Below the pieces are notes generated by a model that saw nothing but the letters and a program-made list of their open reading frames with translations, did not search any database and was not told the DNA's origin. This document shows, one piece after another, positions 1 through 64,000 of a stretch of DNA of 64,000 nucleotides (position 1 is the stretch's first letter; every line of letters begins with the position of its first letter). The translations under genes and the position numbers were made by a program. The DNA comes from an uncultured cyanobacterium. GTDB lineage: Bacteria > Cyanobacteriota > Cyanobacteriia > Cyanobacteriales > CAWUOF01. The stretch spans positions 64,001 to 128,000 of the forward strand of contig CAVUSO010000001.1 of NCBI GenBank assembly GCA_963744145.1. The letters are read 5' to 3'.

Positions 1-328
1 TAGCGATCGGGAATTAATGAGGTTAATCATCTATTAAAAGTCGTTGTAGTAGTGGGGAGGGAGCGCGATCGGGTTGGAGAATTCAAGGATTAGGAGTGAG
101 TCTATCATTTAATCACAACATTTACAGCAGCAACTAAAAGATCACAAAATCTGTAATAGTCATTATTCTACCATCACAAAAGGAGAAATATCGGTGTAAA
201 AAGTCGCGATAATTTATACGCTCATTTGATGCTCATTTGATGGGTGTCAATAGGTTTTGGAGAAATATTGTATAAACCATATAAACCCTAGAACAACCTA
301 ATATCAATGTTTTCACGTCGCACCGTAT

Positions 329-404
329 AATTTTTCTACGCTCATCTATGAAATTTTCTACGCTCACCTATGAAATTTTCTACACTCACCTATGAAATTT
401 TCTA
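329..404. repeat. 3.5 tandem copies of a 22-bp unit (AAATTTTCTACGCTCACCTATG)
   Basis: Units at 329-350, 351-372 and 373-394 plus a partial unit at 395-404. A related copy (AATTTATACGCTCATTTGATG) lies at 211-231. Confidence 0.85.
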
Positions 405-731
405 TATTTTCTTTGCTGGTATTATAGAAAATATTCAAGGGTTTAGACATTTTCTATAATTGCTTTTGAGAAAGAAAAATTAAGCTGCTAATGATAGTAA
501 GTATTTCTGCTGGGTAGTTTTAGTGATTAATTTTAGTAAAAGTCAACTTTCCTGGGGGTGCGATCGCAGGTTAATTTTGTCCGGAGGATTGCAGAAAACC
601 TAATTGATAACCATAAGCAAAAAAATATACTACCTAGATCAAAAATCTCTAGGTAGTGATATTTAATATTAGTTAGATAGACTGATAACAGCCAGTTCCC
701 CTCAAGCAACCGAGCTGAACATATCGGAAAT

Positions 732-3479
732 TCAAAAGCCAAAGATTAGATCACCTATGGTATTAGTTGGTAATGATGGCAACAATGACGTTAGTGCTGA
801 TTGGTTAATGGTAAACTGGGTAGAATTGCCGTTTTTAGTGTACTCCACATTGGACATTAGTGCGATATCTTGCTCTTGAGTTAAAGTGATTTGGATATCA
901 TTGGGAGAAGGTTCCCTAGAAACAGATGCAGGAATACCGACCGAATTATTCAAAGAACCCACAAGCAGATAATTGCTAACCGTATGGTTTAAGCTATCCG
1001 AACTGTGATTTGACTGATCAAAACTGATCCCACTAATAGGTACACCATTAGTGCTACTAGCGATGAGAGTATCCTGATTATTACCATGGAGAATCCCAGA
1101 GATATAAGCGTGGGAATTACTCATACCTGTAAAAGCATCGAATTGCAAATAGGGATCGATCACATCAACGTTAATATCAGTGGGAGAAGAAGATGAGGGT
1201 GTTGATGGAGTTGGTAATGGGGATGGTAATGGGGATGGTAATGGGGATGGGGATGGAGATGGTAATGGGGATGGTAATGGGGATGGAGATGGGGATGGTA
1301 ATGGGGATGGAGATGGTAATGGGGATGGGGATGGAGATGGGGATGGTAATGGGGATGGAGATGGGGATGGTAATGGTAATGGGGATGGAGATGGAGATGG
1401 AGATGGAGATATGATATTATTAAACTCAAAAGCTCCAATATCAATTTTTCCGTCAGTACGTCCTAATCCTCTTTCATCCGTAGTTAGACCACTAACATTT
1501 TGACCAGCATTAATTGCAGGACTACCTGGTAATAATGCTTGAGTCAGAACACCACCACCATTATCTTGTAATGGACCAAGTAGCGGATCAGCAATTAAGA
1601 TAGAAGCGGTGGCATTATTGTCTGTTGGTGTACTAGAAGATGTTAATTTAGCTGGATATTGAATATTACCTCCACCATCAATTAATTCGTTGGTAGTTTC
1701 TTGTTTAATCTGCGAAGGATTACCAGCAGTATTATTATCGAAAATGGTATTTTCGACAGTCACGGGTTGATTATTATTGTTAGCGATCGCTCCTCCAATA
1801 TATCCAGCCTGATTATTGGAAATTGTCGTATTAGTTATATTCGTAGCATTATTACTCTGATTATTTAGAGCAATTGCACCACCGACTCCATTCCCACTAC
1901 CATCATCTGCTTTATTGCCATAAAAAGTAGAATTAGTAATATTTACGGGGGCATTTTCTCCGACTAATAATCCACCACCTTGAGTTAAAGCTGTGTTATT
2001 AGCAATCGTGCTATTTTGGATTGTTAGTTGCGCGTTTCCTTCTCTAATTCCTCCTCCAAGAGCATTTCCATTACTATCTTTAATTACATTATTATTAGTA
2101 ATGGTAGAACCTTGAACCGTAATTTGATCAGCACCATATCCAAATAGAAATGCTCCTCCTCCTTGTCCTCCTCCTTTATTACCATTGATCTGAGTATTAG
2201 TAATAACAATGCTACCTCCCGGTCCATTATTCGGACTGTTCAGACTTGCACCGTCAGTATAGATCGCACCCCCAAATCCTTGACCATAAGCAAGACCTTG
2301 GGTTGAATCGTTATTAGTAAATACAGAACCACTAATATTCAACCCACTTAAAACACTATTAATTGCTCCACCATTGTTACCTTTATTATTAGTAAATGTG
2401 CTATTTGTTATCGTAGTTTGACTACCAGACCAAATGGTAATTGCTCCAGCACCTCGTTCAGTATTTCCTGATGCTTGATTGCCAGTAAATGTACTGTTTG
2501 TAATGGTATTATTAGAGGAATTACCGCAAGTAATAGCACCACCTGATGTCCCCGTATTGTTAATAAATTGACAATTTTGGACAACTAATTTGCCACTACT
2601 TCCTGAATAAATTGCCCCACCATCATTACTATCGCCCTGGTTACTACTATTACCATTAGTAATAGTCATATTGCTAACCGTAAAATTGGTCAGGTCTTGC
2701 ACATTAAAAACGCGGTTAGCATTATTACCATTGAGCGTAACTAATCCACCTCCATCAATAGTAGTGTCATTAGCGATCGTGAGTTGATTACTCAGAGTAA
2801 TAGTAACAGGTGCTCCACCTGTATTAAAGGTAACTGTTCCACCACCTGCTAATGCAGCTCTTAATGCTGCTTCAGTGACACTCGATGCTGTACCATTACC
2901 GACGACACCACCAGCAATAGATTTATACTCTGCTCTAGCTGCTTGAGTAAATGCTAAGGGAGATGTAACTTGACCAATAGTAAATTCTAAATCCCAGTTA
3001 CCACCTTGGTCAGTGCTACCAGTTAAATTAGCAGAAGCAGCGATATTGGTCTGGGTTAATTCACTTAATTTTTGGACAAATGCTGCACCTACTCCTCTGG
3101 CAATTTCACAGCCATATAATAGGATATCGGCACCCTTAACTAGACATTTTTGCCACTGGGTGAAAGCATTGTGGTAAGTAGCTAAAGTATCCCAATTCAG
3201 TTGAGTATTTCCCAGATAGATACATCCAGGACTACCATGGGAAAAAATATGAATAGATGTTAATTTTCCCCACTTAGTAGCAAAGTTTGCCAATTCTTTA
3301 GTAATTTGCTCAATCCCATCTTGGTGACCATCAAGTACAATGACTTCAGTTTCTGGTAAAACTCCTGTAGTAAGAACCTGAATCTCATCGACAGCACCAT
3401 CAATAAAAACTAATCCTCTTGCTTGGGAATTTGGTTGAAAAGATTGAGAATTAGCGTGACTACTATAATAGTTGACCAT
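732..3479 (-). CDS. DUF4347-domain secreted/surface protein with polymorphic-membrane-protein-like beta-helix, choice-of-anchor-Q-like segment and Pro/Ser linker
   Basis: N-terminal LVFIDGAV...[10 protein letters not shown]...DILLYGC...GGNWDLE (DUF4347). Many GGAI/FxxN repeats. [11 protein letters not shown]...SPAINAG...DIGAFE motif. Confidence 0.85.
1213..1410 (-). repeat. Low-complexity 6/12-bp repeat encoding the (PS/PL)n linker
   Basis: GGGGATGGAGAT / GGTAAT repeats on the + strand. Confidence 0.9.
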
Positions 3480-3843
3480 GATCTAAAAACTCCTAAAGGT
3501 AATTTTAGATCCACCCCAATAATGCTTTCTTGACAAATAAAGATAGAGAGAATTGACAGACAAGTTTTAATTTGTATTCTCTATCTGCTCTGGAGATAAA
3601 TTCAGTAAAAAAATCCCAGTCAAAACAAAAATGAGAAGGGTTAACAGATAATGATCTGCACTGAATTTGTCTCAAGTTTTGTCTTTCTACTTCTTTTTAC
3701 AGGTAGAACGGATCTCATCCGGCAACTGATTAATGAGATAATAAATATTGTTATTTATTTTATAAATGAAATAAATTTATTCTACTTAAAGCCTTACTGT
3801 GCAAGACTTAGATGCACTGGCCGCTAAACAAATACACTGGGCA

Positions 3844-3932
3844 AATTGCGGAATAAAATTACAGCTCAGTTAAAACAATTAAGTGTAATTACGAGCAGAT
3901 AGTGAAATTACGGAAAGACCGTATAATTACGG
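3844..3932. promoter_or_regulatory. Repeated AATTACG motifs and CCGTA-N4-TACGG palindrome; candidate transcription-factor sites
   Basis: AATTACG at 3887, 3906 and 3925 (19-bp period). Palindrome at 3919-3932, in the region between divergent genes. Confidence 0.4.
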
Positions 3933-4150
3933 AAATATCAATCAGTGTAGTAACTAAATACTGAATCCGATCCAGAGTAGATCAGTAAAGCCGGGATGCA
4001 AGAACAGATAAAATCACAGTTGATCTAGTGTTGAGGCAATTTTTAATCCCACTAGCGTCATCAATCTGGTATAATTAGCCAAATCTAGTCTGCTTGCTGT
4101 AGACCCCGATTGCCCAAAGGATTACTCACGCTATAGTAAGGCTATTTTCT

Positions 4151-4483
4151 ATGCACGAGTTGGGAATTACCCATAATATAGTAGCGATCGCGGTTGAACA
4201 TAGTCGAGGAGCTAGGGTCAAACGAGTCTGTCTAGAAATTGGTAAACTGACCGCAATTCTGCCCGATTCGATTCGTTTCTGTTTTGATATCTGTTGTGAG
4301 GGAACTTTACTCGCAGGAGCTAAGTTAGAAATTATCGAAATTCCTGGATTAGCTCGTTGTCGTCATTGTCAAACGGAGATTCCCTTAGAAATACCCTATA
4401 GTATTTGTCCCGCTTGCGATCGGAGTGATTTAGAAATTTTGCAGGGCGAAGAGCTAAAAATTAAGGAACTGGAGATAGAATAA
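4151..4483 (+). CDS. hypA: Hydrogenase maturation nickel metallochaperone HypA
   Basis: MHE N-terminus, two CxxC zinc motifs, GEELKIKELE C-terminus. Confidence 0.95.
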   Translation: MHELGITHNIVAIAVEHSRGARVKRVCLEIGKLTAILPDSIRFCFDICCEGTLLAGAKLEIIEIPGLARCRHCQTEIPLEIPYSICPACDRSDLEILQGEELKIKELEIE

Positions 4484-4485
4484 TT

Positions 4486-5328
4486 ATGTGCGTAACTTGT
4501 GGCTGTTCAGATGATGCTCATCCTACTATCACTAACTCTCAAACTGGAGAAGTTAGCGAAGTTATGACTCACGAACATACTCATGTTCTCGCTGATGGGA
4601 CAGTGATTTCTCATACCCATCACCCTGAACATAGCGATCGCTCTCATCCCCCAGAACCAGCTCATGTCCACGCCCAAATCCACGGTACAACTATTACCTT
4701 AGAACAAAATATTTTAGCTAAAAATGACTTATTAGCTGCTCAAAATCGCGGTTGGTTTAAAGGACGCAATATTCTAGCACTTAATTTAGTTAGTTCCCCT
4801 GGATCAGGAAAAACTACTTTACTTACCAGGACAATTCAAGATTTACAAAACCAAACCACTATTAGTGTAATTGAAGGAGATCAAGCTACAACTAATGATG
4901 CCGATCGCATTAAAGCAACAGGTTGTCAAGTCATCCAAATTAATACAGGGACAGGTTGTCACCTCGATGCAGAAATGGTAGAAAGAGGATTACAAGCACT
5001 TAATCCTCCCCTCAATTCGATTGTGATGATTGAAAATGTCGGTAACTTAGTCTGTCCAGCTTTATTTGATTTAGGAGAAAGAGCGAAAGTAGTCATTCTC
5101 TCAGTAACCGAAGGAGAAGATAAACCGATTAAATATCCTCAGATGTTTCATGCTAGTCAGGTAATGATTATTAATAAGATTGATCTTTTACCTTATGTAC
5201 AGTTTGATGTTGAGCGTTGTATCGAATATGCACATAAAGTTAACCCTCGGTTACAAATATTTCAGGTATCAGCTACCAAGGGAACTGGGTTAAATAATTG
5301 GTATGATTGGTTATTAAATCCCCATTAA
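4486..5328 (+). CDS. hypB: Hydrogenase nickel incorporation GTPase HypB
   Basis: MCVTCGC, His-rich segment, SSPGSGKTT, GCHLDA, ENVGNLVCP, NKIDL. Confidence 0.97.
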   Translation: MCVTCGCSDDAHPTITNSQTGEVSEVMTHEHTHVLADGTVISHTHHPEHSDRSHPPEPAHVHAQIHGTTITLEQNILAKNDLLAAQNRGWFKGRNILALNLVSSPGSGKTTLLTRTIQDLQNQTTISVIEGDQATTNDADRIKATGCQVIQINTGTGCHLDAEMVERGLQALNPPLNSIVMIENVGNLVCPALFDLGERAKVVILSVTEGEDKPIKYPQMFHASQVMIINKIDLLPYVQFDVERCIEYAHKVNPRLQIFQVSATKGTGLNNWYDWLLNPH

Positions 5329-5384
5329 ATCGCAAATCTATAATTCATGTTCAAATTAATTAATCTCTCAAAGGATGGGTAAAA

Positions 5385-6149
5385 ATGAGCAAGTTAATGT
5401 TTGCATTACTAATAATATTGTCTATGAAGATATTCGGACTTGGTTTAATTAAGCAAGTTGCTCATCCTCTTACCATTGATGACAAGAATAACTATCTAAA
5501 TAGTAAGACAAATCGGAGTAATTATACAGCAGATGATAGAATAGTCGATAACATCATCAATAGTAATTATCAAATAGAATCCAGTACCTACACAGATCGG
5601 GGTATTAAAATAGATTATCCCAAAATAACTAATCTCAACAATGATGAGCTAGAACAAAAAATTAATCAGTTAATAAGTCAAGATGTGTTAAAAGTCTTAG
5701 ATCGGGTCTATGGTAATAACTTAGATGAGCTAGATTTATCATTAAAATATGAAGTTACTTATCAGGGGTCTGATATGATAAGTATAAAGTATTTAGGACT
5801 TGGTTATGTTAAAGGTGCTGCGCATCCTAATAATATCATTTATACCACAACTATAGATTTCAACAAACAAAAGGTATTAGCTTTAAATGAAATAATACCG
5901 ATCGATGATACTTTTGTAATAAAATTTAATAATGGTAAATTCCTCTCCGTTAATTCAGCAGCTTTAGAATATGCGATTAAGGATACTAAGCGGGACTTCA
6001 ATGCTGAACGTATTAAGGAATACTTTAGTAAAGATAGCGCAATTTATTATGTCACAGCAAATTCCCTAGTTGTCAGTAACTATGAACTTTCTCACGCGAT
6101 CGGAGATCATGTGGAAGTTGAGTTAGATTATCAAGTTGTAAATAAGTAA
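5385..6149 (+). CDS. Exported DUF4163/DUF3298 (PdaC/RsiV-like) protein
   Basis: Hydrophobic N-terminus; IDYPKI, GAAHPNN and HAIGD motifs. Confidence 0.7.
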   Translation: MSKLMFALLIILSMKIFGLGLIKQVAHPLTIDDKNNYLNSKTNRSNYTADDRIVDNIINSNYQIESSTYTDRGIKIDYPKITNLNNDELEQKINQLISQDVLKVLDRVYGNNLDELDLSLKYEVTYQGSDMISIKYLGLGYVKGAAHPNNIIYTTTIDFNKQKVLALNEIIPIDDTFVIKFNNGKFLSVNSAALEYAIKDTKRDFNAERIKEYFSKDSAIYYVTANSLVVSNYELSHAIGDHVEVELDYQVVNK

Positions 6150-6279
6150 TTGATCTCAGGAATTGGCGCATTTATTAATAGTGCGATCGCGAAAATTAAC
6201 TTGTAGAATCTCTTGATTTGTTTATGATAATTATAGCGATCGCTTGCTGGCTTTTATCCGACCGATGCTAAGGGCAATT

Positions 6280-6702
6280 TTAGTTAGCCTTGACGTAGAT
6301 CAAAGACCCATCAGGACTATCAATGATCAGTTCTTGATCGGTGATATTATAGGACGTAGCTGATTCTAATGCGCGGAAATATTTTTCCTCCTGCCCCAGA
6401 TCTAGGTTTGAGCAGAACATTTTTGTTGAGGATATACCTGAAAATTTGATTGAGTATATACTAAAACTAAAAGAGGCAAAGTATCGGTTGCAACCTGCGC
6501 TACCCGAAACTGTTGGATCGGAGGAAGTATCAAATTTAGCCGTAATTTGAGTAGATGGCAAAACTGGACTTCCTTCTAAGGATTTAAGCCGCCAACTACC
6601 TTGGAGTTCTGCTGCGTAACTGGGGCTAGTAAGTGCTAAAATCAAGCTACATACTGCGAGGGTCAAAATGATAGCCTTGCGAATAAATTTAAAACTTTTC
6701 AT
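6280..6702 (-). CDS. META-domain (HslJ-like) exported protein
   Basis: Signal peptide; WRL, VSGSAGCNRY and STKMFC motifs. Confidence 0.88.
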   Translation of the reverse strand: MKSFKFIRKAIILTLAVCSLILALTSPSYAAELQGSWRLKSLEGSPVLPSTQITAKFDTSSDPTVSGSAGCNRYFASFSFSIYSIKFSGISSTKMFCSNLDLGQEEKYFRALESATSYNITDQELIIDSPDGSLIYVKAN

Positions 6703-7310
6703 TGTTTGATTTTACCTTTACGGAGTGACCAGAGCGGCAAAAGTTATGCTCTGGAATAATTTGGGGGTTATATGACATAAAATTGGTAGGGGCAGTTTCA
6801 CCAATCAATTCTGTCACCAACAGATAACTATTATAAACCTGCCCTGGCCTAACAGATTAACCTCAGATTAAGTGCAATTTCATGTGATTGGTATTAAATT
6901 TACTAATATAATAGGTCTAGTAAAAGCTCTCGATCGATATCGGGAAGAGTGGTAAACCTATTATAGGAAGATAAAACTCGGGATTCTCCGATTTGAATAC
7001 TGGGCGATCGCGCTTGATTTCCTCTTGCCCATAATAATCCATAAATTACTGGAAAAATGAGATAATACTTGGTTTAAATTAATCAGATTTAGTAATAATT
7101 TATCAGTTTCTGAATTACTTCCTGGGCACAATATTCTGGCGTTAATCGCATTCATTACTGGATGATTAAGGCTAGTTGTGAGCGATCGCTATTCTAACTG
7201 CTAGTTTGGCCTGATGAGTTGGATAGTTACCACGGGATATTTTCCAAAAATTTATTGAGGGAGCAGCATTTATTGTAAAATTAATCTCTATAAATATTTT
7301 AAACATTCCT

Positions 7311-10300
7311 ATGAGTGATTCTCAAGTCCCAAAGACCCAATTTTATGACGCCTTTATTTCCTATGGTCGGGCCGATAGTAAGGCTTTTGCTGCCAAACTG
7401 AAAGAACGACTACAGAGTCAAAATCTTGAAGTTTGGTTGGATCTTGAGGAAATTCCCTTCGGGGTTGATTTTCAAAATCAAATAAATGATGGGATCACCA
7501 AAGCTGATAACTTTTTGTTTCTAATTTCGCCCCATTCCGTCAATTCTGCCTATTGTCGCAAAGAAATTGACCTAGCGATCGAATTAAACAAACGAATATA
7601 TCCCATCTGGCACGTTGCGGAAATTGATCAGGAAACGTGGCAAGAACGTAATCCTGGTAAATCTGAAGCTGAATGGCTGAGGTATAAGGAAACGGGACAA
7701 CATTCTACTGTTCCCGGTAAAAATCCCAATATGCACCCTAAAATCGGCGAAATTAATTGGCTCCCTGGTGAAAAAGATAAACAAAGAGATGGTGAAAAAA
7801 GGGATGATTTTGAGGAGAGATTGTTCACATTATTAGATACCGAATTAATAAATATAGTGCGTCGCCATCAAGACTATGTGCGACAACATACAGTTTTGTT
7901 GAATCAAGCTCTTTACTGGAAAGATCAGCAGAAACAAACTCGTTATTTATTAATTGGAGAAGAACGGCAAAAAGCCGAAAAATGGTTAAAAGAGAGAAAA
8001 GAGAGGTTTAAGGAAAAAAAACTAGCGCCCGGCGAACCTACATTGCTGCATTGTGAGTTTATTTGCGAGAGTATCAAGAATGCGAATAACTTGATGACTC
8101 AGGTGTTTCTCTCCTATGCGGAAGTTGATATTTCTACAATGCTTCAAGTTAGAGAGATCCTGTTACGAGAAAGTATTACAGTTTGGACAAATCAGACAGA
8201 TATTCAAACTGGAGAAGTATTTGAGGAGGCAATAGAGCGGGGAATTGAACAAGCGGATAACATTGTCTATTTGATTTCGATCGACGCACTAACATCTTAT
8301 TACTGTCAGAAAGAAATTGACTATGCTCTCTCGTTGAATAAAAGGATTATTCCTTTGTTAATTAAACCAACAGATTTAGAACAAATTCCATCAGTAATTA
8401 GAGGATTACAATTTATTGACTTTACTGATAATCAGACCGAGGCAGATTTACGTCAAGACTTGGATGATTTGCTTAACGTTTTACGAGAAGAGGAGAGTTA
8501 TTACGAAGAACATAAAATGCTGTTAAGCAAGGCGTTGAAATGGGAAGAACAGAAACGCAACCCGAGTATTTTATTACGGGGTTACAATTTGCGCCATGCA
8601 GAAACTTGGTTGAAGGGAGCGGAACGGAAAACTCAACATCAGCCAACAACCTTACAGAAAGAGTTTATTAATGAAAGTTTGCGCCAACCACCTGCCGCAT
8701 CTCTAGACCTATTTATTTCCTATTCAAGATCAGATTCCGATCTAGCCCGTGCATTAAATGATGAGTTGCAGATCCGAGGGAAGACAACTTGGTTTGACCA
8801 AGAGAGTATCGCTTCAGGAGCAGATTTTCAGAAAGAGATTTATGCGGGAATTGAGAGTGCTGATAATTTTCTATTTATTTTGTCCCCGCGTTCTATTAAT
8901 TCGACCTACTGTGCTGATGAGGTGGAATATGCAGCTAAACTTAACAAACGATTTATTACGATCTTACATCAAGATGTGAATACTATTGAATTACATCCAG
9001 AGTTAGCTAAGGTGCAGTGGATTGATTTTCGGCAAAAAGAAGGGGAATTTTCTGCTAATGTTAATCAATTATTAAGAACCTTAGACACTGACCGAGAATA
9101 TATTCAAAATCATACTAAATGGCTACGTCGGGCGATCGAATGGGAAAACCAAGGTAAGAATAATGATTTGCTGCTCAGAGGTAGTGAGTTGGCGATCGCA
9201 GATGACTGGTTGAAGCAAGCAAATCAAGGCAAAAAGCAACCCCAAGTCACGGAATTGCAAACCAACTTTATTGAATCTAGTCGCAATGCGATCGAAGCGA
9301 TCGCTAAACAGGAAAAACAGCAACAGGCTAAAGCTCAGGCACAATATGCTTTATCTCTATTACATCCAAGGGAAGACAAATTGGATGCTTTAATTACCGC
9401 CATTAAGGCTGCCAAGATTATTCAAAAAGAAAATATATCTGAAATAGCGGTGACAGCAGCTTTGGCAAACTCAGTTTTTGATGTTAAGGAACACAACCGT
9501 TTGGTAAACCATCGTGATGGGGTCTTGAGCGTAAGTTTCAGCCCTGATCGTCAAACCTTGGTCTCCAGTAGTTTTGACAAGACGATTAAACTATGGGATG
9601 TCAAGACAGGGCAGGCACTTCGCACTTTTTCTGGCCATAGTAATGCGGTCCATAGCGTAGGTTTCAGCCCCGATGGTCAAACCTTGGCCTCCGGTAGTGC
9701 AGACAAGACGATCAAACTATGGGATGTCAAAACAGGGCAGGCACTTCTCACTCTTTCTGGTCATAGTGATTGTGTCTATAGCGTAGGTTTCAGCCCCGAT
9801 GGTCAAACTTTGGCCTCCGGTAGTGCAGACAAGACGATCAAACTATGGGATGTCAAGACAGGACAGGAACTTCGCACTCTCTCTGGCCATAGTAATTCGG
9901 TCTTTAGCGTAAGTTTCAGTCCCGATGGTCAAACCTTGGCCTCCGGTAGTAGAGACAAGACGATCAAACTATGGGATGTTAAGACAGTTCAGACACTTCG
10001 CCCTCTGATGTTGCTGATTCAAAATATGAATCGATGGCTAAAACCCTCAATGGCTACAAAATTAGGCCAAATCATCCGATCATTCAGCAACACCCGCACT
10101 CTCTCTGGCCATAGTAATTCGGTCTTTAGCGTAAGTTTCAGTCCCGATGGTCATACCTTGGCCTCCGGTAGTGCAGACAAGACGATCAAACTATGGGAGG
10201 TAAAGACAGGTCAGGCACTTCACACTCTCTCTGGTCATAGTGAACAGGTCTTGAGCGTAAGTTTCAGCCCCGATGGTCAAACCTTGGTCTCTGGTAGTTG

Positions 10301-12341
10301 GGACAAGACGATCAAACTATGGGAGGTAAAGACAGGTCAGGCACTTCACACTCTCTCTGGTCATAGTGAACAGGTCTTGAGCGTAAGTTTCAGCCCCGAT
10401 GGTCAAACCTTGGCCTCCGGTAGTAGGGACAAGATGATCAAACTATGGGAGGTAAAGATAGGGAAGGAATTTCGCCCTCTTTCTGGTCATAGTAATACGG
10501 TCTTGAGCGTAAGTTTCAGCCCCGATGGTCAAACCTTGGCCTCCGGTAGTGCAGACAAGACGATCAAACTATGGGATGTCAAGACAGGAAAGAAACTTCG
10601 CACTCTTTCTGGCCATAGTAATTTTGTCAGGAGCGTAAGTTTCAGCCCCGATGGTCAAACCTTGGCCTCTGGTAGTGATGACAAGACAATCAAACTATGG
10701 GAGGTAAAGACAGGAAAGGAACTTCGCACTCTCTCTGGCCATAGTAAGGAGGTCTATAGTATAAGTTTCAGCCCCGATGGTCAAACCTTGGCCTCCGGGA
10801 GTAGGGACAAGACGATCAAACTATGGGATGTCAAGACAGGAAAGAAACTTCGCACTCTCTCTGGCCATAGTAATACGGTCATGAGCGTAAGTTTCAGCCC
10901 CGATGGTCAAACCTTGGTCTCCGGTAGTGCAGACAAGACGATCAAACTATGGGATGTCAAGACAGGAAAGAAACTTCGCACTCTCTCTGGTCATAGTGGA
11001 TGGGTCATGAGCGTAAGTTTCAGCCCCGACGGTCAAACCTTGGCCTCCGCTAGTAGAGACAAGACGCTCAAACTATGGGATGCCAAGACAGGAAAGGAAC
11101 TTCGCACTCTCTCTGGCCATAGTAATCACATCTGGAGCGTAAATTTCAGTCCCGATGGTCAAACTTTGGCCTCCGCTAGTAGAGACAAGACGCTCAAACT
11201 ATGGGATGTCAAGACAGGAAAGGAACTTCGCACTCTCTCTGGCCATAATGATTGGGTCATAAGCGTAAGTTTCAGCTCCGATGGTCAAACTTTGGCCTCC
11301 GGGAGTAGGGACAAGACGCTCAAACGATGGGATGTCAAGACAGGGCAGGAACTTCGCCCTCTCTCTGGTCATAGTAATCACGTCTGGAGCGTAAGTTTCA
11401 GCCCCGATGGTCAAACCTTGGCCTCCGGGAGTAGGGACTATACCATCAAACGATGGGATGTCAAGACAGGGCAGGAACTTCGCCCTCTCTCTGGTCATAG
11501 TAATCACGTTAGGAGCGTAAGTTTCAGCCCCGATGGTCAAGCCTTGGCCTCTGGTAGTTATGACAAGACGATCAAACTATGGGATGTCAAGACCGGGCAG
11601 GCACTTCTCACTCTCTCTGACCATAATGATTGGGTCATAAGCGTAAGTTTCAGCTCCGATGGTCAAACTTTGGCCTCCGGGAGTAGGGACTATACCATCA
11701 AACTATGGGATGTCAAGACAGGAAAGAAACTTCGCACTCTCTCTGGCCATAGTAATACGGTCAATAGCGTAAGTTTCAGTCCCGATGGTCAAACCTTGGC
11801 CTCCGGTAGTTATGACAAGACGATCAAACTATGGGATGTCAAGACCGGGCAGGCACTTCTCACTCTTTCTGGTCATAGTGATTGTGTCTATAGCGTAGGT
11901 TTCAGCCCCGATGGTCAAACCTTGGCCTCTGGTAGTGAGGACAATCGGATCAAACTATGGGATGTCAAGACCGGGCAGGAACTTCGCGCTCTCTCTGGCC
12001 ATAGTTATGGGGTCAGGAGCGTAGGTTTCAGCCCCGATGGTCAAACCTTGGCCTCTGGTAGTGAGGACAATCGGATCAAACTATGGGATGTCAAGACCGG
12101 GCAGGAACTTCGCACTCTCTCTGGCCATAGTTATGGGGTCAATAGCGTAAGTTTCAGCCCCGATGGTCAAATCTTGGCCTCCAGTAGTGAGGACAAAACG
12201 ATCAAACTATGGAAGTTAGTAGAGTTTGATTTAAACCATCTCTTAGAAAGGGGCTGCCATTGGGTACACGCTTATTTACACAATCCTGATTCTGGTTTAG
12301 ACGAGAGTGACAGACATATTTGCGACGATATCAGGTACTGA
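7311..12341 (+). CDS. Triple-TIR domain protein with 21 C-terminal WD40 repeats
   Basis: Three FISY/FLSY...S.YC..E TIR motifs, each followed by a helical LLxGxE/N..AExWL segment, then 21 GH...WD/WE repeats. Confidence 0.92.
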   Translation: MSDSQVPKTQFYDAFISYGRADSKAFAAKLKERLQSQNLEVWLDLEEIPFGVDFQNQINDGITKADNFLFLISPHSVNSAYCRKEIDLAIELNKRIYPIWHVAEIDQETWQERNPGKSEAEWLRYKETGQHSTVPGKNPNMHPKIGEINWLPGEKDKQRDGEKRDDFEERLFTLLDTELINIVRRHQDYVRQHTVLLNQALYWKDQQKQTRYLLIGEERQKAEKWLKERKERFKEKKLAPGEPTLLHCEFICESIKNANNLMTQVFLSYAEVDISTMLQVREILLRESITVWTNQTDIQTGEVFEEAIERGIEQADNIVYLISIDALTSYYCQKEIDYALSLNKRIIPLLIKPTDLEQIPSVIRGLQFIDFTDNQTEADLRQDLDDLLNVLREEESYYEEHKMLLSKALKWEEQKRNPSILLRGYNLRHAETWLKGAERKTQHQPTTLQKEFINESLRQPPAASLDLFISYSRSDSDLARALNDELQIRGKTTWFDQESIASGADFQKEIYAGIESADNFLFILSPRSINSTYCADEVEYAAKLNKRFITILHQDVNTIELHPELAKVQWIDFRQKEGEFSANVNQLLRTLDTDREYIQNHTKWLRRAIEWENQGKNNDLLLRGSELAIADDWLKQANQGKKQPQVTELQTNFIESSRNAIEAIAKQEKQQQAKAQAQYALSLLHPREDKLDALITAIKAAKIIQKENISEIAVTAALANSVFDVKEHNRLVNHRDGVLSVSFSPDRQTLVSSSFDKTIKLWDVKTGQALRTFSGHSNAVHSVGFSPDGQTLASGSADKTIKLWDVKTGQALLTLSGHSDCVYSVGFSPDGQTLASGSADKTIKLWDVKTGQELRTLSGHSNSVFSVSFSPDGQTLASGSRDKTIKLWDVKTVQTLRPLMLLIQNMNRWLKPSMATKLGQIIRSFSNTRTLSGHSNSVFSVSFSPDGHTLASGSADKTIKLWEVKTGQALHTLSGHSEQVLSVSFSPDGQTLVSGSWDKTIKLWEVKTGQALHTLSGHSEQVLSVSFSPDGQTLASGSRDKMIKLWEVKIGKEFRPLSGHSNTVLSVSFSPDGQTLASGSADKTIKLWDVKTGKKLRTLSGHSNFVRSVSFSPDGQTLASGSDDKTIKLWEVKTGKELRTLSGHSKEVYSISFSPDGQTLASGSRDKTIKLWDVKTGKKLRTLSGHSNTVMSVSFSPDGQTLVSGSADKTIKLWDVKTGKKLRTLSGHSGWVMSVSFSPDGQTLASASRDKTLKLWDAKTGKELRTLSGHSNHIWSVNFSPDGQTLASASRDKTLKLWDVKTGKELRTLSGHNDWVISVSFSSDGQTLASGSRDKTLKRWDVKTGQELRPLSGHSNHVWSVSFSPDGQTLASGSRDYTIKRWDVKTGQELRPLSGHSNHVRSVSFSPDGQALASGSYDKTIKLWDVKTGQALLTLSDHNDWVISVSFSSDGQTLASGSRDYTIKLWDVKTGKKLRTLSGHSNTVNSVSFSPDGQTLASGSYDKTIKLWDVKTGQALLTLSGHSDCVYSVGFSPDGQTLASGSEDNRIKLWDVKTGQELRALSGHSYGVRSVGFSPDGQTLASGSEDNRIKLWDVKTGQELRTLSGHSYGVNSVSFSPDGQILASSSEDKTIKLWKLVEFDLNHLLERGCHWVHAYLHNPDSGLDESDRHICDDIRY
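9501..12213 (+). repeat. Array of 21 highly similar 126-bp WD40-coding units
   Basis: Recurring AGCGTAAGTTTCAGCCCCGATGGTCAAACCTTGGCCTCCGGTAGT...AAACTATGGGATGTCAAGACAGG. Confidence 0.95.
10007..10094. mobile_element. 88-bp MITE-like element inserted in frame in the WD40 array
   Basis: Imperfect terminal inverted repeats GATGTTGCTGAT.../...ATTCAGCAACACC. Flanking 8-bp duplication CGCCCTCT (9999-10006) / CGCACTCT (10095-10102). 88+8 = 96 bp = 32 codons. Confidence 0.75.
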
Positions 12342-12360
12342 CGATATCGGTACTGTTCCT

Positions 12361-14634
12361 ATGAGTGATTCTCTACTCCCAAGTACCCTACTTTACCATG
12401 CGTTTATTTCCTATGGTCGAGCCGATAGTAAGGCTTTTGCTGCCAAACTACAAGAACGACTACAGAGTAATGGTTTTCAAGTTTGGTTTGATTTCAATGA
12501 TATTCCCTTGGGGATTGATTATCAAAATCAGATTGATGATGGGGGGATAACCAAAGCTGATAACTTTCTGTTTCTAATTTCGCCCGATTCCGTTAATTCT
12601 CCCTATTGTCGCCAAGAAATTGAACGAGCCATCGAATTAAAAAAACGCATTATTCCCATCCTGTACGTTAAACAAATTAGTCAGGAAACTTGGCAACAAC
12701 AGAATCCTGGTAAATCTGAAGCTGACTGGCAAATCTATCAGGAAAAGGGATTACATTCTACTGATCCCAAGACCAATCCCAATATGCACTCTGTCATCAG
12801 CAAAATCAATTGGATCTTTGTTCAAGAAGGGATTGATGATTTTGAGAAGGGATTGAGCGCATTAATAGATATATTTCGTCGCCATCAAGACTATGTGCGA
12901 CAACATACAGTTTTGTTGAATCAAGCAATTGACTGGGAACAGCAGCAGAAACAAACTCGTTATTTATTAATTGGGAAAGAACTGCAAACAGCAGAAATAT
13001 GGTTAAAAAAGAGGTTTAAGGAAGAACAAGCACCCTGCGAACCTACATTGCTGCATTGTGAGTTAATTTGCGAGAGTATCAAGAATGCCAATAACTTGAT
13101 GACTCAGGTGTTTCTTTCATATTCGGAAGTAGATCGTTCTACAATGCTTCAAATTCGGGAGAGATTATTACGAGAAGGGATTACGGTTTGGACAAATCAG
13201 ACAGATATCCAAACTGTTGAGGAGGTAATAAATCGGGGAATTACTCAAGCGGATAATGTGGTCTATTTGATTTCGACCGATGCACTGACATCTCATGACT
13301 GTCAGAAAGAAATTGACTATGCTCTCTCGTTGAATAAAAGAATTATTCCTTTGTTAATTAAACCAATAGATTTAGAACAAATTCCACCAACAATAAAAGG
13401 ATTACAACGGATTAACTTTACTGACAATCAGACTGAGGTGGATTTACGTCAGGATTTAGTGGATGATTTGCTCAAGGTTTTACGGGAAGATGCCAGCTAT
13501 TACGAAGAGCATAAAAAGCTGTTATGCAAGGCGTTGAAGTGGGAAAAACAGAACCGCAAACCCAGTATTTTATTGCGGGGTTACAATTTGGGTTACAATT
13601 TGCGCCATGCAGAAATTTGGTTGAAGGGAGGGGAACGGAAAACCCAACATCAGCCGACAAACTTACAAAAAGAGTTTATTAATGAAAGTTTGCTCCAGCC
13701 TCTTGAAGAATCTCTAGATGTATTTATTTCCTACTCTAGGTCTGATTCTGATCTAGCCCGTGCATTAAATGATAAGTTGCAAGTACAAGGAAAGACTACT
13801 TGGTTTGACCAAGAAAGTATTACATCAAAGACGGATTTTCAGCAAGAGATTTATCGGGTAATAGAGAGTGCGGACAATTTTTTGTTTATTTTGTCGCCAC
13901 GTTCTATTAATTCTCCTCACTGTGCTGATGAGTTTGAATATGCAGCTAAACTTAACAAACGATTTATTACTGTATTGCATCAAGATGTGAATACTACTGA
14001 ATTACATCCAGAGTTAGCTAAGATGGAGCGGATTGATTTTACGCAAGGAGCATTTGATGCGAATGTTAATGAATTGTTGAGGATTTTAGACACAGACAGG
14101 GAATATATCAAAAGTCATACTAAATTGCTGCGTCGGGCGATTGAATGGGAAAACCAAGATCAAAATAATTATTTACGGCTAAAAGGTAGTGAGCTTAGGA
14201 GCGCGTATAAATGGTTCCAAAAAACAACTCAAAGTAAAAAGCAACCTCCTGTCACAGAACTACAAACTAAGTTTATTGAGTCTAGTCATAATGCGATCAA
14301 GGAGATTGCTAAAATGGAATACGCACAACGATTCTATACGGCGAAGAAATATTCAAAAAAGATGGTATTCATGATGGTATTCATGATGGTATTATATTAC
14401 GGATTTGTCGGCTTGAACCGTATATTAATGTGGGAAAAAAGTCTCCAAAATCGAATCACACAGCTCAAAAATCAAATCACACAGGATAAAGCTGATAATG
14501 AAAATATGAACAATAACATCAAAAAGATGAACCAAAACATAAACCAACTATGCTCTACATCCGATAATTCTGATTCTGGTTTAGATGAGAAGCAAAGACA
14601 TATTTGCGATGATTACCGTACTGGGAAAAATTAA
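12361..14634 (+). CDS. Triple-TIR paralog with C-terminal transmembrane helix and coiled coil (no WD40)
   Basis: Start placed at ATG 12361 by homology with 7311 (TTCCT-ATGAGTGATTCTC). Three TIR domains; hydrophobic MVFMMVFMMVLYYGFVGL; C-terminal DSGLDE..RHICDD.R shared with the upstream gene. Confidence 0.85.
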   Translation: MSDSLLPSTLLYHAFISYGRADSKAFAAKLQERLQSNGFQVWFDFNDIPLGIDYQNQIDDGGITKADNFLFLISPDSVNSPYCRQEIERAIELKKRIIPILYVKQISQETWQQQNPGKSEADWQIYQEKGLHSTDPKTNPNMHSVISKINWIFVQEGIDDFEKGLSALIDIFRRHQDYVRQHTVLLNQAIDWEQQQKQTRYLLIGKELQTAEIWLKKRFKEEQAPCEPTLLHCELICESIKNANNLMTQVFLSYSEVDRSTMLQIRERLLREGITVWTNQTDIQTVEEVINRGITQADNVVYLISTDALTSHDCQKEIDYALSLNKRIIPLLIKPIDLEQIPPTIKGLQRINFTDNQTEVDLRQDLVDDLLKVLREDASYYEEHKKLLCKALKWEKQNRKPSILLRGYNLGYNLRHAEIWLKGGERKTQHQPTNLQKEFINESLLQPLEESLDVFISYSRSDSDLARALNDKLQVQGKTTWFDQESITSKTDFQQEIYRVIESADNFLFILSPRSINSPHCADEFEYAAKLNKRFITVLHQDVNTTELHPELAKMERIDFTQGAFDANVNELLRILDTDREYIKSHTKLLRRAIEWENQDQNNYLRLKGSELRSAYKWFQKTTQSKKQPPVTELQTKFIESSHNAIKEIAKMEYAQRFYTAKKYSKKMVFMMVFMMVLYYGFVGLNRILMWEKSLQNRITQLKNQITQDKADNENMNNNIKKMNQNINQLCSTSDNSDSGLDEKQRHICDDYRTGKN

Positions 14635-15103
14635 TCTAAATTACTTGGAAATATCCCTTATTTGTCAACAGTAATTCTGAGTTAAAGTGATTAATCTGGA
14701 GCAGAGCGATCGCATTTCCCCAACCAGCATAAGCAGTCTTAATTCTGATCACGATCGCCTTCTCCTCAAGATAGCATTTAGCAGCGATCGCGCCTGACTT
14801 CGCGAGAAATTGATTTAGTACGCAAATTCTAGGTTTGAGGATTGCATTACCTGTTAAAGGGTGGAACAGACATAGTTGAATAGAAACACTATTTTCAATG
14901 GTCCATGCTACGCCCTAATTTTTGATCGACAAGTTTGCTCAATATCCTTGATCGCTTTGACCTGAAAGCGATCGCCAAAATGAGATATATAAAATTTATT
15001 TTCTAATTCCTGACACCATTGCGCTAAAAGATATTATGGTACTAATACTAATGCAGATGCCTGAAAATGATCCAGTAAATATTGACGCAGAATTGCACCA
15101 GCT

Positions 15104-16009
15104 TCAATAAACACTATAACTTATTTCCTGAGTCTGGGTCAATTCGTGAGAATTGTTGACAGTTAAATAAAAATATCGTTTAGTTGTTTCTGGTAAAATC
15201 GCTCCAGTTAAGTTAACACCATCAACAGTAGCACCGATTAAAGTAGCTTCACTCAAATCTGCTTCGCTCAGATCTGCCTGACATAATCTCGCCCAATTGA
15301 GATTAGCTCTCATTAAAAAAGCTCCACTCAAATTTGCTCCCGCTAAATCTGCTCCGGTTAGTTGAGCACCTCGCATTTGTGCTTGAGTGAGATTAGCAGA
15401 GATCATATTTGCTCCTTCTAAGTTAGCCCCACTCAGTCTTGCTTCACTCATATTCACTCCATTTAAGTCAACCCCACCCAAATCAATCCCATTCATAAAA
15501 GCTTTACTGAGGTTAACTCCATTTAAAAATGCTCCTAAGAGCATTGCTCCACTGAGTTTAGCGGCACCAAGATTAGACCAATTTAAGTTAGCACCATTCA
15601 AATTGGCTCCCCGCAGATTTGCCGATTGTAAATTAGCACTACATATATTGGTACTCCACAAATTAGCACCTCTGAGGTTAGCTCCACTCAGATTGGCTCC
15701 ACTTAATTTTGCCCTTGGTAATTTAGTTTTTACCATAAAAGTTCCATTCATGACTGCTTTAGTTAAGTCGGTATCAATCAGTTTTGCTTCACCTAATTTC
15801 GCAAAACTTAGGTTTGCCCAATTGAGTGATGCTTCACTGAAATCTGTTTTTGTTAAAAATGCACGACTAAGATTTGCCCCGATTAACTTAGCTTTAGTTA
15901 AATTAACACCAATTAATATCGCTCCACTCAGATCCGCTCCCGTCAGATCCACACCAGTAAAATTTCTTTCTCCCTGTTCGTAATATCTCAGCAAACAACT
16001 AGCTTTCAT
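15104..16009 (-). CDS. Pentapeptide repeat protein
   Basis: YEQGERNF N-terminus and A(D/N)LxG repeats throughout. Confidence 0.93.
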   Translation of the reverse strand: MKASCLLRYYEQGERNFTGVDLTGADLSGAILIGVNLTKAKLIGANLSRAFLTKTDFSEASLNWANLSFAKLGEAKLIDTDLTKAVMNGTFMVKTKLPRAKLSGANLSGANLRGANLWSTNICSANLQSANLRGANLNGANLNWSNLGAAKLSGAMLLGAFLNGVNLSKAFMNGIDLGGVDLNGVNMSEARLSGANLEGANMISANLTQAQMRGAQLTGADLAGANLSGAFLMRANLNWARLCQADLSEADLSEATLIGATVDGVNLTGAILPETTKRYFYLTVNNSHELTQTQEISYSVY

Positions 16010-16721
16010 GGCGATATCTCTCCAGTAACTACTTATTGAATCTAACCCAATAGCTAAGATATTAGCATTTTAAGATTGATCCCTGTTGCCAAAACGTCCA
16101 ATCTCTTTTAATCTACTAGCTAGCTAAGATGAAATTTGATCCAGTCGTTTGGCAGCCCTACTTCTAACTTTATATTATTCCCAGCTTGAATAAATAATTA
16201 ACTTTTTTTTAAAAAATTAAAATAAATATTTATTAAGTAGGCTGAGAAAATTAAAGGTGAAATTATGGACGTAAGTATTCGGACATAAATTCGGTTCGCT
16301 GGATCAACAATTACCAAACTTTTATTTATGAGGGGTAGTCAGCGATCGCTATTCCAAATTTCAGCACTCACGCGATCGCCCTAGAAACGGAGTGATTGCA
16401 TTTTCTTGACCACAATGTTAATCAAAATATCCCAGAAGTTAACCTGAATAATAGAAGTATCGCGTTAAGATTTTGATTTTATTAGTGCGATCGTCAGAAA
16501 GCTAGCAACTGTTGAAATATTTCAGTGAAGCCAAATGGAAAAATTTACCGCTTACCTTTGCTCTTCGAGCTTTTTTCATAAGTGAGATGCACTGGTTTAA
16601 TCCTGAGATTAGCTGGTATAATTCTTGACATTAGCATGGTTGGTGAGCTGTACGCCCCTATCAGCGAGACTCATTAGCTGTCTTTTCCGGTAACTGGGTA
16701 AGTCCGATCAGATTCAAAATT

Positions 16722-17801
16722 GTGAATAACCCTGCAAAAAAGTATCTGGTAGTAGGTGCGGGGAATATCGGTTTGGCTACGGCTGCTTTCTTAGCTGATC
16801 AAGGAGCTGATATATACTTATATACTCGACGTAAGACTACTATTGCCAAAACGAAAACACTCTACTCAACAGGACTGATCTCGTCAGGGACTCAGACGAT
16901 CGCTGAATGTTCAACAAATTTAGCCACCCTAGTAAAAAAAAGCGGAAGATTAATCCGCAGAGTAATTATCGGCTGTTGGGGAAACGATGTAGAAAACTTA
17001 GCTGTCCGATTCGCTCCCTATGTCAGTCAAGATCTGAGCATACTGCTAATCTGTTCCGGTCGCTTTGCTGGGTTGCTGTTCCTAAAGACTTTAAGTAGGT
17101 TAGGCGTTCCGCCCGATCAACTCCCCGCAGTTGCTGATGTTCATGTCAGCCCTTTCGTTAGTCGTAGCAATGCTGATGATCAGGTCAATATTATTGCCTT
17201 AAAAAATGATGTCAGCGTCGCGGCATAAACTCCAGCCATGACCGAGCAGATCCTGCAAGATTTTCAAGGGATTTTTAGCAATATTTCTCCTGTTGAATCT
17301 TTTCTAGAAGTGAATTGGCAGAAATGTGACGAGATAGTTCATATTCCCCTACTCTTGACCAGCTGGATCAACATAGAAAACCAAGAAGGGCATAATATTT
17401 ATAAAACCGCAACCCATAACACTGCTCAACTGGTTATTCAATTGGATCGAGAACGTCTGGCTGTGGGTAAGGCTCTTGGTTTTGAGTTGATGAATGTGTG
17501 CGCTGATTATGAGAGAATCTATGGGACTTCAGGCCCGTCTCTGCTGGAACATTTTCGCCAAGTTCCTGCCTATAAACAAGCAACTATCCAAAATCCTCAG
17601 CACAGATTTTTAGTTGAAGATGTGCCTTTCAGCGCTGAACCCCTGCAATCCTTGGCTGATTTCCTACAGGTAAAAACGCCTCTCCTTGATGCTTGTATTA
17701 TGTTTTCTCGTTCTTTGCTTGAGATCCCACCAACATGGACTCTGGAAGCTGAGGATTTAGAGATGCTGAAGGCAACTGCTAATTCAAGAAAAAGAACCTA
17801 A
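16722..17801 (+). pseudogene. NAD(P)-dependent opine/octopine dehydrogenase-like gene interrupted by an in-frame TAA at 17226-17228
   Basis: The two ORFs share one frame. N-terminal Rossmann motif VVGAGNIG; C-terminal LDRERLAVGKALG and HRFLVEDVPF...TPLLD opine-dehydrogenase motifs. Confidence 0.75.
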
Positions 17802-17806
17802 TTCTT

Positions 17807-18050
17807 ATGAAAGAACCTAGTTTTTATGGTCGCTTTTTCCGACTAGCTTTCTTCAATATTCTCTCTAATTTGATCGTGCCTTTAGCTGGTTTAGTTGATC
17901 TAGCATTCCTGGGGCACTTGAGCGATATTCATCACCTGGCTGGAGTCAGTTTAGCAACTGTCTTATTTGACTACATATACTGGACTTTCGGCTTTTTACG
18001 CATGGGTACAACTGGAACAACGGCTCAAGCGGTGGGATGCTCGGATTCTG
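17807..18050 (+). pseudogene. 5' fragment of a MATE (DinF-like) efflux transporter
   Basis: NILSNLIVPLAGLVDLAFLGH...FGFLRMGTTGTTAQAVG, then loss of similarity after about 80 codons. Confidence 0.8.
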
Positions 18051-18252
18051 AGGGCTGTGAGCAGGTTGGCAAAAAGAAGGAGAATGGTTGACTAACGTTG
18101 CCCTAATATTTGATATTGATAAAGCACCTATAGGTCACTTTCCAGGTCGCATAAGTTTAATAATGGTCAATAGCAGTCTTTATGGTTGGGTCTGTTCAAT
18201 TTCGTTGAACATAACAGAGCTTTTTGCTCGTCTAGATAATTGTAACCTGTAA
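18051..18252 (+). pseudogene. 3' remnant of a GUN4-domain gene
   Basis: CEQVG, then after a frameshift GEWLTNVALIFDIDKAPIGHFPG...W...LFARLDNCNL*. This matches the GUN4 C-terminal pattern W..L.F...AP.GHLP...LFSRL..C.L. Confidence 0.55.
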
Positions 18253-18534
18253 GATTCTAAAAACTCTAATTTATTACTAATTGCGATCGCGCTTCTCAAC
18301 CCCAACCAAAAACGCAATATTGCGCGATCGCCAAGTCTAAAAAATCCTACCAACTTTTTTTGTTAAACAATTAGAATAAATATTTATTAAGTAGGTTGAC
18401 TTTTTTTCTAATCTATGCAAAGATGAAATTTGTGAAACCCCGGTAAGCCGCTAGACTTATCGGGGTTTAAAATCAAGTAAGTGATCTGGTTCGTTCTGAA
18501 CGCTAGACAGTTATTTAAGTGTTTGTGCTTTAAT

Positions 18535-18550
18535 TAGATAGATTGTTCTA
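18535..18550 (+). promoter_or_regulatory. Candidate TetR-family operator TAGA-N8-TCTA
   Basis: TAGATAGATTGTTCTA lies 10 bp upstream of the osmC-like ATG, and the operon ends in a TetR gene. Confidence 0.5.
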
Positions 18551-18560
18551 TTTACAAATT

Positions 18561-19097
18561 ATGACTGAAGTAACCATCTCAACCCAAACCCCTCTTCGCC
18601 CAGTCAGTAAGACAGGGTTAGAAAATCTGGCAGCAACAGCGAAAGCCAACCCCAATGTGGTCAAATCTCTAAAGATTAAAACGGTCTGTGAGGGACAGTT
18701 TCGCAACTTAAACTATGCACGAAATTTACCAGAGCAAGTAATTGATGAACCCCCAAGCTTACTGGGTCAAGATACCGCACCTAACCCCTCGGAAGCTGTA
18801 TTAGCGGCACTTGGTTCTTGTTTATCCGTGGGGATTCATGCTAATGCGATTATGCGGGGTATTACCCTAACCAAGCTGGAATTGGAGCTAGAAGGCGATC
18901 TTAATATCACTGGGGTTTGGGGAATCGGCGATCTATCGGAAAAGCGACTTGGCTTTACTGATATTCGTGTGAAGGTCGATTTAGAGGGTGATGCTAGTCG
19001 CGAAGCTTTAGATGATCTAGTTGCTCACTCCAATACTTGGTCACCTGTCGCTAATACCCTCCGTAACCCGGTTAATCTGGCGGTTTCCCTCGCCTAA
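18561..19097 (+). CDS. OsmC/Ohr-family protein
   Basis: DEPPSLLGQDTAPNPSEAVLAALGSCL; the second Cys position reads WSPV. ATG at 18561. Confidence 0.88.
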   Translation: MTEVTISTQTPLRPVSKTGLENLAATAKANPNVVKSLKIKTVCEGQFRNLNYARNLPEQVIDEPPSLLGQDTAPNPSEAVLAALGSCLSVGIHANAIMRGITLTKLELELEGDLNITGVWGIGDLSEKRLGFTDIRVKVDLEGDASREALDDLVAHSNTWSPVANTLRNPVNLAVSLA

Positions 19098-19121
19098 ACG
19101 CGGTTTGGCTTTCCATCTTCA

Positions 19122-19152
19122 GCCAGACTCTATTTGCTCACAAGAGTCTGGC
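19122..19152 (+). other. Intergenic 10-bp stem-loop
   Basis: GCCAGACTCT...AGAGTCTGGC perfect inverted repeat with no U-tract. Confidence 0.6.
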
Positions 19153-19191
19153 ATCTAGAAAGTGTTTCACCATTTTTGTAGAGATTAACCT

Positions 19192-20367
19192 ATGCAGGTT
19201 GCTTCAACACTGATTCCCAGCAAGGATTTAGAAGAGCCAATTATCCCTTTAATTGCGACATTAAAAGCTGCGATCGCCGATCATCTGACACCGAATGTTC
19301 AAGCTATTGATCAAGAGGGTTTCTATCCTCGCGAGTTTATGCAGCAGATCGGAAGATTGGGAGGTTTCGCTCAAGCGGTTGCTCCAGAATTTGGTGGAGC
19401 GGGTAAAGGCTTAAAATCCGCCATTCAAGTGATTGAGACAGTTTCCGAAGAATGTTTGTGTACAGGGTTTATGGCTTGGTGCCAAATTGCCTGCGCCTGG
19501 TATATGCAAAATAGCGATAACGCTGATCTCAAGAGAAATATTTTACCCCAGGTTGCATCAGGACAACTGCTCGGCGGCACAGGTTTATCAAACCCAATGA
19601 AGCATTTTGCCAATATTGAAAAGATTGCACTCACAGCGGAACGACGACCAGGGGGCTATGTCCTGAATGGTTTACTACCGTGGGTTTCTAATATTGGTGC
19701 AGGACATCCCTTTGGGATCGCAGCCAAACTTACCGAAGGAGATGATTATCTCATGGCGATCGCCTCCGATCAGTTTCCTGGGTTATCGCTCCGACAAAAT
19801 GCTCACTTTATCGCATTAGAAGGTAGTGGCACTTTTAGCTGTGTCTTCAAAGATGTTTTTATTTCCGATGATTGGGTTTTAGCCGTACCTTGTGAAGACT
19901 ATGTACAGCGAATTCGTCCAGGTTTTATTCTTACCCAAATTGGGATGGGTTTAGGGTTAATCGCTGATTGTATCAATATTATTGAGCGCTATCGTCCTCA
20001 TTTGGGTCATGTAAATTGCTTTCTAGATGATCAAGCCGAAGAACTTAGTGCTGAACTCGCGATCGCTCGTCTTAAAACCTACACCCTAGCAGATCAGTTA
20101 AGTCAACCAGAACTAACTATTACTTCTGATTTACTCAAAGAAGTAATTCAACTGCGGATTGCTGGATCTGAGCTTTCTTTACGGGCTGCTAATGCTGCCA
20201 TGCTTCATGCCGGGGCTCGCGCTTATTTGCAGGGTTCCAAACCTGCTAGACGCTTACGGGAAGCTTACTTTATCGCGATCGTCACCCCTGCGATTAAACA
20301 ACTTAAAAAGATGTTACATCAAATGGAGCAAAATGAACAAGCCTTTGATTGCCTTTCCCACCAATAA
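19192..20367 (+). CDS. Acyl-CoA dehydrogenase-family flavoprotein
   Basis: GTGLSNPMK, GYVLNGLLPWVSN and RRLREAYFIAIVTP motifs. Confidence 0.88.
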   Translation: MQVASTLIPSKDLEEPIIPLIATLKAAIADHLTPNVQAIDQEGFYPREFMQQIGRLGGFAQAVAPEFGGAGKGLKSAIQVIETVSEECLCTGFMAWCQIACAWYMQNSDNADLKRNILPQVASGQLLGGTGLSNPMKHFANIEKIALTAERRPGGYVLNGLLPWVSNIGAGHPFGIAAKLTEGDDYLMAIASDQFPGLSLRQNAHFIALEGSGTFSCVFKDVFISDDWVLAVPCEDYVQRIRPGFILTQIGMGLGLIADCINIIERYRPHLGHVNCFLDDQAEELSAELAIARLKTYTLADQLSQPELTITSDLLKEVIQLRIAGSELSLRAANAAMLHAGARAYLQGSKPARRLREAYFIAIVTPAIKQLKKMLHQMEQNEQAFDCLSHQ

Positions 20368-21154
20368 ACTCTTATCAGATCAGACTATTCCCCTGCTTTC
20401 AGTAGTGAACTTGCAAAAACAGTATAAAACTCGCCAGGGAGATCTGACTGCATTTGATGGGATTAACTTACAGGTGCAATTTAGTGAGGTAGTTTGTTTA
20501 CTTGGTGGGAGTGGATGTGGGAAATCATCCCTGTTAGCAACGATCGCAGGATTACAGAATGCGGATCAGGGTGAAATCTACTTACAAGGTAAAGCAGTCC
20601 GAAAAAGCCATCCCCAGGTTGGTGTAGTATTTCAAGATCCTTGCCTATTACCCTGGTTAAATTTAAGACAAAATATTGCCTTTGGGTTAAAGCTGAAACG
20701 GATGCCACAGCTAACTAAACCAGAACTGCGATCGCGAATTGGAGAAGCGATCGCCCAGGTGGGATTACAAGGTTTTGAACAGAGCTATCCTCATCAGCTT
20801 TCGGGAGGAATGGCGCAACGGGTAGCACTAGCGAGAACTCTAGCACGTCGCCCCCAACTATTGCTATTGGATGAACCCTTCAGTGCCCTCGATGCCATCA
20901 CTCGCTTGGATATGCAAAATCTATTATTACAGATCATCTCCCAGCAACAAACAACCGTCTTAATGGTAACTCACGATATTGACGAAGCCTTACTACTTGG
21001 CGATCGCGTGGTATTAATGGCACGTCATCCAGGACGAATTGATCAGGAATGGGTGATCACTCAACCCAAACCTCGCTTTCAGCAAGCCCATGAACTGACC
21101 CAAACTCGATTTACCATCCTGGAAGCATTATCCAGAGTCATGGAAACCGCTTAG
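20333..21154 (+). CDS. ABC transporter ATP-binding protein (nitrate/sulfonate type)
   Basis: GGSGCGKS, LSGGMAQR, LLLDEPFSALD, VTHDIDEA. Likely ATG at 20333. Confidence 0.92.
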   Translation: MNKPLIAFPTNKLLSDQTIPLLSVVNLQKQYKTRQGDLTAFDGINLQVQFSEVVCLLGGSGCGKSSLLATIAGLQNADQGEIYLQGKAVRKSHPQVGVVFQDPCLLPWLNLRQNIAFGLKLKRMPQLTKPELRSRIGEAIAQVGLQGFEQSYPHQLSGGMAQRVALARTLARRPQLLLLDEPFSALDAITRLDMQNLLLQIISQQQTTVLMVTHDIDEALLLGDRVVLMARHPGRIDQEWVITQPKPRFQQAHELTQTRFTILEALSRVMETA

Positions 21155-21255
21155 GAATGAAAAATAAATAAGTGATGATTTGGTTCGTAGTAAGCGCTGC
21201 CTTCGCTATCATGGCTTACTACAAACGAGCTAGTTATTTAATTTCTATTCCTTAA
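21151..21255. repeat. Small palindromic MITE-like dispersed repeat
   Basis: Outer TAGGAAT..AAATAAATAA / TTATTTAATTTCTATTCCTTA and inner GTAGTAAGC / GCTTACTAC inverted arms. Confidence 0.55.
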
Positions 21256-21284
21256 ATCTTGCCATTATTTTAGGAGTCTAAATT

Positions 21285-22514
21285 ATGACTTTGCCTAATA
21301 CCTGCACCTGCTGCGGGATGAGTCGGCGTGACTTTCTGAAGCTCACCAGTTTATTTTCCACATCATTAGGTTTAACTTTAGCTGCGGGTGGTTGTCAAAC
21401 GATCGCACCTCAAGCCAACAATAGCCCTAATTCTCATGCAGATCAACCTGTAAAAATTGGTTATCTACCAATTACCGATGCAGCACCCCTACTAATAGCT
21501 CATGCTAGAAAATTTTATCAAGCAGAAGGGTTAACTGCTGAACCACCGCGCCTATTTCGTTCCTGGGCACAGGTAGTAGAGGCATTTCTAGCCCGTCAGG
21601 TAAATGTCATTCATGTGTTGTCTCCAATTACCATATCCCTACGCTATGGGCGCAAATTTCCTGCCAAAATTGTCGCATGGAACCATATCAATGGGTCTGC
21701 ACTGACAGTTTTGCCCGAAATCGAAACACCGAAAAATCTGGGGGGAAAAACTATCGCTGTTCCCTTTTGGTATTCAATCCATAATGTTGTGCTGCAACAG
21801 GTACTCAAGCGAGAAGGATTGAAAGTAATCCGCAAGCCAAAAGATGCCGCGATTAACCCTGATGAAGTAAATTTGGTAGTGTTACCACCGAGCGATATGG
21901 TGTCAGCATTAGCAAATAAGGCGATCGCTGGTTATATTGTGGCAGAACCATTTAATGCCGCAGCAGAAAACCTGAAAACGGGCAAAATTCTTCGCTTCAC
22001 AGGGGATGTGTGGAAAGATCATGCTTGCTGTGTCGTCTTTCTCCATGAAGATGATATCACCCAACACAAAAAGTGGACTCAAAGCGTAGTTAATGCCATA
22101 GTCAAAGCTCAAGTATGGATTCGAGACAATCGCGAAGAAACAGCCCAGATTTTGTCTAAGGATGGTAGCGGTAAATATACACCCCATCCTCTACCTGTCC
22201 TCCAACGCACTCTCACCTATTACGAAAAAGACTTTTATGGTAAACAGGGAGCGATTCAGCATCCTGATTGGGGGATTAACCGAATTGATTTCCAACCCTA
22301 TCCTTTTCCCTCCTATACGGAAGAATTGATCCGTTTACTAAAGGAGACTCAGGTTGAGGGAGATACGGCTTTCTTGCAAACCCTAGATCCCAAAAATGTT
22401 GCTCAGGATCTCGTGGATGATTCCTTTGTTAAGCAAGCATTGCAGCAAGTCGGCGGATTAAAGACTTTTGGCTTACAGGATAACTTTTCTCGGTCTGAGA
22501 CGATCGCTGTCTAA
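21285..22514 (+). CDS. ABC transporter substrate-binding lipoprotein (NrtA/CmpA/SsuA-like), Tat signal
   Basis: SRRDFLK twin-arginine motif, AGGC lipobox-like segment, IGYLPITDA, HACCV. Confidence 0.9.
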   Translation: MTLPNTCTCCGMSRRDFLKLTSLFSTSLGLTLAAGGCQTIAPQANNSPNSHADQPVKIGYLPITDAAPLLIAHARKFYQAEGLTAEPPRLFRSWAQVVEAFLARQVNVIHVLSPITISLRYGRKFPAKIVAWNHINGSALTVLPEIETPKNLGGKTIAVPFWYSIHNVVLQQVLKREGLKVIRKPKDAAINPDEVNLVVLPPSDMVSALANKAIAGYIVAEPFNAAAENLKTGKILRFTGDVWKDHACCVVFLHEDDITQHKKWTQSVVNAIVKAQVWIRDNREETAQILSKDGSGKYTPHPLPVLQRTLTYYEKDFYGKQGAIQHPDWGINRIDFQPYPFPSYTEELIRLLKETQVEGDTAFLQTLDPKNVAQDLVDDSFVKQALQQVGGLKTFGLQDNFSRSETIAV

Positions 22515-22544
22515 ATTGATATCATCTTGTCAGGATTACTCGCC

Positions 22545-23327
22545 ATGACATCAACTTTTAACTCTTCAACACCTTCTTTCCGATTTAAGTTTTCCCTACC
22601 CCTAGCAGGTTTAATTGGTGGTTTAATCATCTGGTGGATTTTGACAACACCGCTCTGGCATAACGATCCAATTGTAGCCGATTTTTCCCCAGAAAGAACA
22701 CTCGCTTCCTTGGTGCAACTTTTTAGTACGGGCACGATTATTCCCCATATCCAAACCAGTTTACGACGGATGTTGGTGGGATTATCGGTAGCGATCGTGA
22801 TCGGGGTTCCCTTGGGAATAGTGCTGGGGTTATCTCGACCCTTAGAACAAACCACCTCTGCATTATTCCAGTTTATTCGGATGATTTCGCCCCTATCCTG
22901 GATGCCCCTCGCTGTGATGGTTTTAGGTATTGGCGACCTACCTGTTTATTTCCTATTGACGATCGCCGCAATTTGGCCCGTGGTCTTAAATACATCCGCA
23001 GGAGTTTTAGCGGTCAATCAAAAATGGTTATTACTTTCTCGTAGTCTTTGTGCAACCCAGTGGGAAACAATTAGTCAAGTGATTATTCCTGCTATTGTAC
23101 CGCACTTACTCACAGGTGTGCGTTTAGCAATTGGGATGATTTGGATTATTCTAGTACCCGCCGAAATGTTAGGTGTTAGTGCAGGATTAGGGTATTATAT
23201 TCTTGATACTCGCGATCGCCTATCCTATTCAGAACTGATGGCAGTGATTTTAATTATTGGTATGATTGGCTATGGTCTAGATAGTATGCTGCGATTTGCC
23301 CATCAGCAATGGACGCATCAACATTAA
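22545..23327 (+). CDS. ABC transporter permease
   Basis: Multiple TM helices; ISPLSWMPL and AEMLGVSAGLGY motifs. ATG 22545 follows AGGA. Confidence 0.92.
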   Translation: MTSTFNSSTPSFRFKFSLPLAGLIGGLIIWWILTTPLWHNDPIVADFSPERTLASLVQLFSTGTIIPHIQTSLRRMLVGLSVAIVIGVPLGIVLGLSRPLEQTTSALFQFIRMISPLSWMPLAVMVLGIGDLPVYFLLTIAAIWPVVLNTSAGVLAVNQKWLLLSRSLCATQWETISQVIIPAIVPHLLTGVRLAIGMIWIILVPAEMLGVSAGLGYYILDTRDRLSYSELMAVILIIGMIGYGLDSMLRFAHQQWTHQH

Positions 23328-23348
23328 ACCAGAAGGAGGCACTGATTC

Positions 23349-23927
23349 ATGGGCAATCTCAAACGTACTCGTGAAGATGTGCTATCCGCTGTTTTAGATC
23401 TGATTCACCGACAAGGGTTTCACTCAACGGGTTTAAAAGAATTACTAACCAGTAGTGGCGTTTCTTCAGGTAGTTTCTACAACTATTTTGCCTCGAAGGA
23501 TGAACTAGCTCATGCTTTGATTGACTTTAAGTGGAGCAAACTTAAATCGGTGTTATTTAGTGTGACTCAGCCCGATGCGATCGCCCAGCTTTTTCAGATG
23601 ATTGACATATTAGCAACCATTCATCAAGCTGAAGAACCCTGTGTTGGCTGCTTTCTCGGTAATTTAATTGTAGAATTGTCTGAGCATAATCCGACATTTC
23701 GCCAGCATTTAACTCAAGTTTTTGATGAATGGCAACAAGAAATTGCCAATTTACTCCAAATTGGACGCGCTCAACTTAAACCAGAAATAGATCCAGACAA
23801 GTTAGCACAGCAGCTTTTAAGTGCGATCGAAGGAGCATTACTTTTAGGACGCTTATACAATAACCCAGAGCGTTTACAATATTGTCTAGATGGGAGTCGT
23901 TATTTGTTGCAATCAGCCCTACTGTGA
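23349..23927 (+). CDS. TetR/AcrR-family regulator (NemR/LmrA-like)
   Basis: GFHSTGL...SGSFYNYFASKDEL HTH and GCFLGNL motif. Confidence 0.92.
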   Translation: MGNLKRTREDVLSAVLDLIHRQGFHSTGLKELLTSSGVSSGSFYNYFASKDELAHALIDFKWSKLKSVLFSVTQPDAIAQLFQMIDILATIHQAEEPCVGCFLGNLIVELSEHNPTFRQHLTQVFDEWQQEIANLLQIGRAQLKPEIDPDKLAQQLLSAIEGALLLGRLYNNPERLQYCLDGSRYLLQSALL

Positions 23928-24066
23928 TTTACCTTTAAGAGAATTTGCCATCTAAACACTCTCTTCGGAATAACGGACTTAATGCCATGTCTGCTAGACA
24001 ATGGGCGTGACCTGTGGTCATTAACGCATCCATTAGTTCAAAAGTGGCATCTTTGGCTGGACCTAG

Positions 24067-24094
24067 CTAGGGGCGTATGGCCATACGCCCCTAC
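24067..24094. repeat. REP-like palindrome (GTAG class)
   Basis: CTAGGGGCGTATGGCCATACGCCCCTAC. Confidence 0.75.
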
Positions 24095-24387
24095 ATATGC
24101 TTGTTGATGGAATTTGCTCAAGATTATCATAATTCATGGTAGGCAGATTTGAGGTTTTACTAATTCTCAATTTTCTGCCCCCAGGGAACTCTTTGACAAT
24201 CACTTCCCTTTTTCTCTCTTATTAGTCTAAACTCCAGTTAGTGCTTTTATCACTGACTTTCCACAAACCCAAAATTTGAGTTTCGGAACCAGCAATTACC
24301 AAAGCACAACGTCACCCATAGACCAATACGGTTTCATAGATACTTAGAATTTAATTCCACTAATCCGGACTTTAAAGGGACTTAAGA

Positions 24388-25545
24388 ATGTCTAAACAAC
24401 TTACACAAGCATATCTTGACGAATTGAAACAAGTTTTTGATTCCTTTGATACTGATGGTAATGGCTCATTATCACGTTCAGAAGTCACTAATGTCCTGCG
24501 TTCTTTGAGAATGAACCCAAATACTGAAGATATAGAGTCCATTTTCATTAGTGTTGATCAAGATGTAAGCAATACGATAGAGTTTGATGAATTGTCTCAG
24601 TGGATTGCCAATCAAGTTGGGATAACTTCTCAAGACGATTTGTTGGAGCTTTTTCACCTAATTGATTTAGATAACAACGGCACTATCTCAACGGATGAAC
24701 TACGAGAGTTGCTTGATGCCTTGAATATTAACGTCAGTGATCATGACATCGAAACCTTGATACAACAAGCCGATGCCGATAGAAATGACCTCATTGAGTT
24801 CGATGAATTTGTCAAAAGTGCGGGTTTGTGGACTCGGATTAAATTAGCAGTTGGTGTGGTACGTTCCTTTTACGTACAAGCAGAATTTGACTCACTCGCA
24901 CGAGAATATAATCAAATCATCCGTTTGTGGGTTCCTTGGTACGATGAGAGTCTTAGGGCAACGCTGAAATACCTACCAAATCAGTCCGCTGCGCCGCATA
25001 TCCTTGAACTCGGCGGAGGTACTGGCAACCTTACCGCTGCTGTCCTACAACGCTACCAAGAAGCCGATGTTCATGTTGTAGATAGTTCCAGTAAGATGAT
25101 CAATTTTTGTCAGCATCGCTTTGCCAAGAATGGGCAAATCCACCTCTACGAGCAGGACTTCATAACACTGGATTTCAAAGAAGCCTCCTTTGACTACGTT
25201 ATCTCACAACTCACTCTGCATCATTTAAATGATGCCAATAAAAAACAAGTGTTCAAAAATGTACATCGGTGGTTAAAGTCTGATGGCGTATTCTCTTACT
25301 CCGACTGCTTTCGCGGGATTAATAATCAGATAGATGAATTCTATAATGCAGAATGGAAAAGTGCTGCTTATGAGCTAGGAGCAACGGATGAACAATGGAA
25401 TCATTTTTGGGATCACCAGCAACGCTATGACCAACATATCCCTATTACAATAGTCATAGATTGGTTGAGAGAAATTGGCTTTGTGGATATTGATATCACC
25501 TGGCGTTTTTCCAAAGTGGCAAACATTATTGCTCGAAAAGCTTGA
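24388..25545 (+). CDS. Four-EF-hand (calmodulin-like) domain fused to a class I SAM-dependent methyltransferase
   Basis: EF loops DTDGNGSLSRSE, DQDVSNTIEFDE, DLDNNGTISTDE, DADRNDLIEFDE. MTase motifs ILELGGGTG, FDYVIS, LHHL, LKSDG. Confidence 0.88.
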   Translation: MSKQLTQAYLDELKQVFDSFDTDGNGSLSRSEVTNVLRSLRMNPNTEDIESIFISVDQDVSNTIEFDELSQWIANQVGITSQDDLLELFHLIDLDNNGTISTDELRELLDALNINVSDHDIETLIQQADADRNDLIEFDEFVKSAGLWTRIKLAVGVVRSFYVQAEFDSLAREYNQIIRLWVPWYDESLRATLKYLPNQSAAPHILELGGGTGNLTAAVLQRYQEADVHVVDSSSKMINFCQHRFAKNGQIHLYEQDFITLDFKEASFDYVISQLTLHHLNDANKKQVFKNVHRWLKSDGVFSYSDCFRGINNQIDEFYNAEWKSAAYELGATDEQWNHFWDHQQRYDQHIPITIVIDWLREIGFVDIDITWRFSKVANIIARKA

Positions 25546-25598
25546 TAATTTCGTCACTGCTTATCGCGGCTTGTCGCATTCATCCTACACCACCTATG

Positions 25599-25639
25599 AA
25601 GGTTAAGGGTATTCTAGATATTAGAGCACCCTCAACCTT
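25599..25639. terminator. Hairpin between convergent genes; possible bidirectional terminator
   Basis: AAGGTTAAGGGTATTCTA...TAGAGCACCCTCAACCTT, 18-bp imperfect stem. Confidence 0.45.
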
Positions 25640-25798
25640 GTGGGCTTTTTGCTTTGATACTGTAGTGAAAAAAGGCTCATGTCAGTTTCAAAATCATCGA
25701 ATAGAATTTGTCCAGCTTCCTCCTGGAATAAAGTTTCAAAGATCAGAGCGGTGTGGACTAAATGCGATCGCCCGTCAAATTCTAAACCCTAATTTTTA

Positions 25799-26500
25799 CT
25801 ATGAAAGTGAGGAGCGATCGCTTGACAACTTCTCGACAAATTCTTGATGTTCTATAGTTGATAACCCTTGTTGGACAACAGTTAAGACTTTTGCCAAATC
25901 ACCTCTTAATAAAGCCGCTCTATCTAACCACAGACCCGGAAAAATTTGAGAGCAAATAACCCCTTCAGGGTTCGATTCAAGTTGAATATATTCCCCATTA
26001 TTTAACCGAAACCAATCGAATTGCTGATCATCAACTCGCCATACTAAATATTCTTGTACCTCGTTGCGACGATAAACGTTTAATTTTTGGTGTAAATCAT
26101 AAGAAGCACTAGAAGCTGCAATTTCCACAATTAATTCTGGCGCACCTTCCACATAGTCATCCTCACTAATGTGCGACTGTCCTCCGATTTCAATTCTTAG
26201 CAGTGCATCTGGTTGTGGTTCATTATCCAGATCAAGACGCACTGTAGTATTATCCAATACTTCCACACCTGGTGTAACCGCTTTGTAAGTACCTAGCCAA
26301 GCCATAATATCAGCATGGGGTTGACCGTGGTGTTTGGCTCTGACAGGAGATGCCATATAAACAATTCCTTCGATTAATTCAGCTTTTTTGAAATCGGGCA
26401 TAGCCTGATAACGACGCTCAAATTCAACCCGGGTGAGGCGATCGCCGTTTTCTAAGGTCGGAATTGTTAATGTCCCAGAAATGGCCTGAGTAGATCTCAT
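25799..26500 (-). CDS. Uma2-family (DUF820) endonuclease
   Basis: KAELIEGIVYM, EPQPD, APELIVEIA, EYLVW. Confidence 0.92.
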   Translation of the reverse strand: MRSTQAISGTLTIPTLENGDRLTRVEFERRYQAMPDFKKAELIEGIVYMASPVRAKHHGQPHADIMAWLGTYKAVTPGVEVLDNTTVRLDLDNEPQPDALLRIEIGGQSHISEDDYVEGAPELIVEIAASSASYDLHQKLNVYRRNEVQEYLVWRVDDQQFDWFRLNNGEYIQLESNPEGVICSQIFPGLWLDRAALLRGDLAKVLTVVQQGLSTIEHQEFVEKLSSDRSSLS

Positions 26501-26762
26501 CAGCTTTCTCTCTTAACTCATTTAACAATTATATAATTTTTGCTAGGTTTAATTTGGAGCTACATAATTGCCTGATCAGCAGGTGATGTTCATCAACCAA
26601 AGGACAAATCAAACAAAATGGAAGCCGCACCAGCTAGAGTTATTTAGTATTTCAACCTCTTCGGAGCAGAAAAATACGATCGCTATGGTTATTTCAAGAT
26701 GCGATCGCCTGCAAATCGGAAAATATGATATAATCTAGCCAATAACTAGAGGTTTGGCCAAG

Positions 26763-27134
26763 ATGAGTACCCAAGTTTCTCTGAACTTACCTGATGAAGT
26801 CTATCGACAAGTGGAACTGCTTGCACATCAAAGCTGCCGTCCGATCGCAGATATTTTAATAGAAACCTTGGAAGTTATCCTCTTACCCAATCCAAAACCC
26901 AGATCAAGCTGATCTGATTCCGAGATAATTGCCCTGAGCCAACTTCGACTACAACCTATCCAAGAAAAACGATTAAGTGAATTACTCGATCGCCAACAAT
27001 CGGGAACAATTACCGAAATTGAAAAAACTGAATTACCAGCGATTATTCATATTTATGAAGATAGATTATTGCGACAATCTCAAGCATTAAATGAAGCTGT
27101 ACGGCGGGGATTGATTGCATCTTTACAGGGATAG
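26763..27134 (+). pseudogene. Small antitoxin-like (RHH-type N-terminus) gene with in-frame TGA at 26910-26912
   Basis: MSTQVSLNLPDEVYRQVELLA...PRSS*SDSEIIAL...RLSELLDRQQSGTIT...ALNEAVRRGL reads in a single frame across the stop. Absent from the ORF track. Confidence 0.6.
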
Positions 27135-27143
27135 TTTTTATTG

Positions 27144-27848
27144 TTAATCTGAAAGTGAGGAGCGATCGCCGGACAACTTCTCGACAAATTCTTGATGTTC
27201 TCTAGTTGATAAACCCTGTTGGACAACCGTTAATACTTTCGCCAAATCACCTCTTAATAAAGCCGCTTTATCTAACCATAAACCGGGAAAGATTTGAGAG
27301 CAAATAACACCTTCCGAGTTCGGTTCAAGTTGAATATATTCCCCATTATTTAGCCTAAACCAATCGAATTCCTGATCATCAACTCGCCAAATTAAATATT
27401 CTTGGACTTGATGACGACGATAAACTGTTAATTTTTTATGTAAATCAATAGAAACTGTACTAGCGGCAATTTCAGCGATCAATTCTGGGGCACCTGCTAC
27501 ATAGCCATCCTGACTAACAGTTGATTGTCCACCAACTTCAATTCTCAGTAGTGCATCTGGTTGAGGTTCGTTATCAAGATCAAGTCTAACTGTACAATTA
27601 TCTCCCAATTGCAGATTAGATGTAAATGCTTTGTAGAAACTTAACCACCCGATAATATCAGCATGAGGTTCACCATGTTGGGTAATTCTCAAGGGAGACG
27701 ACATATAAACAATTCCTTCAATTAATTCAGCTTTTTTGAGATCGGGCATAGCATGATAGCGACGTTCAAATTCAACTCGGGTGAGGCGATCGCCGTTTTC
27801 TAATGTCGGAATTGTTAAAGTTCCAAAAATTGCCTTAGTAGATATCAT
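27144..27848 (-). CDS. Uma2-family (DUF820) endonuclease, paralog of 25799-26500
   Basis: Same motifs as the paralog, with near-identical N- and C-termini. Confidence 0.92.
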   Translation of the reverse strand: MISTKAIFGTLTIPTLENGDRLTRVEFERRYHAMPDLKKAELIEGIVYMSSPLRITQHGEPHADIIGWLSFYKAFTSNLQLGDNCTVRLDLDNEPQPDALLRIEVGGQSTVSQDGYVAGAPELIAEIAASTVSIDLHKKLTVYRRHQVQEYLIWRVDDQEFDWFRLNNGEYIQLEPNSEGVICSQIFPGLWLDKAALLRGDLAKVLTVVQQGLSTREHQEFVEKLSGDRSSLSD

Positions 27849-28199
27849 CAGCTTTCTCTCTTAGCTTATGTTGGTTCTGCGACTGGTAAAACAGAAATAT
27901 TTCACACCACCCGAAACACCACCGGACTACCACCACTTTGATAATCAAGTCCAGTCACAATATGTTCTACTTGAATACCTGCGGTAATAAGTGCAGAGGT
28001 TGGCCAAATAGAATTAATCAGTCAAGCTCAAGCCTTCCCCCAATTTAACGTCCAACAGTTTCCATGTCACTAACAACTCACCCAGCCGATCGCGATCGAC
28101 CAAAGTGGGGAAAACTCGGAGCGCGATCGGCTGAAATAGTTGCGTAAAGCGGTAGCGATCGACTAAAATACCTGCTCCTGAAACAGAGCCTCGTCAATC

Positions 28200-29210
28200 A
28201 TGTCCTTTGATAACCTATGTAAACTCATCGCGGAAAAATATCCAACTTCTTTTGCCACTTGGATTTTAGGTGAACCGCAGCCCAGCGTGGAAGTTTTAAA
28301 AACCGAACTGAGTATCGAACCCATTCGAGCTGATTCAGTAATATTTCTGCAAACCCGAGACCGCATCTTACATCTAGAATTCCAGGTCAGACTAGAATCA
28401 GAGCCCCCCTTACCTTTAAGAATGCTAGACTATTGGGTCAGGCTATATCGGTTATACCGCAAGCCAATCATCCAAGTCATAATTTTATTGCTACCACCCA
28501 GCGAAGGAACAGTAATTGAAACTGCATTTGTGTTCGGAACAACTTACCATGAGTATCGGGTAATTCGACTGTGGGAAGAAGACCCGAAGATATTTCTATC
28601 TGATCTAGCGTTACTACCCTTAGCAGCTTTAACCGCCACATCTCAACCAGAACAGTTGCTAGCACAAGTGGCACAACAAGTGGATAGAATAGAATCAGTT
28701 ACAGAGCAGCGAGAAGTATCCGCATACATCCAAATCTTGGCGGGATTAAAGTTTAATCAACAAATTTTGCATCGATTATTTCAGGAGAATGCCATGCGAG
28801 AATCAGTAATTTATCAGGAGATTTTGCAGGTCGGTCGAGCGGAAGGACGCCGGGAAGGACTATTGGAAGGACAACGGTCAGGACGACTGGAAGGACGACT
28901 GGAAGGACAACTGGAAGGACGACTGGAAGGACAACTTGAAGGACGACGGTCAGGACGACAAGAAGGACGACTGGAAGGACGACAAGAAGGACGACAAGAA
29001 GGACGACAAGAAGGACGACTGGAAGGACGTTTGCAGGAACGACGCTTATTGGTAGAGAATTTGCTGCGGATTCGGTTTGGCTCTTTAGAACCAGAACTGG
29101 ATCAGCTCATTGAACCAATGATTGAGTTATCAACCGATGAGTTAGTTCCCTTACTCTATCAATTATCTCAGACTGAACTTTTGGCGAGATTCACTCCCCA
29201 TAATAATTAA
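28200..29210 (+). CDS. Rpn-family recombination-promoting nuclease / PD-(D/E)XK putative transposase
   Basis: FDNLCK, ELSIEPIRADS, ILHLEFQ, RMLDY, MRESVIYQEI and an EGRLEG repeat tail. Confidence 0.88.
   Translation: MSFDNLCKLIAEKYPTSFATWILGEPQPSVEVLKTELSIEPIRADSVIFLQTRDRILHLEFQVRLESEPPLPLRMLDYWVRLYRLYRKPIIQVIILLLPPSEGTVIETAFVFGTTYHEYRVIRLWEEDPKIFLSDLALLPLAALTATSQPEQLLAQVAQQVDRIESVTEQREVSAYIQILAGLKFNQQILHRLFQENAMRESVIYQEILQVGRAEGRREGLLEGQRSGRLEGRLEGQLEGRLEGQLEGRRSGRQEGRLEGRQEGRQEGRQEGRLEGRLQERRLLVENLLRIRFGSLEPELDQLIEPMIELSTDELVPLLYQLSQTELLARFTPHNN
28842..29030 (+). repeat. 12-bp tandem repeat encoding (EGRL/EGRQ)n
   Basis: GAAGGACGACTG / GAAGGACGACAA units. Confidence 0.9.
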
Positions 29211-29576
29211 GGCAATTGCCGCGCTGGCGATCGCTCAAACTGACCAAATTTCTGGTTTAATCAAGCCATCGGAGCGATCGCCAAATCCCGGTTAGTGGCC
29301 AAAGTGAATTAATCAGTCAGGCCCAAGCCGTCCGACAATTTAACGTCTAACAGTTTCCATGTCACTAACAACTCACCCATCCGATGCTCAAATATTCAAT
29401 GCGTCTACTCATTCACTATCTTAAATTCTCGGACGTTCCCATTCCAAATTCAATGAATCATTGTTAATGAGTAGTATTCCTCATAAGAAAACACGCTTAT
29501 CATACCTCAATTCAGCAACGCCAAAATTTCTTTAGTTTCTATTATTTGTAATTAGTTTGGCTGTCTTGGTTGTCTC

Positions 29577-29601
29577 CCTCACCATAATGGTGAGGTTTTT
29601 T
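29577..29601 (+). terminator. Rho-independent terminator-like hairpin
   Basis: CCTCACCA-TAA-TGGTGAGG followed by TTTTTT. Confidence 0.55.
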
Positions 29602-29611
29602 GCTCGAATCT

Positions 29612-31373
29612 TTGACACTCCCCGGTCTAAAGACACGGGGGATTCTTAAGACATTGCTGCCTTAATATCCCTATTGCTAGGGTTCCCAGACTCACTACGT
29701 TTGCTCAAGCGAGCGTGGTGATATCTTCTGGGCGTTTTGGTGACTAGCACCTGGTTTCGCAGAGTCCCCACGTACCATTTCTAATGCTCTATCTCTAATG
29801 GTTTTTGCAGCCCCAATATCGGCGTGTTCATGATAGCCACATTCAACACAAATGAACTTCTCACCGTCTCGATTTGACTTATCAACATGACCACAATTTC
29901 TGCATTCTTGGCTAGAATGTTTAGGATTAATTTTAATTACGACTTTTCCTTGCTTTGCAGCGAGATACTCAATCTTTAAAATTAATTCACCCCAGCTTGC
30001 ATCAGAGATAGAACGATTTAATCCTTTTTTTCTTGATTGTCCATTCTTAAGAAACCTTCCTGTTTTCTCATCAACTTTTACTTTGCACCGTCGTAGCATT
30101 CCGGAAATGTTTAAATCTTCAACTGCGATCGCGTCTACCTTACGGGATGCAATTTTATCAGCTACTTTCCACTGATAAGCTTGACGTTTATTAGTAATCT
30201 TTTGGTGAAAACGACCAACTCGGATAGCTGCTTTTTTACGATTTTTACTGCCTTTAACTTTACGGTTAATCCGGCGCTGTCTAATTTTCAGGATACGTCT
30301 AGCTTTTTTATTGGTTGAAAACTTAGGATTTTCTATTTGATATCCATCAGAGAGATGAACTAGCTTAGTAATTCCTAAATCACACCCAATTACTTGTACG
30401 GGCGTATTGCAATACGCCCCTACCTGATTCAGAGGTTTAGCGATATAATCAGGTACTTCCTTATCTTCTATTCTGACAGAAATATACCAACCATCTTGAC
30501 GTTTTCTAACGGTACAAGATTTGATAGTAAACCCATCAGGTATTGGGCGGGAATTGTGAAACCTCATCCACCCTATTTTTGGGAGGTAGATTTTATTACC
30601 TTTAATCTTGATCCCCGCTGCATAGGTAAAAGAAGTAAAATTACTGCGGTTCTTGAACTTAGGAAACCCTCTACCTTCAAAAAAGTTCTTGTAAGCATTA
30701 TCTAGTCTTTTGATATTTTGCTGTAGAACAGTTGAGTCTATAGCAGCATACCAAGGTCTAGCTTTTTTTAATTCCGGTAATGCTGTAATTTGAATATCGC
30801 CAGCACTTCGACGTGGATTTTTGGGACTTGTGTTGAGCGTAGCCGAAACATTGCCATCTTTATCAAACAGCGAATCTTTCCAAGGATTGCCAGTTGCACC
30901 ATTTTTGCTAACACAACAAGTTAATGGGCAGGCGACCGCCCTTGTCCTAATATCGCAGTAATCGCCTTGGATGAATTGCTGATTATATTGGGTGTTTCTA
31001 TCATTTAAACACCAATTGTAATGACTTCTAAGCATATTCACCCAATTAAACATTTGCGAGTCTTGAGTTTGATTAGGGCACAACTTATAAACGTAGTTAG
31101 TTAGCAAACTAGAATCACCACCTTGTTGATTGAAACTATGTCTTTAGTATAGAATATGTCTAGATACTAAGTCAAGCATAAGTTCTCAATTTAGCTAAAA
31201 AATTTTCTACTAATTTAGCCAATATAAAACTACTTTAAAGCTACATCGGTTAAGATATACTGAGAAAGTCAAGCAGAACATTTTTAGGTGAAAAAAATAC
31301 TTCACGGCAGGATAAATCCTGCAATTTGTTTTCATCCCCGGTTTAAAAGCCGGGGTTTTCAACTCCGATCCTT
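29612..31373 (-). mobile_element. Non-autonomous IS200/IS605-family element (tnpB only)
   Basis: Minus-strand left end TTAT|AAGGATCGGAGTTGAAAA-CCCCGG..CCGGGG hairpin. Right end GAAT-CCCC..GGGG hairpin-AGTG-TCAA. No intact tnpA. Confidence 0.8.
29695..31107 (-). CDS. tnpB: RNA-guided endonuclease TnpB
   Basis: GFPKFK, GCDLG (RuvC-I), AVEDL (RuvC-II), CxxC..CxxC zinc finger, HADIGAA (RuvC-III). Confidence 0.92.
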   Translation of the reverse strand: MLTNYVYKLCPNQTQDSQMFNWVNMLRSHYNWCLNDRNTQYNQQFIQGDYCDIRTRAVACPLTCCVSKNGATGNPWKDSLFDKDGNVSATLNTSPKNPRRSAGDIQITALPELKKARPWYAAIDSTVLQQNIKRLDNAYKNFFEGRGFPKFKNRSNFTSFTYAAGIKIKGNKIYLPKIGWMRFHNSRPIPDGFTIKSCTVRKRQDGWYISVRIEDKEVPDYIAKPLNQVGAYCNTPVQVIGCDLGITKLVHLSDGYQIENPKFSTNKKARRILKIRQRRINRKVKGSKNRKKAAIRVGRFHQKITNKRQAYQWKVADKIASRKVDAIAVEDLNISGMLRRCKVKVDEKTGRFLKNGQSRKKGLNRSISDASWGELILKIEYLAAKQGKVVIKINPKHSSQECRNCGHVDKSNRDGEKFICVECGYHEHADIGAAKTIRDRALEMVRGDSAKPGASHQNAQKISPRSLEQT

Positions 31374-31430
31374 ATAAGTATTATCAATACTCTATCTTGT
31401 TACATAAATTTTATGATCATCTCCGATCAG

Positions 31431-34094
31431 CTACAATTTTTCTGTTAAATGATGATCAGTAGTAAGGTTACACTCATTTGGCTTTAACCAAAAATTTGAA
31501 TATTCCAGATTAGCTGTATTGGTAACAAGTATTGTTTTCCCTTGCTCATTAATCACCCAATTAGTAGCTTCTAGAATTGGAAATTGTGATTTTCCCAGCA
31601 TTGATGGTACATTTATTAACCCTACTTTTCTGTGGGGAATTTCTGCTCCTAGATCCGCGATTCCGGTGGAACTGGTGAGAGATTCTAATGGACTAGATCC
31701 TAAACCACCTTTCCCAGTAATGTAGAATTTATCTTGTGTTCTATTAGAACATGATCGGGAAATTAAACGAGATATATCAACTACCTGAGTTGATAAAGCA
31801 AATAAACCCTTAACTGTGTCAGTATCAGGAGAATTAATTTTTATATCCCCATTAACACCAAATTCAGAACTAGCAGTAATTTCACTATTTGGAGCCAGAA
31901 AATTTCCTTGGGTGTTGATAAAAATATTACCACCTCTCCCTTTGATGGCGTTAGCGGTGATATTGCTATTTTCTAATAAAGCTAAAGTATCTGTATTAAT
32001 GGTTATATTACCGCCATTTGCATTAACAGCAGCGTCCGTAGTAATCAGACTACCATGCCGCAAGAGAATATTTTGAGATAAAAGATTAATATTACTTCTA
32101 TTACCCGCAGTAGTTGCTGCATTAAGAAGACTGTTATGATCTAAAAAAATATAATTAGCTTGAATTTGTAGATTACCTGCTGCTCCCCTACCAGAAACAA
32201 ACCTATTACTAAGATCAAAGGTACTCACATTAATTGTGGCACCATTGTTAACAGTTAATTTCCCAGTAGTAATTGTAATATTGCCCCCATTACCAACTCC
32301 CTGAAAAGCATTAGAAGATAAACCTCCTTTACTAGACCCATTTATTATAGTACCGCTCACATCTACTTGATCAGTAGCTAGTATTGTCAAATTTCCTGCA
32401 TCTCCTGCACCCAAAGTGCTAGTTGTAATCACCCCTCCATCTTTAACAGTTAAACTTGGGGTATCAATCATTAAATTACCTGCTTTTCCCGTACCTTGTT
32501 GGGTTTGAATTGCTAAACTGCTAGGTCTACCACTCATTGATATACCAATTACTTCTACTTGATCTGTTGCTTGGATTGTTAAGTCACCACCATTTCCTGC
32601 ACCAAAAGTACCAGCATCTATTGTTGCTCCGTTTTGAATGGTTATATCTGGGGTTTTAATAGTTAAATTCCCAGCTTTTCCTGTACCTCCAGTATTACCA
32701 GTAAACAAGGTACTGGGGATCGTACCATCTGCTGATTGACCAATTAATTCTACTGCATTTGTTGCGTTGATGATCACATTGCCACCATCTCCGACATCAG
32801 AACTAGAAGTTCCTATCCTTCCTCCATTACTGATGGTTAAATTTGCAGTTTCAATCGTCAAATTACCACCTTTCCCGCTACTCCCTGCTTTACTATCAGC
32901 AAAGAAACCACTTGCAATCATTCCATTGAGCGGATTGCCGATTACTTGGATATCATTTGCTTGTACATTTATAGAACCGCTATTACCAATACCGAAGGTA
33001 TTAGCAGTTATTCTTCCCCCCTCATTGAGAATTAGGTTTTGAGTGTCAATGGTTATATTTGTTCCGTTTCCTGTCGCGTTCGGTAATACATCGCTAAACA
33101 AGCCACTGGGCACAAATTCGTTCTGAGCTATACCTCCTATTTGTACTGTATCTGTAGCGTGTACAGTTAAGTTTCCTCCCTGATTGTTACCTGTTGTATC
33201 TGTAATAATTGCTGAAGTATCTGCGAGACTGAAATTTTTTGCTTGGATCTGTATATTTCCACCACCAATACCACTAACATCAGCAGAAGCTGCGGCAGAA
33301 AAACTGATATTTTGGAAATTTTGCACTCCTGAATATCCCAACTGCCACCCCGAATTAATTGGTGTTAAAGTTACATAACTTCCACTTCCAACACTTCCTA
33401 ACTCTATGCGTCCTGTTTCAGCGGTAAGATTCCCTCCAATTAAAGATATATCTCCACCTACGAGCGCTAAAGTCTGACCAGAAGGTACTTGTAAGCCAAC
33501 ATTCCGGTTATTTCTATCAATGATTTCTGTTGGCGGCATATAATGTAGGTTATTACCCGGACCTTGAACAATAATTTGACCAGGATTTATGCCAAATTGT
33601 AATCCAATTGGCACATTAATTGTTAATAATACCCCTGGACTAGTAGGATTAGTGGTACTAAATTCTGTACCATCGTTAAACTTAATACTACTAGCAGTAG
33701 TGCCGATGAATGAACCATTAATGTTTAGTTTAGCATTGGCACCAAAGGTAATTCCGTTTGGATTAATTAAAAATAGATTAGCTGTGCCATTTGCTTTAAT
33801 AATCCCATCTATATTAGAAATTGAGCTACCAGTTACGCGAGTGAAAATATTCTGTATATCAGTTGGATTATTAAAAAATGCCTTGCTACCAGTTGGTAGA
33901 GAAAATTGAGTAAAGCTATGAAAAAGATTACTACCTGTTCTCGTTCCTCCTGAAATTAAATTAGTATTACCATTAGGTGTAACTAGAGAATTTATAGGAA
34001 GACTAACATCAGGAATTATTTGAGCTTGTGCTTCTGCTATTGACAAGGAAAAAACTAAAGGGAATAAGAAAATATAACTGCTGTATAGTCTCAT
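31431..34094 (-). CDS. Filamentous haemagglutinin N-terminal (TPS) domain protein
   Basis: AQIIPD, NLFHSF, NIFTRVTG, NLFLINPNGITFG; GNAGNLTI repeats; C-terminal ITGKGGL...EATNWV. Confidence 0.92.
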   Translation of the reverse strand: MRLYSSYIFLFPLVFSLSIAEAQAQIIPDVSLPINSLVTPNGNTNLISGGTRTGSNLFHSFTQFSLPTGSKAFFNNPTDIQNIFTRVTGSSISNIDGIIKANGTANLFLINPNGITFGANAKLNINGSFIGTTASSIKFNDGTEFSTTNPTSPGVLLTINVPIGLQFGINPGQIIVQGPGNNLHYMPPTEIIDRNNRNVGLQVPSGQTLALVGGDISLIGGNLTAETGRIELGSVGSGSYVTLTPINSGWQLGYSGVQNFQNISFSAAASADVSGIGGGNIQIQAKNFSLADTSAIITDTTGNNQGGNLTVHATDTVQIGGIAQNEFVPSGLFSDVLPNATGNGTNITIDTQNLILNEGGRITANTFGIGNSGSINVQANDIQVIGNPLNGMIASGFFADSKAGSSGKGGNLTIETANLTISNGGRIGTSSSDVGDGGNVIINATNAVELIGQSADGTIPSTLFTGNTGGTGKAGNLTIKTPDITIQNGATIDAGTFGAGNGGDLTIQATDQVEVIGISMSGRPSSLAIQTQQGTGKAGNLMIDTPSLTVKDGGVITTSTLGAGDAGNLTILATDQVDVSGTIINGSSKGGLSSNAFQGVGNGGNITITTGKLTVNNGATINVSTFDLSNRFVSGRGAAGNLQIQANYIFLDHNSLLNAATTAGNRSNINLLSQNILLRHGSLITTDAAVNANGGNITINTDTLALLENSNITANAIKGRGGNIFINTQGNFLAPNSEITASSEFGVNGDIKINSPDTDTVKGLFALSTQVVDISRLISRSCSNRTQDKFYITGKGGLGSSPLESLTSSTGIADLGAEIPHRKVGLINVPSMLGKSQFPILEATNWVINEQGKTILVTNTANLEYSNFWLKPNECNLTTDHHLTEKL

Positions 34095-34364
34095 TGTCCT
34101 ATTTCTGTCCTACTCTATTTTTTTACTTTACAATATCTATTTCTATTTAGCCATAATATGGCCCAAATAATCTGATTGAGCAAAAATAAAAATGAGATTT
34201 ATTCTCAAAGTTAAAGTAGAATAAAAATCATCCACAAAAATTAGTAAACTTTGACCCAAATAGAAGGAGAGAACTCATGTTTAAACCAAACAAGCGATCA
34301 GACGCATAGTAATATTAAAACGATCGGATCACCTCTAATCGCCGAATAAGTGGACAAATGTGGA

Positions 34365-35639
34365 TTATGCGGCATAATTGTATCCATCGACCCGGTGAAC
34401 TATTTGGCAATATTTAGCTCTGACTGGACTAACCTTGCCCTTTACCGTCACCATTTCAAACACACCTGTGGCACGAACAGTTAAGCGTCCAATATGTGTC
34501 CCTGCGAATTTTCCTTTTGGCAGAGTAGCGCGGACTATATCCCCAGTTTGAAACCCAAAAAAAGCTTTCTGTCTAGTCCGATGTCTGATCGGAAAACCAT
34601 ATTGGTTGGTAGTAGACATTTGGCGTGTTCCCCATCCCTTAGCCGTAATCAGTAATGGCTTAGTAGTTTTTAAGACTAATTTCTCAACTACTCCTACACA
34701 AGCTGCATCAAGATAGTGACGTTTTTCAATGCCTAATTTGACCCGATTGAATTTAGTTCTACCACCAGTCCCCACCTCAACAGCTAGCCCGGTTTCTTGT
34801 AACCGATGATATAATTCCCATCGGGTTGAATTAATAGCCGCAGCGTCTTTTAATGGTACTTTGGCTTGAGCTAAAACCCGTCTCAAAACATCTGGTTTAT
34901 TGTGGAGAAATTTCTCAATCGGCTCATTACCTTTTTTCTGATTACAAGTATGACAAGCTAGGGTAAGATTGCTAACTCTATCTGTCCCACCTTGACTTTT
35001 AGCTAAGATATGTTCAATCTCTAGGGGCGTATTTTCTGCTCCACAGTACACACATTTTCTGCCCCATTTTGCTAGTAAATATTCCTTGACTTCAAAACCT
35101 GCTAATTCACCTCTTTGATATTCGGTGCCACTGATTTCCGGAGTTACCAAAGCTTGGGTGTCAAACCGTACTAATTCTTGAGAAATGCCTGTAATTGGCG
35201 CAAATTTCCTGAGTCTGTTTACCCAAGTTAGAGTAGTTTGGACTCGGTGTTCAAGACTAGGTGCTAACCAACATTTAGGACGAGTTCTATTCAAAAACCG
35301 TGGTTGGCGATAACGAGTCTTACGATTTCTTCTACCGCGACGTAGTGATCGCCGAGACTCAAGATTAGCTTTAATTGCGTGACCACGGTGAGTCAATTCA
35401 GCACCCCAAATAACCGCGGCATTAGATACTAATGCCAGACCAGTTATTTGAGAACCTGGATCTATTTTTAACTGCATCGGTTTTGTTACTTGTGTTGATG
35501 CAGTTTTTAAGATGATCGTAAACGGAAACCGACGAAAAACAGCAGCTTGCCCCTGATTCAACAACAATCGAGCTTGCGCTGGATGAACAGGATTAATAGG
35601 GCGCTTGTTGGTGTCGATTACAAACACAAAATTAGACAT
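34365..35639 (-). CDS. iscB: IscB RNA-guided endonuclease (RRXRR + HNH)
   Basis: VFVID..KRPINP (PLMP-like), IDPGS (RuvC-I), RRSLRRGRRNRKTRYR bridge helix, ELVRFD, HNH EHI...GG.DRVSNL..AC..CN, HYLDAAC. Confidence 0.93.
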   Translation of the reverse strand: MSNFVFVIDTNKRPINPVHPAQARLLLNQGQAAVFRRFPFTIILKTASTQVTKPMQLKIDPGSQITGLALVSNAAVIWGAELTHRGHAIKANLESRRSLRRGRRNRKTRYRQPRFLNRTRPKCWLAPSLEHRVQTTLTWVNRLRKFAPITGISQELVRFDTQALVTPEISGTEYQRGELAGFEVKEYLLAKWGRKCVYCGAENTPLEIEHILAKSQGGTDRVSNLTLACHTCNQKKGNEPIEKFLHNKPDVLRRVLAQAKVPLKDAAAINSTRWELYHRLQETGLAVEVGTGGRTKFNRVKLGIEKRHYLDAACVGVVEKLVLKTTKPLLITAKGWGTRQMSTTNQYGFPIRHRTRQKAFFGFQTGDIVRATLPKGKFAGTHIGRLTVRATGVFEMVTVKGKVSPVRAKYCQIVHRVDGYNYAA

Positions 35640-35644
35640 AATTA

Positions 35645-35865
35645 AAACTCTGATTGCTCAGGTAATTGTTTCCTCGTCAATGTTACTTAGGCTTGTTCGG
35701 TTCAGTTCACTTCCTTAGCTAAATAGAGATGTTTAAAACTCAACGGCAGAGCTACAAGCTGGAAAGCACTCGCAGGTGCCATGACCCAAGTAACGTAGCA
35801 GGGGTGTATTGCTATACGCCTCTACATAGACTGGCCATCTCTACACTTGATGTACTGGTTGTCCA
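35645..35865 (-). ncRNA. omegaRNA / HEARO-like RNA upstream of iscB
   Basis: Minus strand carries CCAGTCTA..CTACGTT..GTCATGGCACC..TGC..CCAG..GCTCTG..TTAAACA..AACATTGACGAGG..TTAC, the block order typical of IscB-associated RNAs. Boundaries are approximate. Confidence 0.75.
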
Positions 35866-35974
35866 GATATGTCCAGTGTTTAGCGGATAGCCCAAACGTA
35901 CCTTAATATTTTGCGTCAACCTCGCAGTGCTTGGACATGGAAAGTAGAATTGTGCCCACTCAAATCGGATTACT

Positions 35975-37312
35975 CTAGGAACTAGAAGTAATAGAAGATG
36001 GAGCAGAAACTAATCTAGCTTGACACAATTCTAGATAAAGATTGGCAACTGTATCTTCGGGATTAATCTCGACAATTTTTTGGAAATTGTTTAATGATGT
36101 AGCAAAATTACCTTGTTTCCATTCTTGAATTGCTAGAGCAAAAATAGCTTGATATTCCAGTTTATTTTCATCCAGAATATCTTTTGCTATACCTAATATC
36201 TCACATAAATCTATTGCTTGTAATTTACCACGAGGAGTAACTTGATCGATCCATCTCCAGTGAAGTTGGGTGGGTTGCTTGAGCTGATTAATTACTGCTT
36301 GACTAGCAATAATTGGAGTAGAGTAAACTTTAGTTAATTCTTGTAAACGTGCCGCTGTATTGACGACATCACCAATTACAGTTGAATCCATCCTGTGAGC
36401 AGAACCGAGCGTCCCAATCACCCCCATCCCAGTATGAATTCCAATTCCAATTCTAATCGGTTCGATTAGATGATAGCGATCGCGATTTTGATTAAATTTA
36501 CTCAAACTTTTTTGCATTAATATTGACGCCAATAAAGCATCTTCACTATGATAGTGAGGACGTAGAAAAACTGCAATGAGTGCATCGCCAAGAAATTTAT
36601 CAATAAAACCATGACAAGAAGTAATTACTTCTCCCATCTGGGTAAAAAAAGCATTCAACCAACTAAAAGTTTCTTTAGCAGTTTGGGATTCAGATATAGT
36701 AGTAAATCCCCGAATATCGGCAAATAAAACTGTAATTTCTTCTTCTGTTACATTGCCAAGTTGAATCGATTCAACTCCTTTCGGTGCAATTCGTTCTAGA
36801 AATTCTTCTGGTACAAACAATCGAAATTTTTCGGAAAGATTTTCATTAATTTTCCATGCTGCTTCTAATTGACGGTTAGTCCGTTCATCTGCTCTAGCTC
36901 TAGCTTGAATTTGACTAACTTGCGATCGCATTTTACTTAACCGCAGCACATTAGCAATTTTACTTAATAGTAGACTACTTTTGATCGGCTTAGTAAAATA
37001 ATCATCTCCCATCATTTCTAATCCTTTGAGCCGGGATTGATCATCATCTAAAGCAGTTAAAAAAATTATCGGTACAGTTTGAAGATCGGGATCGGCTCGA
37101 AAATTTTTACATACCTCAAACCCATCCATTTCGGGCATCATTACATCCAGCAAAATTAAATCAGGATGACAAGAATTTGCGAGGGTCAAGGCTGACTGAC
37201 CCGATTCAGCGGCAAAAGTTTCGTATCCTTCCGACTGTAATAACTCTTCAAGTAAATATAAATTACTAGGCTCGTCATCAACTAGCAATATGCGATCAGG
37301 TTCGTTTAACAT
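35975..37312 (-). CDS. Response regulator fused to a class III adenylate/guanylate cyclase, with a TPR-like tail
   Basis: ILLVDD..LLDVMMP; FADIRGFT, DKFLGD, TVIGDVVNTAARL. Confidence 0.92.
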   Translation of the reverse strand: MLNEPDRILLVDDEPSNLYLLEELLQSEGYETFAAESGQSALTLANSCHPDLILLDVMMPEMDGFEVCKNFRADPDLQTVPIIFLTALDDDQSRLKGLEMMGDDYFTKPIKSSLLLSKIANVLRLSKMRSQVSQIQARARADERTNRQLEAAWKINENLSEKFRLFVPEEFLERIAPKGVESIQLGNVTEEEITVLFADIRGFTTISESQTAKETFSWLNAFFTQMGEVITSCHGFIDKFLGDALIAVFLRPHYHSEDALLASILMQKSLSKFNQNRDRYHLIEPIRIGIGIHTGMGVIGTLGSAHRMDSTVIGDVVNTAARLQELTKVYSTPIIASQAVINQLKQPTQLHWRWIDQVTPRGKLQAIDLCEILGIAKDILDENKLEYQAIFALAIQEWKQGNFATSLNNFQKIVEINPEDTVANLYLELCQARLVSAPSSITSSS

Positions 37313-37429
37313 ATCCTTAATTTATTAATCATTGGGATTGTGATAGCGCTCAAACCCAGAAAATATTTTAATTCTTTTGCCATGAAGGAAATGCACCTGA
37401 TTGCCCAAGCCCACTCAATGCAAGTTTAA

Positions 37430-39676
37430 TTACTCATCCTCACCCCTAGTCTCCACGATTAAATCAGATTTATTTGATTTTACAAAAGATTGCACCGTTA
37501 GGATCACCTGCGGTAAATCTAATGGCTTACTCAAATAAGCATCAGCACCAGCTTGGAGACAGCGATCGCGATCTCCAGACATTGCCATTGCTGTGACAGC
37601 GATAACTGGCACTTTTTGCCACAGAGGATGTGCTTTCATTTGACGGATCAGCTCAAATCCATCAACTTCGGGCAATTGAATATCCATCAATACCAGATCT
37701 GGCAAAGAGCTAGGACTGACCAACTGGGAGTAAATCGTCTCTAACATAGTTTTCCCATCGGCAATCAACTCTACCGTAAAACCTTCATATTCCAACACTT
37801 CGGAAATCAACATTTGATTAGAGAGTTGATCCTCGACTACTAAAATTCGCTTAGTATCAACCCCATCGACCTGGGATAATCGATTCTGCTTCACGATGGG
37901 ATTAACCGGATCGGTGATCTCTACTCCATGAGTGATTTGTCCCATATTGGTTAAAGGTAACCAGACTCGAAATGTACTACCCGAACCGACTACTGATTGC
38001 ACTGAAACCGTCCCACCATGAAGTTCAGCTAATCGCTTTGTCAAAGCTAATCCCAACCCTGTACCTTCGTGTTTACGACTAAGAGAGCAATCGATTTGCT
38101 GAAAAGGACGAAATAATAAATGCCATTTATTTTCTGCTATCCCGATTCCTGAATCACTTACCTCTAAACAGAAATAAGGAGTATTCAGATTCATTGGTGA
38201 GCAATCAGGACGAAAATCTCCCTGAATATCCTGTCCATATTTTAATTTACTACTTAATTTAATTTGTCCCTTTTCTGGAGTAAATTTAACCGCATTTGCT
38301 AATAAATTAATTGCTATTTGTCGGACTCGACGCTCATCTAAAAATACCCGATTCAGCCGATAATCTAGTTCTAAGGATAAAGCGATCTGTTTTTTCTCCG
38401 CTCTGGGTTGCATCATTTTCAAGCATTCCATTAGGAAGTCTTGAATCGCGATCGCTTCTAGATTTAACTCAGCTTTACCTGCTTCGATTTTTGATAAATC
38501 CAGGATATCGTTAATTAGCTGTAGTAAATGTTGACCACTTTTTTCGATCGCATTGACGTGATTAATTTGACGAGGGGTCAGAGTTCCACCCGTTTGACGT
38601 AAGAGCAAGTCGGAAAATCCTAAAATACTATTGAGTGGTGTCCGCAGTTCATGGGACATCGAAGCGAGAAACTCTGATTTTAATTGAGAAGCTCGTTCTA
38701 ATTGTTCATTCGCGTGACGGAGATTTTCTTGATATTGAGCTCGTTCGATCGCTACCCCTAAAGTGCGACAAGCTGCCATCAGCATATCTTGTTGGGGTGC
38801 TTCTTGCAGTTTTTCTAAAGTGCGTGATTCGAGGGTCAGCACCCCAATAATCGTTCCCCGAGTTGAAGGAATCGGAAAAATCCCGATTTGACCAATTGCT
38901 GGATTACGAAATCCGATTACCGCTTTCGGATGGAGGTGATAATTTTCGACAAATATTGGTTGACCCGTTTCCACGACTTGCCATAGTAATCCTTGACCAT
39001 AGGGGATACCTTGCTCCAATACTGCTTGCATTTGGGATACTGCGGGTTCACCATAGGTAGCGATAAATTGGGTGGAAATTTGATTAGTAATTATTCCAGC
39101 CCAACGTTGATTACCTTCTCCAGTAATTACTTTGACATCACCAAATGCAGCATTCATTGCTTGGACTAGATAAGACAGAGCAAATTGACCAATTTCTCGC
39201 AGATCACCAGATACTTGGAGTCGTTCGGTTAGCCCTAGTAAAAATCTGAGTCTTCTGACTTCAGCGTTTAATGTTGCTTGGGAATGTTGATATTTGGTAA
39301 CATCTCGGAGGGTAAATAAACGCCCATCATCAGAAGTGATGCTGGTATAAACGTCTAGATAGATCCCGTTAGTTTGTTGCACATCAAAGGAAAAACTTTC
39401 TTGGATATCATTAGCGGTTAAAGCTTGTTTGAGTCGATCGCAATCTTGACTTGACCAATAGCCGAATGCCATTAATTTGGCACATAAAATATCTACATGG
39501 GGTTTTTGCTTGAGCCAATCTGTTTCTCCACCCCAAATTTCTGCTAGTTTGCGGTTGAATAGTACCAAGTGATGGGATTGATTAAATAATGCGATCGCAT
39601 TATCTACTTGGTTCAGAATTAATTCTTGCTCCTGCTTTAACTGTCGCAAGGATAGCTCTGTCTGATCTATTGTCAT
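37430..39676 (-). CDS. Hybrid sensor histidine kinase (PAS-GAF-HisKA-HATPase-REC)
   Basis: SHELRTPL, NLLANAVKFT, DSGIGI, GTGLGL, LMDIQLP. Confidence 0.93.
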   Translation of the reverse strand: MTIDQTELSLRQLKQEQELILNQVDNAIALFNQSHHLVLFNRKLAEIWGGETDWLKQKPHVDILCAKLMAFGYWSSQDCDRLKQALTANDIQESFSFDVQQTNGIYLDVYTSITSDDGRLFTLRDVTKYQHSQATLNAEVRRLRFLLGLTERLQVSGDLREIGQFALSYLVQAMNAAFGDVKVITGEGNQRWAGIITNQISTQFIATYGEPAVSQMQAVLEQGIPYGQGLLWQVVETGQPIFVENYHLHPKAVIGFRNPAIGQIGIFPIPSTRGTIIGVLTLESRTLEKLQEAPQQDMLMAACRTLGVAIERAQYQENLRHANEQLERASQLKSEFLASMSHELRTPLNSILGFSDLLLRQTGGTLTPRQINHVNAIEKSGQHLLQLINDILDLSKIEAGKAELNLEAIAIQDFLMECLKMMQPRAEKKQIALSLELDYRLNRVFLDERRVRQIAINLLANAVKFTPEKGQIKLSSKLKYGQDIQGDFRPDCSPMNLNTPYFCLEVSDSGIGIAENKWHLLFRPFQQIDCSLSRKHEGTGLGLALTKRLAELHGGTVSVQSVVGSGSTFRVWLPLTNMGQITHGVEITDPVNPIVKQNRLSQVDGVDTKRILVVEDQLSNQMLISEVLEYEGFTVELIADGKTMLETIYSQLVSPSSLPDLVLMDIQLPEVDGFELIRQMKAHPLWQKVPVIAVTAMAMSGDRDRCLQAGADAYLSKPLDLPQVILTVQSFVKSNKSDLIVETRGEDE

Positions 39677-39893
39677 GAATGAATAATCGTTATTTTTGAT
39701 CTTTTCTTTCTAATTTATCTAAATTTATCTAGCAGCGATCGCGATCATGATCTCTAATTTTTTTGATCTAAAAATTTACCAATTTTTTAGTTAAAATGAC
39801 TGACAGTTTTTGTGATTTTCCGACAAAAAAGGAATCTGTAATGGGTAATTTTTGGTCACATCACAATCACCCATTACTATTACCAAGAATATC

Positions 39894-40700
39894 TTATTTC
39901 CCGGTTTCTTCTAATGAGTAATATTTCACTACTGGTTTTTCAGCAATGTCTTTTAACCCCACTGATTGCAATAAACTTTTCCATTCATTGTTGAACTCAA
40001 CGTTATTAGGATTAGCTTGACGCAAATCTGCTAAAATTGATAGGGTATCTTGCCAAATTGACTCTTTGTTATAAGCAATTACACGCTCATAAGGTAATTT
40101 GGTATTTACCTGAGTGTCTTCAACTAGTTGGAGCCACCCATTCACGATCCGATCCTGATCTATTCTTTGTGGATCACAATGCAAAGCAAAAGTCCAATAA
40201 TAGTAATAGTCTTTATCCTGATCCTGATCCTTTTCTAAGTCTTTGGCATCTTTTGGTAGACTAATACTAATAATTCCTGGGCTACTAGGAGTTTGGAAGT
40301 CCGCTTGATAGATCGGATCACCTATATCCGTATTTACATACTTATACAGGGTAAAAGTCGCCTGTTTGTTGGTATAGTTGCTCGGCACATAGACAAAAAA
40401 TGTGGGATGCTTGGATACTGTTCGTGCTACGCTTGTCGGTGGCATTAACGCTGTGAGCTTATCGGATGGATCGACTAAACAAGTCCCCCTAGTACCACCT
40501 CCTTCGAGACGTCCGGGTGTTCCATTATCTGGTGGTTCGTAAACATTCCATTTATCTTTATTTGGGAGATTTTCGTTATCATTGGCTAACAAAGTTTCTC
40601 CCTGGGTCATCATCGAAAAACTCGGAGGGATCAACCATAGTTCGGTCGCTAGAACTATGGTTAAGGGTAAAATGTAGATGTAACGGCTTTTGTCAACCAT
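39894..40700 (-). CDS. DUF928 protein
   Basis: PP..G.PGR..GGGTRG, LTALMP, PTFFVYVP, YYWTF, WQDTL, W..LL.SVGL. Confidence 0.88.
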   Translation of the reverse strand: MVDKSRYIYILPLTIVLATELWLIPPSFSMMTQGETLLANDNENLPNKDKWNVYEPPDNGTPGRLEGGGTRGTCLVDPSDKLTALMPPTSVARTVSKHPTFFVYVPSNYTNKQATFTLYKYVNTDIGDPIYQADFQTPSSPGIISISLPKDAKDLEKDQDQDKDYYYYWTFALHCDPQRIDQDRIVNGWLQLVEDTQVNTKLPYERVIAYNKESIWQDTLSILADLRQANPNNVEFNNEWKSLLQSVGLKDIAEKPVVKYYSLEETGK

Positions 40701-40728
40701 AATCTTAATTTTTTATCTGGGATGTCGT

Positions 40729-41541
40729 TTATTTGATATTGGAACTTTCCAGATTAGCTGGTGGGGAAACACGTTCTCCTAAAGGTATTGCGGCAATTTT
40801 TTGGAGTCCAACTGAATTCAAAATATCAGTCCAAATTTTGGCGATCGCTAAATTGTTTGGATCGGATCGACGGATTTCTGCTAGAGTGGCTACGGTATCT
40901 AGCCAAAGTGATTCTTTTTGATAGGCTTCAACGAGTGCTATTCCTGATGATTGGGTTGACTTATTAGCTAAATCTGCACTAGGGGATACTCGTTTAATCC
41001 ATCCTTCTACTACCTGATCTGCGGCTCGATCTTTAGGATTCATAATCACGGAAAAGTACCAGTGATAGTTAAGCCCGACTTTTAGGGGTGGCAAATTAGC
41101 TGTTTCCGGTAAACTCAGGCTAATAATGCCTTCATTTCCGGTAGTTCTAAAAACAGTTTTATAAAATTCGCTTTGTGTCCCATCATCTCCATATTGATAC
41201 AGGACAAACTCAACTGGAGGTTTATCTGACATCTTGGGAAGATAGAACAAGAAACTAGGATACCCAGATACTGTTCGAGCCGTGCTAGTTGTGGGCATTA
41301 ATGCTATAATATCGGGTTTATCTTGAGTCCCACGAGTTCCTCCTGGCTCTCTACGTCCAGGGGCTCCATTTGCTGGAGGCTCAAATTCATTCCAATTATT
41401 TGGGATATTTTGTTGTTGGTCGCTTGCGGTATTTTCTGCCTTGGCTGGCGTAAAATTTCCTAAGCTGACTGGAATTGCAATTTGCAGCAATAGGGCTGCT
41501 GACAAGGTAATTGAGCTAATTGGTGATTTGACCCAAGTCAT
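40729..41541 (-). CDS. DUF928 protein
   Basis: GAPGRREPGGTRG, ALMP, YHWYF, WLDTV, LNSVGL. Confidence 0.88.
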   Translation of the reverse strand: MTWVKSPISSITLSAALLLQIAIPVSLGNFTPAKAENTASDQQQNIPNNWNEFEPPANGAPGRREPGGTRGTQDKPDIIALMPTTSTARTVSGYPSFLFYLPKMSDKPPVEFVLYQYGDDGTQSEFYKTVFRTTGNEGIISLSLPETANLPPLKVGLNYHWYFSVIMNPKDRAADQVVEGWIKRVSPSADLANKSTQSSGIALVEAYQKESLWLDTVATLAEIRRSDPNNLAIAKIWTDILNSVGLQKIAAIPLGERVSPPANLESSNIK

Positions 41542-42094
41542 GATAAAACTGCCTTTTTCTACAATAAGCTACAGTAAACACAAATAAGATGCCTTTCTTT
41601 AACCCTGATCTCCCTCTTAGCGGTTGACCTTATTTCTCTCTTCATTATACAGTATATATTTTCCAATAGTGGCAAATTACTCCAATTAATGAGCAAAAAT
41701 ATTCATACCTATGCTTATTAGGGGGGTTTCCCGGACTAATCTTACTCACTAACTCGATAAATTTTCACATTTTTCAGTATTTTTACTGATGACAGGTTGA
41801 ACCTCTGAGCTAGTTACAGTTGGCGATTCAGCATTTTCCCTGGATGTTGATCATCGGTGCAGGATTTAATTTAACTTTTTCCACCTTGAGCTATTTTAGG
41901 GTATTTTGTCATTAAACGTCTATATAGACTTTGATTTAAGCTAGGATTGACCATTCTCATGTTATAACTACAACTTAACTTCTAAAATTCACGGCGACAC
42001 CAACCAGAAAAAAAGCAAAAATTCTCTAAAAATTAGGATTTTTCTCGATTTTCCTCTGGGTAACCTTTGTCAAAAAAAAATCAAATTATTTGCT

Positions 42095-43765
42095 ATGAGT
42101 TCTGATTCCCTGGTTATTTCTCCCAGCCAAAATCCCTGGTTCCGCACCATTAGACCCATAGGGGTTTATGCTTTACATGGTATAGCTTTTACCGGGGATA
42201 AACTGATGGCGATCGATTCAGTTCGAGGACATCTACTCCAAATTGATCCAATCACAGATAACACAGTTATTCTCAATGGAGAACAAGTAGCAGATTATAT
42301 TGGTGCTACCGGATTGGCAATTTGGGAAGATACCATCTGGTTTAGTCGGGACTACAGAATTTATTACTGTAATTTCGCAGATTTAACTCCCCAACGTTTT
42401 ATCACCCTACCCTATCCCATTGATGGGTTAGCTGTTTGGCAAAAAACTTTGTATGCGAGCTGTCAGAAAAGCGGCTATATCCATATCTTTGACCGGAATT
42501 CAGCTAGACAAATTACTAACTTTTATACCCCAGGGATTGGACTGGAAAATTTGACCGTAACTAGTGAGGAACTTTGGGTTTGTGATTCAACAGAACAAAC
42601 CATCTACTGTCTTGATCGCGCGACGGGAAAAGTTAACTTCAGTGTCCTCACCCCCTTTGAATTTCCCACGGGATTAGCTTTTCATCACCATCAGGAAACC
42701 AATCAAGCAACGCTCTATGTCGCTTATGGTGGGGAAGAGCCTTATATTCGTGATGATCCTAACTCAGAACCTTCTCAGCAGTTAGCTTGGCGCGATCGCA
42801 CTTTTATCCATCCTCTCTATTTTCATCATTATCCCCAAAGTAACTATGCTCTGTCCAATGGCTATTTAGTCGAAATGTCTTATGTCGAGGAATTATCTCC
42901 CCTAAAAGAATTACATTTAGACCAATTAGAATGGAGGATTGCTCTCCCAACGGAAACAGATCGACAAAAAGTCAAACAGATCGAAGCGATCGGTAGACCA
43001 TTCACCGAAGAAATTTTAGATGGTCAAAAGGTAGCTGTGTTTAAGTTTGATACCCTCAAACCGAACGAACAACACTTATTTGGTTGGAAAGCACTGTTAG
43101 AACTACGTGGAATTAAATATCAGATTACTCCCCGTGCTTTAGAAAATATTCCACCTTTGTCTCCAGAATTTCGAGCTAGATACTTAGTAGATGATGACGA
43201 TTTAGCGATGGATCATCCTTCGATTCAGAAAGCTGCTCAGGAAGCGATCGGAAGAGAGACCAATCTACTTAGACAAATGTTGAGTATTCGGAATTATGTT
43301 TATGACCAGCTTTCCTATGGGATTAGACCCCAAATTGATACACCTGATATTGTCCTCGCTCGTGGGGTTGGTTCTTGTGGAGAATATGTCGGATTATTAT
43401 TGGCTCTTACCCGTTTAAATGGAATTGCTTGTCGGACAGTGGGACGCTATAAATGTCCAGCTCATCCCGAACTACGAAATATCCCATTACAACCTGATTT
43501 TAATCACGTTTGGCTAGAATTTTATGTTCCCTCGATTGGATGGTTACCAATGGAATCTAATCCAGATGACATCCAGGAACAAGGTCCCTATCCCACGCGA
43601 TTTTTTATGGGGTTACCTTGGAATCATGTGGAAATTGGGAAAGGAATTCCCTTTGCTACCCTGAAAACTGCTGGTGTAGCTGTCAATAAAGAGGAAATTT
43701 CCATCGGGGAGTTAGCTATTAATCATGTCCGGTTTACAATTTTGGCAGAATTAATGGCAAATTAA
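42095..43765 (+). CDS. Transglutaminase-like protein with N-terminal beta-propeller-like region
   Basis: GVGSCGEY (catalytic Cys), NHVWLEFY..GW.PME motifs. Confidence 0.85.
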   Translation: MSSDSLVISPSQNPWFRTIRPIGVYALHGIAFTGDKLMAIDSVRGHLLQIDPITDNTVILNGEQVADYIGATGLAIWEDTIWFSRDYRIYYCNFADLTPQRFITLPYPIDGLAVWQKTLYASCQKSGYIHIFDRNSARQITNFYTPGIGLENLTVTSEELWVCDSTEQTIYCLDRATGKVNFSVLTPFEFPTGLAFHHHQETNQATLYVAYGGEEPYIRDDPNSEPSQQLAWRDRTFIHPLYFHHYPQSNYALSNGYLVEMSYVEELSPLKELHLDQLEWRIALPTETDRQKVKQIEAIGRPFTEEILDGQKVAVFKFDTLKPNEQHLFGWKALLELRGIKYQITPRALENIPPLSPEFRARYLVDDDDLAMDHPSIQKAAQEAIGRETNLLRQMLSIRNYVYDQLSYGIRPQIDTPDIVLARGVGSCGEYVGLLLALTRLNGIACRTVGRYKCPAHPELRNIPLQPDFNHVWLEFYVPSIGWLPMESNPDDIQEQGPYPTRFFMGLPWNHVEIGKGIPFATLKTAGVAVNKEEISIGELAINHVRFTILAELMAN

Positions 43766-43807
43766 GGCAAAATAGATCATTATCGATCTCTTTGTAGTAA
43801 AAAAACG

Positions 43808-44581
43808 ATGGAAATTATCCCCGCGATCGACTTATTGGATGGTCGTTGTGTGCGACTATATCAGGGAGATTATGCTCAAAGTCAAGTTTTTGCCGAAAAT
43901 CCGGTTGAAATGGCTAGATCATGGGTAGAGCAAGGTGCCACCAGACTCCATCTGGTAGACTTAGATGGAGCTAAAACAGGTAAACTCCATAATCTTAAAG
44001 CAATTGAAGCGATCACATTAGCTGTATCAGTACCGATTCAAGTTGGGGGTGGGTTGCGATCGCGGGATACGGTAGCATCTTTATTATCGATCGGGGTCAA
44101 ACAGACCATTTTAGGGACGATCGCAGTCGAACAACCTGATTTAGTAGCACAACTCTGTCAGGAATTTCCTGGTCAAATTGTGATCGGGATTGATGCTCGT
44201 GATGGTAAGGTTGCGATTCAAGGTTGGTTAGAGACTTCTCCAGTTTTAGCGATCGATTTAGCGAAACAGATGGCTCAGTTAGGAGTAGCGAGAATTATTT
44301 ATACTGATATTTACCGTGATGGGACTTTAACTGGACCTAACTTAACCGCATTACGAGAAATAGCGACATCAGTTGATATTCCCATTATTGCTTCTGGTGG
44401 AGTTAGTTCTGTGACTGATTTGTTAAATTTACTCACACTTGAACCACTAGGAGTCACAGGAGTGATCATTGGGAGCGCTCTTTATACTAAAAAGATTCTG
44501 CTGAAAGAAGCAATTCAAGCAGTCGGATCGGGTAGAATCCAGGATATTCCGCTAGACTTTGGTAATTCTACCTTTGCTTAA
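43808..44581 (+). CDS. hisA: ProFAR isomerase HisA
   Basis: [39 protein letters not shown]. Confidence 0.97.
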
Positions 44582-44592
44582 CTTAGATCAAC

Positions 44593-45066
44593 CTATTCAG
44601 ATCCAGGATTGATTTCGATCATAGTCCAAGTAGTATAGGTGCCGATCGGACTCCAGATGATATATGGTAGCAACAAAACAGCAGCCCAGGGGGAGATTAA
44701 CCTGACAAAGATCGCTAATACAATACTCAAACCAGCACCAGTTCCACCAATTACAGTCCCAACTTTCAAGCTCCGCAATTTACACATGACGGGATTATAA
44801 GCAAGAGTGAGGGTTTCCAAGCATAAATAAAGACTCATGAGTAACCAAGTATGTTCTGTATTTGGAGCTGTTTCCCAAATAATATAAGCAGACCAACCAC
44901 CACAAACGAAGATCGTACTCCAAATAAAGGGAATTGCGACTTCAAAAGTTAACCAGTTGGGACGTTGGAGACGATTAAACCAACTGCGATCGCTCTGATT
45001 AGTCAATCCACTACTCAAGAAAGCAACTAGAAAAGTTATTCCTCCAATTACCATCCAAGATTTCAT
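44593..45066 (-). CDS. TspO/MBR family membrane protein
   Basis: WFNRLQRPNW, LLLPYIIW; AGGAGG ribosome-binding site upstream. Confidence 0.9.
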   Translation of the reverse strand: MKSWMVIGGITFLVAFLSSGLTNQSDRSWFNRLQRPNWLTFEVAIPFIWSTIFVCGGWSAYIIWETAPNTEHTWLLMSLYLCLETLTLAYNPVMCKLRSLKVGTVIGGTGAGLSIVLAIFVRLISPWAAVLLLPYIIWSPIGTYTTWTMIEINPGSE

Positions 45067-45310
45067 CAACCCTCCTACTTAGCTGTCCCGATTTGGTTTA
45101 ATTCTAACATTTAGCGCCAAATTGTGGGATAATAATTATTTAAATTGCGGGACAATCTCTAATTTTTTGAGTTGAATGCTTGAATTTTAATATTTTTAAC
45201 TTAAATCGGAATATTCTGAGGTTAGATATTGGTAATAATTAAGTTTTGCCAGAACTAATCTTAACAACTTGCTGCCATAATTTAAGATTAATTTAGTGTT
45301 CAATAGACTA

Positions 45311-45339
45311 TTGACGAGTCCCAGAAAACCACTTAAAAT
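45311..45339 (+). promoter_or_regulatory. Sigma70-type promoter TTGACG-N17-TAAAAT
   Basis: Near-consensus hexamers with a 17-bp spacer, conserved in the duplicate copy. Confidence 0.7.
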
Positions 45340-45378
45340 CGGGAAGGACGTGAAAATCCTTTTAGGGGTATATCGATT

Positions 45379-46191
45379 ATGAAACTTCAAGATGTATTTC
45401 ATAGTGGCAAAACAATAGCATTCTCTGACCTAGCAACAGATACCGAATTAGTCAAACAAATTCAAATTCGTCTTCTGCAACTCAAGGTTTTAAGTGGTGA
45501 TGCGGATGGACAGTATGGACCAATAACAGAAGGAGCTCTCAAAACCTTCGCATCAGCCTTCAAATTATCTACCACAGAGCTGAATAAAGACTTAGCTAAA
45601 AAGTTAATTGAAGCTAAAGAAGTTCCTGGTTTACCCAAAAAAGATGATTTAATCACTCCCGATATGGTTGCTAATATTTTGGGATGCGATATAAGTCAAC
45701 CGCAAACTTATTTACCAGGGGTTTTGCAGGCATTACGAGACTATAATATTTATAACCGACCAACTTTAATCGCAGCGATCGCCACCATTGGAGTAGAAAC
45801 TGAAGGATTTCAGCCGATTGAGGAATATGGGGATGATGCGTATTTTACCGAAAACTATGAAGGTCGAGACGATTTAGGTAATACTCAACCAGGAGACGGA
45901 GCCCGTTACCATGGACGAGGATTTGTGCAAATTACTGGTCGGGCAAATTATCACGATTATGGAGAGAAAATTGGGATTGGGACTCAGTTGGAAGATAACC
46001 CAGATTTAGCACTAGATGCAAAGGTAGCAGCTGAAATTTTAGCTTGTTATTTCCAAGATCATGACATTAGCGATACTGCTGCTGCTGGAGATTGGCAAGG
46101 AGTACGGATTGCTGTTAATGGAGGTTTGAATGGATGGGATGTATTTAGTGGCTATGTCGATGCAGCCGACCAAACAATCCCTTCCTTCTAA
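45379..46191 (+). CDS. Peptidoglycan-binding domain + GH19 (lysozyme/chitinase-like) protein, copy 1
   Basis: DGQYGP.T PG-binding motif; [34 protein letters not shown]. Confidence 0.85.
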
Positions 46192-46428
46192 ATGATCTAG
46201 GGCAAATACATCTGAGTTGATCAACCTTAACTAGCAAGCTAGGTTTGGTCAGATTTCTATGTGTTTGCCCAATCCCGTTATTCTTTCGGCTCGGAAGTAA
46301 CTGATTTCAGCTCTTCAATTTCCAATAAACTCCCAATTATTGCAGCGATTAAATCTCCCATTTACCCAAAAAATAATCTGTACAACTCCTGGCGATAATT
46401 TCAGCTTAAATTATTGCTTAATCGACTA

Positions 46429-46457
46429 TTGACGAGGGCATGAAAACCACCTAAAAT
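46429..46457 (+). promoter_or_regulatory. Sigma70-type promoter TTGACG-N17-TAAAAT (duplicate)
   Basis: Same hexamers and spacing as 45311-45339; only the spacer differs. Confidence 0.7.
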
Positions 46458-46495
46458 CTGGAAGGATAGAAAATCCTTTTAGGGGTATATCGATT

Positions 46496-47311
46496 ATGAA
46501 ACTTCAAGATGTATTTCACAGTGGCAAAGCAATAACATTCTCTAATCTGGCAAAAGATACCGAATTAGTCAAACAAATTCAAATTCGTCTCATTCAAGTC
46601 AAGATCCTAGATGATGGTGATGCGGATGGACAGTATGGACCAAAAACAGAAGAAGCCATCAAGAGCTTTGCATCAGCATTCAAATTGTCTACCACAGAGC
46701 TAAATAAAGACTTAGCTAAAAAGTTAATTGAAGCTACGAAAGTTCCTGGTTTCCCCAAAAAAGATGATGTCATCACTCCCGAACAGGTTGCTAATATTTT
46801 GGGATGTCCGATCGAGCAACCACAAACTTATTTACCAGGAGTTTTGGCAGCATTACGGGACTATAATATTCATAACCGACCAACTTTAATCGCAGCGATC
46901 GCCACCATTGGAGTAGAAACTGAAGGATTTCAGCCGATCGAGGAATATGGGGATGATGCGTATTTTACCGAAAACTATGAAGGTCGAGACGATTTAGGTA
47001 ATACTCAACCAGGAGATGGAGCTCGTTACCATGGACGGGGATTTGTGCAAATTACTGGTCGAGCAAATTATCGCGACTATGGTCAAAAAGTTGGGATTGG
47101 TTCTCAGTTGGAAGATAATCCAGATTTAGCTCTAGATGCAAAGATAGCAGCTAAAATTTTAGCTTGTTATTTCAAAGATCATGACATTGAGAGTAGCGCC
47201 GCTGGTGGAGATTGGCAAGGAGTACGTATTGCTGTCAATGGAGGTTTGAATGGATGGGATGTATTTAGTGGCTATGTAGATACAGCCGACCAAACAGTTC
47301 CTTCCTTCTAA
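46496..47311 (+). CDS. Peptidoglycan-binding domain + GH19 protein, copy 2
   Basis: Close paralog of 45379-46191. Confidence 0.85.
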   Translation: MKLQDVFHSGKAITFSNLAKDTELVKQIQIRLIQVKILDDGDADGQYGPKTEEAIKSFASAFKLSTTELNKDLAKKLIEATKVPGFPKKDDVITPEQVANILGCPIEQPQTYLPGVLAALRDYNIHNRPTLIAAIATIGVETEGFQPIEEYGDDAYFTENYEGRDDLGNTQPGDGARYHGRGFVQITGRANYRDYGQKVGIGSQLEDNPDLALDAKIAAKILACYFKDHDIESSAAGGDWQGVRIAVNGGLNGWDVFSGYVDTADQTVPSF

Positions 47312-47395
47312 ATGATAGGGCAAATACAGCTGAATTGTTAAACCAAAACTAGCGAGCTAGGTTTGATCAGATTTCTATGTGTTTGCCCAATCTAT

Positions 47396-48448
47396 TTATT
47401 CTTTCGGCTCGGAAGTAACTGATTTCATATCTTCAATTTCAAATAAACTCACAATGATCCCAGCGATCGGAATCGCCATAAAAATCCCCAGTAGACCACC
47501 AATTCTCGCCCCGATTAATAGGGCAAAAAAAACTACTACAGGATTAAGGTTTAAAAAATTTTGCATGATATGAGGTGCGATTAAGTTATCTTTGATTTGC
47601 TGGATAATTAGACAACCTATAAGTACCTTCACTGCCATGAAAATATCTTGGGTTAATACAATTACAGCAATTAAACTGATTCCTAACGTAGCTCCAATCC
47701 CAGGGATAGCTTCAAAAATTCCGCCAATTAAAGCCAAAACTAAAGAGAAAGGAACTTGGATGAATAAAAATAAAATAAATATGGCAATGCTGAAAAATAA
47801 GCTTAAAAGTAACTGACCTCGAAAGAAAGCTAGGAAGTTGCGTTGAATCACTTCACTAAACCGCTCTCTAATCGAAACCGGGAAAAATTTTAGGATAAAT
47901 TTCCATAACTTTTCGCCATCTAAAAGCATGAAAAAAGCTACAACTGCCACTAAAATAAGTCCAAGTAAGTTAGTTAAGATCACCTGAGAAGTAGCAATAA
48001 TTCCACCAATAATTTCTAGGATTTGGGTGCGGAGTGATTGTTCAATGGAATAAATATCAACTTGAATATTATGTTGACTCAAAGTTCTTTGAAATTGTTC
48101 TAATAAAGGATGTAACGAGCTTAAAAAATTGGTAATACTATCGAGCAGTTGCTGTCCTTGGGAAACAATTGATAATCCGATGGTAATGGTGAAAATTCCG
48201 ATCAGGAGCAAACTCAGTAAAAAAACTAAGCTAACTGCTAAACTATGGGGTAAAAATCGACTCAGCGATCGGGTGGGATAATTGAGTAAAAATGCCAAAA
48301 TCGCAGCCATAGTAAAAATCGCGATAATCGATTGAAAGTAAGTAAAAAACTCGATTAAAGCCCACCCACAAGCAAAGAGTAATAAAAATCGAAATGATGC
48401 GATCTTATCTAGCTGTTCCCATAGATTTTTCCCCGATAAATCACTCAT
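47396..48448 (-). CDS. AI-2E family transporter
   Basis: Multi-TM protein; IPGIG, IQQIKDNLIAP, GGLLGIFMAIP. Confidence 0.9.
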   Translation of the reverse strand: MSDLSGKNLWEQLDKIASFRFLLLFACGWALIEFFTYFQSIIAIFTMAAILAFLLNYPTRSLSRFLPHSLAVSLVFLLSLLLIGIFTITIGLSIVSQGQQLLDSITNFLSSLHPLLEQFQRTLSQHNIQVDIYSIEQSLRTQILEIIGGIIATSQVILTNLLGLILVAVVAFFMLLDGEKLWKFILKFFPVSIRERFSEVIQRNFLAFFRGQLLLSLFFSIAIFILFLFIQVPFSLVLALIGGIFEAIPGIGATLGISLIAVIVLTQDIFMAVKVLIGCLIIQQIKDNLIAPHIMQNFLNLNPVVVFFALLIGARIGGLLGIFMAIPIAGIIVSLFEIEDMKSVTSEPKE

Positions 48449-48738
48449 GTAACTAACTCTTGAATTAACACATAAGGTTGGATAATTAGAGCATTAAAAC
48501 GTTTATGATCATGATTATTCCAATCGGCAATCTGAGGAGAAGAAGGTTTAGCAATTAATTGTTCTGCTAACCAATGTTCAACCAACTTAGTATGATCATT
48601 AGCGATCGCCATTCCCACCTCAACTAAATCTAAATGCAGCGCCACTAAAAATACAGTTTCCCGCTGAACATGGGGAAGTAACCAACTCCATTCTGCTTGA
48701 TCTAGAGACGCTGTTAATTCTGCTTTTAAATCTGACAT
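48445..48738 (-). CDS. DUF2288 family protein
   Basis: WSWLLPH, LDLVEVG.AIA.D, IIQPYVLIQ. Confidence 0.85.
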   Translation of the reverse strand: MSDLKAELTASLDQAEWSWLLPHVQRETVFLVALHLDLVEVGMAIANDHTKLVEHWLAEQLIAKPSSPQIADWNNHDHKRFNALIIQPYVLIQELVT

Positions 48739-48746
48739 AAACTTAC

Positions 48747-49385
48747 TTAACGACCAATCTGGTGCATTTCATTAATTAATAAAGCACATTTTTGAGTAAT
48801 TTGTTCTAACTCATGGCGATCGGTAGAGTTAGGAGGAGCGATCGGTTGACCAATCCGCACAGTGACGGGTACAGTTTTCGGGAGAGGAGAACCTTTTTTG
48901 ATAATTCTTTCCGTTCCCCACAAACAAACTGGTAATAGTGGTACTTGTGCTTTAGCTGCAATCAGAGCAGCACCTAATTTGGGATCAGTAATTGTTCCAT
49001 CCGCAGTCCGAGTTCCTTGTAAAAAAATTCCCACAGCCCATCCTTGTTCGAGATATGCTAATGCAGAACGAATCGCACTGAGATCCGCACTACCTCGCTT
49101 CACAGGATAAGCACCATATAATTTAATTGCTTGTTTTAAAATGGGAATCCGAAAAAGTTCTTCCTTAGCCATAAAAGCAACTGGACGCTTGACACAATTA
49201 GAAAGAATAGGTGGATCAAAATCACTAGCGTGATTACTAACTACTAACAGCGGTCCGGTTTGGGGGACATTTTCCGCACCATAAATAGAACCTCGAAAAT
49301 ACAGATTCAGAATCGGGCTGACTACTGACCACTTAAAAGCGTGGTAAAGAAGTAAATTTAGATATGGTTCACGATTCCTGAGCAA
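48747..49385 (-). CDS. plsC: 1-acyl-sn-glycerol-3-phosphate acyltransferase
   Basis: NHASDFD, FMAKEEL, FLQGTR; located in the lipid operon. Confidence 0.92.
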   Translation of the reverse strand: MLRNREPYLNLLLYHAFKWSVVSPILNLYFRGSIYGAENVPQTGPLLVVSNHASDFDPPILSNCVKRPVAFMAKEELFRIPILKQAIKLYGAYPVKRGSADLSAIRSALAYLEQGWAVGIFLQGTRTADGTITDPKLGAALIAAKAQVPLLPVCLWGTERIIKKGSPLPKTVPVTVRIGQPIAPPNSTDRHELEQITQKCALLINEMHQIGR

Positions 49386-49468
49386 AATATCAACCTACCG
49401 GGGATCTTGAGTAAAAGATGATCGCAATCGCAATATTTTTGATTGATATTGCGATTTTGACATGAATC

Positions 49469-50377
49469 TTATCGATTTGATAAACTCATCATCCCCACCC
49501 GGTTTAACTCCGTCAAACTACCCACATTTTCCAGCATGATATCTGGACAAGTACGTTTAATTAAACCTGTCAGCACTTTCCCTGGACCAACTTCAATCAC
49601 CTGTTTAATTCCTGCTTGGGAAAGTCTGAGCATAATTTCCCACCACAGCACAGAACCAGTCATTTGTTTAGTCAGACGTTCTTTTAGCAGAATGGGATCA
49701 ACTGAGGGTGTAGGATCAACATTTGATAGCACAGGAATTTTAGCCCGACTAAACTCAACTGAATCTAAAACCTGTTGAAATTCTAATGCCGCTGGTGCCA
49801 TCAAAGCCGAATGAAAAGCACCACTAACATTCAACTTCATCGCACGTTTTACTTTTACCTTAGTTAAGAGTTCCTCTATCCCTTGACAAGTACCAGAGAT
49901 CACGACCTGGGTTTCACTATTATCATTTGCTAAGACCACACCAGGAGTTTTTTCGATTTCTTGCTCTAATTTTTGCCGATCGAACCCCATCAGAGCTGAC
50001 ATTTGACCACCAACTGCTGCATCCATTAATTCAGCCCGACGCTTAACTAAGCGTAAACCAGCTTGAAAGTCAAGTACCTTAGCTGCATAAAGAGCAACAT
50101 ATTCACCTAAGCTATGACCCGCAACTAAATCAGGTTCTAGTCCCTTTTGACTGAGCAAATCGACTAATATACTTTCGATCACGTACAAACAAGGTTGTGT
50201 ATAAAGAGTTTGAGCTAATTTAACTTCCTCTTTTTGACAAATTTCAGCAACAGACCAACCCAAAATCTGATTTGCTTGTTCAAGTTTAGCTTTTGCGGCT
50301 GGAATTTCTAATAAATCGATTCCCATCCCGATCGCTTGGGAACCTTGTCCCGGAAACACCCATCCCGTTTTAGTCAT
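49469..50377 (-). CDS. fabD: Malonyl-CoA:ACP transacylase
   Basis: FPGQGSQ, GHSLGE, VSGAFHS, EVGPG. Confidence 0.97.
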   Translation of the reverse strand: MTKTGWVFPGQGSQAIGMGIDLLEIPAAKAKLEQANQILGWSVAEICQKEEVKLAQTLYTQPCLYVIESILVDLLSQKGLEPDLVAGHSLGEYVALYAAKVLDFQAGLRLVKRRAELMDAAVGGQMSALMGFDRQKLEQEIEKTPGVVLANDNSETQVVISGTCQGIEELLTKVKVKRAMKLNVSGAFHSALMAPAALEFQQVLDSVEFSRAKIPVLSNVDPTPSVDPILLKERLTKQMTGSVLWWEIMLRLSQAGIKQVIEVGPGKVLTGLIKRTCPDIMLENVGSLTELNRVGMMSLSNR

Positions 50378-50718
50378 TTGTCCTTTGTCCTTTGTTATTT
50401 TTTCTTAATTAATAAGAGGATTATCAATTTAATATATAATGGTTAATTTGGCAACTATTTCTTGAGTTCAGAATTATTGCCAGCTCACGTCAAAAATATC
50501 TGATTTGCTGATCACATCATCAATTTGAGTCACAACCATAGGTTTAATTATTGACCTAAGATTAGCAAAATTATTAACTAAAAACTTAGGTCTTCGCAGT
50601 GATCCCAACTGCAACTTAAATAAGTGTGCGATCGCGAAAATTTGGTTAAACTAAACTAGATATATTAAAAGGATAAACCAGGCGTTCTCCTGTACTCAAA
50701 GAAACTTCCTCAGTATTC

Positions 50719-50811
50719 AATTTTAGATTTTAGATTTTAGATTGAAGTTGATCGATTGACAATCTCCTTACTAAATCTTGAATCCAAAATCCAAAATCCA
50801 AAATCCAAAAT
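50719..50811. repeat. Inverted heptamer (STRR-type) arrays (ATTTTAG)n ... (CCAAAAT)n
   Basis: Arrays at 50719-50743 and 50781-50811. Confidence 0.8.
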
Positions 50812-50815
50812 AAAA

Positions 50816-51817
50816 CTACTTCCCCCATTGAAAAATAGTAGCACCCCAAGTTAACCCGGCTCCAAAACCAGCAGAGGCGATCGTGTCACCGGGTTTAATT
50901 TGACCTTGACGTACAGCTTCATCCAAAGCGATCGGAATAGAAGCAGCCGAAGTATTACCATAATGGGCAATATTGCTAATCACTTTGTGGGCAGGAATTT
51001 TCAGACGTTCAGCCACCGCATCAAGAATCCGCTGATTAGCTTGGTGCATCAAGAGCCAATCAATCTGATCCACGGTGATATTTGCTCTAAACAAAGCTTT
51101 TTCCAGCACTTCCGGCACCCGTTTGACCGCAAAACGATAAACTTCTTGACCATTCATCGTAATCGGGTGAAAACCACCTTGAGCGATCGACAATCCCTCA
51201 ATCAGTTCTTTTGGTTGTCCCTGATAAGCTAAATTCAGATAGTGATTTTGGCTACCATCATTTCTGAGTTCAAATCCCAGAAACCGATCGCACTCTGAAG
51301 CTTGCATCACCACTGCTCCTGCTCCATCCCCAAACAAAATACAGGTGCCGCGATCGGACCAATCAACCCAACGAGACATAATATCAGCCCCAATCAACAG
51401 AACATGACGATAAACACCAGTCCGGATAAATTGGGCACCTGTCACCATCCCAAACACAAAACCAGAGCAAGCTGCGGTGAGGTCAAAAGCCACAGCTTGC
51501 TTGGCCCCTAAACGACTTTGAATATAGCTAGCAGTGCCAAACAAATCATCTGGAGTAGAAGTAGCCAGAATAATTAAATCTAGCTCGGCTGGCGTAATCT
51601 GGGCCATCGCGATCGCTTGTTGAGCAGCTGTAGTCGCCAAATCCGTGAGTGACTCTTGAGCTAGAGCCAAGCGACGACGACGAATCCCTGTGCGTGAGGT
51701 AATCCATTCATCGGACGTTTCTACTATTTGACTAAGCCCGTGGTTATCAAGGGAACCCACGGGAATCGCTGAACCACTACCGGTGATGGCAATACCTACC
51801 CCTGCTTGCTGCAACAT
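50816..51817 (-). CDS. fabH: Beta-ketoacyl-ACP synthase III
   Basis: AACSGF, HQAN, GNTSAAS, GAGLTWG. Confidence 0.97.
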   Translation of the reverse strand: MLQQAGVGIAITGSGSAIPVGSLDNHGLSQIVETSDEWITSRTGIRRRRLALAQESLTDLATTAAQQAIAMAQITPAELDLIILATSTPDDLFGTASYIQSRLGAKQAVAFDLTAACSGFVFGMVTGAQFIRTGVYRHVLLIGADIMSRWVDWSDRGTCILFGDGAGAVVMQASECDRFLGFELRNDGSQNHYLNLAYQGQPKELIEGLSIAQGGFHPITMNGQEVYRFAVKRVPEVLEKALFRANITVDQIDWLLMHQANQRILDAVAERLKIPAHKVISNIAHYGNTSAASIPIALDEAVRQGQIKPGDTIASAGFGAGLTWGATIFQWGK

Positions 51818-52851
51818 TATTCTCCATCTATTCCTGGGGCTGCTGTTTTTTCAAACCGATCCTGAATCCTGGCAATCACTTGATGATTGACTGCTTCCTT
51901 GGCCAAACGAATCGCATTAGCGATCGAAGTAGCTTGAGAGGAACCGTGACTGATCACGCAAATTCCTGCTACTCCTAGCAGCAGACAACCACCATGTTCC
52001 ACATGGTCTAGTCGCTTTCTAATCCGGTTGAGATGTGGTTGGAGGATTTCTGGATCAATTCCTGCTAATCCTTGGGCAAACTCCTCTTGCATGAGCTGGA
52101 GAAAAACTTCACCGATTGCTTCTGCAAATTTTAATAGTACGTTCCCCGCAAATCCATCACAAACAATCACGTCAAAACGACCAGATAGGACATCTCGACC
52201 TTCGGCATTACCAATAAAGGGAATGCGGTGATTATCTTGCAGCATTTGGTGGGTTCTCACCGCCAGATCATTACCCTTGGAAGGTTCTTCACCAATATTG
52301 AGCAGTCCCACCTTTGGTTGCCCAATCCCAAGCACATATTCGCTATAGATCGCCCCCATCACGGCAAATTGCTCAAGAAATTTCGGGCGACAATCTACAT
52401 TAGCGCCAACATCAAGAATTAGAACTGATTTTCCATGTACCAAGGTTGGTAACACGGCACCTATGGCTGGTCGATCAATTCCTGGTAAACGTCCTAACCG
52501 TAGTAAGGCTGCGGCCATAGCAGCTCCGGAGTGGCCCGCTGAAACCACAGCATCAGCTCGGTTTTGCTTCACCAAATCCATTGCTACATTAATAGAAGCC
52601 TTGGGTTTGCGTTTTAACCCAGTTAAAGGCTCCTCGTGCATCTCTACCACACCTTCAGCCGGAACGATTTCCAGCATCGTCGGCAAATTGGCATATTGTT
52701 TTATCGAGGTTTCGATCTGTTCGGGGTCACCGACCAGCAAAATTTCTACATCCAATTCTTCGAGTGCTTTTAGCGCTCCAGCGACGATTTTGGTGGGCGC
52801 ATAATCCCCACCCATTGCATCAATTGCGATTCGTGCGCGAGTCGATCCCAT
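51817..52851 (-). CDS. plsX: Phosphate acyltransferase PlsX
   Basis: IAIDAMGGD, SAGHSGA, LDVGAN, CDGFAGN, SHGSS. Confidence 0.97.
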   Translation of the reverse strand: MGSTRARIAIDAMGGDYAPTKIVAGALKALEELDVEILLVGDPEQIETSIKQYANLPTMLEIVPAEGVVEMHEEPLTGLKRKPKASINVAMDLVKQNRADAVVSAGHSGAAMAAALLRLGRLPGIDRPAIGAVLPTLVHGKSVLILDVGANVDCRPKFLEQFAVMGAIYSEYVLGIGQPKVGLLNIGEEPSKGNDLAVRTHQMLQDNHRIPFIGNAEGRDVLSGRFDVIVCDGFAGNVLLKFAEAIGEVFLQLMQEEFAQGLAGIDPEILQPHLNRIRKRLDHVEHGGCLLLGVAGICVISHGSSQATSIANAIRLAKEAVNHQVIARIQDRFEKTAAPGIDGE

Positions 52852-53090
52852 TGATCAAAGTTATAGAAGCCTCACAAATTCTACCAGTACCCGATCACAT
52901 CTGTGTCAGATTTGACCTTGATAAATCTGTCCAATTAACATAATTAGATTAATTCCACAGGTTTGACCTGAATAATTAAGAATTATAAATTTTTTTGTCA
53001 ATACTTAATAATTCGCTAATTTTTTTGTTTGATCAAAAGTTTAATCGCAATGACAAAATCATGTTGAAGTTGCATTAAGTGAGGCAAAAA

Positions 53091-54431
53091 ATGCTAGAAT
53101 TACTACAATCAGGACTAATTTCGATGTGGTTACAGTTAGCTTGGCTCCAAGTAGATGGGCAGTTACTGAAACCCCAACCAGGGTTTTCCCTGATGCTTTG
53201 GCCTGGTGTACCTGGTTTTGTTCTCCCAGGTAATCAAGACCCAATTACGCAAAATACCGTACAACAATATTTACAAAAATTATCTAGTCATGGCATCACA
53301 GTTTCTCATCAAGGAATATGGATGCAATCTGGATTAGCAGAACTAGCTAACTACCAAGGAACAGTACCTCGGTCGGCGGCTTCTTTGACCAAAGTGGCGA
53401 CCTCTTTGGTAGCTTTGCAGCAATTAGGTCCAAATTATCAGTTTGCGACTCTGATTAAAGCTAAAGGACCAGTAACCAATGGGGTAGTCCAAGGAGATTT
53501 ACTGGTGATTGGGTCTGGTGATCCCCTATTTGTCTGGGAAGAAGCGATCGCTGTAGGTAATGCTTTGAATCAGATGGGAATTAAGCGTGTTAATGGTAAT
53601 TTGATCGTCTCTAGTCAGTTTTATATGAATTATGAAGATAATCCCAGGGTAGCTGGTGAGTTACTTCTAGAAGCTTTAGATGCAACGAAATGGTCGGTGG
53701 AAGCGACAGAAGCATTCTCGACTTTGCCTCAAAATACACCAAAACCGCAAGTAGAAATTTTGGGTCAGGTCAAGGTAGCTACTGGTAATCTATCTGACCA
53801 GGATGCAGTATTACTTTTGCGTCATCAGTCTCCCATTTTGGCGAACCTAATTAAGGAGATGAATAAATTTAGTAATAATGAGATGGCACATATGTTAGCC
53901 CATGTGGTTGGTGGCTCCGAGGTGATCCAAACCCAAGCTGCTGATAGTGCTGGTGTACCAGAAAATGAAATTCAACTGATTAATGGTTCTGGTCTGGGTG
54001 TGGAAAATCGAATTTCTCCACGAGCAGTTGGTGCGATGTTGGTCGCGATCCAAAGCTATGTCCAAAAGTTTGGACTGAGCGTAGCTGATTTATTTCCGAT
54101 CGCAGGTTTTGAACCCAGTACAGTAGATGGTAGAAAAATTCCCCCTGGTACGGTGGTGAAAACGGGCACTTTATCAGCGGTTAGTGCTTTAGCTGGGGTA
54201 ATTCCTAGTCGCGATCGCGGTTTAGTTTGGTTTGCGATTATCAATAGTGGTGATGATGTCGATGCTTTGCGTGATGGTCAAGATGAACTACTCCAACAAT
54301 TAATCAAGCAATGGGGAACTGTAACTACGATCCCAAAACCGATCGCTCCTCATACTAAAGTCGGTAGTCCTCCCGATTTTTCTTTTGGAGATCCCAAACG
54401 TAATGAAATCTTCTTCTCTGCTAGGGGATAA
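53091..54431 (+). CDS. dacB: D-alanyl-D-alanine carboxypeptidase/endopeptidase (PBP4, peptidase S13)
   Basis: ASLTK (SxxK), SNN and KTGTL. ATG 53091 follows GAGG. Confidence 0.85.
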   Translation: MLELLQSGLISMWLQLAWLQVDGQLLKPQPGFSLMLWPGVPGFVLPGNQDPITQNTVQQYLQKLSSHGITVSHQGIWMQSGLAELANYQGTVPRSAASLTKVATSLVALQQLGPNYQFATLIKAKGPVTNGVVQGDLLVIGSGDPLFVWEEAIAVGNALNQMGIKRVNGNLIVSSQFYMNYEDNPRVAGELLLEALDATKWSVEATEAFSTLPQNTPKPQVEILGQVKVATGNLSDQDAVLLLRHQSPILANLIKEMNKFSNNEMAHMLAHVVGGSEVIQTQAADSAGVPENEIQLINGSGLGVENRISPRAVGAMLVAIQSYVQKFGLSVADLFPIAGFEPSTVDGRKIPPGTVVKTGTLSAVSALAGVIPSRDRGLVWFAIINSGDDVDALRDGQDELLQQLIKQWGTVTTIPKPIAPHTKVGSPPDFSFGDPKRNEIFFSARG

Positions 54432-55575
54432 TTTGGGTTACTACCCGACCACCTGTATTACCAGTAATCACCACCGTTTGATCTTGCAGTTTACCAAAAC
54501 CTTTCGGTCCGTTTAAGTTAAGCGGTGGGTCAGTTTGTTGATAAAAGACATTACCCTCAGCAGCAATTTCTTGGGTAGGAAGAAACCAGGTCATCTGATC
54601 TGCTCTCATTTGGGATTTCTTTTCAGTATTCACCCCCGTGACCTTACCAATTAAATAGCAGATTTTTTTCTCTAAATCTACCCAACCTTGTTCAGCATTT
54701 AAAATCATTGGTTGTTGTCGGTGGACTATTTGAATTGGTTGGTCGGATACTACTTTTTTCGCGTCTAAATTCCAAGTTAACAAGTTGCTATATATTTGCA
54801 CTGGTGGTTCTAGTAAGGTGATTTGGGCATTTTGCTTGAGTAGAGAAATTTTGGTTTTCAGATTGACTTCACCTTGATTACCTAATCCCCGATCAGTCAC
54901 ATTGGCACCTTGGTAACGATCGATTTGGATCGGGCGATCGCTGATAATTTCTTGCTTTGCCATATTCCAAACTAAATGTTCTCCCCGCATTTGCAAAGGG
55001 GGATCTTTAGCAACTGCGATTACTTGACCAAAAAATTCCATCCTTCTAGCCCGACTAAATACTCTTGCTTCCGTCGCAGTTGCTTGAATTTGAGCATGAG
55101 TTCCATTTACTTGCTGACGCACAATTAATAAATCTTCTTTGGGACGCCATTCCACTTCTTTACCAGTCAATACTGCTTGATCTTTAACCGCCGTCGCGAC
55201 AATATTACCACGGAGAAAAATTGTTTGACCATCCTGTTTTACTTCTCCCTTGGTAGCTTTAATCCGATAGACTAATTGACCATCTTGGTAAAATTCCCCG
55301 TCAGGATTTTGCACGATCGCTGTTTGCTGATCTTTGGTGTAATCTGCTTGATTAGATTTTACTTTCCACCAGAGTTGCCCTTTTTCATTAGCTTGTTCTA
55401 AAATTACATTCTTAAAAATTAGATTCGATTTTAATTGTTGTGCTGCTGCACTATCTTCAACTAATTTTTTGGCAGTTTGATTTTCCCCTTGACAAGCTTC
55501 TAACCATAACAGTAAAATTCCTAATCCTAGGATTTTTTTGGCTAATTTATTTGGTGGTCTCAATAATTTGCTCAT
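54421..55575 (-). CDS. lptC: LPS export ABC transporter periplasmic protein LptC
   Basis: Lipobox-like LEAC, beta-jellyroll-type repeats, position in the cyanobacterial metG-NYN-lptC order. Confidence 0.8.
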   Translation of the reverse strand: MSKLLRPPNKLAKKILGLGILLLWLEACQGENQTAKKLVEDSAAAQQLKSNLIFKNVILEQANEKGQLWWKVKSNQADYTKDQQTAIVQNPDGEFYQDGQLVYRIKATKGEVKQDGQTIFLRGNIVATAVKDQAVLTGKEVEWRPKEDLLIVRQQVNGTHAQIQATATEARVFSRARRMEFFGQVIAVAKDPPLQMRGEHLVWNMAKQEIISDRPIQIDRYQGANVTDRGLGNQGEVNLKTKISLLKQNAQITLLEPPVQIYSNLLTWNLDAKKVVSDQPIQIVHRQQPMILNAEQGWVDLEKKICYLIGKVTGVNTEKKSQMRADQMTWFLPTQEIAAEGNVFYQQTDPPLNLNGPKGFGKLQDQTVVITGNTGGRVVTQIIP

Positions 55576-55583
55576 TTATTTAG

Positions 55584-55652
55584 TAGGGGCGAAGCATTCG
55601 GGCGATAATTGAACAATCAAACGAGTAATATTATACCCGAATGCTTCGCCCT
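55584..55652. repeat. REP-like inverted repeat element
   Basis: GTAGGGGCGAAGCATTCGGG...CCCGAATGCTTCGCCCT. A related copy lies at about 59616-59730. Confidence 0.75.
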
Positions 55653-55730
55653 TCTTCGCGGAGAGTTCCCAAAATATTTTAACTGAATGTATTTTAATAT
55701 ATAGTTGATCTGTTGGCTGCATAGATGGCG

Positions 55731-55874
55731 AGGGCAAAGCATTTCGGTCATATTATTCTTCCCTTCGACTACGCCCTTCGACTTCGCCCTTCGACTCCGC
55801 TCAGGGTAAACTCAGGGTAAACTCAGGGTAAACGCTTAAGCAATCATTTATGCGCCGAAATGCTTTGCCCCTAC
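55731..55874. repeat. REP-like inverted repeat containing a triply nested 24-bp element
   Basis: 16-bp arms GGGCAAAGCATTTCGG / CCGAAATGCTTTGCCC enclose (CCCTTCGACTNCG)x3 followed by (CTCAGGGTAAA)x3. Confidence 0.85.
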
Positions 55875-55897
55875 GGGTAACTGCACGGGATTGATTT

Positions 55898-55937
55898 ATA
55901 GCTAATCACTATTAATTAATATTTAGTGATTAGCTAT
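55898..55937. terminator. Stem-loop downstream of the NYN gene
   Basis: ATAGCTAATCACTA...TAGTGATTAGCTAT, 14-bp stem. Confidence 0.5.
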
Positions 55938-55948
55938 CATTAATTAGC

Positions 55949-56563
55949 CTAGGGATCTTCGCGATCGTCCATCAACCCAATTCCCGATAGCGGTCGGTAA
56001 GTATAACCATTGTGATTCTGACGCGAAATTTTTTGGATATCGTCTTTAATGGTTTCGAGATCAATATAGCGATCGGCAACATTAATCAGACTATCGCTCG
56101 TCATCGATCGCAAACTCACTACTTCCACCCGCACCCCACGATAACATACAGCATCGACTGCATAAGCCAGATCCCCGTCTCCACTAACTAAAACTGCTGT
56201 ATCGTAAGAACCCACTAAAGCCATCATATCTACTGCTATTTCTACATCCAGGTTAGCTTTTTTAGAGCCATCGGGTAGTTGGACTAATTCCTTCGCAATG
56301 ACCCGATAACCATTACGACGCATCCACAGTAAGAATCCTTGTTGTTTTTCATTAGTCCGATCGACACCAGTGTAAAAAAAAGATCGTAATAATCGCGATC
56401 CCGCCGTGAGACGGCACAGCATTTTGGTATAATCGATTTCTATGCCCAATTGTAGTGCGGCATAAAACAAATTCGAGCCATCAATAAAAATTGCTACACG
56501 ACCACGATTTTCTAATACCTGTTCCGGGGTAAATACGGAGATGTTTTCTTGATGATTCAACAT
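55949..56563 (-). CDS. NYN domain protein (LabA/DUF88 family)
   Basis: IFIDGSNL, KANLDVEIAVD, LVSGDGD, ADRYIDL. Confidence 0.92.
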   Translation of the reverse strand: MLNHQENISVFTPEQVLENRGRVAIFIDGSNLFYAALQLGIEIDYTKMLCRLTAGSRLLRSFFYTGVDRTNEKQQGFLLWMRRNGYRVIAKELVQLPDGSKKANLDVEIAVDMMALVGSYDTAVLVSGDGDLAYAVDAVCYRGVRVEVVSLRSMTSDSLINVADRYIDLETIKDDIQKISRQNHNGYTYRPLSGIGLMDDREDP

Positions 56564-56707
56564 GGTTATTATTCCTCAGTTTTTTATGAAAAATAGTATT
56601 GATATGGACTAGAAAAAAGTAAAATTGCCCTCCTCACCTGGTTGATCATGGGCATAATCCAATTACACCCTGAGACCATCTATCCTGATTGGTCATCCTG
56701 GACATTC

Positions 56708-58315
56708 CTAGGATGAAACAATTTCTAGTAGCTCCAACCGCTGAAATACCGGACGCGGTTCTCCTAATTTTTGTCCTGCAGTTAAAATTCCCCAGGTGCC
56801 ATGAATGGCAAAAGTTGCAGAAACATCAGTTAAATTTTTGTTGTCAAAGTTGAGAGAATATCCTAACTGTTCATAAACAGCACTGCTGATCGTTGGAGTT
56901 ATCGGTGATAAAAGATATGCAGCTAATCTCACCGATTCTAAAACGCTATACAAAACTTGTTCAACTGCTGCTTGCTGCCCTTGTTTGTATAATGTCCAAG
57001 GTGCTTGCTCGTCGATATATTTGTTACCAGTTTTGACTAGGTTCAGGATCGCTATACTCCCTCGACTAAAATCTAGATTTTCATAAGCGATCGCTACCTG
57101 TTCTCCTAATTCTAACCCAATTTTTTTCAGTTGGTGATCCTCGGCAATTTTTTCACTGGTAATATTCGGCACTATCCCTTGGCAATATTTATAAGCCATC
57201 CCCATAGTCCGATTCAGTAAATTCCCTAAATCATTGGCTAAGTCAGAATTCAGGATATTGATAAATCTGGTTTGATTAAAATCTCCATCCTGTCCAAATT
57301 CAATTTCTTTGAGAAAATAATATCGAACTGCGTCAGCACTATACTGATTGATCAACCCTAGGGGATCAATGATATTGCCTAAAGTTTTACCCATTTTTTT
57401 CCCATCTTTGGTTAAAAATCCATGTCCAAATATTTGTTTGGGTAGGGGTAACTGAGCTGACATTAACATAGCTGGCCAATAAACAGCATGAAAACGCAGA
57501 ATATCTTTACCAATGAGATGGAGATTAATGGGCCACCACTTAGCTAAAGCATTGGCTAGGGTGGGTTGATCATCTGGCTCTAGTAGGGCTGTAATGTATG
57601 CTAGTAGAGCATCAAACCAGACATAAATGGTATGACGGGGATCAACGGGAAAAGGAATTCCCCATTCCACATTAACTCGGGAAATCGAAAAATCTTGTAA
57701 CCCTTGAGCCACAAAGTTGAGGACTTCATTCCGACGACTCTGGGGTCTAATGAAGTCAGGTTGTGCTTGATAGAGGGCTTCTAGTTGTGTTTGATATTTA
57801 GATAGACGAAAGAAGTAGTTTTCTTCATCCCTCCATTCAGCGGGACGATTAGTATGAATTGCACAACATTTTCCTTCCACCAGTTCCCGTTCTTCTTTAA
57901 ATTCTTCGCAAGATACACAATACCAGCCTTTTTGTTGACCAATATAGATGTCACCCGCATCCCAAACTAGCTCAAAAAACTCTTTGACAATAATTTCATG
58001 ACGGGGATCGGTGGTCCGAATAAAGCGATCATAGCTAATTTTTAGCTGCTGCCATAAGGTCTCGAAACTTCCTGCAATTAGATCGCAATGCTCTTGTGGC
58101 GATCGCCCATTACTGGTTGCTGTCCGCTCGATTTTCTGGCCATGTTCATCTGTACCTGTAATTAGTCTAACTTCTTTACCTCTTAATCTTTGATATCTTG
58201 CCACGGCATCTGCGGCTATGGTGGTGTAGGCACTGCCTATATGGGGTAAATCGTTGACATAATAGACAGGTGTGGTGAGGGCAAATGTGTTTTTATTGTT
58301 ATTTTTTGATTCCAT
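56708..58315 (-). CDS. metG: Methionine--tRNA ligase
   Basis: HIGS (HIGH variant), GTDEHG, YVWFDAL, GKDILRFH, KMGKT (KMSKS variant). Confidence 0.97.
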   Translation of the reverse strand: MESKNNNKNTFALTTPVYYVNDLPHIGSAYTTIAADAVARYQRLRGKEVRLITGTDEHGQKIERTATSNGRSPQEHCDLIAGSFETLWQQLKISYDRFIRTTDPRHEIIVKEFFELVWDAGDIYIGQQKGWYCVSCEEFKEERELVEGKCCAIHTNRPAEWRDEENYFFRLSKYQTQLEALYQAQPDFIRPQSRRNEVLNFVAQGLQDFSISRVNVEWGIPFPVDPRHTIYVWFDALLAYITALLEPDDQPTLANALAKWWPINLHLIGKDILRFHAVYWPAMLMSAQLPLPKQIFGHGFLTKDGKKMGKTLGNIIDPLGLINQYSADAVRYYFLKEIEFGQDGDFNQTRFINILNSDLANDLGNLLNRTMGMAYKYCQGIVPNITSEKIAEDHQLKKIGLELGEQVAIAYENLDFSRGSIAILNLVKTGNKYIDEQAPWTLYKQGQQAAVEQVLYSVLESVRLAAYLLSPITPTISSAVYEQLGYSLNFDNKNLTDVSATFAIHGTWGILTAGQKLGEPRPVFQRLELLEIVSS

Positions 58316-58697
58316 ACAGGTTTGAAAACTAATCCCCTTAATCAGCTTAATTTTTGCATGGGGGAAGGTAATTAACTAAATTCTAATAGCCTTTCGTAAA
58401 CAATCCTTTTGCTCAGGCGTTTACCTGATTATAAATATTCGTAATCATAGGATTATTTTTGCTAATAAAACATTAAATAAATATTAATTTAATTGACAAT
58501 AATGAGTAATTGAGGTCGCTGGTAGGTTGCTCAAGAAAATAAAATCTCTAAAAGAATAGCTGACAAAATCGATCAACCATATAATTAAGATGATGCAGTA
58601 ATGATTACAGGTGATGGACAACGGCATGATGATCACCATAATCTGGGCCCGTGATCTAAGTAGTGGGACGTGATCATCGTGAATGATCAAATAGAAA

Positions 58698-59489
58698 ATG
58701 TCAAAAAATTCTAGTCATCCTGATTTTTTAAAGCCAAACAAGTTCCAGCCAGATTACCCATTGTTTATATTTTTACCAGGAATGGATGGTACAGGAAAAC
58801 TTTTGCGATCGCAAGTGACTGACTTAGAAAATGTTTTTGATGTTCGCTCGCTCTCCATTCCCCCTAACGACCGGATGACTTGGGATGTTTTGACCAACCA
58901 AGTTGTATCTTTGCTCAAAGCCGAGTTAAATCAAAAAATCAATCAAACGGTTTATCTATGTGGAGAATCGTTTGGTGGTTGTTTAGCGATGAAAGTAATT
59001 TTGCTAGCACCGACATTAATTAAACGTTTAATTTTAATTAATCCAGCTTCAGCTTTTCATCAAAATCCTTGGATCGCTTGGGGATCGCAGATCACGCAAT
59101 GGGTTCCAGATTGGTTATACCAGGGAGCGATGCTAGGGGTTTTACCATTTTTAGCAGCTTTAGAAAGAATTAACATTAGCAACCGTTATGCTTTGTGGAA
59201 AGCAATGCAATCTGTACCCCAGGAAAATTCGGTTTGGAGACTATCCTTACTAAAACATTTTCAGATCAGTGCTGAACAGTTAGGTCAGCTGACTCATCCA
59301 GTATTATTAATTGCCAGTGGATCTGATCGACTATTACCCTCGGTCGCTGAATCAGAATATTTACTGAAGTGTTTCTCCCATGCTACCAGAGTAATTCTCC
59401 CTAATAGTGGTCATGCTTGTTTGTTGGAAACAGAGATCAATTTAGTGGATATTTTGAGAAAATCTGGATTTTTGCCATTTTCCCACTAG
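58698..59489 (+). CDS. Alpha/beta hydrolase
   Basis: LPGMDG, GESFGG nucleophile elbow, DRLL, GHACL. Confidence 0.9.
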   Translation: MSKNSSHPDFLKPNKFQPDYPLFIFLPGMDGTGKLLRSQVTDLENVFDVRSLSIPPNDRMTWDVLTNQVVSLLKAELNQKINQTVYLCGESFGGCLAMKVILLAPTLIKRLILINPASAFHQNPWIAWGSQITQWVPDWLYQGAMLGVLPFLAALERINISNRYALWKAMQSVPQENSVWRLSLLKHFQISAEQLGQLTHPVLLIASGSDRLLPSVAESEYLLKCFSHATRVILPNSGHACLLETEINLVDILRKSGFLPFSH

Positions 59490-59529
59490 CGATCGCTAAC
59501 CAGAATCTGTTATGCTCAAGATTGATATT

Positions 59530-59601
59530 GGGTGACTAGCTCAACGGTAGAGCACTGGACTCTTAATCCATTGGTTCAGGGTTCGAATCCCTGGTCACCC
59601 A
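59530..59601 (+). tRNA. tRNA-Lys (CTT)
   Basis: GGGTGAC/GTCACCC acceptor stem, AGCTCAACGGTAGAGC D-arm, TGGA-CTCTTAA-TCCA anticodon arm, GGTTCGAATCC T-arm. Confidence 0.95.
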
Positions 59602-59738
59602 TCAAGATTTTGGGCGTAGGAGTGAAGCATTCGGGCGAAATTGAGCGCTCAGGTTTTACCTGAGCGTCCCTAGTGTAGTGGAAGTGGATCCCGAAGGGTC
59701 GCTAGTATTGGATCCGAATACTTCGCCCTCTATATGAC

Positions 59739-60860
59739 TTAGGGTTTGATGGAGTCAACCGCTGTTTTTACTTTGGTTACTACTTCTGGAGGTAAGGGAA
59801 TATAACCTTTATCAGGGCTAGATTTTTGTCCATCGGTTAAAGCCCAGTTCAACACATCTTTTAATGCTTTGGCGGTGTCAGGTTTATCGTACTTTTGGTA
59901 AGCCAGAATCCAGGTATAAGTAACAATGGGATAAGAAGCATCACCTTCGGGATCAGAAATAAAAGCACGTAGATTTTCTGGTAATTGCACCGAAGCTAGG
60001 GTTTTAGCCCCAGATTCTGGAGTAGCTTCAACATACTTACCGGCTTTATTTTCTAAAACCGCCATATTCAATTGATTTTGTTTGGCGTAGCCATATTCAG
60101 TATAGCTAATTGTACCTTTGGTTTGTTTAAGTAAAGTAGTGATCCCTTCATTACCCTTAGCACCTACAAAACCATCATTTTTTGGCCATTCGACAGTTTT
60201 ACCATCTCCAATCGAGCTTTTCCATTCTGGGCTAATGGCACTTAAATGCTTAGTAAAAACAGCAGTTGTACCACTACCATCGGCTCGGTGTACTACAGTA
60301 ATTGGTAAAACTGGCAACTTCAGTTCTGGGTTAGCTGCAACAATCTTAGGATCATTCCATTTGGTAATTTTGCCAGAAAATATATCAGTATAAACTGCCC
60401 GTGATAGCTTGAGACCAGCTGACACATCAGGTATGTTATAAGCTATAACTATGCTACCAGCAGTCATGGGTAATAAAACTACACCTTTGTCTTTGGGAAC
60501 CTTCGCTATTTCCTCGTCCTTCATGGCCACATCACTAGCCCCAAAGTCTACCGTTCCTTTGATTACTTGCTCTACACCTGCACCACTACCAGAGGATTGA
60601 TAGCTAATTTGGACATTAGGATGAAGTTTATTGTAACTGGCAAACCAATCTTGATACAAAGGAGCAGGAAAAGTTGCACCTGCACCACTCAAACTAATCG
60701 TCGGACCAGCTGCGGGTGGGGGTGCATTGGTACTTGTTGGTGGTGTAGTTGTTCCTTCTGGAGCAGGTGGTTTGGGTTTTGGCGCACAGGAAGCTATGCT
60801 CAGGGTGAGGGCGATCGCGGGTAGGAAAAAAGCCTTTTTGGTGAAGCTAGGGAAAACCAT
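59739..60860 (-). CDS. pstS: Phosphate ABC transporter substrate-binding lipoprotein PstS
   Basis: GAGATFP, GSGAG, DFGASD, RADGSGTT, YPI and lipobox IASC. ATG 60860 preferred over the longer track ORF. Confidence 0.93.
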   Translation of the reverse strand: MVFPSFTKKAFFLPAIALTLSIASCAPKPKPPAPEGTTTPPTSTNAPPPAAGPTISLSGAGATFPAPLYQDWFASYNKLHPNVQISYQSSGSGAGVEQVIKGTVDFGASDVAMKDEEIAKVPKDKGVVLLPMTAGSIVIAYNIPDVSAGLKLSRAVYTDIFSGKITKWNDPKIVAANPELKLPVLPITVVHRADGSGTTAVFTKHLSAISPEWKSSIGDGKTVEWPKNDGFVGAKGNEGITTLLKQTKGTISYTEYGYAKQNQLNMAVLENKAGKYVEATPESGAKTLASVQLPENLRAFISDPEGDASYPIVTYTWILAYQKYDKPDTAKALKDVLNWALTDGQKSSPDKGYIPLPPEVVTKVKTAVDSIKP

Positions 60861-60897
60861 TTTTTTTTGTAAAAAGTTATACAGGGGAACAGGGTGA

Positions 60898-60964
60898 ATC
60901 ATACTCCTTAAATGTAAAGAAGAGGTTAAGGCTAGGTTTTTTATATTTAACACCCATTTAACCC
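60898..60964 (-). promoter_or_regulatory. Pho-box-like (SphR) repeats and -10 element upstream of pstS
   Basis: Minus strand AAAAACCT-N3-CTTAACCT-N3-CTTTACAT at 11-bp period, followed by TATGAT. Two further TTTAAC(A/C)C units on the + strand. Confidence 0.65.
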
Positions 60965-61054
60965 GAAAATTTTCAATAAGTAGTATTGCGAAGCTTTGGA
61001 TGTCATAAATGTACTAAAATAAATTAAGCACAATATTATTTTCCCCCAAAAGTT

Positions 61055-61813
61055 ATGGAATCTATTCCTTTTTTAAAGGTTGAACAAGAGTCAATTTTTC
61101 TCAATCAATTTATCAAATATCTCCGAGTTGCAACGAGGTTACAACCGATCGTCGGAGAATTTCTGCGCTATTATATTCTCGACCAAGAATTAGCACAACA
61201 CCCAGAAATTAAAATTGAGCCTTTCCAAATTGATCAATCTATCATGGATTTTCGATTGGAGCATCAATTAGCTGATCCCCAGATTTTCCAACGTTGGTTA
61301 ATCACTAATCTGCTTACCTACGAAGAGTTTTATCAGCAAATGGCTTTTAATCTCAAAATTGAACAACTTAAACTTGAACTTACTCAATCAAAAGTAGAGA
61401 CATATTTTAGCGAACGTAAACTTTTTTTAGAGCAAGTGGTTCTGTCCCGGATCATTGTAGAAGAGCCAGAATTAGCTGAAAATCTTAAACAAAAAATTCT
61501 TCATCATCAAAGCTCCTTTGAACAATTAGCTCGGGAAAATTCTATCACCAGTGACCGAATTGTGAATGGGATGATTGGTGCAATTAGTCGGGCTCAAATT
61601 CAAGATCCCTTAAAAACAGCAATAGAGACTACCCAACCTGGGGAAATAATTGGTCCTTTAGCGATCGAAGGAAGATATTTTTTATTTCGGATTGAACAAT
61701 TTATCCATCCAGTGCTGGATGAAGCAACTAAGCACGATTTACAAAATCAGCTATTCGAGCAATGGTTACAAGAAAAATTACAAAAGTTGACCGTTAAGCT
61801 AGAAATGATTTAA
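61055..61813 (+). CDS. Parvulin/PpiC-type peptidylprolyl isomerase
   Basis: VVLSRIIV, FEQLARENS, NGMIG, GEIIGP, LFEQWL. Confidence 0.85.
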   Translation: MESIPFLKVEQESIFLNQFIKYLRVATRLQPIVGEFLRYYILDQELAQHPEIKIEPFQIDQSIMDFRLEHQLADPQIFQRWLITNLLTYEEFYQQMAFNLKIEQLKLELTQSKVETYFSERKLFLEQVVLSRIIVEEPELAENLKQKILHHQSSFEQLARENSITSDRIVNGMIGAISRAQIQDPLKTAIETTQPGEIIGPLAIEGRYFLFRIEQFIHPVLDEATKHDLQNQLFEQWLQEKLQKLTVKLEMI

Positions 61814-61816
61814 AAA

Positions 61817-62110
61817 TTAAATATCCTCACCATCATTTTCTTCAAAGGTAGCGACTAAACGTTGGAGAGCATCAGTAAGTTTGGTCAAGCGTTCTAAAGA
61901 ATTTTCTTGAGTTTCTGCTAGAGTTTGTACTGCATCACTCAAGGCAAAAATTTGGTAACCTTGTTGTTGAATTTGCTGTGCTTGTTGTTGGACTTGTGTG
62001 GTTAAGATATCCATTCGTTCAGCCATCCGCTCAATTGTTTCGGTTGTGGCAATCATGGCTTCACCTAGTTGTTCTACAATTGACTCTAAACGAGTTAATT
62101 TAACTTCCAC
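61817..62110 (-). CDS. Hypothetical coiled-coil protein
   Basis: 97-aa ORF with heptad pattern; GAGGAG upstream of the GTG start. Confidence 0.65.
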   Translation of the reverse strand: MEVKLTRLESIVEQLGEAMIATTETIERMAERMDILTTQVQQQAQQIQQQGYQIFALSDAVQTLAETQENSLERLTKLTDALQRLVATFEENDGEDI

Positions 62111-62742
62111 TCCTCACACCTCTTTTGATTCAATGGTTAATTGGTAGATGGATCGGTAATTTTTGGTAGATCCCTCTGGTTGGGATCTAATGTACCAACT
62201 ATGATCACTAATTAAACATATATGCAGTTAACAGAGATCAAAAATTTTTCCTAGTTTAAAGTCTGGCTGGACTACTGCTCCAATCTCAGTCGCCGTAATT
62301 ATATGATATAGTGGTAATGAGTGGGGTAATGGCCATGATCCGATAATTTTTTGTTGATAAATTTTATTAATATGGCCAATTAGTTTTGGTATATAAAGAT
62401 ACTGCACTGAATATATTGGTGAACTTTGATTATTTTTTTTGATATTAATTAGAAACCCTTGATGAAAGCTGTAGTGGTTTAGTCCTTGATGGTCTGATGA
62501 GTGATTAAAACCTAGGGGAAATATTGATAATGAGCAAATAAATATATTTATTTGCTTCAGGATTAGTCAATTAAATATTGATAAATAATTAATCTCAATG
62601 ATTAAATTAGATCTCGATCATCAAAAATAGGTTAAATTTTTTAGCAAAAACTCAAAAATATGTTAATCTAAAAATATCCGTCCGGAAAGATGATAAAATT
62701 ATTGTTTAATAAATATGAAATTTGTCATTAGAGTAAACCCCA

Positions 62743-64000
62743 ATGGTTAATAATTTAAAGCTACGCTCCCGAATTTTGACAGGATATTCAGTACCTTTAC
62801 TGCTATCAGTAATAGCAGCCGGAGTAGTATACGTTCAAGCTGAAAGTGTATCACAACAATCCGAGCGCGAAAAGATGGGTCAACAGATTGTCAGATCCTC
62901 CAATCAGTTGCAATTGAGTATTGTCTTAATGCAACGAGCTGGGAGAGGTTATCTACTCGATCGCAATCCAGAAAATTTAAAGGATTTTAGCAGTGCAATT
63001 CAGTTATTTAATGAATCAGAAAAAGATTTGAAAAAGCTGGTTGAAGTCCAAATCCAAAAAGACCGATTACAACACATTATCGACTTATCCCAAGAATCAA
63101 TTACCTTAAATCGTGAATTAATTGCCGAAATCCAATCTGGCAAAATGAAAGAAGCAATGCAAATTTATACTTCTAATCAACGCCAAACTATTACTAACCA
63201 CTTAGAAGAATTTCTTGATACTTTTAATAAAGCCGAAGATGAAATCCAACAATTAAAACGTCAGCAAAGTGACCAAACCTTACGTTCATTAATTCTAGTT
63301 GTTTTAATCACCACCTTAATTTCAATTATTTTAGCATTAATATTGGGCTGGATTATTGCTGCTCAGATCACCACTACTATCCATGAAAGCGTTAATAATA
63401 TTGCCAGTACCTCAACGCAAATTGCTACTGCGGTGGAAGAACAAGAACGTACTATTGATCAACAAGCAGCCGCAGTGCATCAAACCACAACCACCATGGA
63501 TGAATTAGGAGTTTCCTCTCGACAATCAGCTCACCAAGCAGAATTAGTTCGAGCAAAAATCGAAGTAATTTCTACTCAAATGCTAGGATTAATTGACCAA
63601 GTTAAGCAAATTGATCATATTGCGAATATGGTTAGCGAAATTGCCAATCAAACTAATATGTTAGCACTAAATGCGGCGGTAGAAGCAGTCAGAGCGGGAG
63701 AACATGGTAAAGGATTTGGAGTAGTAGCTGGTGAAATTCGTAAACTAGCTGATCAGAGCAAAAAATCAGCCGAAAAAATTACTAATTTAGTTAGTCAAAT
63801 TCAACAATCTACTAATAATGCAGTCGTCATTTCAGCAACTGGAACTAAAAGCGTTGAAAGTGTGGTATCTGCAATCAATGATATTGCTGTTAATACTCAA
63901 CAAATTTCCTTGAGTGCTCAGCAACAAGCTACTGCGATCGGACAAGTAGCCCAAGCAATGAACCAATTAAATCAAGCAGCACAACAAACCGTTACCGGGA
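62743..64000 (+). CDS. Methyl-accepting chemotaxis protein (CHASE3-like sensor), truncated by the window end
   Basis: ATG 62743, two TM helices, [39 protein letters not shown]. Open to the window end and absent from the ORF track. Confidence 0.92.

What the first reader, a model, noticed from the sequence alone, without database searches (positions are those of the whole stretch)
7311..14634. Paired triple-TIR locus: same effector chassis with a swapped sensor (WD40 propellers vs membrane-anchored coiled coil)
Seen: two adjacent co-oriented genes 19 bp apart share their start context, three TIR domains (each with the Glu of the S.(Y/H)C..E motif) and a C-terminal tail (DSGLDE..RHICDD.R). The segment between these shared parts is 21 WD40 repeats in gene 1 and a TM helix plus coiled coil in gene 2. 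I see no P-loop NTPase domain in either. Established: bacterial TIR domains are NAD+-cleaving or signalling effectors in anti-phage systems (Thoeris, some CBASS and Pycsar). Inference: this is an NTPase-less sensor/helper or decoy pair, possibly an undescribed cyanobacterial innate-immune system in which a cassette between fixed flanks is exchanged.
Basis: partly seen in the sequence, partly recalled or inferred. Interest (0 to 1): 0.72.

Follow-up and report, generated by a model that had tools for sequence, protein, structure and literature searches.

The report
Two derived copies of a triple-TIR receptor
Two neighbouring cyanobacterial genes are altered copies of a widespread family of membrane receptors with three NAD-cleaving TIR domains: one copy lost its membrane anchor, and the other lost its WD40 sensor and gained a short piece of repeat-made filler, so this is not a sensor swap.

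Summary
In detail: the two genes lie 19 bp apart, each has three TIR domains that all keep the Glu, they share a tail, gene 1 has 21 WD40 repeats, and neither has an NTPase.

The "swapped sensor" reading does not hold.
- This genome has about nine copies of the family, which is widespread in cyanobacteria (at least 604 stretches in species-representative genomes).
- The family layout is three TIR+helix modules, a TM helix, a linker, a WD40 array (or CHASE2/dCache), and a two-Cys C-cap.
- The shared tail is that C-cap.
- Gene 1 lost the TM helix through a ~31-residue deletion.
- Gene 2 lost the linker and WD40 array. In their place are 246 nt with no credible relative in this genome or among 1.84 billion representative proteins (one weak hit).
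- That segment is built largely from 12- and 21-nt tandem duplications, which produce its hydrophobic helix and heptads.
- Gene 2 evolves under relaxed constraint (ω≈0.4-0.5, against 0.1-0.3 in paralogs) but keeps its reading frame.

At family level, 29 of 78 related loci carry SLOG, SLATT or patatin genes next to the TIR gene. The genome's only LSDAT-type SLOG gene, a SLOG-SLATT fusion, sits beside one paralog. This points to Thoeris-like TIR signalling from a sensor that probably faces outward.

The pair itself has no adjacent effector. No function was tested.

The parts
7166..7310 (+). Upstream region of gene 1, shared with two dispersed paralogs
   Evidence: 94% identical to the DNA upstream of the paralogs at G000:C1:6773398-6773542 and 5312342-5312471. 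No promoter-like signal above chance.
7311..12341 (+). Gene 1: triple-TIR protein with 21 WD40 repeats and a C-cap, but no TM helix (1676 aa)
7311..9314 (+). Gene 1: three TIR + three-helix modules. The Cys-x-x-Glu motifs are at 7554-7565, 8304-8315 and 8910-8921
   Evidence: TIR matches. Collinear with gene 2. Motif positions. Codons ~1-240 are 94-100% identical (99-100% over codons 60-240) to two other paralogs, which indicates gene conversion.
9297..9338 (+). Site in gene 1 where the family's basic patch and TM helix (~31 residues) are missing
   Evidence: Alignment of the junction region with 7 own-genome paralog sequences and 2 close relatives. No hydrophobic segment found in gene 1.
9521..12212 (+). 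WD40 array of gene 1: 126-nt units, 3.9 + 16.8 copies, 87-88% matches
   Evidence: TRF; Pfam WD40, 21 stretches; repeat list.
10008..10100 (+). Unique insert of about 32 residues between WD40 repeats
   Evidence: Repeat spacing is 74 instead of 42 residues. No other copy in the genome and no WD40-like reading in other frames.
12240..12338 (+). C-cap of gene 1 (two Cys). This is the 'shared tail'
   Evidence: The same cap ends every WD40 paralog in the genome. Position.
12324..12355 (+). 16/15-nt direct tandem repeat at the gene 1/gene 2 junction. The first copy creates gene 1's stop codon
   Evidence: TRF: period 16, 2.1 copies, 94% matches. Sequence. Reading the sequence shows that without the first copy gene 1 would run in frame into gene 2's ATG (inference).
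12361..14634 (+). Gene 2: triple-TIR protein without a WD40 array (757 aa)
   Evidence: AF2 model: mean pLDDT 86.7, pTM 0.78, residues ~1-660 confident. TIR fold matches.
12361..14319 (+). Gene 2: three TIR + three-helix modules. The Cys-x-x-Glu motifs are at 12607-12618, 13300-13311 and 13921-13932
   Evidence: Four private in-frame indels and loss of family-conserved Gly/Trp residues in TIR2, TIR3 and helix module 3.
14320..14565 (+). Orphan middle segment of gene 2. Hydrophobic core at 14362-14415, heptad helices at 14434-14550. Tandem repeats at 14361-14393 (12 nt x2.8, 100%), 14443-14484 and 14501-14540 (21 nt x2)
   Evidence: No DNA or protein match elsewhere in the genome. One weak hit among 1.84 billion representatives for aa 640-757. 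Not found in 40 relatives. TRF. AF2 pLDDT 46-66 here. An environmental RNA-library contig covers 14428-14609.
14548..14631 (+). Remnant of the WD40 C-cap in gene 2 (both Cys kept)
   Evidence: 85% over 75 nt to the end of the broken paralog at C1:5315107-5315181, running through the stop codon, and 85% over 48 nt to gene 1's cap. Position.

Best explanation
Both genes belong to one large cyanobacterial family of multi-TIR receptors.

The standard member has three TIR domains, each followed by a small three-helix module and each keeping the catalytic Glu. After these come a basic patch and one membrane-spanning helix, a helical linker, and a sensor. The sensor is usually 14-16 WD40 repeats closed by a two-Cys cap, and sometimes CHASE2 or dCache.

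The charge distribution around the helix, and the CHASE2/dCache variants, put the TIRs in the cytoplasm and the sensor outside (inferred).

Family genes often sit next to SLOG-SLATT or SLOG+patatin genes. The likely mechanism is therefore Thoeris-like: a sensor event brings the TIRs together, they convert NAD+ into an ADP-ribose-derived signal (or simply consume NAD+), and a SLOG-gated membrane or lipid-attacking effector responds (inferred; nothing was assayed).

In this window both copies are derived. Gene 1 lost the TM helix by a ~31-residue deletion and is a soluble sensor-bearing form. Gene 2 lost the linker and the whole WD40 array. What lies between its third module and the remnant of the C-cap is a young filler grown by 12- and 21-nt tandem duplications. 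It is not an alternative sensor.

Gene 2 has no upstream region of its own and is probably co-transcribed with gene 1. It evolves under relaxed constraint. I judge it a sensor-less by-product that is at most accessory and may be on the way to decay.

Any signalling by this pair would have to act in trans, for example on the genome's single SLOG-SLATT gene beside another paralog.
For: Family and layout:
- The own genome gives 10 matches: gene 2, gene 1, six further intact frames of 1087-1493 aa, and one broken copy in two pieces.
- All WD40 paralogs end in the same cap.
- The junction alignment shows a TM in every aligned paralog except gene 1. The paralog left out of that alignment has one by hydropathy (P0009).
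- 1610 relatives were found among 8000 scored candidates, and at least 604 stretches in species-representative genomes.
- A TM lies within 70 residues after module 3 in 63 of 72 examined. Net charge is +2.9 before the helix and +0.6 after it, and 53 of 63 are more positive on the N side.
- CHASE2 occurs in 18 and dCache in 2 of the 120 listed relatives.

TIR competence:
- The Glu is kept in 123/123, 121/123 and 120/123 sequences.
- Sequence matches to solved TIR and NADase structures, namely SARM1, AbTIR and Cat1.
- Fold matches with TM-score up to 0.84 normalised to the target.

Effector link:
- SLOG+patatin operons lie upstream of family genes in L022, L024 and L025. A SLOG-SLATT fusion lies beside the own-genome paralog in L029. 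Two SLATT genes are in L020.
- 29 of 78 loci carry such genes within 8 kb. Leaving out the four loci that supplied or duplicate the HMM training sequences gives 25 of 74.
- The genome has exactly one LSDAT_prok SLOG match, and it is the neighbour of that paralog.

Gene 2 as a deletion derivative:
- It keeps a cap remnant with DNA homology running through the stop codon.
- Its middle segment is orphan and made of tandem repeats.
- A second, independent WD40 collapse exists elsewhere (P0028).

Relaxed constraint in gene 2:
- Branch ω is 0.38-0.49, against 0.10 (paralog 1) and 0.28-0.29 (gene 1).
- Private changes are 40 non-synonymous to 9 synonymous.
- It has four private indels, against 0-2 in the other paralogs.
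- It has lost conserved Gly residues after strand B of TIR2 and TIR3, and conserved Trp residues.
Against: - Gene 2's frame is intact over 2274 nt. All four private indels and all four tandem-repeat units are multiples of three, and branch ω is below 1. Some selection for a protein therefore persists.
- An environmental relative (95-99% identical contigs in an RNA library) carries gene 2's orphan segment without indels, so the form is not a one-strain accident.
- Sensor-less TM-anchored forms recur elsewhere with well-conserved TIRs: 1-12 deviations at 259 conserved columns. One of them lies in tandem with full-length copies (L082).
- Gene 2's 23 deviations at those columns fall within the range of its intact paralogs, 6-25.
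- No SLOG, SLATT or patatin gene, and no other defence gene, lies next to this pair. Its neighbours are hypA/hypB, PdaC-like, META and pentapeptide genes.
- 49 of 78 related loci showed none of the three effector types.
- The topology, the NADase or signal chemistry, and the trigger are all inferred.
Confidence: 0.55

Rival explanations
1. Sensor/helper (split-receptor) pair. Gene 1, soluble with WD40, and gene 2, membrane-anchored without a sensor, are made from one transcript. They associate through their TIR/helix modules and together rebuild a membrane-tethered receptor, or gene 2 acts as a decoy or brake.
For: - The two losses are complementary: TM in gene 1, sensor in gene 2.
- The spacing is 19 bp and gene 2 has no upstream region of its own.
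- Gene 2's frame has been kept despite indels and repeat growth.
- A short TIR3-TM form lies in tandem with full-length forms in L082.
- The catalytic Glu is kept in all three of gene 2's TIRs.
Against: - Gene 2 has raised ω and has lost family-conserved residues in TIR2, TIR3 and helix module 3.
- Its anchor and helices come from perfect or near-perfect tandem duplications, and aa 640-757 have only one weak hit in the library search.
- This C-terminal region was not found in 40 relatives.
- The other tandem pairs I inspected in detail (Symploca) are two full-length copies.
- No interaction was tested.
Confidence: 0.2
2. Gene 2 is a functionless remnant: a pseudogene that still has an open frame by luck or because the events are recent.
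For: - 40 non-synonymous to 9 synonymous private changes at otherwise invariant sites.
- The most private indels of any paralog.
- An orphan low-complexity filler.
- The same family has a plainly broken copy in this genome, and pseudogenes lie nearby in the window.
Against: - Three-taxon ω is 0.38-0.49, not ~1.
- No frameshift or stop in 757 codons.
- Every indel and repeat unit preserves the frame.
- A ~97% identical environmental relative has no indels in the covered parts.
Confidence: 0.3
3. The family is not an immune system. It is an environmental or cell-cell signalling receptor that uses TIR-made NAD+ derivatives as ordinary second messengers, or for developmental cell death in filaments.
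For: - CHASE2 and dCache are classic environmental sensor domains (their role is from general knowledge).
- The paralogs are dispersed among housekeeping genes, not in defence islands.
- There are up to nine copies per genome.
- 49 of 78 loci show no effector neighbour.
Against: - The neighbours that do recur (SLOG-SLATT, SLOG+patatin, and SLATT fused to a Glyco_hydro_19 (chitinase class I) or Peptidase_C39-like domain) are cell-damaging effector types.
- TIR+SLATT and TIR+SLOG are described Thoeris configurations (preprint 10.64898/2025.12.03.692087, passages seen).
Confidence: 0.25

Closest known systems
Thoeris anti-phage systems (TIR signal generator ThsB plus an effector with a signal-binding domain; types I, III and VII as described in preprint 10.64898/2025.12.03.692087, passages seen)
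   Same: - TIR domains with the catalytic Glu.
- Relatives and one own-genome paralog lie next to SLOG, SLATT or patatin genes.
- TIR-level matches to ThsB models and to the type III ThcB4 model.
   Different: - Three TIRs on one chain, each with a helix module.
- A TM helix and a large sensor that probably faces outward.
- The ThcB4 score of 98 bits is far below its cut-off of 220.
- This pair has no adjacent effector and is not in a defence island.
- No phage test has been done.
Toll-like / IL-1 receptors of animals
   Same: Single-pass layout with a repeat-built ectodomain on one side and TIR on the cytoplasmic side (family norm). TIR fold matches to the TRR-2, TLR1 and MyD88 TIRs.
   Different: - Reversed order (TIR N-terminal).
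- Three TIRs that keep the enzymatic Glu.
- WD40/CHASE2 instead of LRR/Ig.
- This is an analogy of layout only. No common descent of the architecture is implied, and gene 1 lacks the TM.
TIR-NTPase-repeat (STAND/NLR-like) proteins of multicellular bacteria and plants (Kaur et al. 2020, PMC7159879, passages seen)
   Same: An N-terminal TIR effector and C-terminal WD40-type repeats. Lineage-specific expansion in filamentous cyanobacteria.
   Different: No P-loop NTPase between TIR and repeats. A TM helix separates the two in most members.
SARM1 and AbTir-type NAD+-cleaving TIR domains
   Same: Best sequence and fold matches among solved structures. The Glu aligns with the conserved Glu of those TIRs.
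   Different: Only the domain is shared (E 1e-7 to 1e-4). Activity is not shown here.

Membership tests
Cyanobacterial triple-TIR receptor family (defined here; named only 'TIR domain-containing protein' in databases) | Three TIR + three-helix modules, collinear with relatives | tested here: met
   Both genes. 54-80% identity to the listed relatives over ~640 residues. Module structure from AF2.
Cyanobacterial triple-TIR receptor family | TM helix directly after module 3 | tested here: inconclusive
   Gene 1: not met, because a ~31-residue deletion removes it. Gene 2: a hydrophobic core lies at the equivalent position but has no sequence similarity to the family TM and is made by a 12-nt tandem repeat.
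Cyanobacterial triple-TIR receptor family | Sensor module after the TM (WD40 with two-Cys cap, CHASE2 or dCache) | tested here: inconclusive
   Gene 1: met (21 WD40 plus cap). Gene 2: not met, as only the cap remnant is left.
Thoeris | TIR protein with the catalytic Glu | tested here: met
   All six TIRs keep it.
Thoeris | Adjacent effector gene with a signal-binding domain (SLOG, Macro, SLATT and the like) | tested here: not met
   None within the flanking genes of this pair. It is met at the own-genome paralog in L029 and at 29 of 78 related loci.
Thoeris | Infection-triggered production of an ADPR-derived signal, and protection from phage | not testable with these tools
   Needs experiments.
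Thoeris type III ThcB4 (NCBIfam NF058526) | Score at or above the curated cut-off | tested here: not met
   98 bits against a cut-off of 220. Only the TIR core aligns.
STAND/NLR-like TIR-NTPase-WD40 | Central P-loop NTPase | tested here: not met
   Pfam finds only TIR families in gene 2, and gene 1 residues 1-680 are collinear with gene 2.

The most novel reading that the evidence does not exclude
The family is a prokaryotic counterpart of Toll-like receptors. Its members would be single-pass receptors that sense cues outside the cytoplasm with WD40, CHASE2 or dCache ectodomains. They would signal inward through three enzymatic TIR domains to SLOG-gated killers (SLATT pores, patatin lipases), that is, an outside-in Thoeris.

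Within that frame, gene 1 (soluble sensor) and gene 2 (membrane-anchored, sensor-less) could be a naturally split receptor. I put that sub-claim alone at about 0.1-0.2.
Probability: 0.3. Interest if true: 0.8.

Novelty: new variant of a known kind. Interest (0 to 1): 0.5.

Why it matters
Described TIR-signalling defences, as far as I recall, use cytoplasmic sensors.

This family has three TIRs behind a membrane helix, with WD40, CHASE2 or dCache on the far side. It is repeatedly linked to SLOG-SLATT or SLOG-patatin genes. If the inferred topology is right, it would couple extracytoplasmic sensing to NAD+-derived signalling in bacteria. That would give a testable bacterial analogue of the receptor-TM-TIR layout of animal immunity.

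The pair in this window matters less than it first looked. Its value is as a natural dissection of the family: a TM-less copy and a sensor-less copy side by side. It also shows how repeat arrays collapse and how a new helical segment can grow from tandem duplications.

I found no description of the triple-TIR/TM/WD40 or CHASE2 architecture in the searchable library. The 2015 survey of SLOG/SLATT systems that I recall could not be opened and may already mention such links.

Tried and rejected
- Complex prediction (two copies of gene 2 residues 640-757) was never queued. The queue was full, so self-association was not tested.
- Frameshifted-repeat idea for the ~32-residue insert in gene 1's WD40 array: the other frames and the reverse strand show no WD40-like reading and there is no other genomic copy. 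I dropped the idea and the origin stays unknown.
- The heptad shuffle test (0 of 5000 shuffles reach the observed a/d hydrophobicity) at first looked like evidence for a selected coiled coil. TRF then showed that the periodicity comes from 21-nt (7-codon) tandem duplications. I do not count it as independent evidence.
- The 'private change' ω of 1.14 for gene 2 is biased upward, because only sites invariant in the seven other paralogs were used. The three-taxon estimate is 0.38-0.49.
- Identity of the three-helix module: no Pfam match at E up to 5. The atlas feature search gave only a TIR cluster at 0.76.
- Rfam: no match in 6000-16500.
- Promoter and terminator scans: not above shuffles.
- Close-relative synteny: only one genome of the same family is held, and the flank query found no syntenic locus.
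- RNA evidence: one metatranscriptome holds four short contigs covering parts of gene 1's end and gene 2. DNA carry-over cannot be excluded and no silent control could be laid (cap reached), so transcription is not shown. Uncovered parts say nothing.
- Earlier notes of this scan: three look-ups returned nothing.
- Papers: Kaur 2020 and 2021, Doré 2024, the TIR survey and Iyer 2022 were searched by passages only. None describes this architecture in the passages returned.

Full report
**Observation.**
- The window holds two co-oriented ORFs: gene 1 at 7311-12341 (1676 aa) and gene 2.
- The ORF listing starts gene 2 at a GTG at 12307 that overlaps gene 1. The family alignment and the shared start point to the ATG at 12361 (757 aa), which leaves a 19-bp gap.
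- DNA similarity begins 5 nt before each ATG and runs for 2 kb: 81% over 2027 nt, 7306-9314 against 12356-14319. At protein level 496 of 686 residues are identical.
- Gene 2 matches Pfam TIR_2 in three stretches and no non-TIR family.
- Gene 1's TIRs show in PADLOC, NCBIfam and PDB searches, and its C-terminal part gives 21 WD40 stretches.
- The Cys-x-x-Glu motif is present in all six TIRs.
- The tails match in 14 of 18 residues.
- The sequence-level description is therefore confirmed.

**What the family is.**
- The same genome (7.7 Mb, 4 contigs) gives 10 matches to gene 2: the two window genes, six more intact frames of 1087-1493 aa, and one copy broken into two frames.
- Every WD40-bearing copy ends in the same cap, with two Cys and often the same last four residues as gene 2.
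- I aligned the region after the third TIR module for eight of the ten own-genome match sequences (including both window genes) and two close relatives. The order is a basic patch, a ~22-residue hydrophobic helix, a helical linker, then the WD40 array.
- Gene 1 alone lacks ~31 residues covering the basic patch and helix. Gene 2 alone lacks the linker and WD40. The one intact paralog left out of that alignment has the helix by hydropathy (P0009).
- Outside this genome the family is large. All names given are cyanobacterial.
- Among the 120 listed proteins, the part after module 3 is mostly WD40. It is CHASE2 in 18, dCache in 2 and WD40+TPR in 3. The rest are TIR-only and often partial.
- Of 72 relatives that passed my filter (recognisable end of module 3 and at least 70 residues after it; 46 of 118 did not pass), 63 have a hydrophobic segment within 70 residues.
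- Net charge over 15 residues is +2.9 before the helix and +0.6 after it, and 53 of 63 are more positive on the N side.
- Together with the CHASE2/dCache forms, whose sensor domains are extracytoplasmic by general knowledge, this puts the TIRs inside and the sensor outside. This is an inference.
- TM-less WD40 lineages also exist (P0085, P0088, P0095, P0122). One protein has module 3 joined straight to the cap (P0028), which is an independent array collapse.

**The TIR part.**
- AF2 on a 65-sequence alignment gives mean pLDDT 86.7 and pTM 0.78 for gene 2. It shows three α/β TIR units, each followed by three helices, and low confidence (46-66) from about residue 680.
- Foldseek finds TIR domains: Hydra TRR-2 at TM 0.84, SARM1 at 0.80, and also MyD88, SPARTA and AbTir.
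- Sequence search of solved structures finds bacterial TIR proteins, Cat1, SARM1 and AbTIR at E 1e-7 to 1e-4, with the Glu aligned.
- In a 123-sequence family alignment the Glu is kept in 123, 121 and 120 sequences for TIR1-3.
- The three-helix module has no Pfam or atlas match.

**Neighbourhoods.**
- Around the window pair lie hypA, hypB, PdaC-like, META and pentapeptide genes, plus a split dehydrogenase and a MatE fragment. There is no NTPase, SLOG, Macro or other defence gene.
- Elsewhere the picture differs. In Rivularia, Richelia and an uncultured genome, a SLOG (LSDAT_prok) gene and a patatin gene lie directly upstream of the family gene and in the same orientation.
- The own-genome paralog at C1:2848895-2853118 has a divergent SLOG-SLATT fusion as its neighbour. 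A Symploca tandem pair has two SLATT genes upstream.
- With HMMs built from those proteins, 29 of 78 related loci carry SLOG, SLATT and/or patatin within 8 kb. Leaving out four loci tied to the training set gives 25 of 74. Loci from one genome are not independent.
- Some SLATT proteins are fused to a Glyco_hydro_19 (chitinase class I) or Peptidase_C39-like domain.
- The own genome has a single LSDAT_prok match, the one beside the paralog.
- TIR+SLATT and multi-TIR+SLOG are described Thoeris configurations (preprint 10.64898/2025.12.03.692087, passages).
- The family therefore most likely generates a signal in Thoeris-like circuits. It does not pass the type III ThcB4 model cut-off (98 against 220 bits).

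**Gene 2 in detail.**
- DNA homology to the paralogs stops at 14319 and resumes at 14566 in the cap. The best match there is the end of the broken paralog: 85% over 75 nt, running through the stop codon.
- The 246 nt between have no match in the genome.
- Residues 640-757 have one weak hit (E 7.6e-6, a low-complexity stretch) among 1.84 billion representatives. They are not found in 40 relatives of the same order.
- TRF shows the segment is largely tandem duplications: 12 nt x2.8 at 100% (which makes the hydrophobic core), two 21-nt x2 arrays (each unit is one heptad), and a further 12-nt array.
- The 'TM helix plus coiled coil' is thus real as sequence. It is explained by recent slippage, so my shuffle test adds nothing independent.
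- Gene 2 is about equally distant (78-85% nt) from all paralogs and shows no recent conversion. Gene 1's codons ~1-240 are 94-100% identical (99-100% over codons 60-240) to two other copies.
- Branch ω for gene 2 is 0.38-0.49, against 0.10 and 0.28-0.29 for two comparators.
- Its private changes at otherwise invariant sites are 40 non-synonymous to 9 synonymous. Most paralogs have a ratio of 0.19-0.63. One other odd paralog reaches 1.55.
- It has four private indels, all in frame. It has lost conserved Gly and Trp residues in TIR2, TIR3 and helix module 3.
- Against plain decay: there is no stop or frameshift, all repeat units are multiples of three, and 23 deviations at 259 conserved columns is within the 6-25 range of its intact paralogs.
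- Also against plain decay, an environmental RNA-library assembly holds 95-99% identical contigs, one of which spans the orphan segment without indels. Transcription is not proven by this.

**The junction.**
A 16/15-nt tandem repeat at 12324-12355 supplies gene 1's stop codon. Reading the sequence, without its first copy gene 1's cap would continue in frame into gene 2's start. The pair may descend from a head-to-tail fusion that was later split (inference).

**Tandem copies elsewhere.**
- Eight of the 78 loci hold two or three family genes. The script flagged twelve, and I judged four of them to be overlapping matches within one gene.
- The Symploca pairs are two full-length forms.
- One Dapis locus has a WD40 form, a 688-aa TIR3-helix-TM form with nothing after the helix, and a CHASE2 form in a row.
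- Short forms elsewhere keep conserved columns well, with 1-12 deviations. Sensor-less anchored forms may therefore have a role, which keeps the helper model alive.

**Verdict.**
- The locus is not a cassette swap between fixed flanks. It is two differently damaged or derived copies of a standard triple-TIR/TM/WD40 receptor.
- The more interesting result is at family level: an NTPase-less, probably outside-in TIR receptor family tied to SLOG-SLATT/patatin effectors. I did not find it described.

Noticed in passing
window 6777-6897: A ~120-nt dispersed repeat (MITE-like). 19 further copies at 81-93% identity are listed in the same genome, one of them next to another triple-TIR paralog.
   Followed up: no
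window 16722-17228, 17238-17801, 17807-18091: A dehydrogenase of the octopine/nopaline type is split into two adjacent frames, followed by a 94-aa MatE fragment. These are likely pseudogenes just downstream of the pair.
   Followed up: no
window 12324-12355: A 16/15-nt tandem duplication at the gene 1/gene 2 junction creates gene 1's stop codon. Without the first copy the two genes would be one frame.
   Followed up: partly
window 10008-10100: A unique insert of about 32 residues inside an otherwise regular 42-residue WD40 array. It has no copy elsewhere in the genome and its origin is unknown.
   Followed up: partly
G000:C1:5312466-5315175 (L009, L010, L032): A broken family copy in two overlapping frames. 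Its 5' part is nearly identical to gene 1, and its 3' end is the best match to gene 2's tail.
   Followed up: partly
window 7311-8030 and paralogs at G000:C1:1633940-1637203 and 5312466-5313635: Codons ~1-240 of gene 1 are 94-100% identical (99-100% over codons 60-240) to two dispersed paralogs, and identity then drops to 75-92%. This is mosaic gene conversion within the family.
   Followed up: partly
L053:8721-10166, L100:714-3056: SLATT (DUF4231) proteins next to family genes are fused to a Glyco_hydro_19 (chitinase class I) domain and, in L100, also to a Peptidase_C39-like domain. This would be an unusual SLATT effector with a possible wall-degrading part.
   Followed up: no
G000:C1:1633940-1637203 (P0009): A 1085-aa paralog with a degenerate WD40 region and the highest private non-synonymous to synonymous ratio (36:6). 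It may be another decaying copy.
   Followed up: no
window 24388-25545: A fusion of EF-hand pairs with a SAM-dependent methyltransferase domain.
   Followed up: no
window 732-3479 (-): A 915-aa protein with an N-terminal DUF4347 domain and a right-handed beta-helix region.
   Followed up: no
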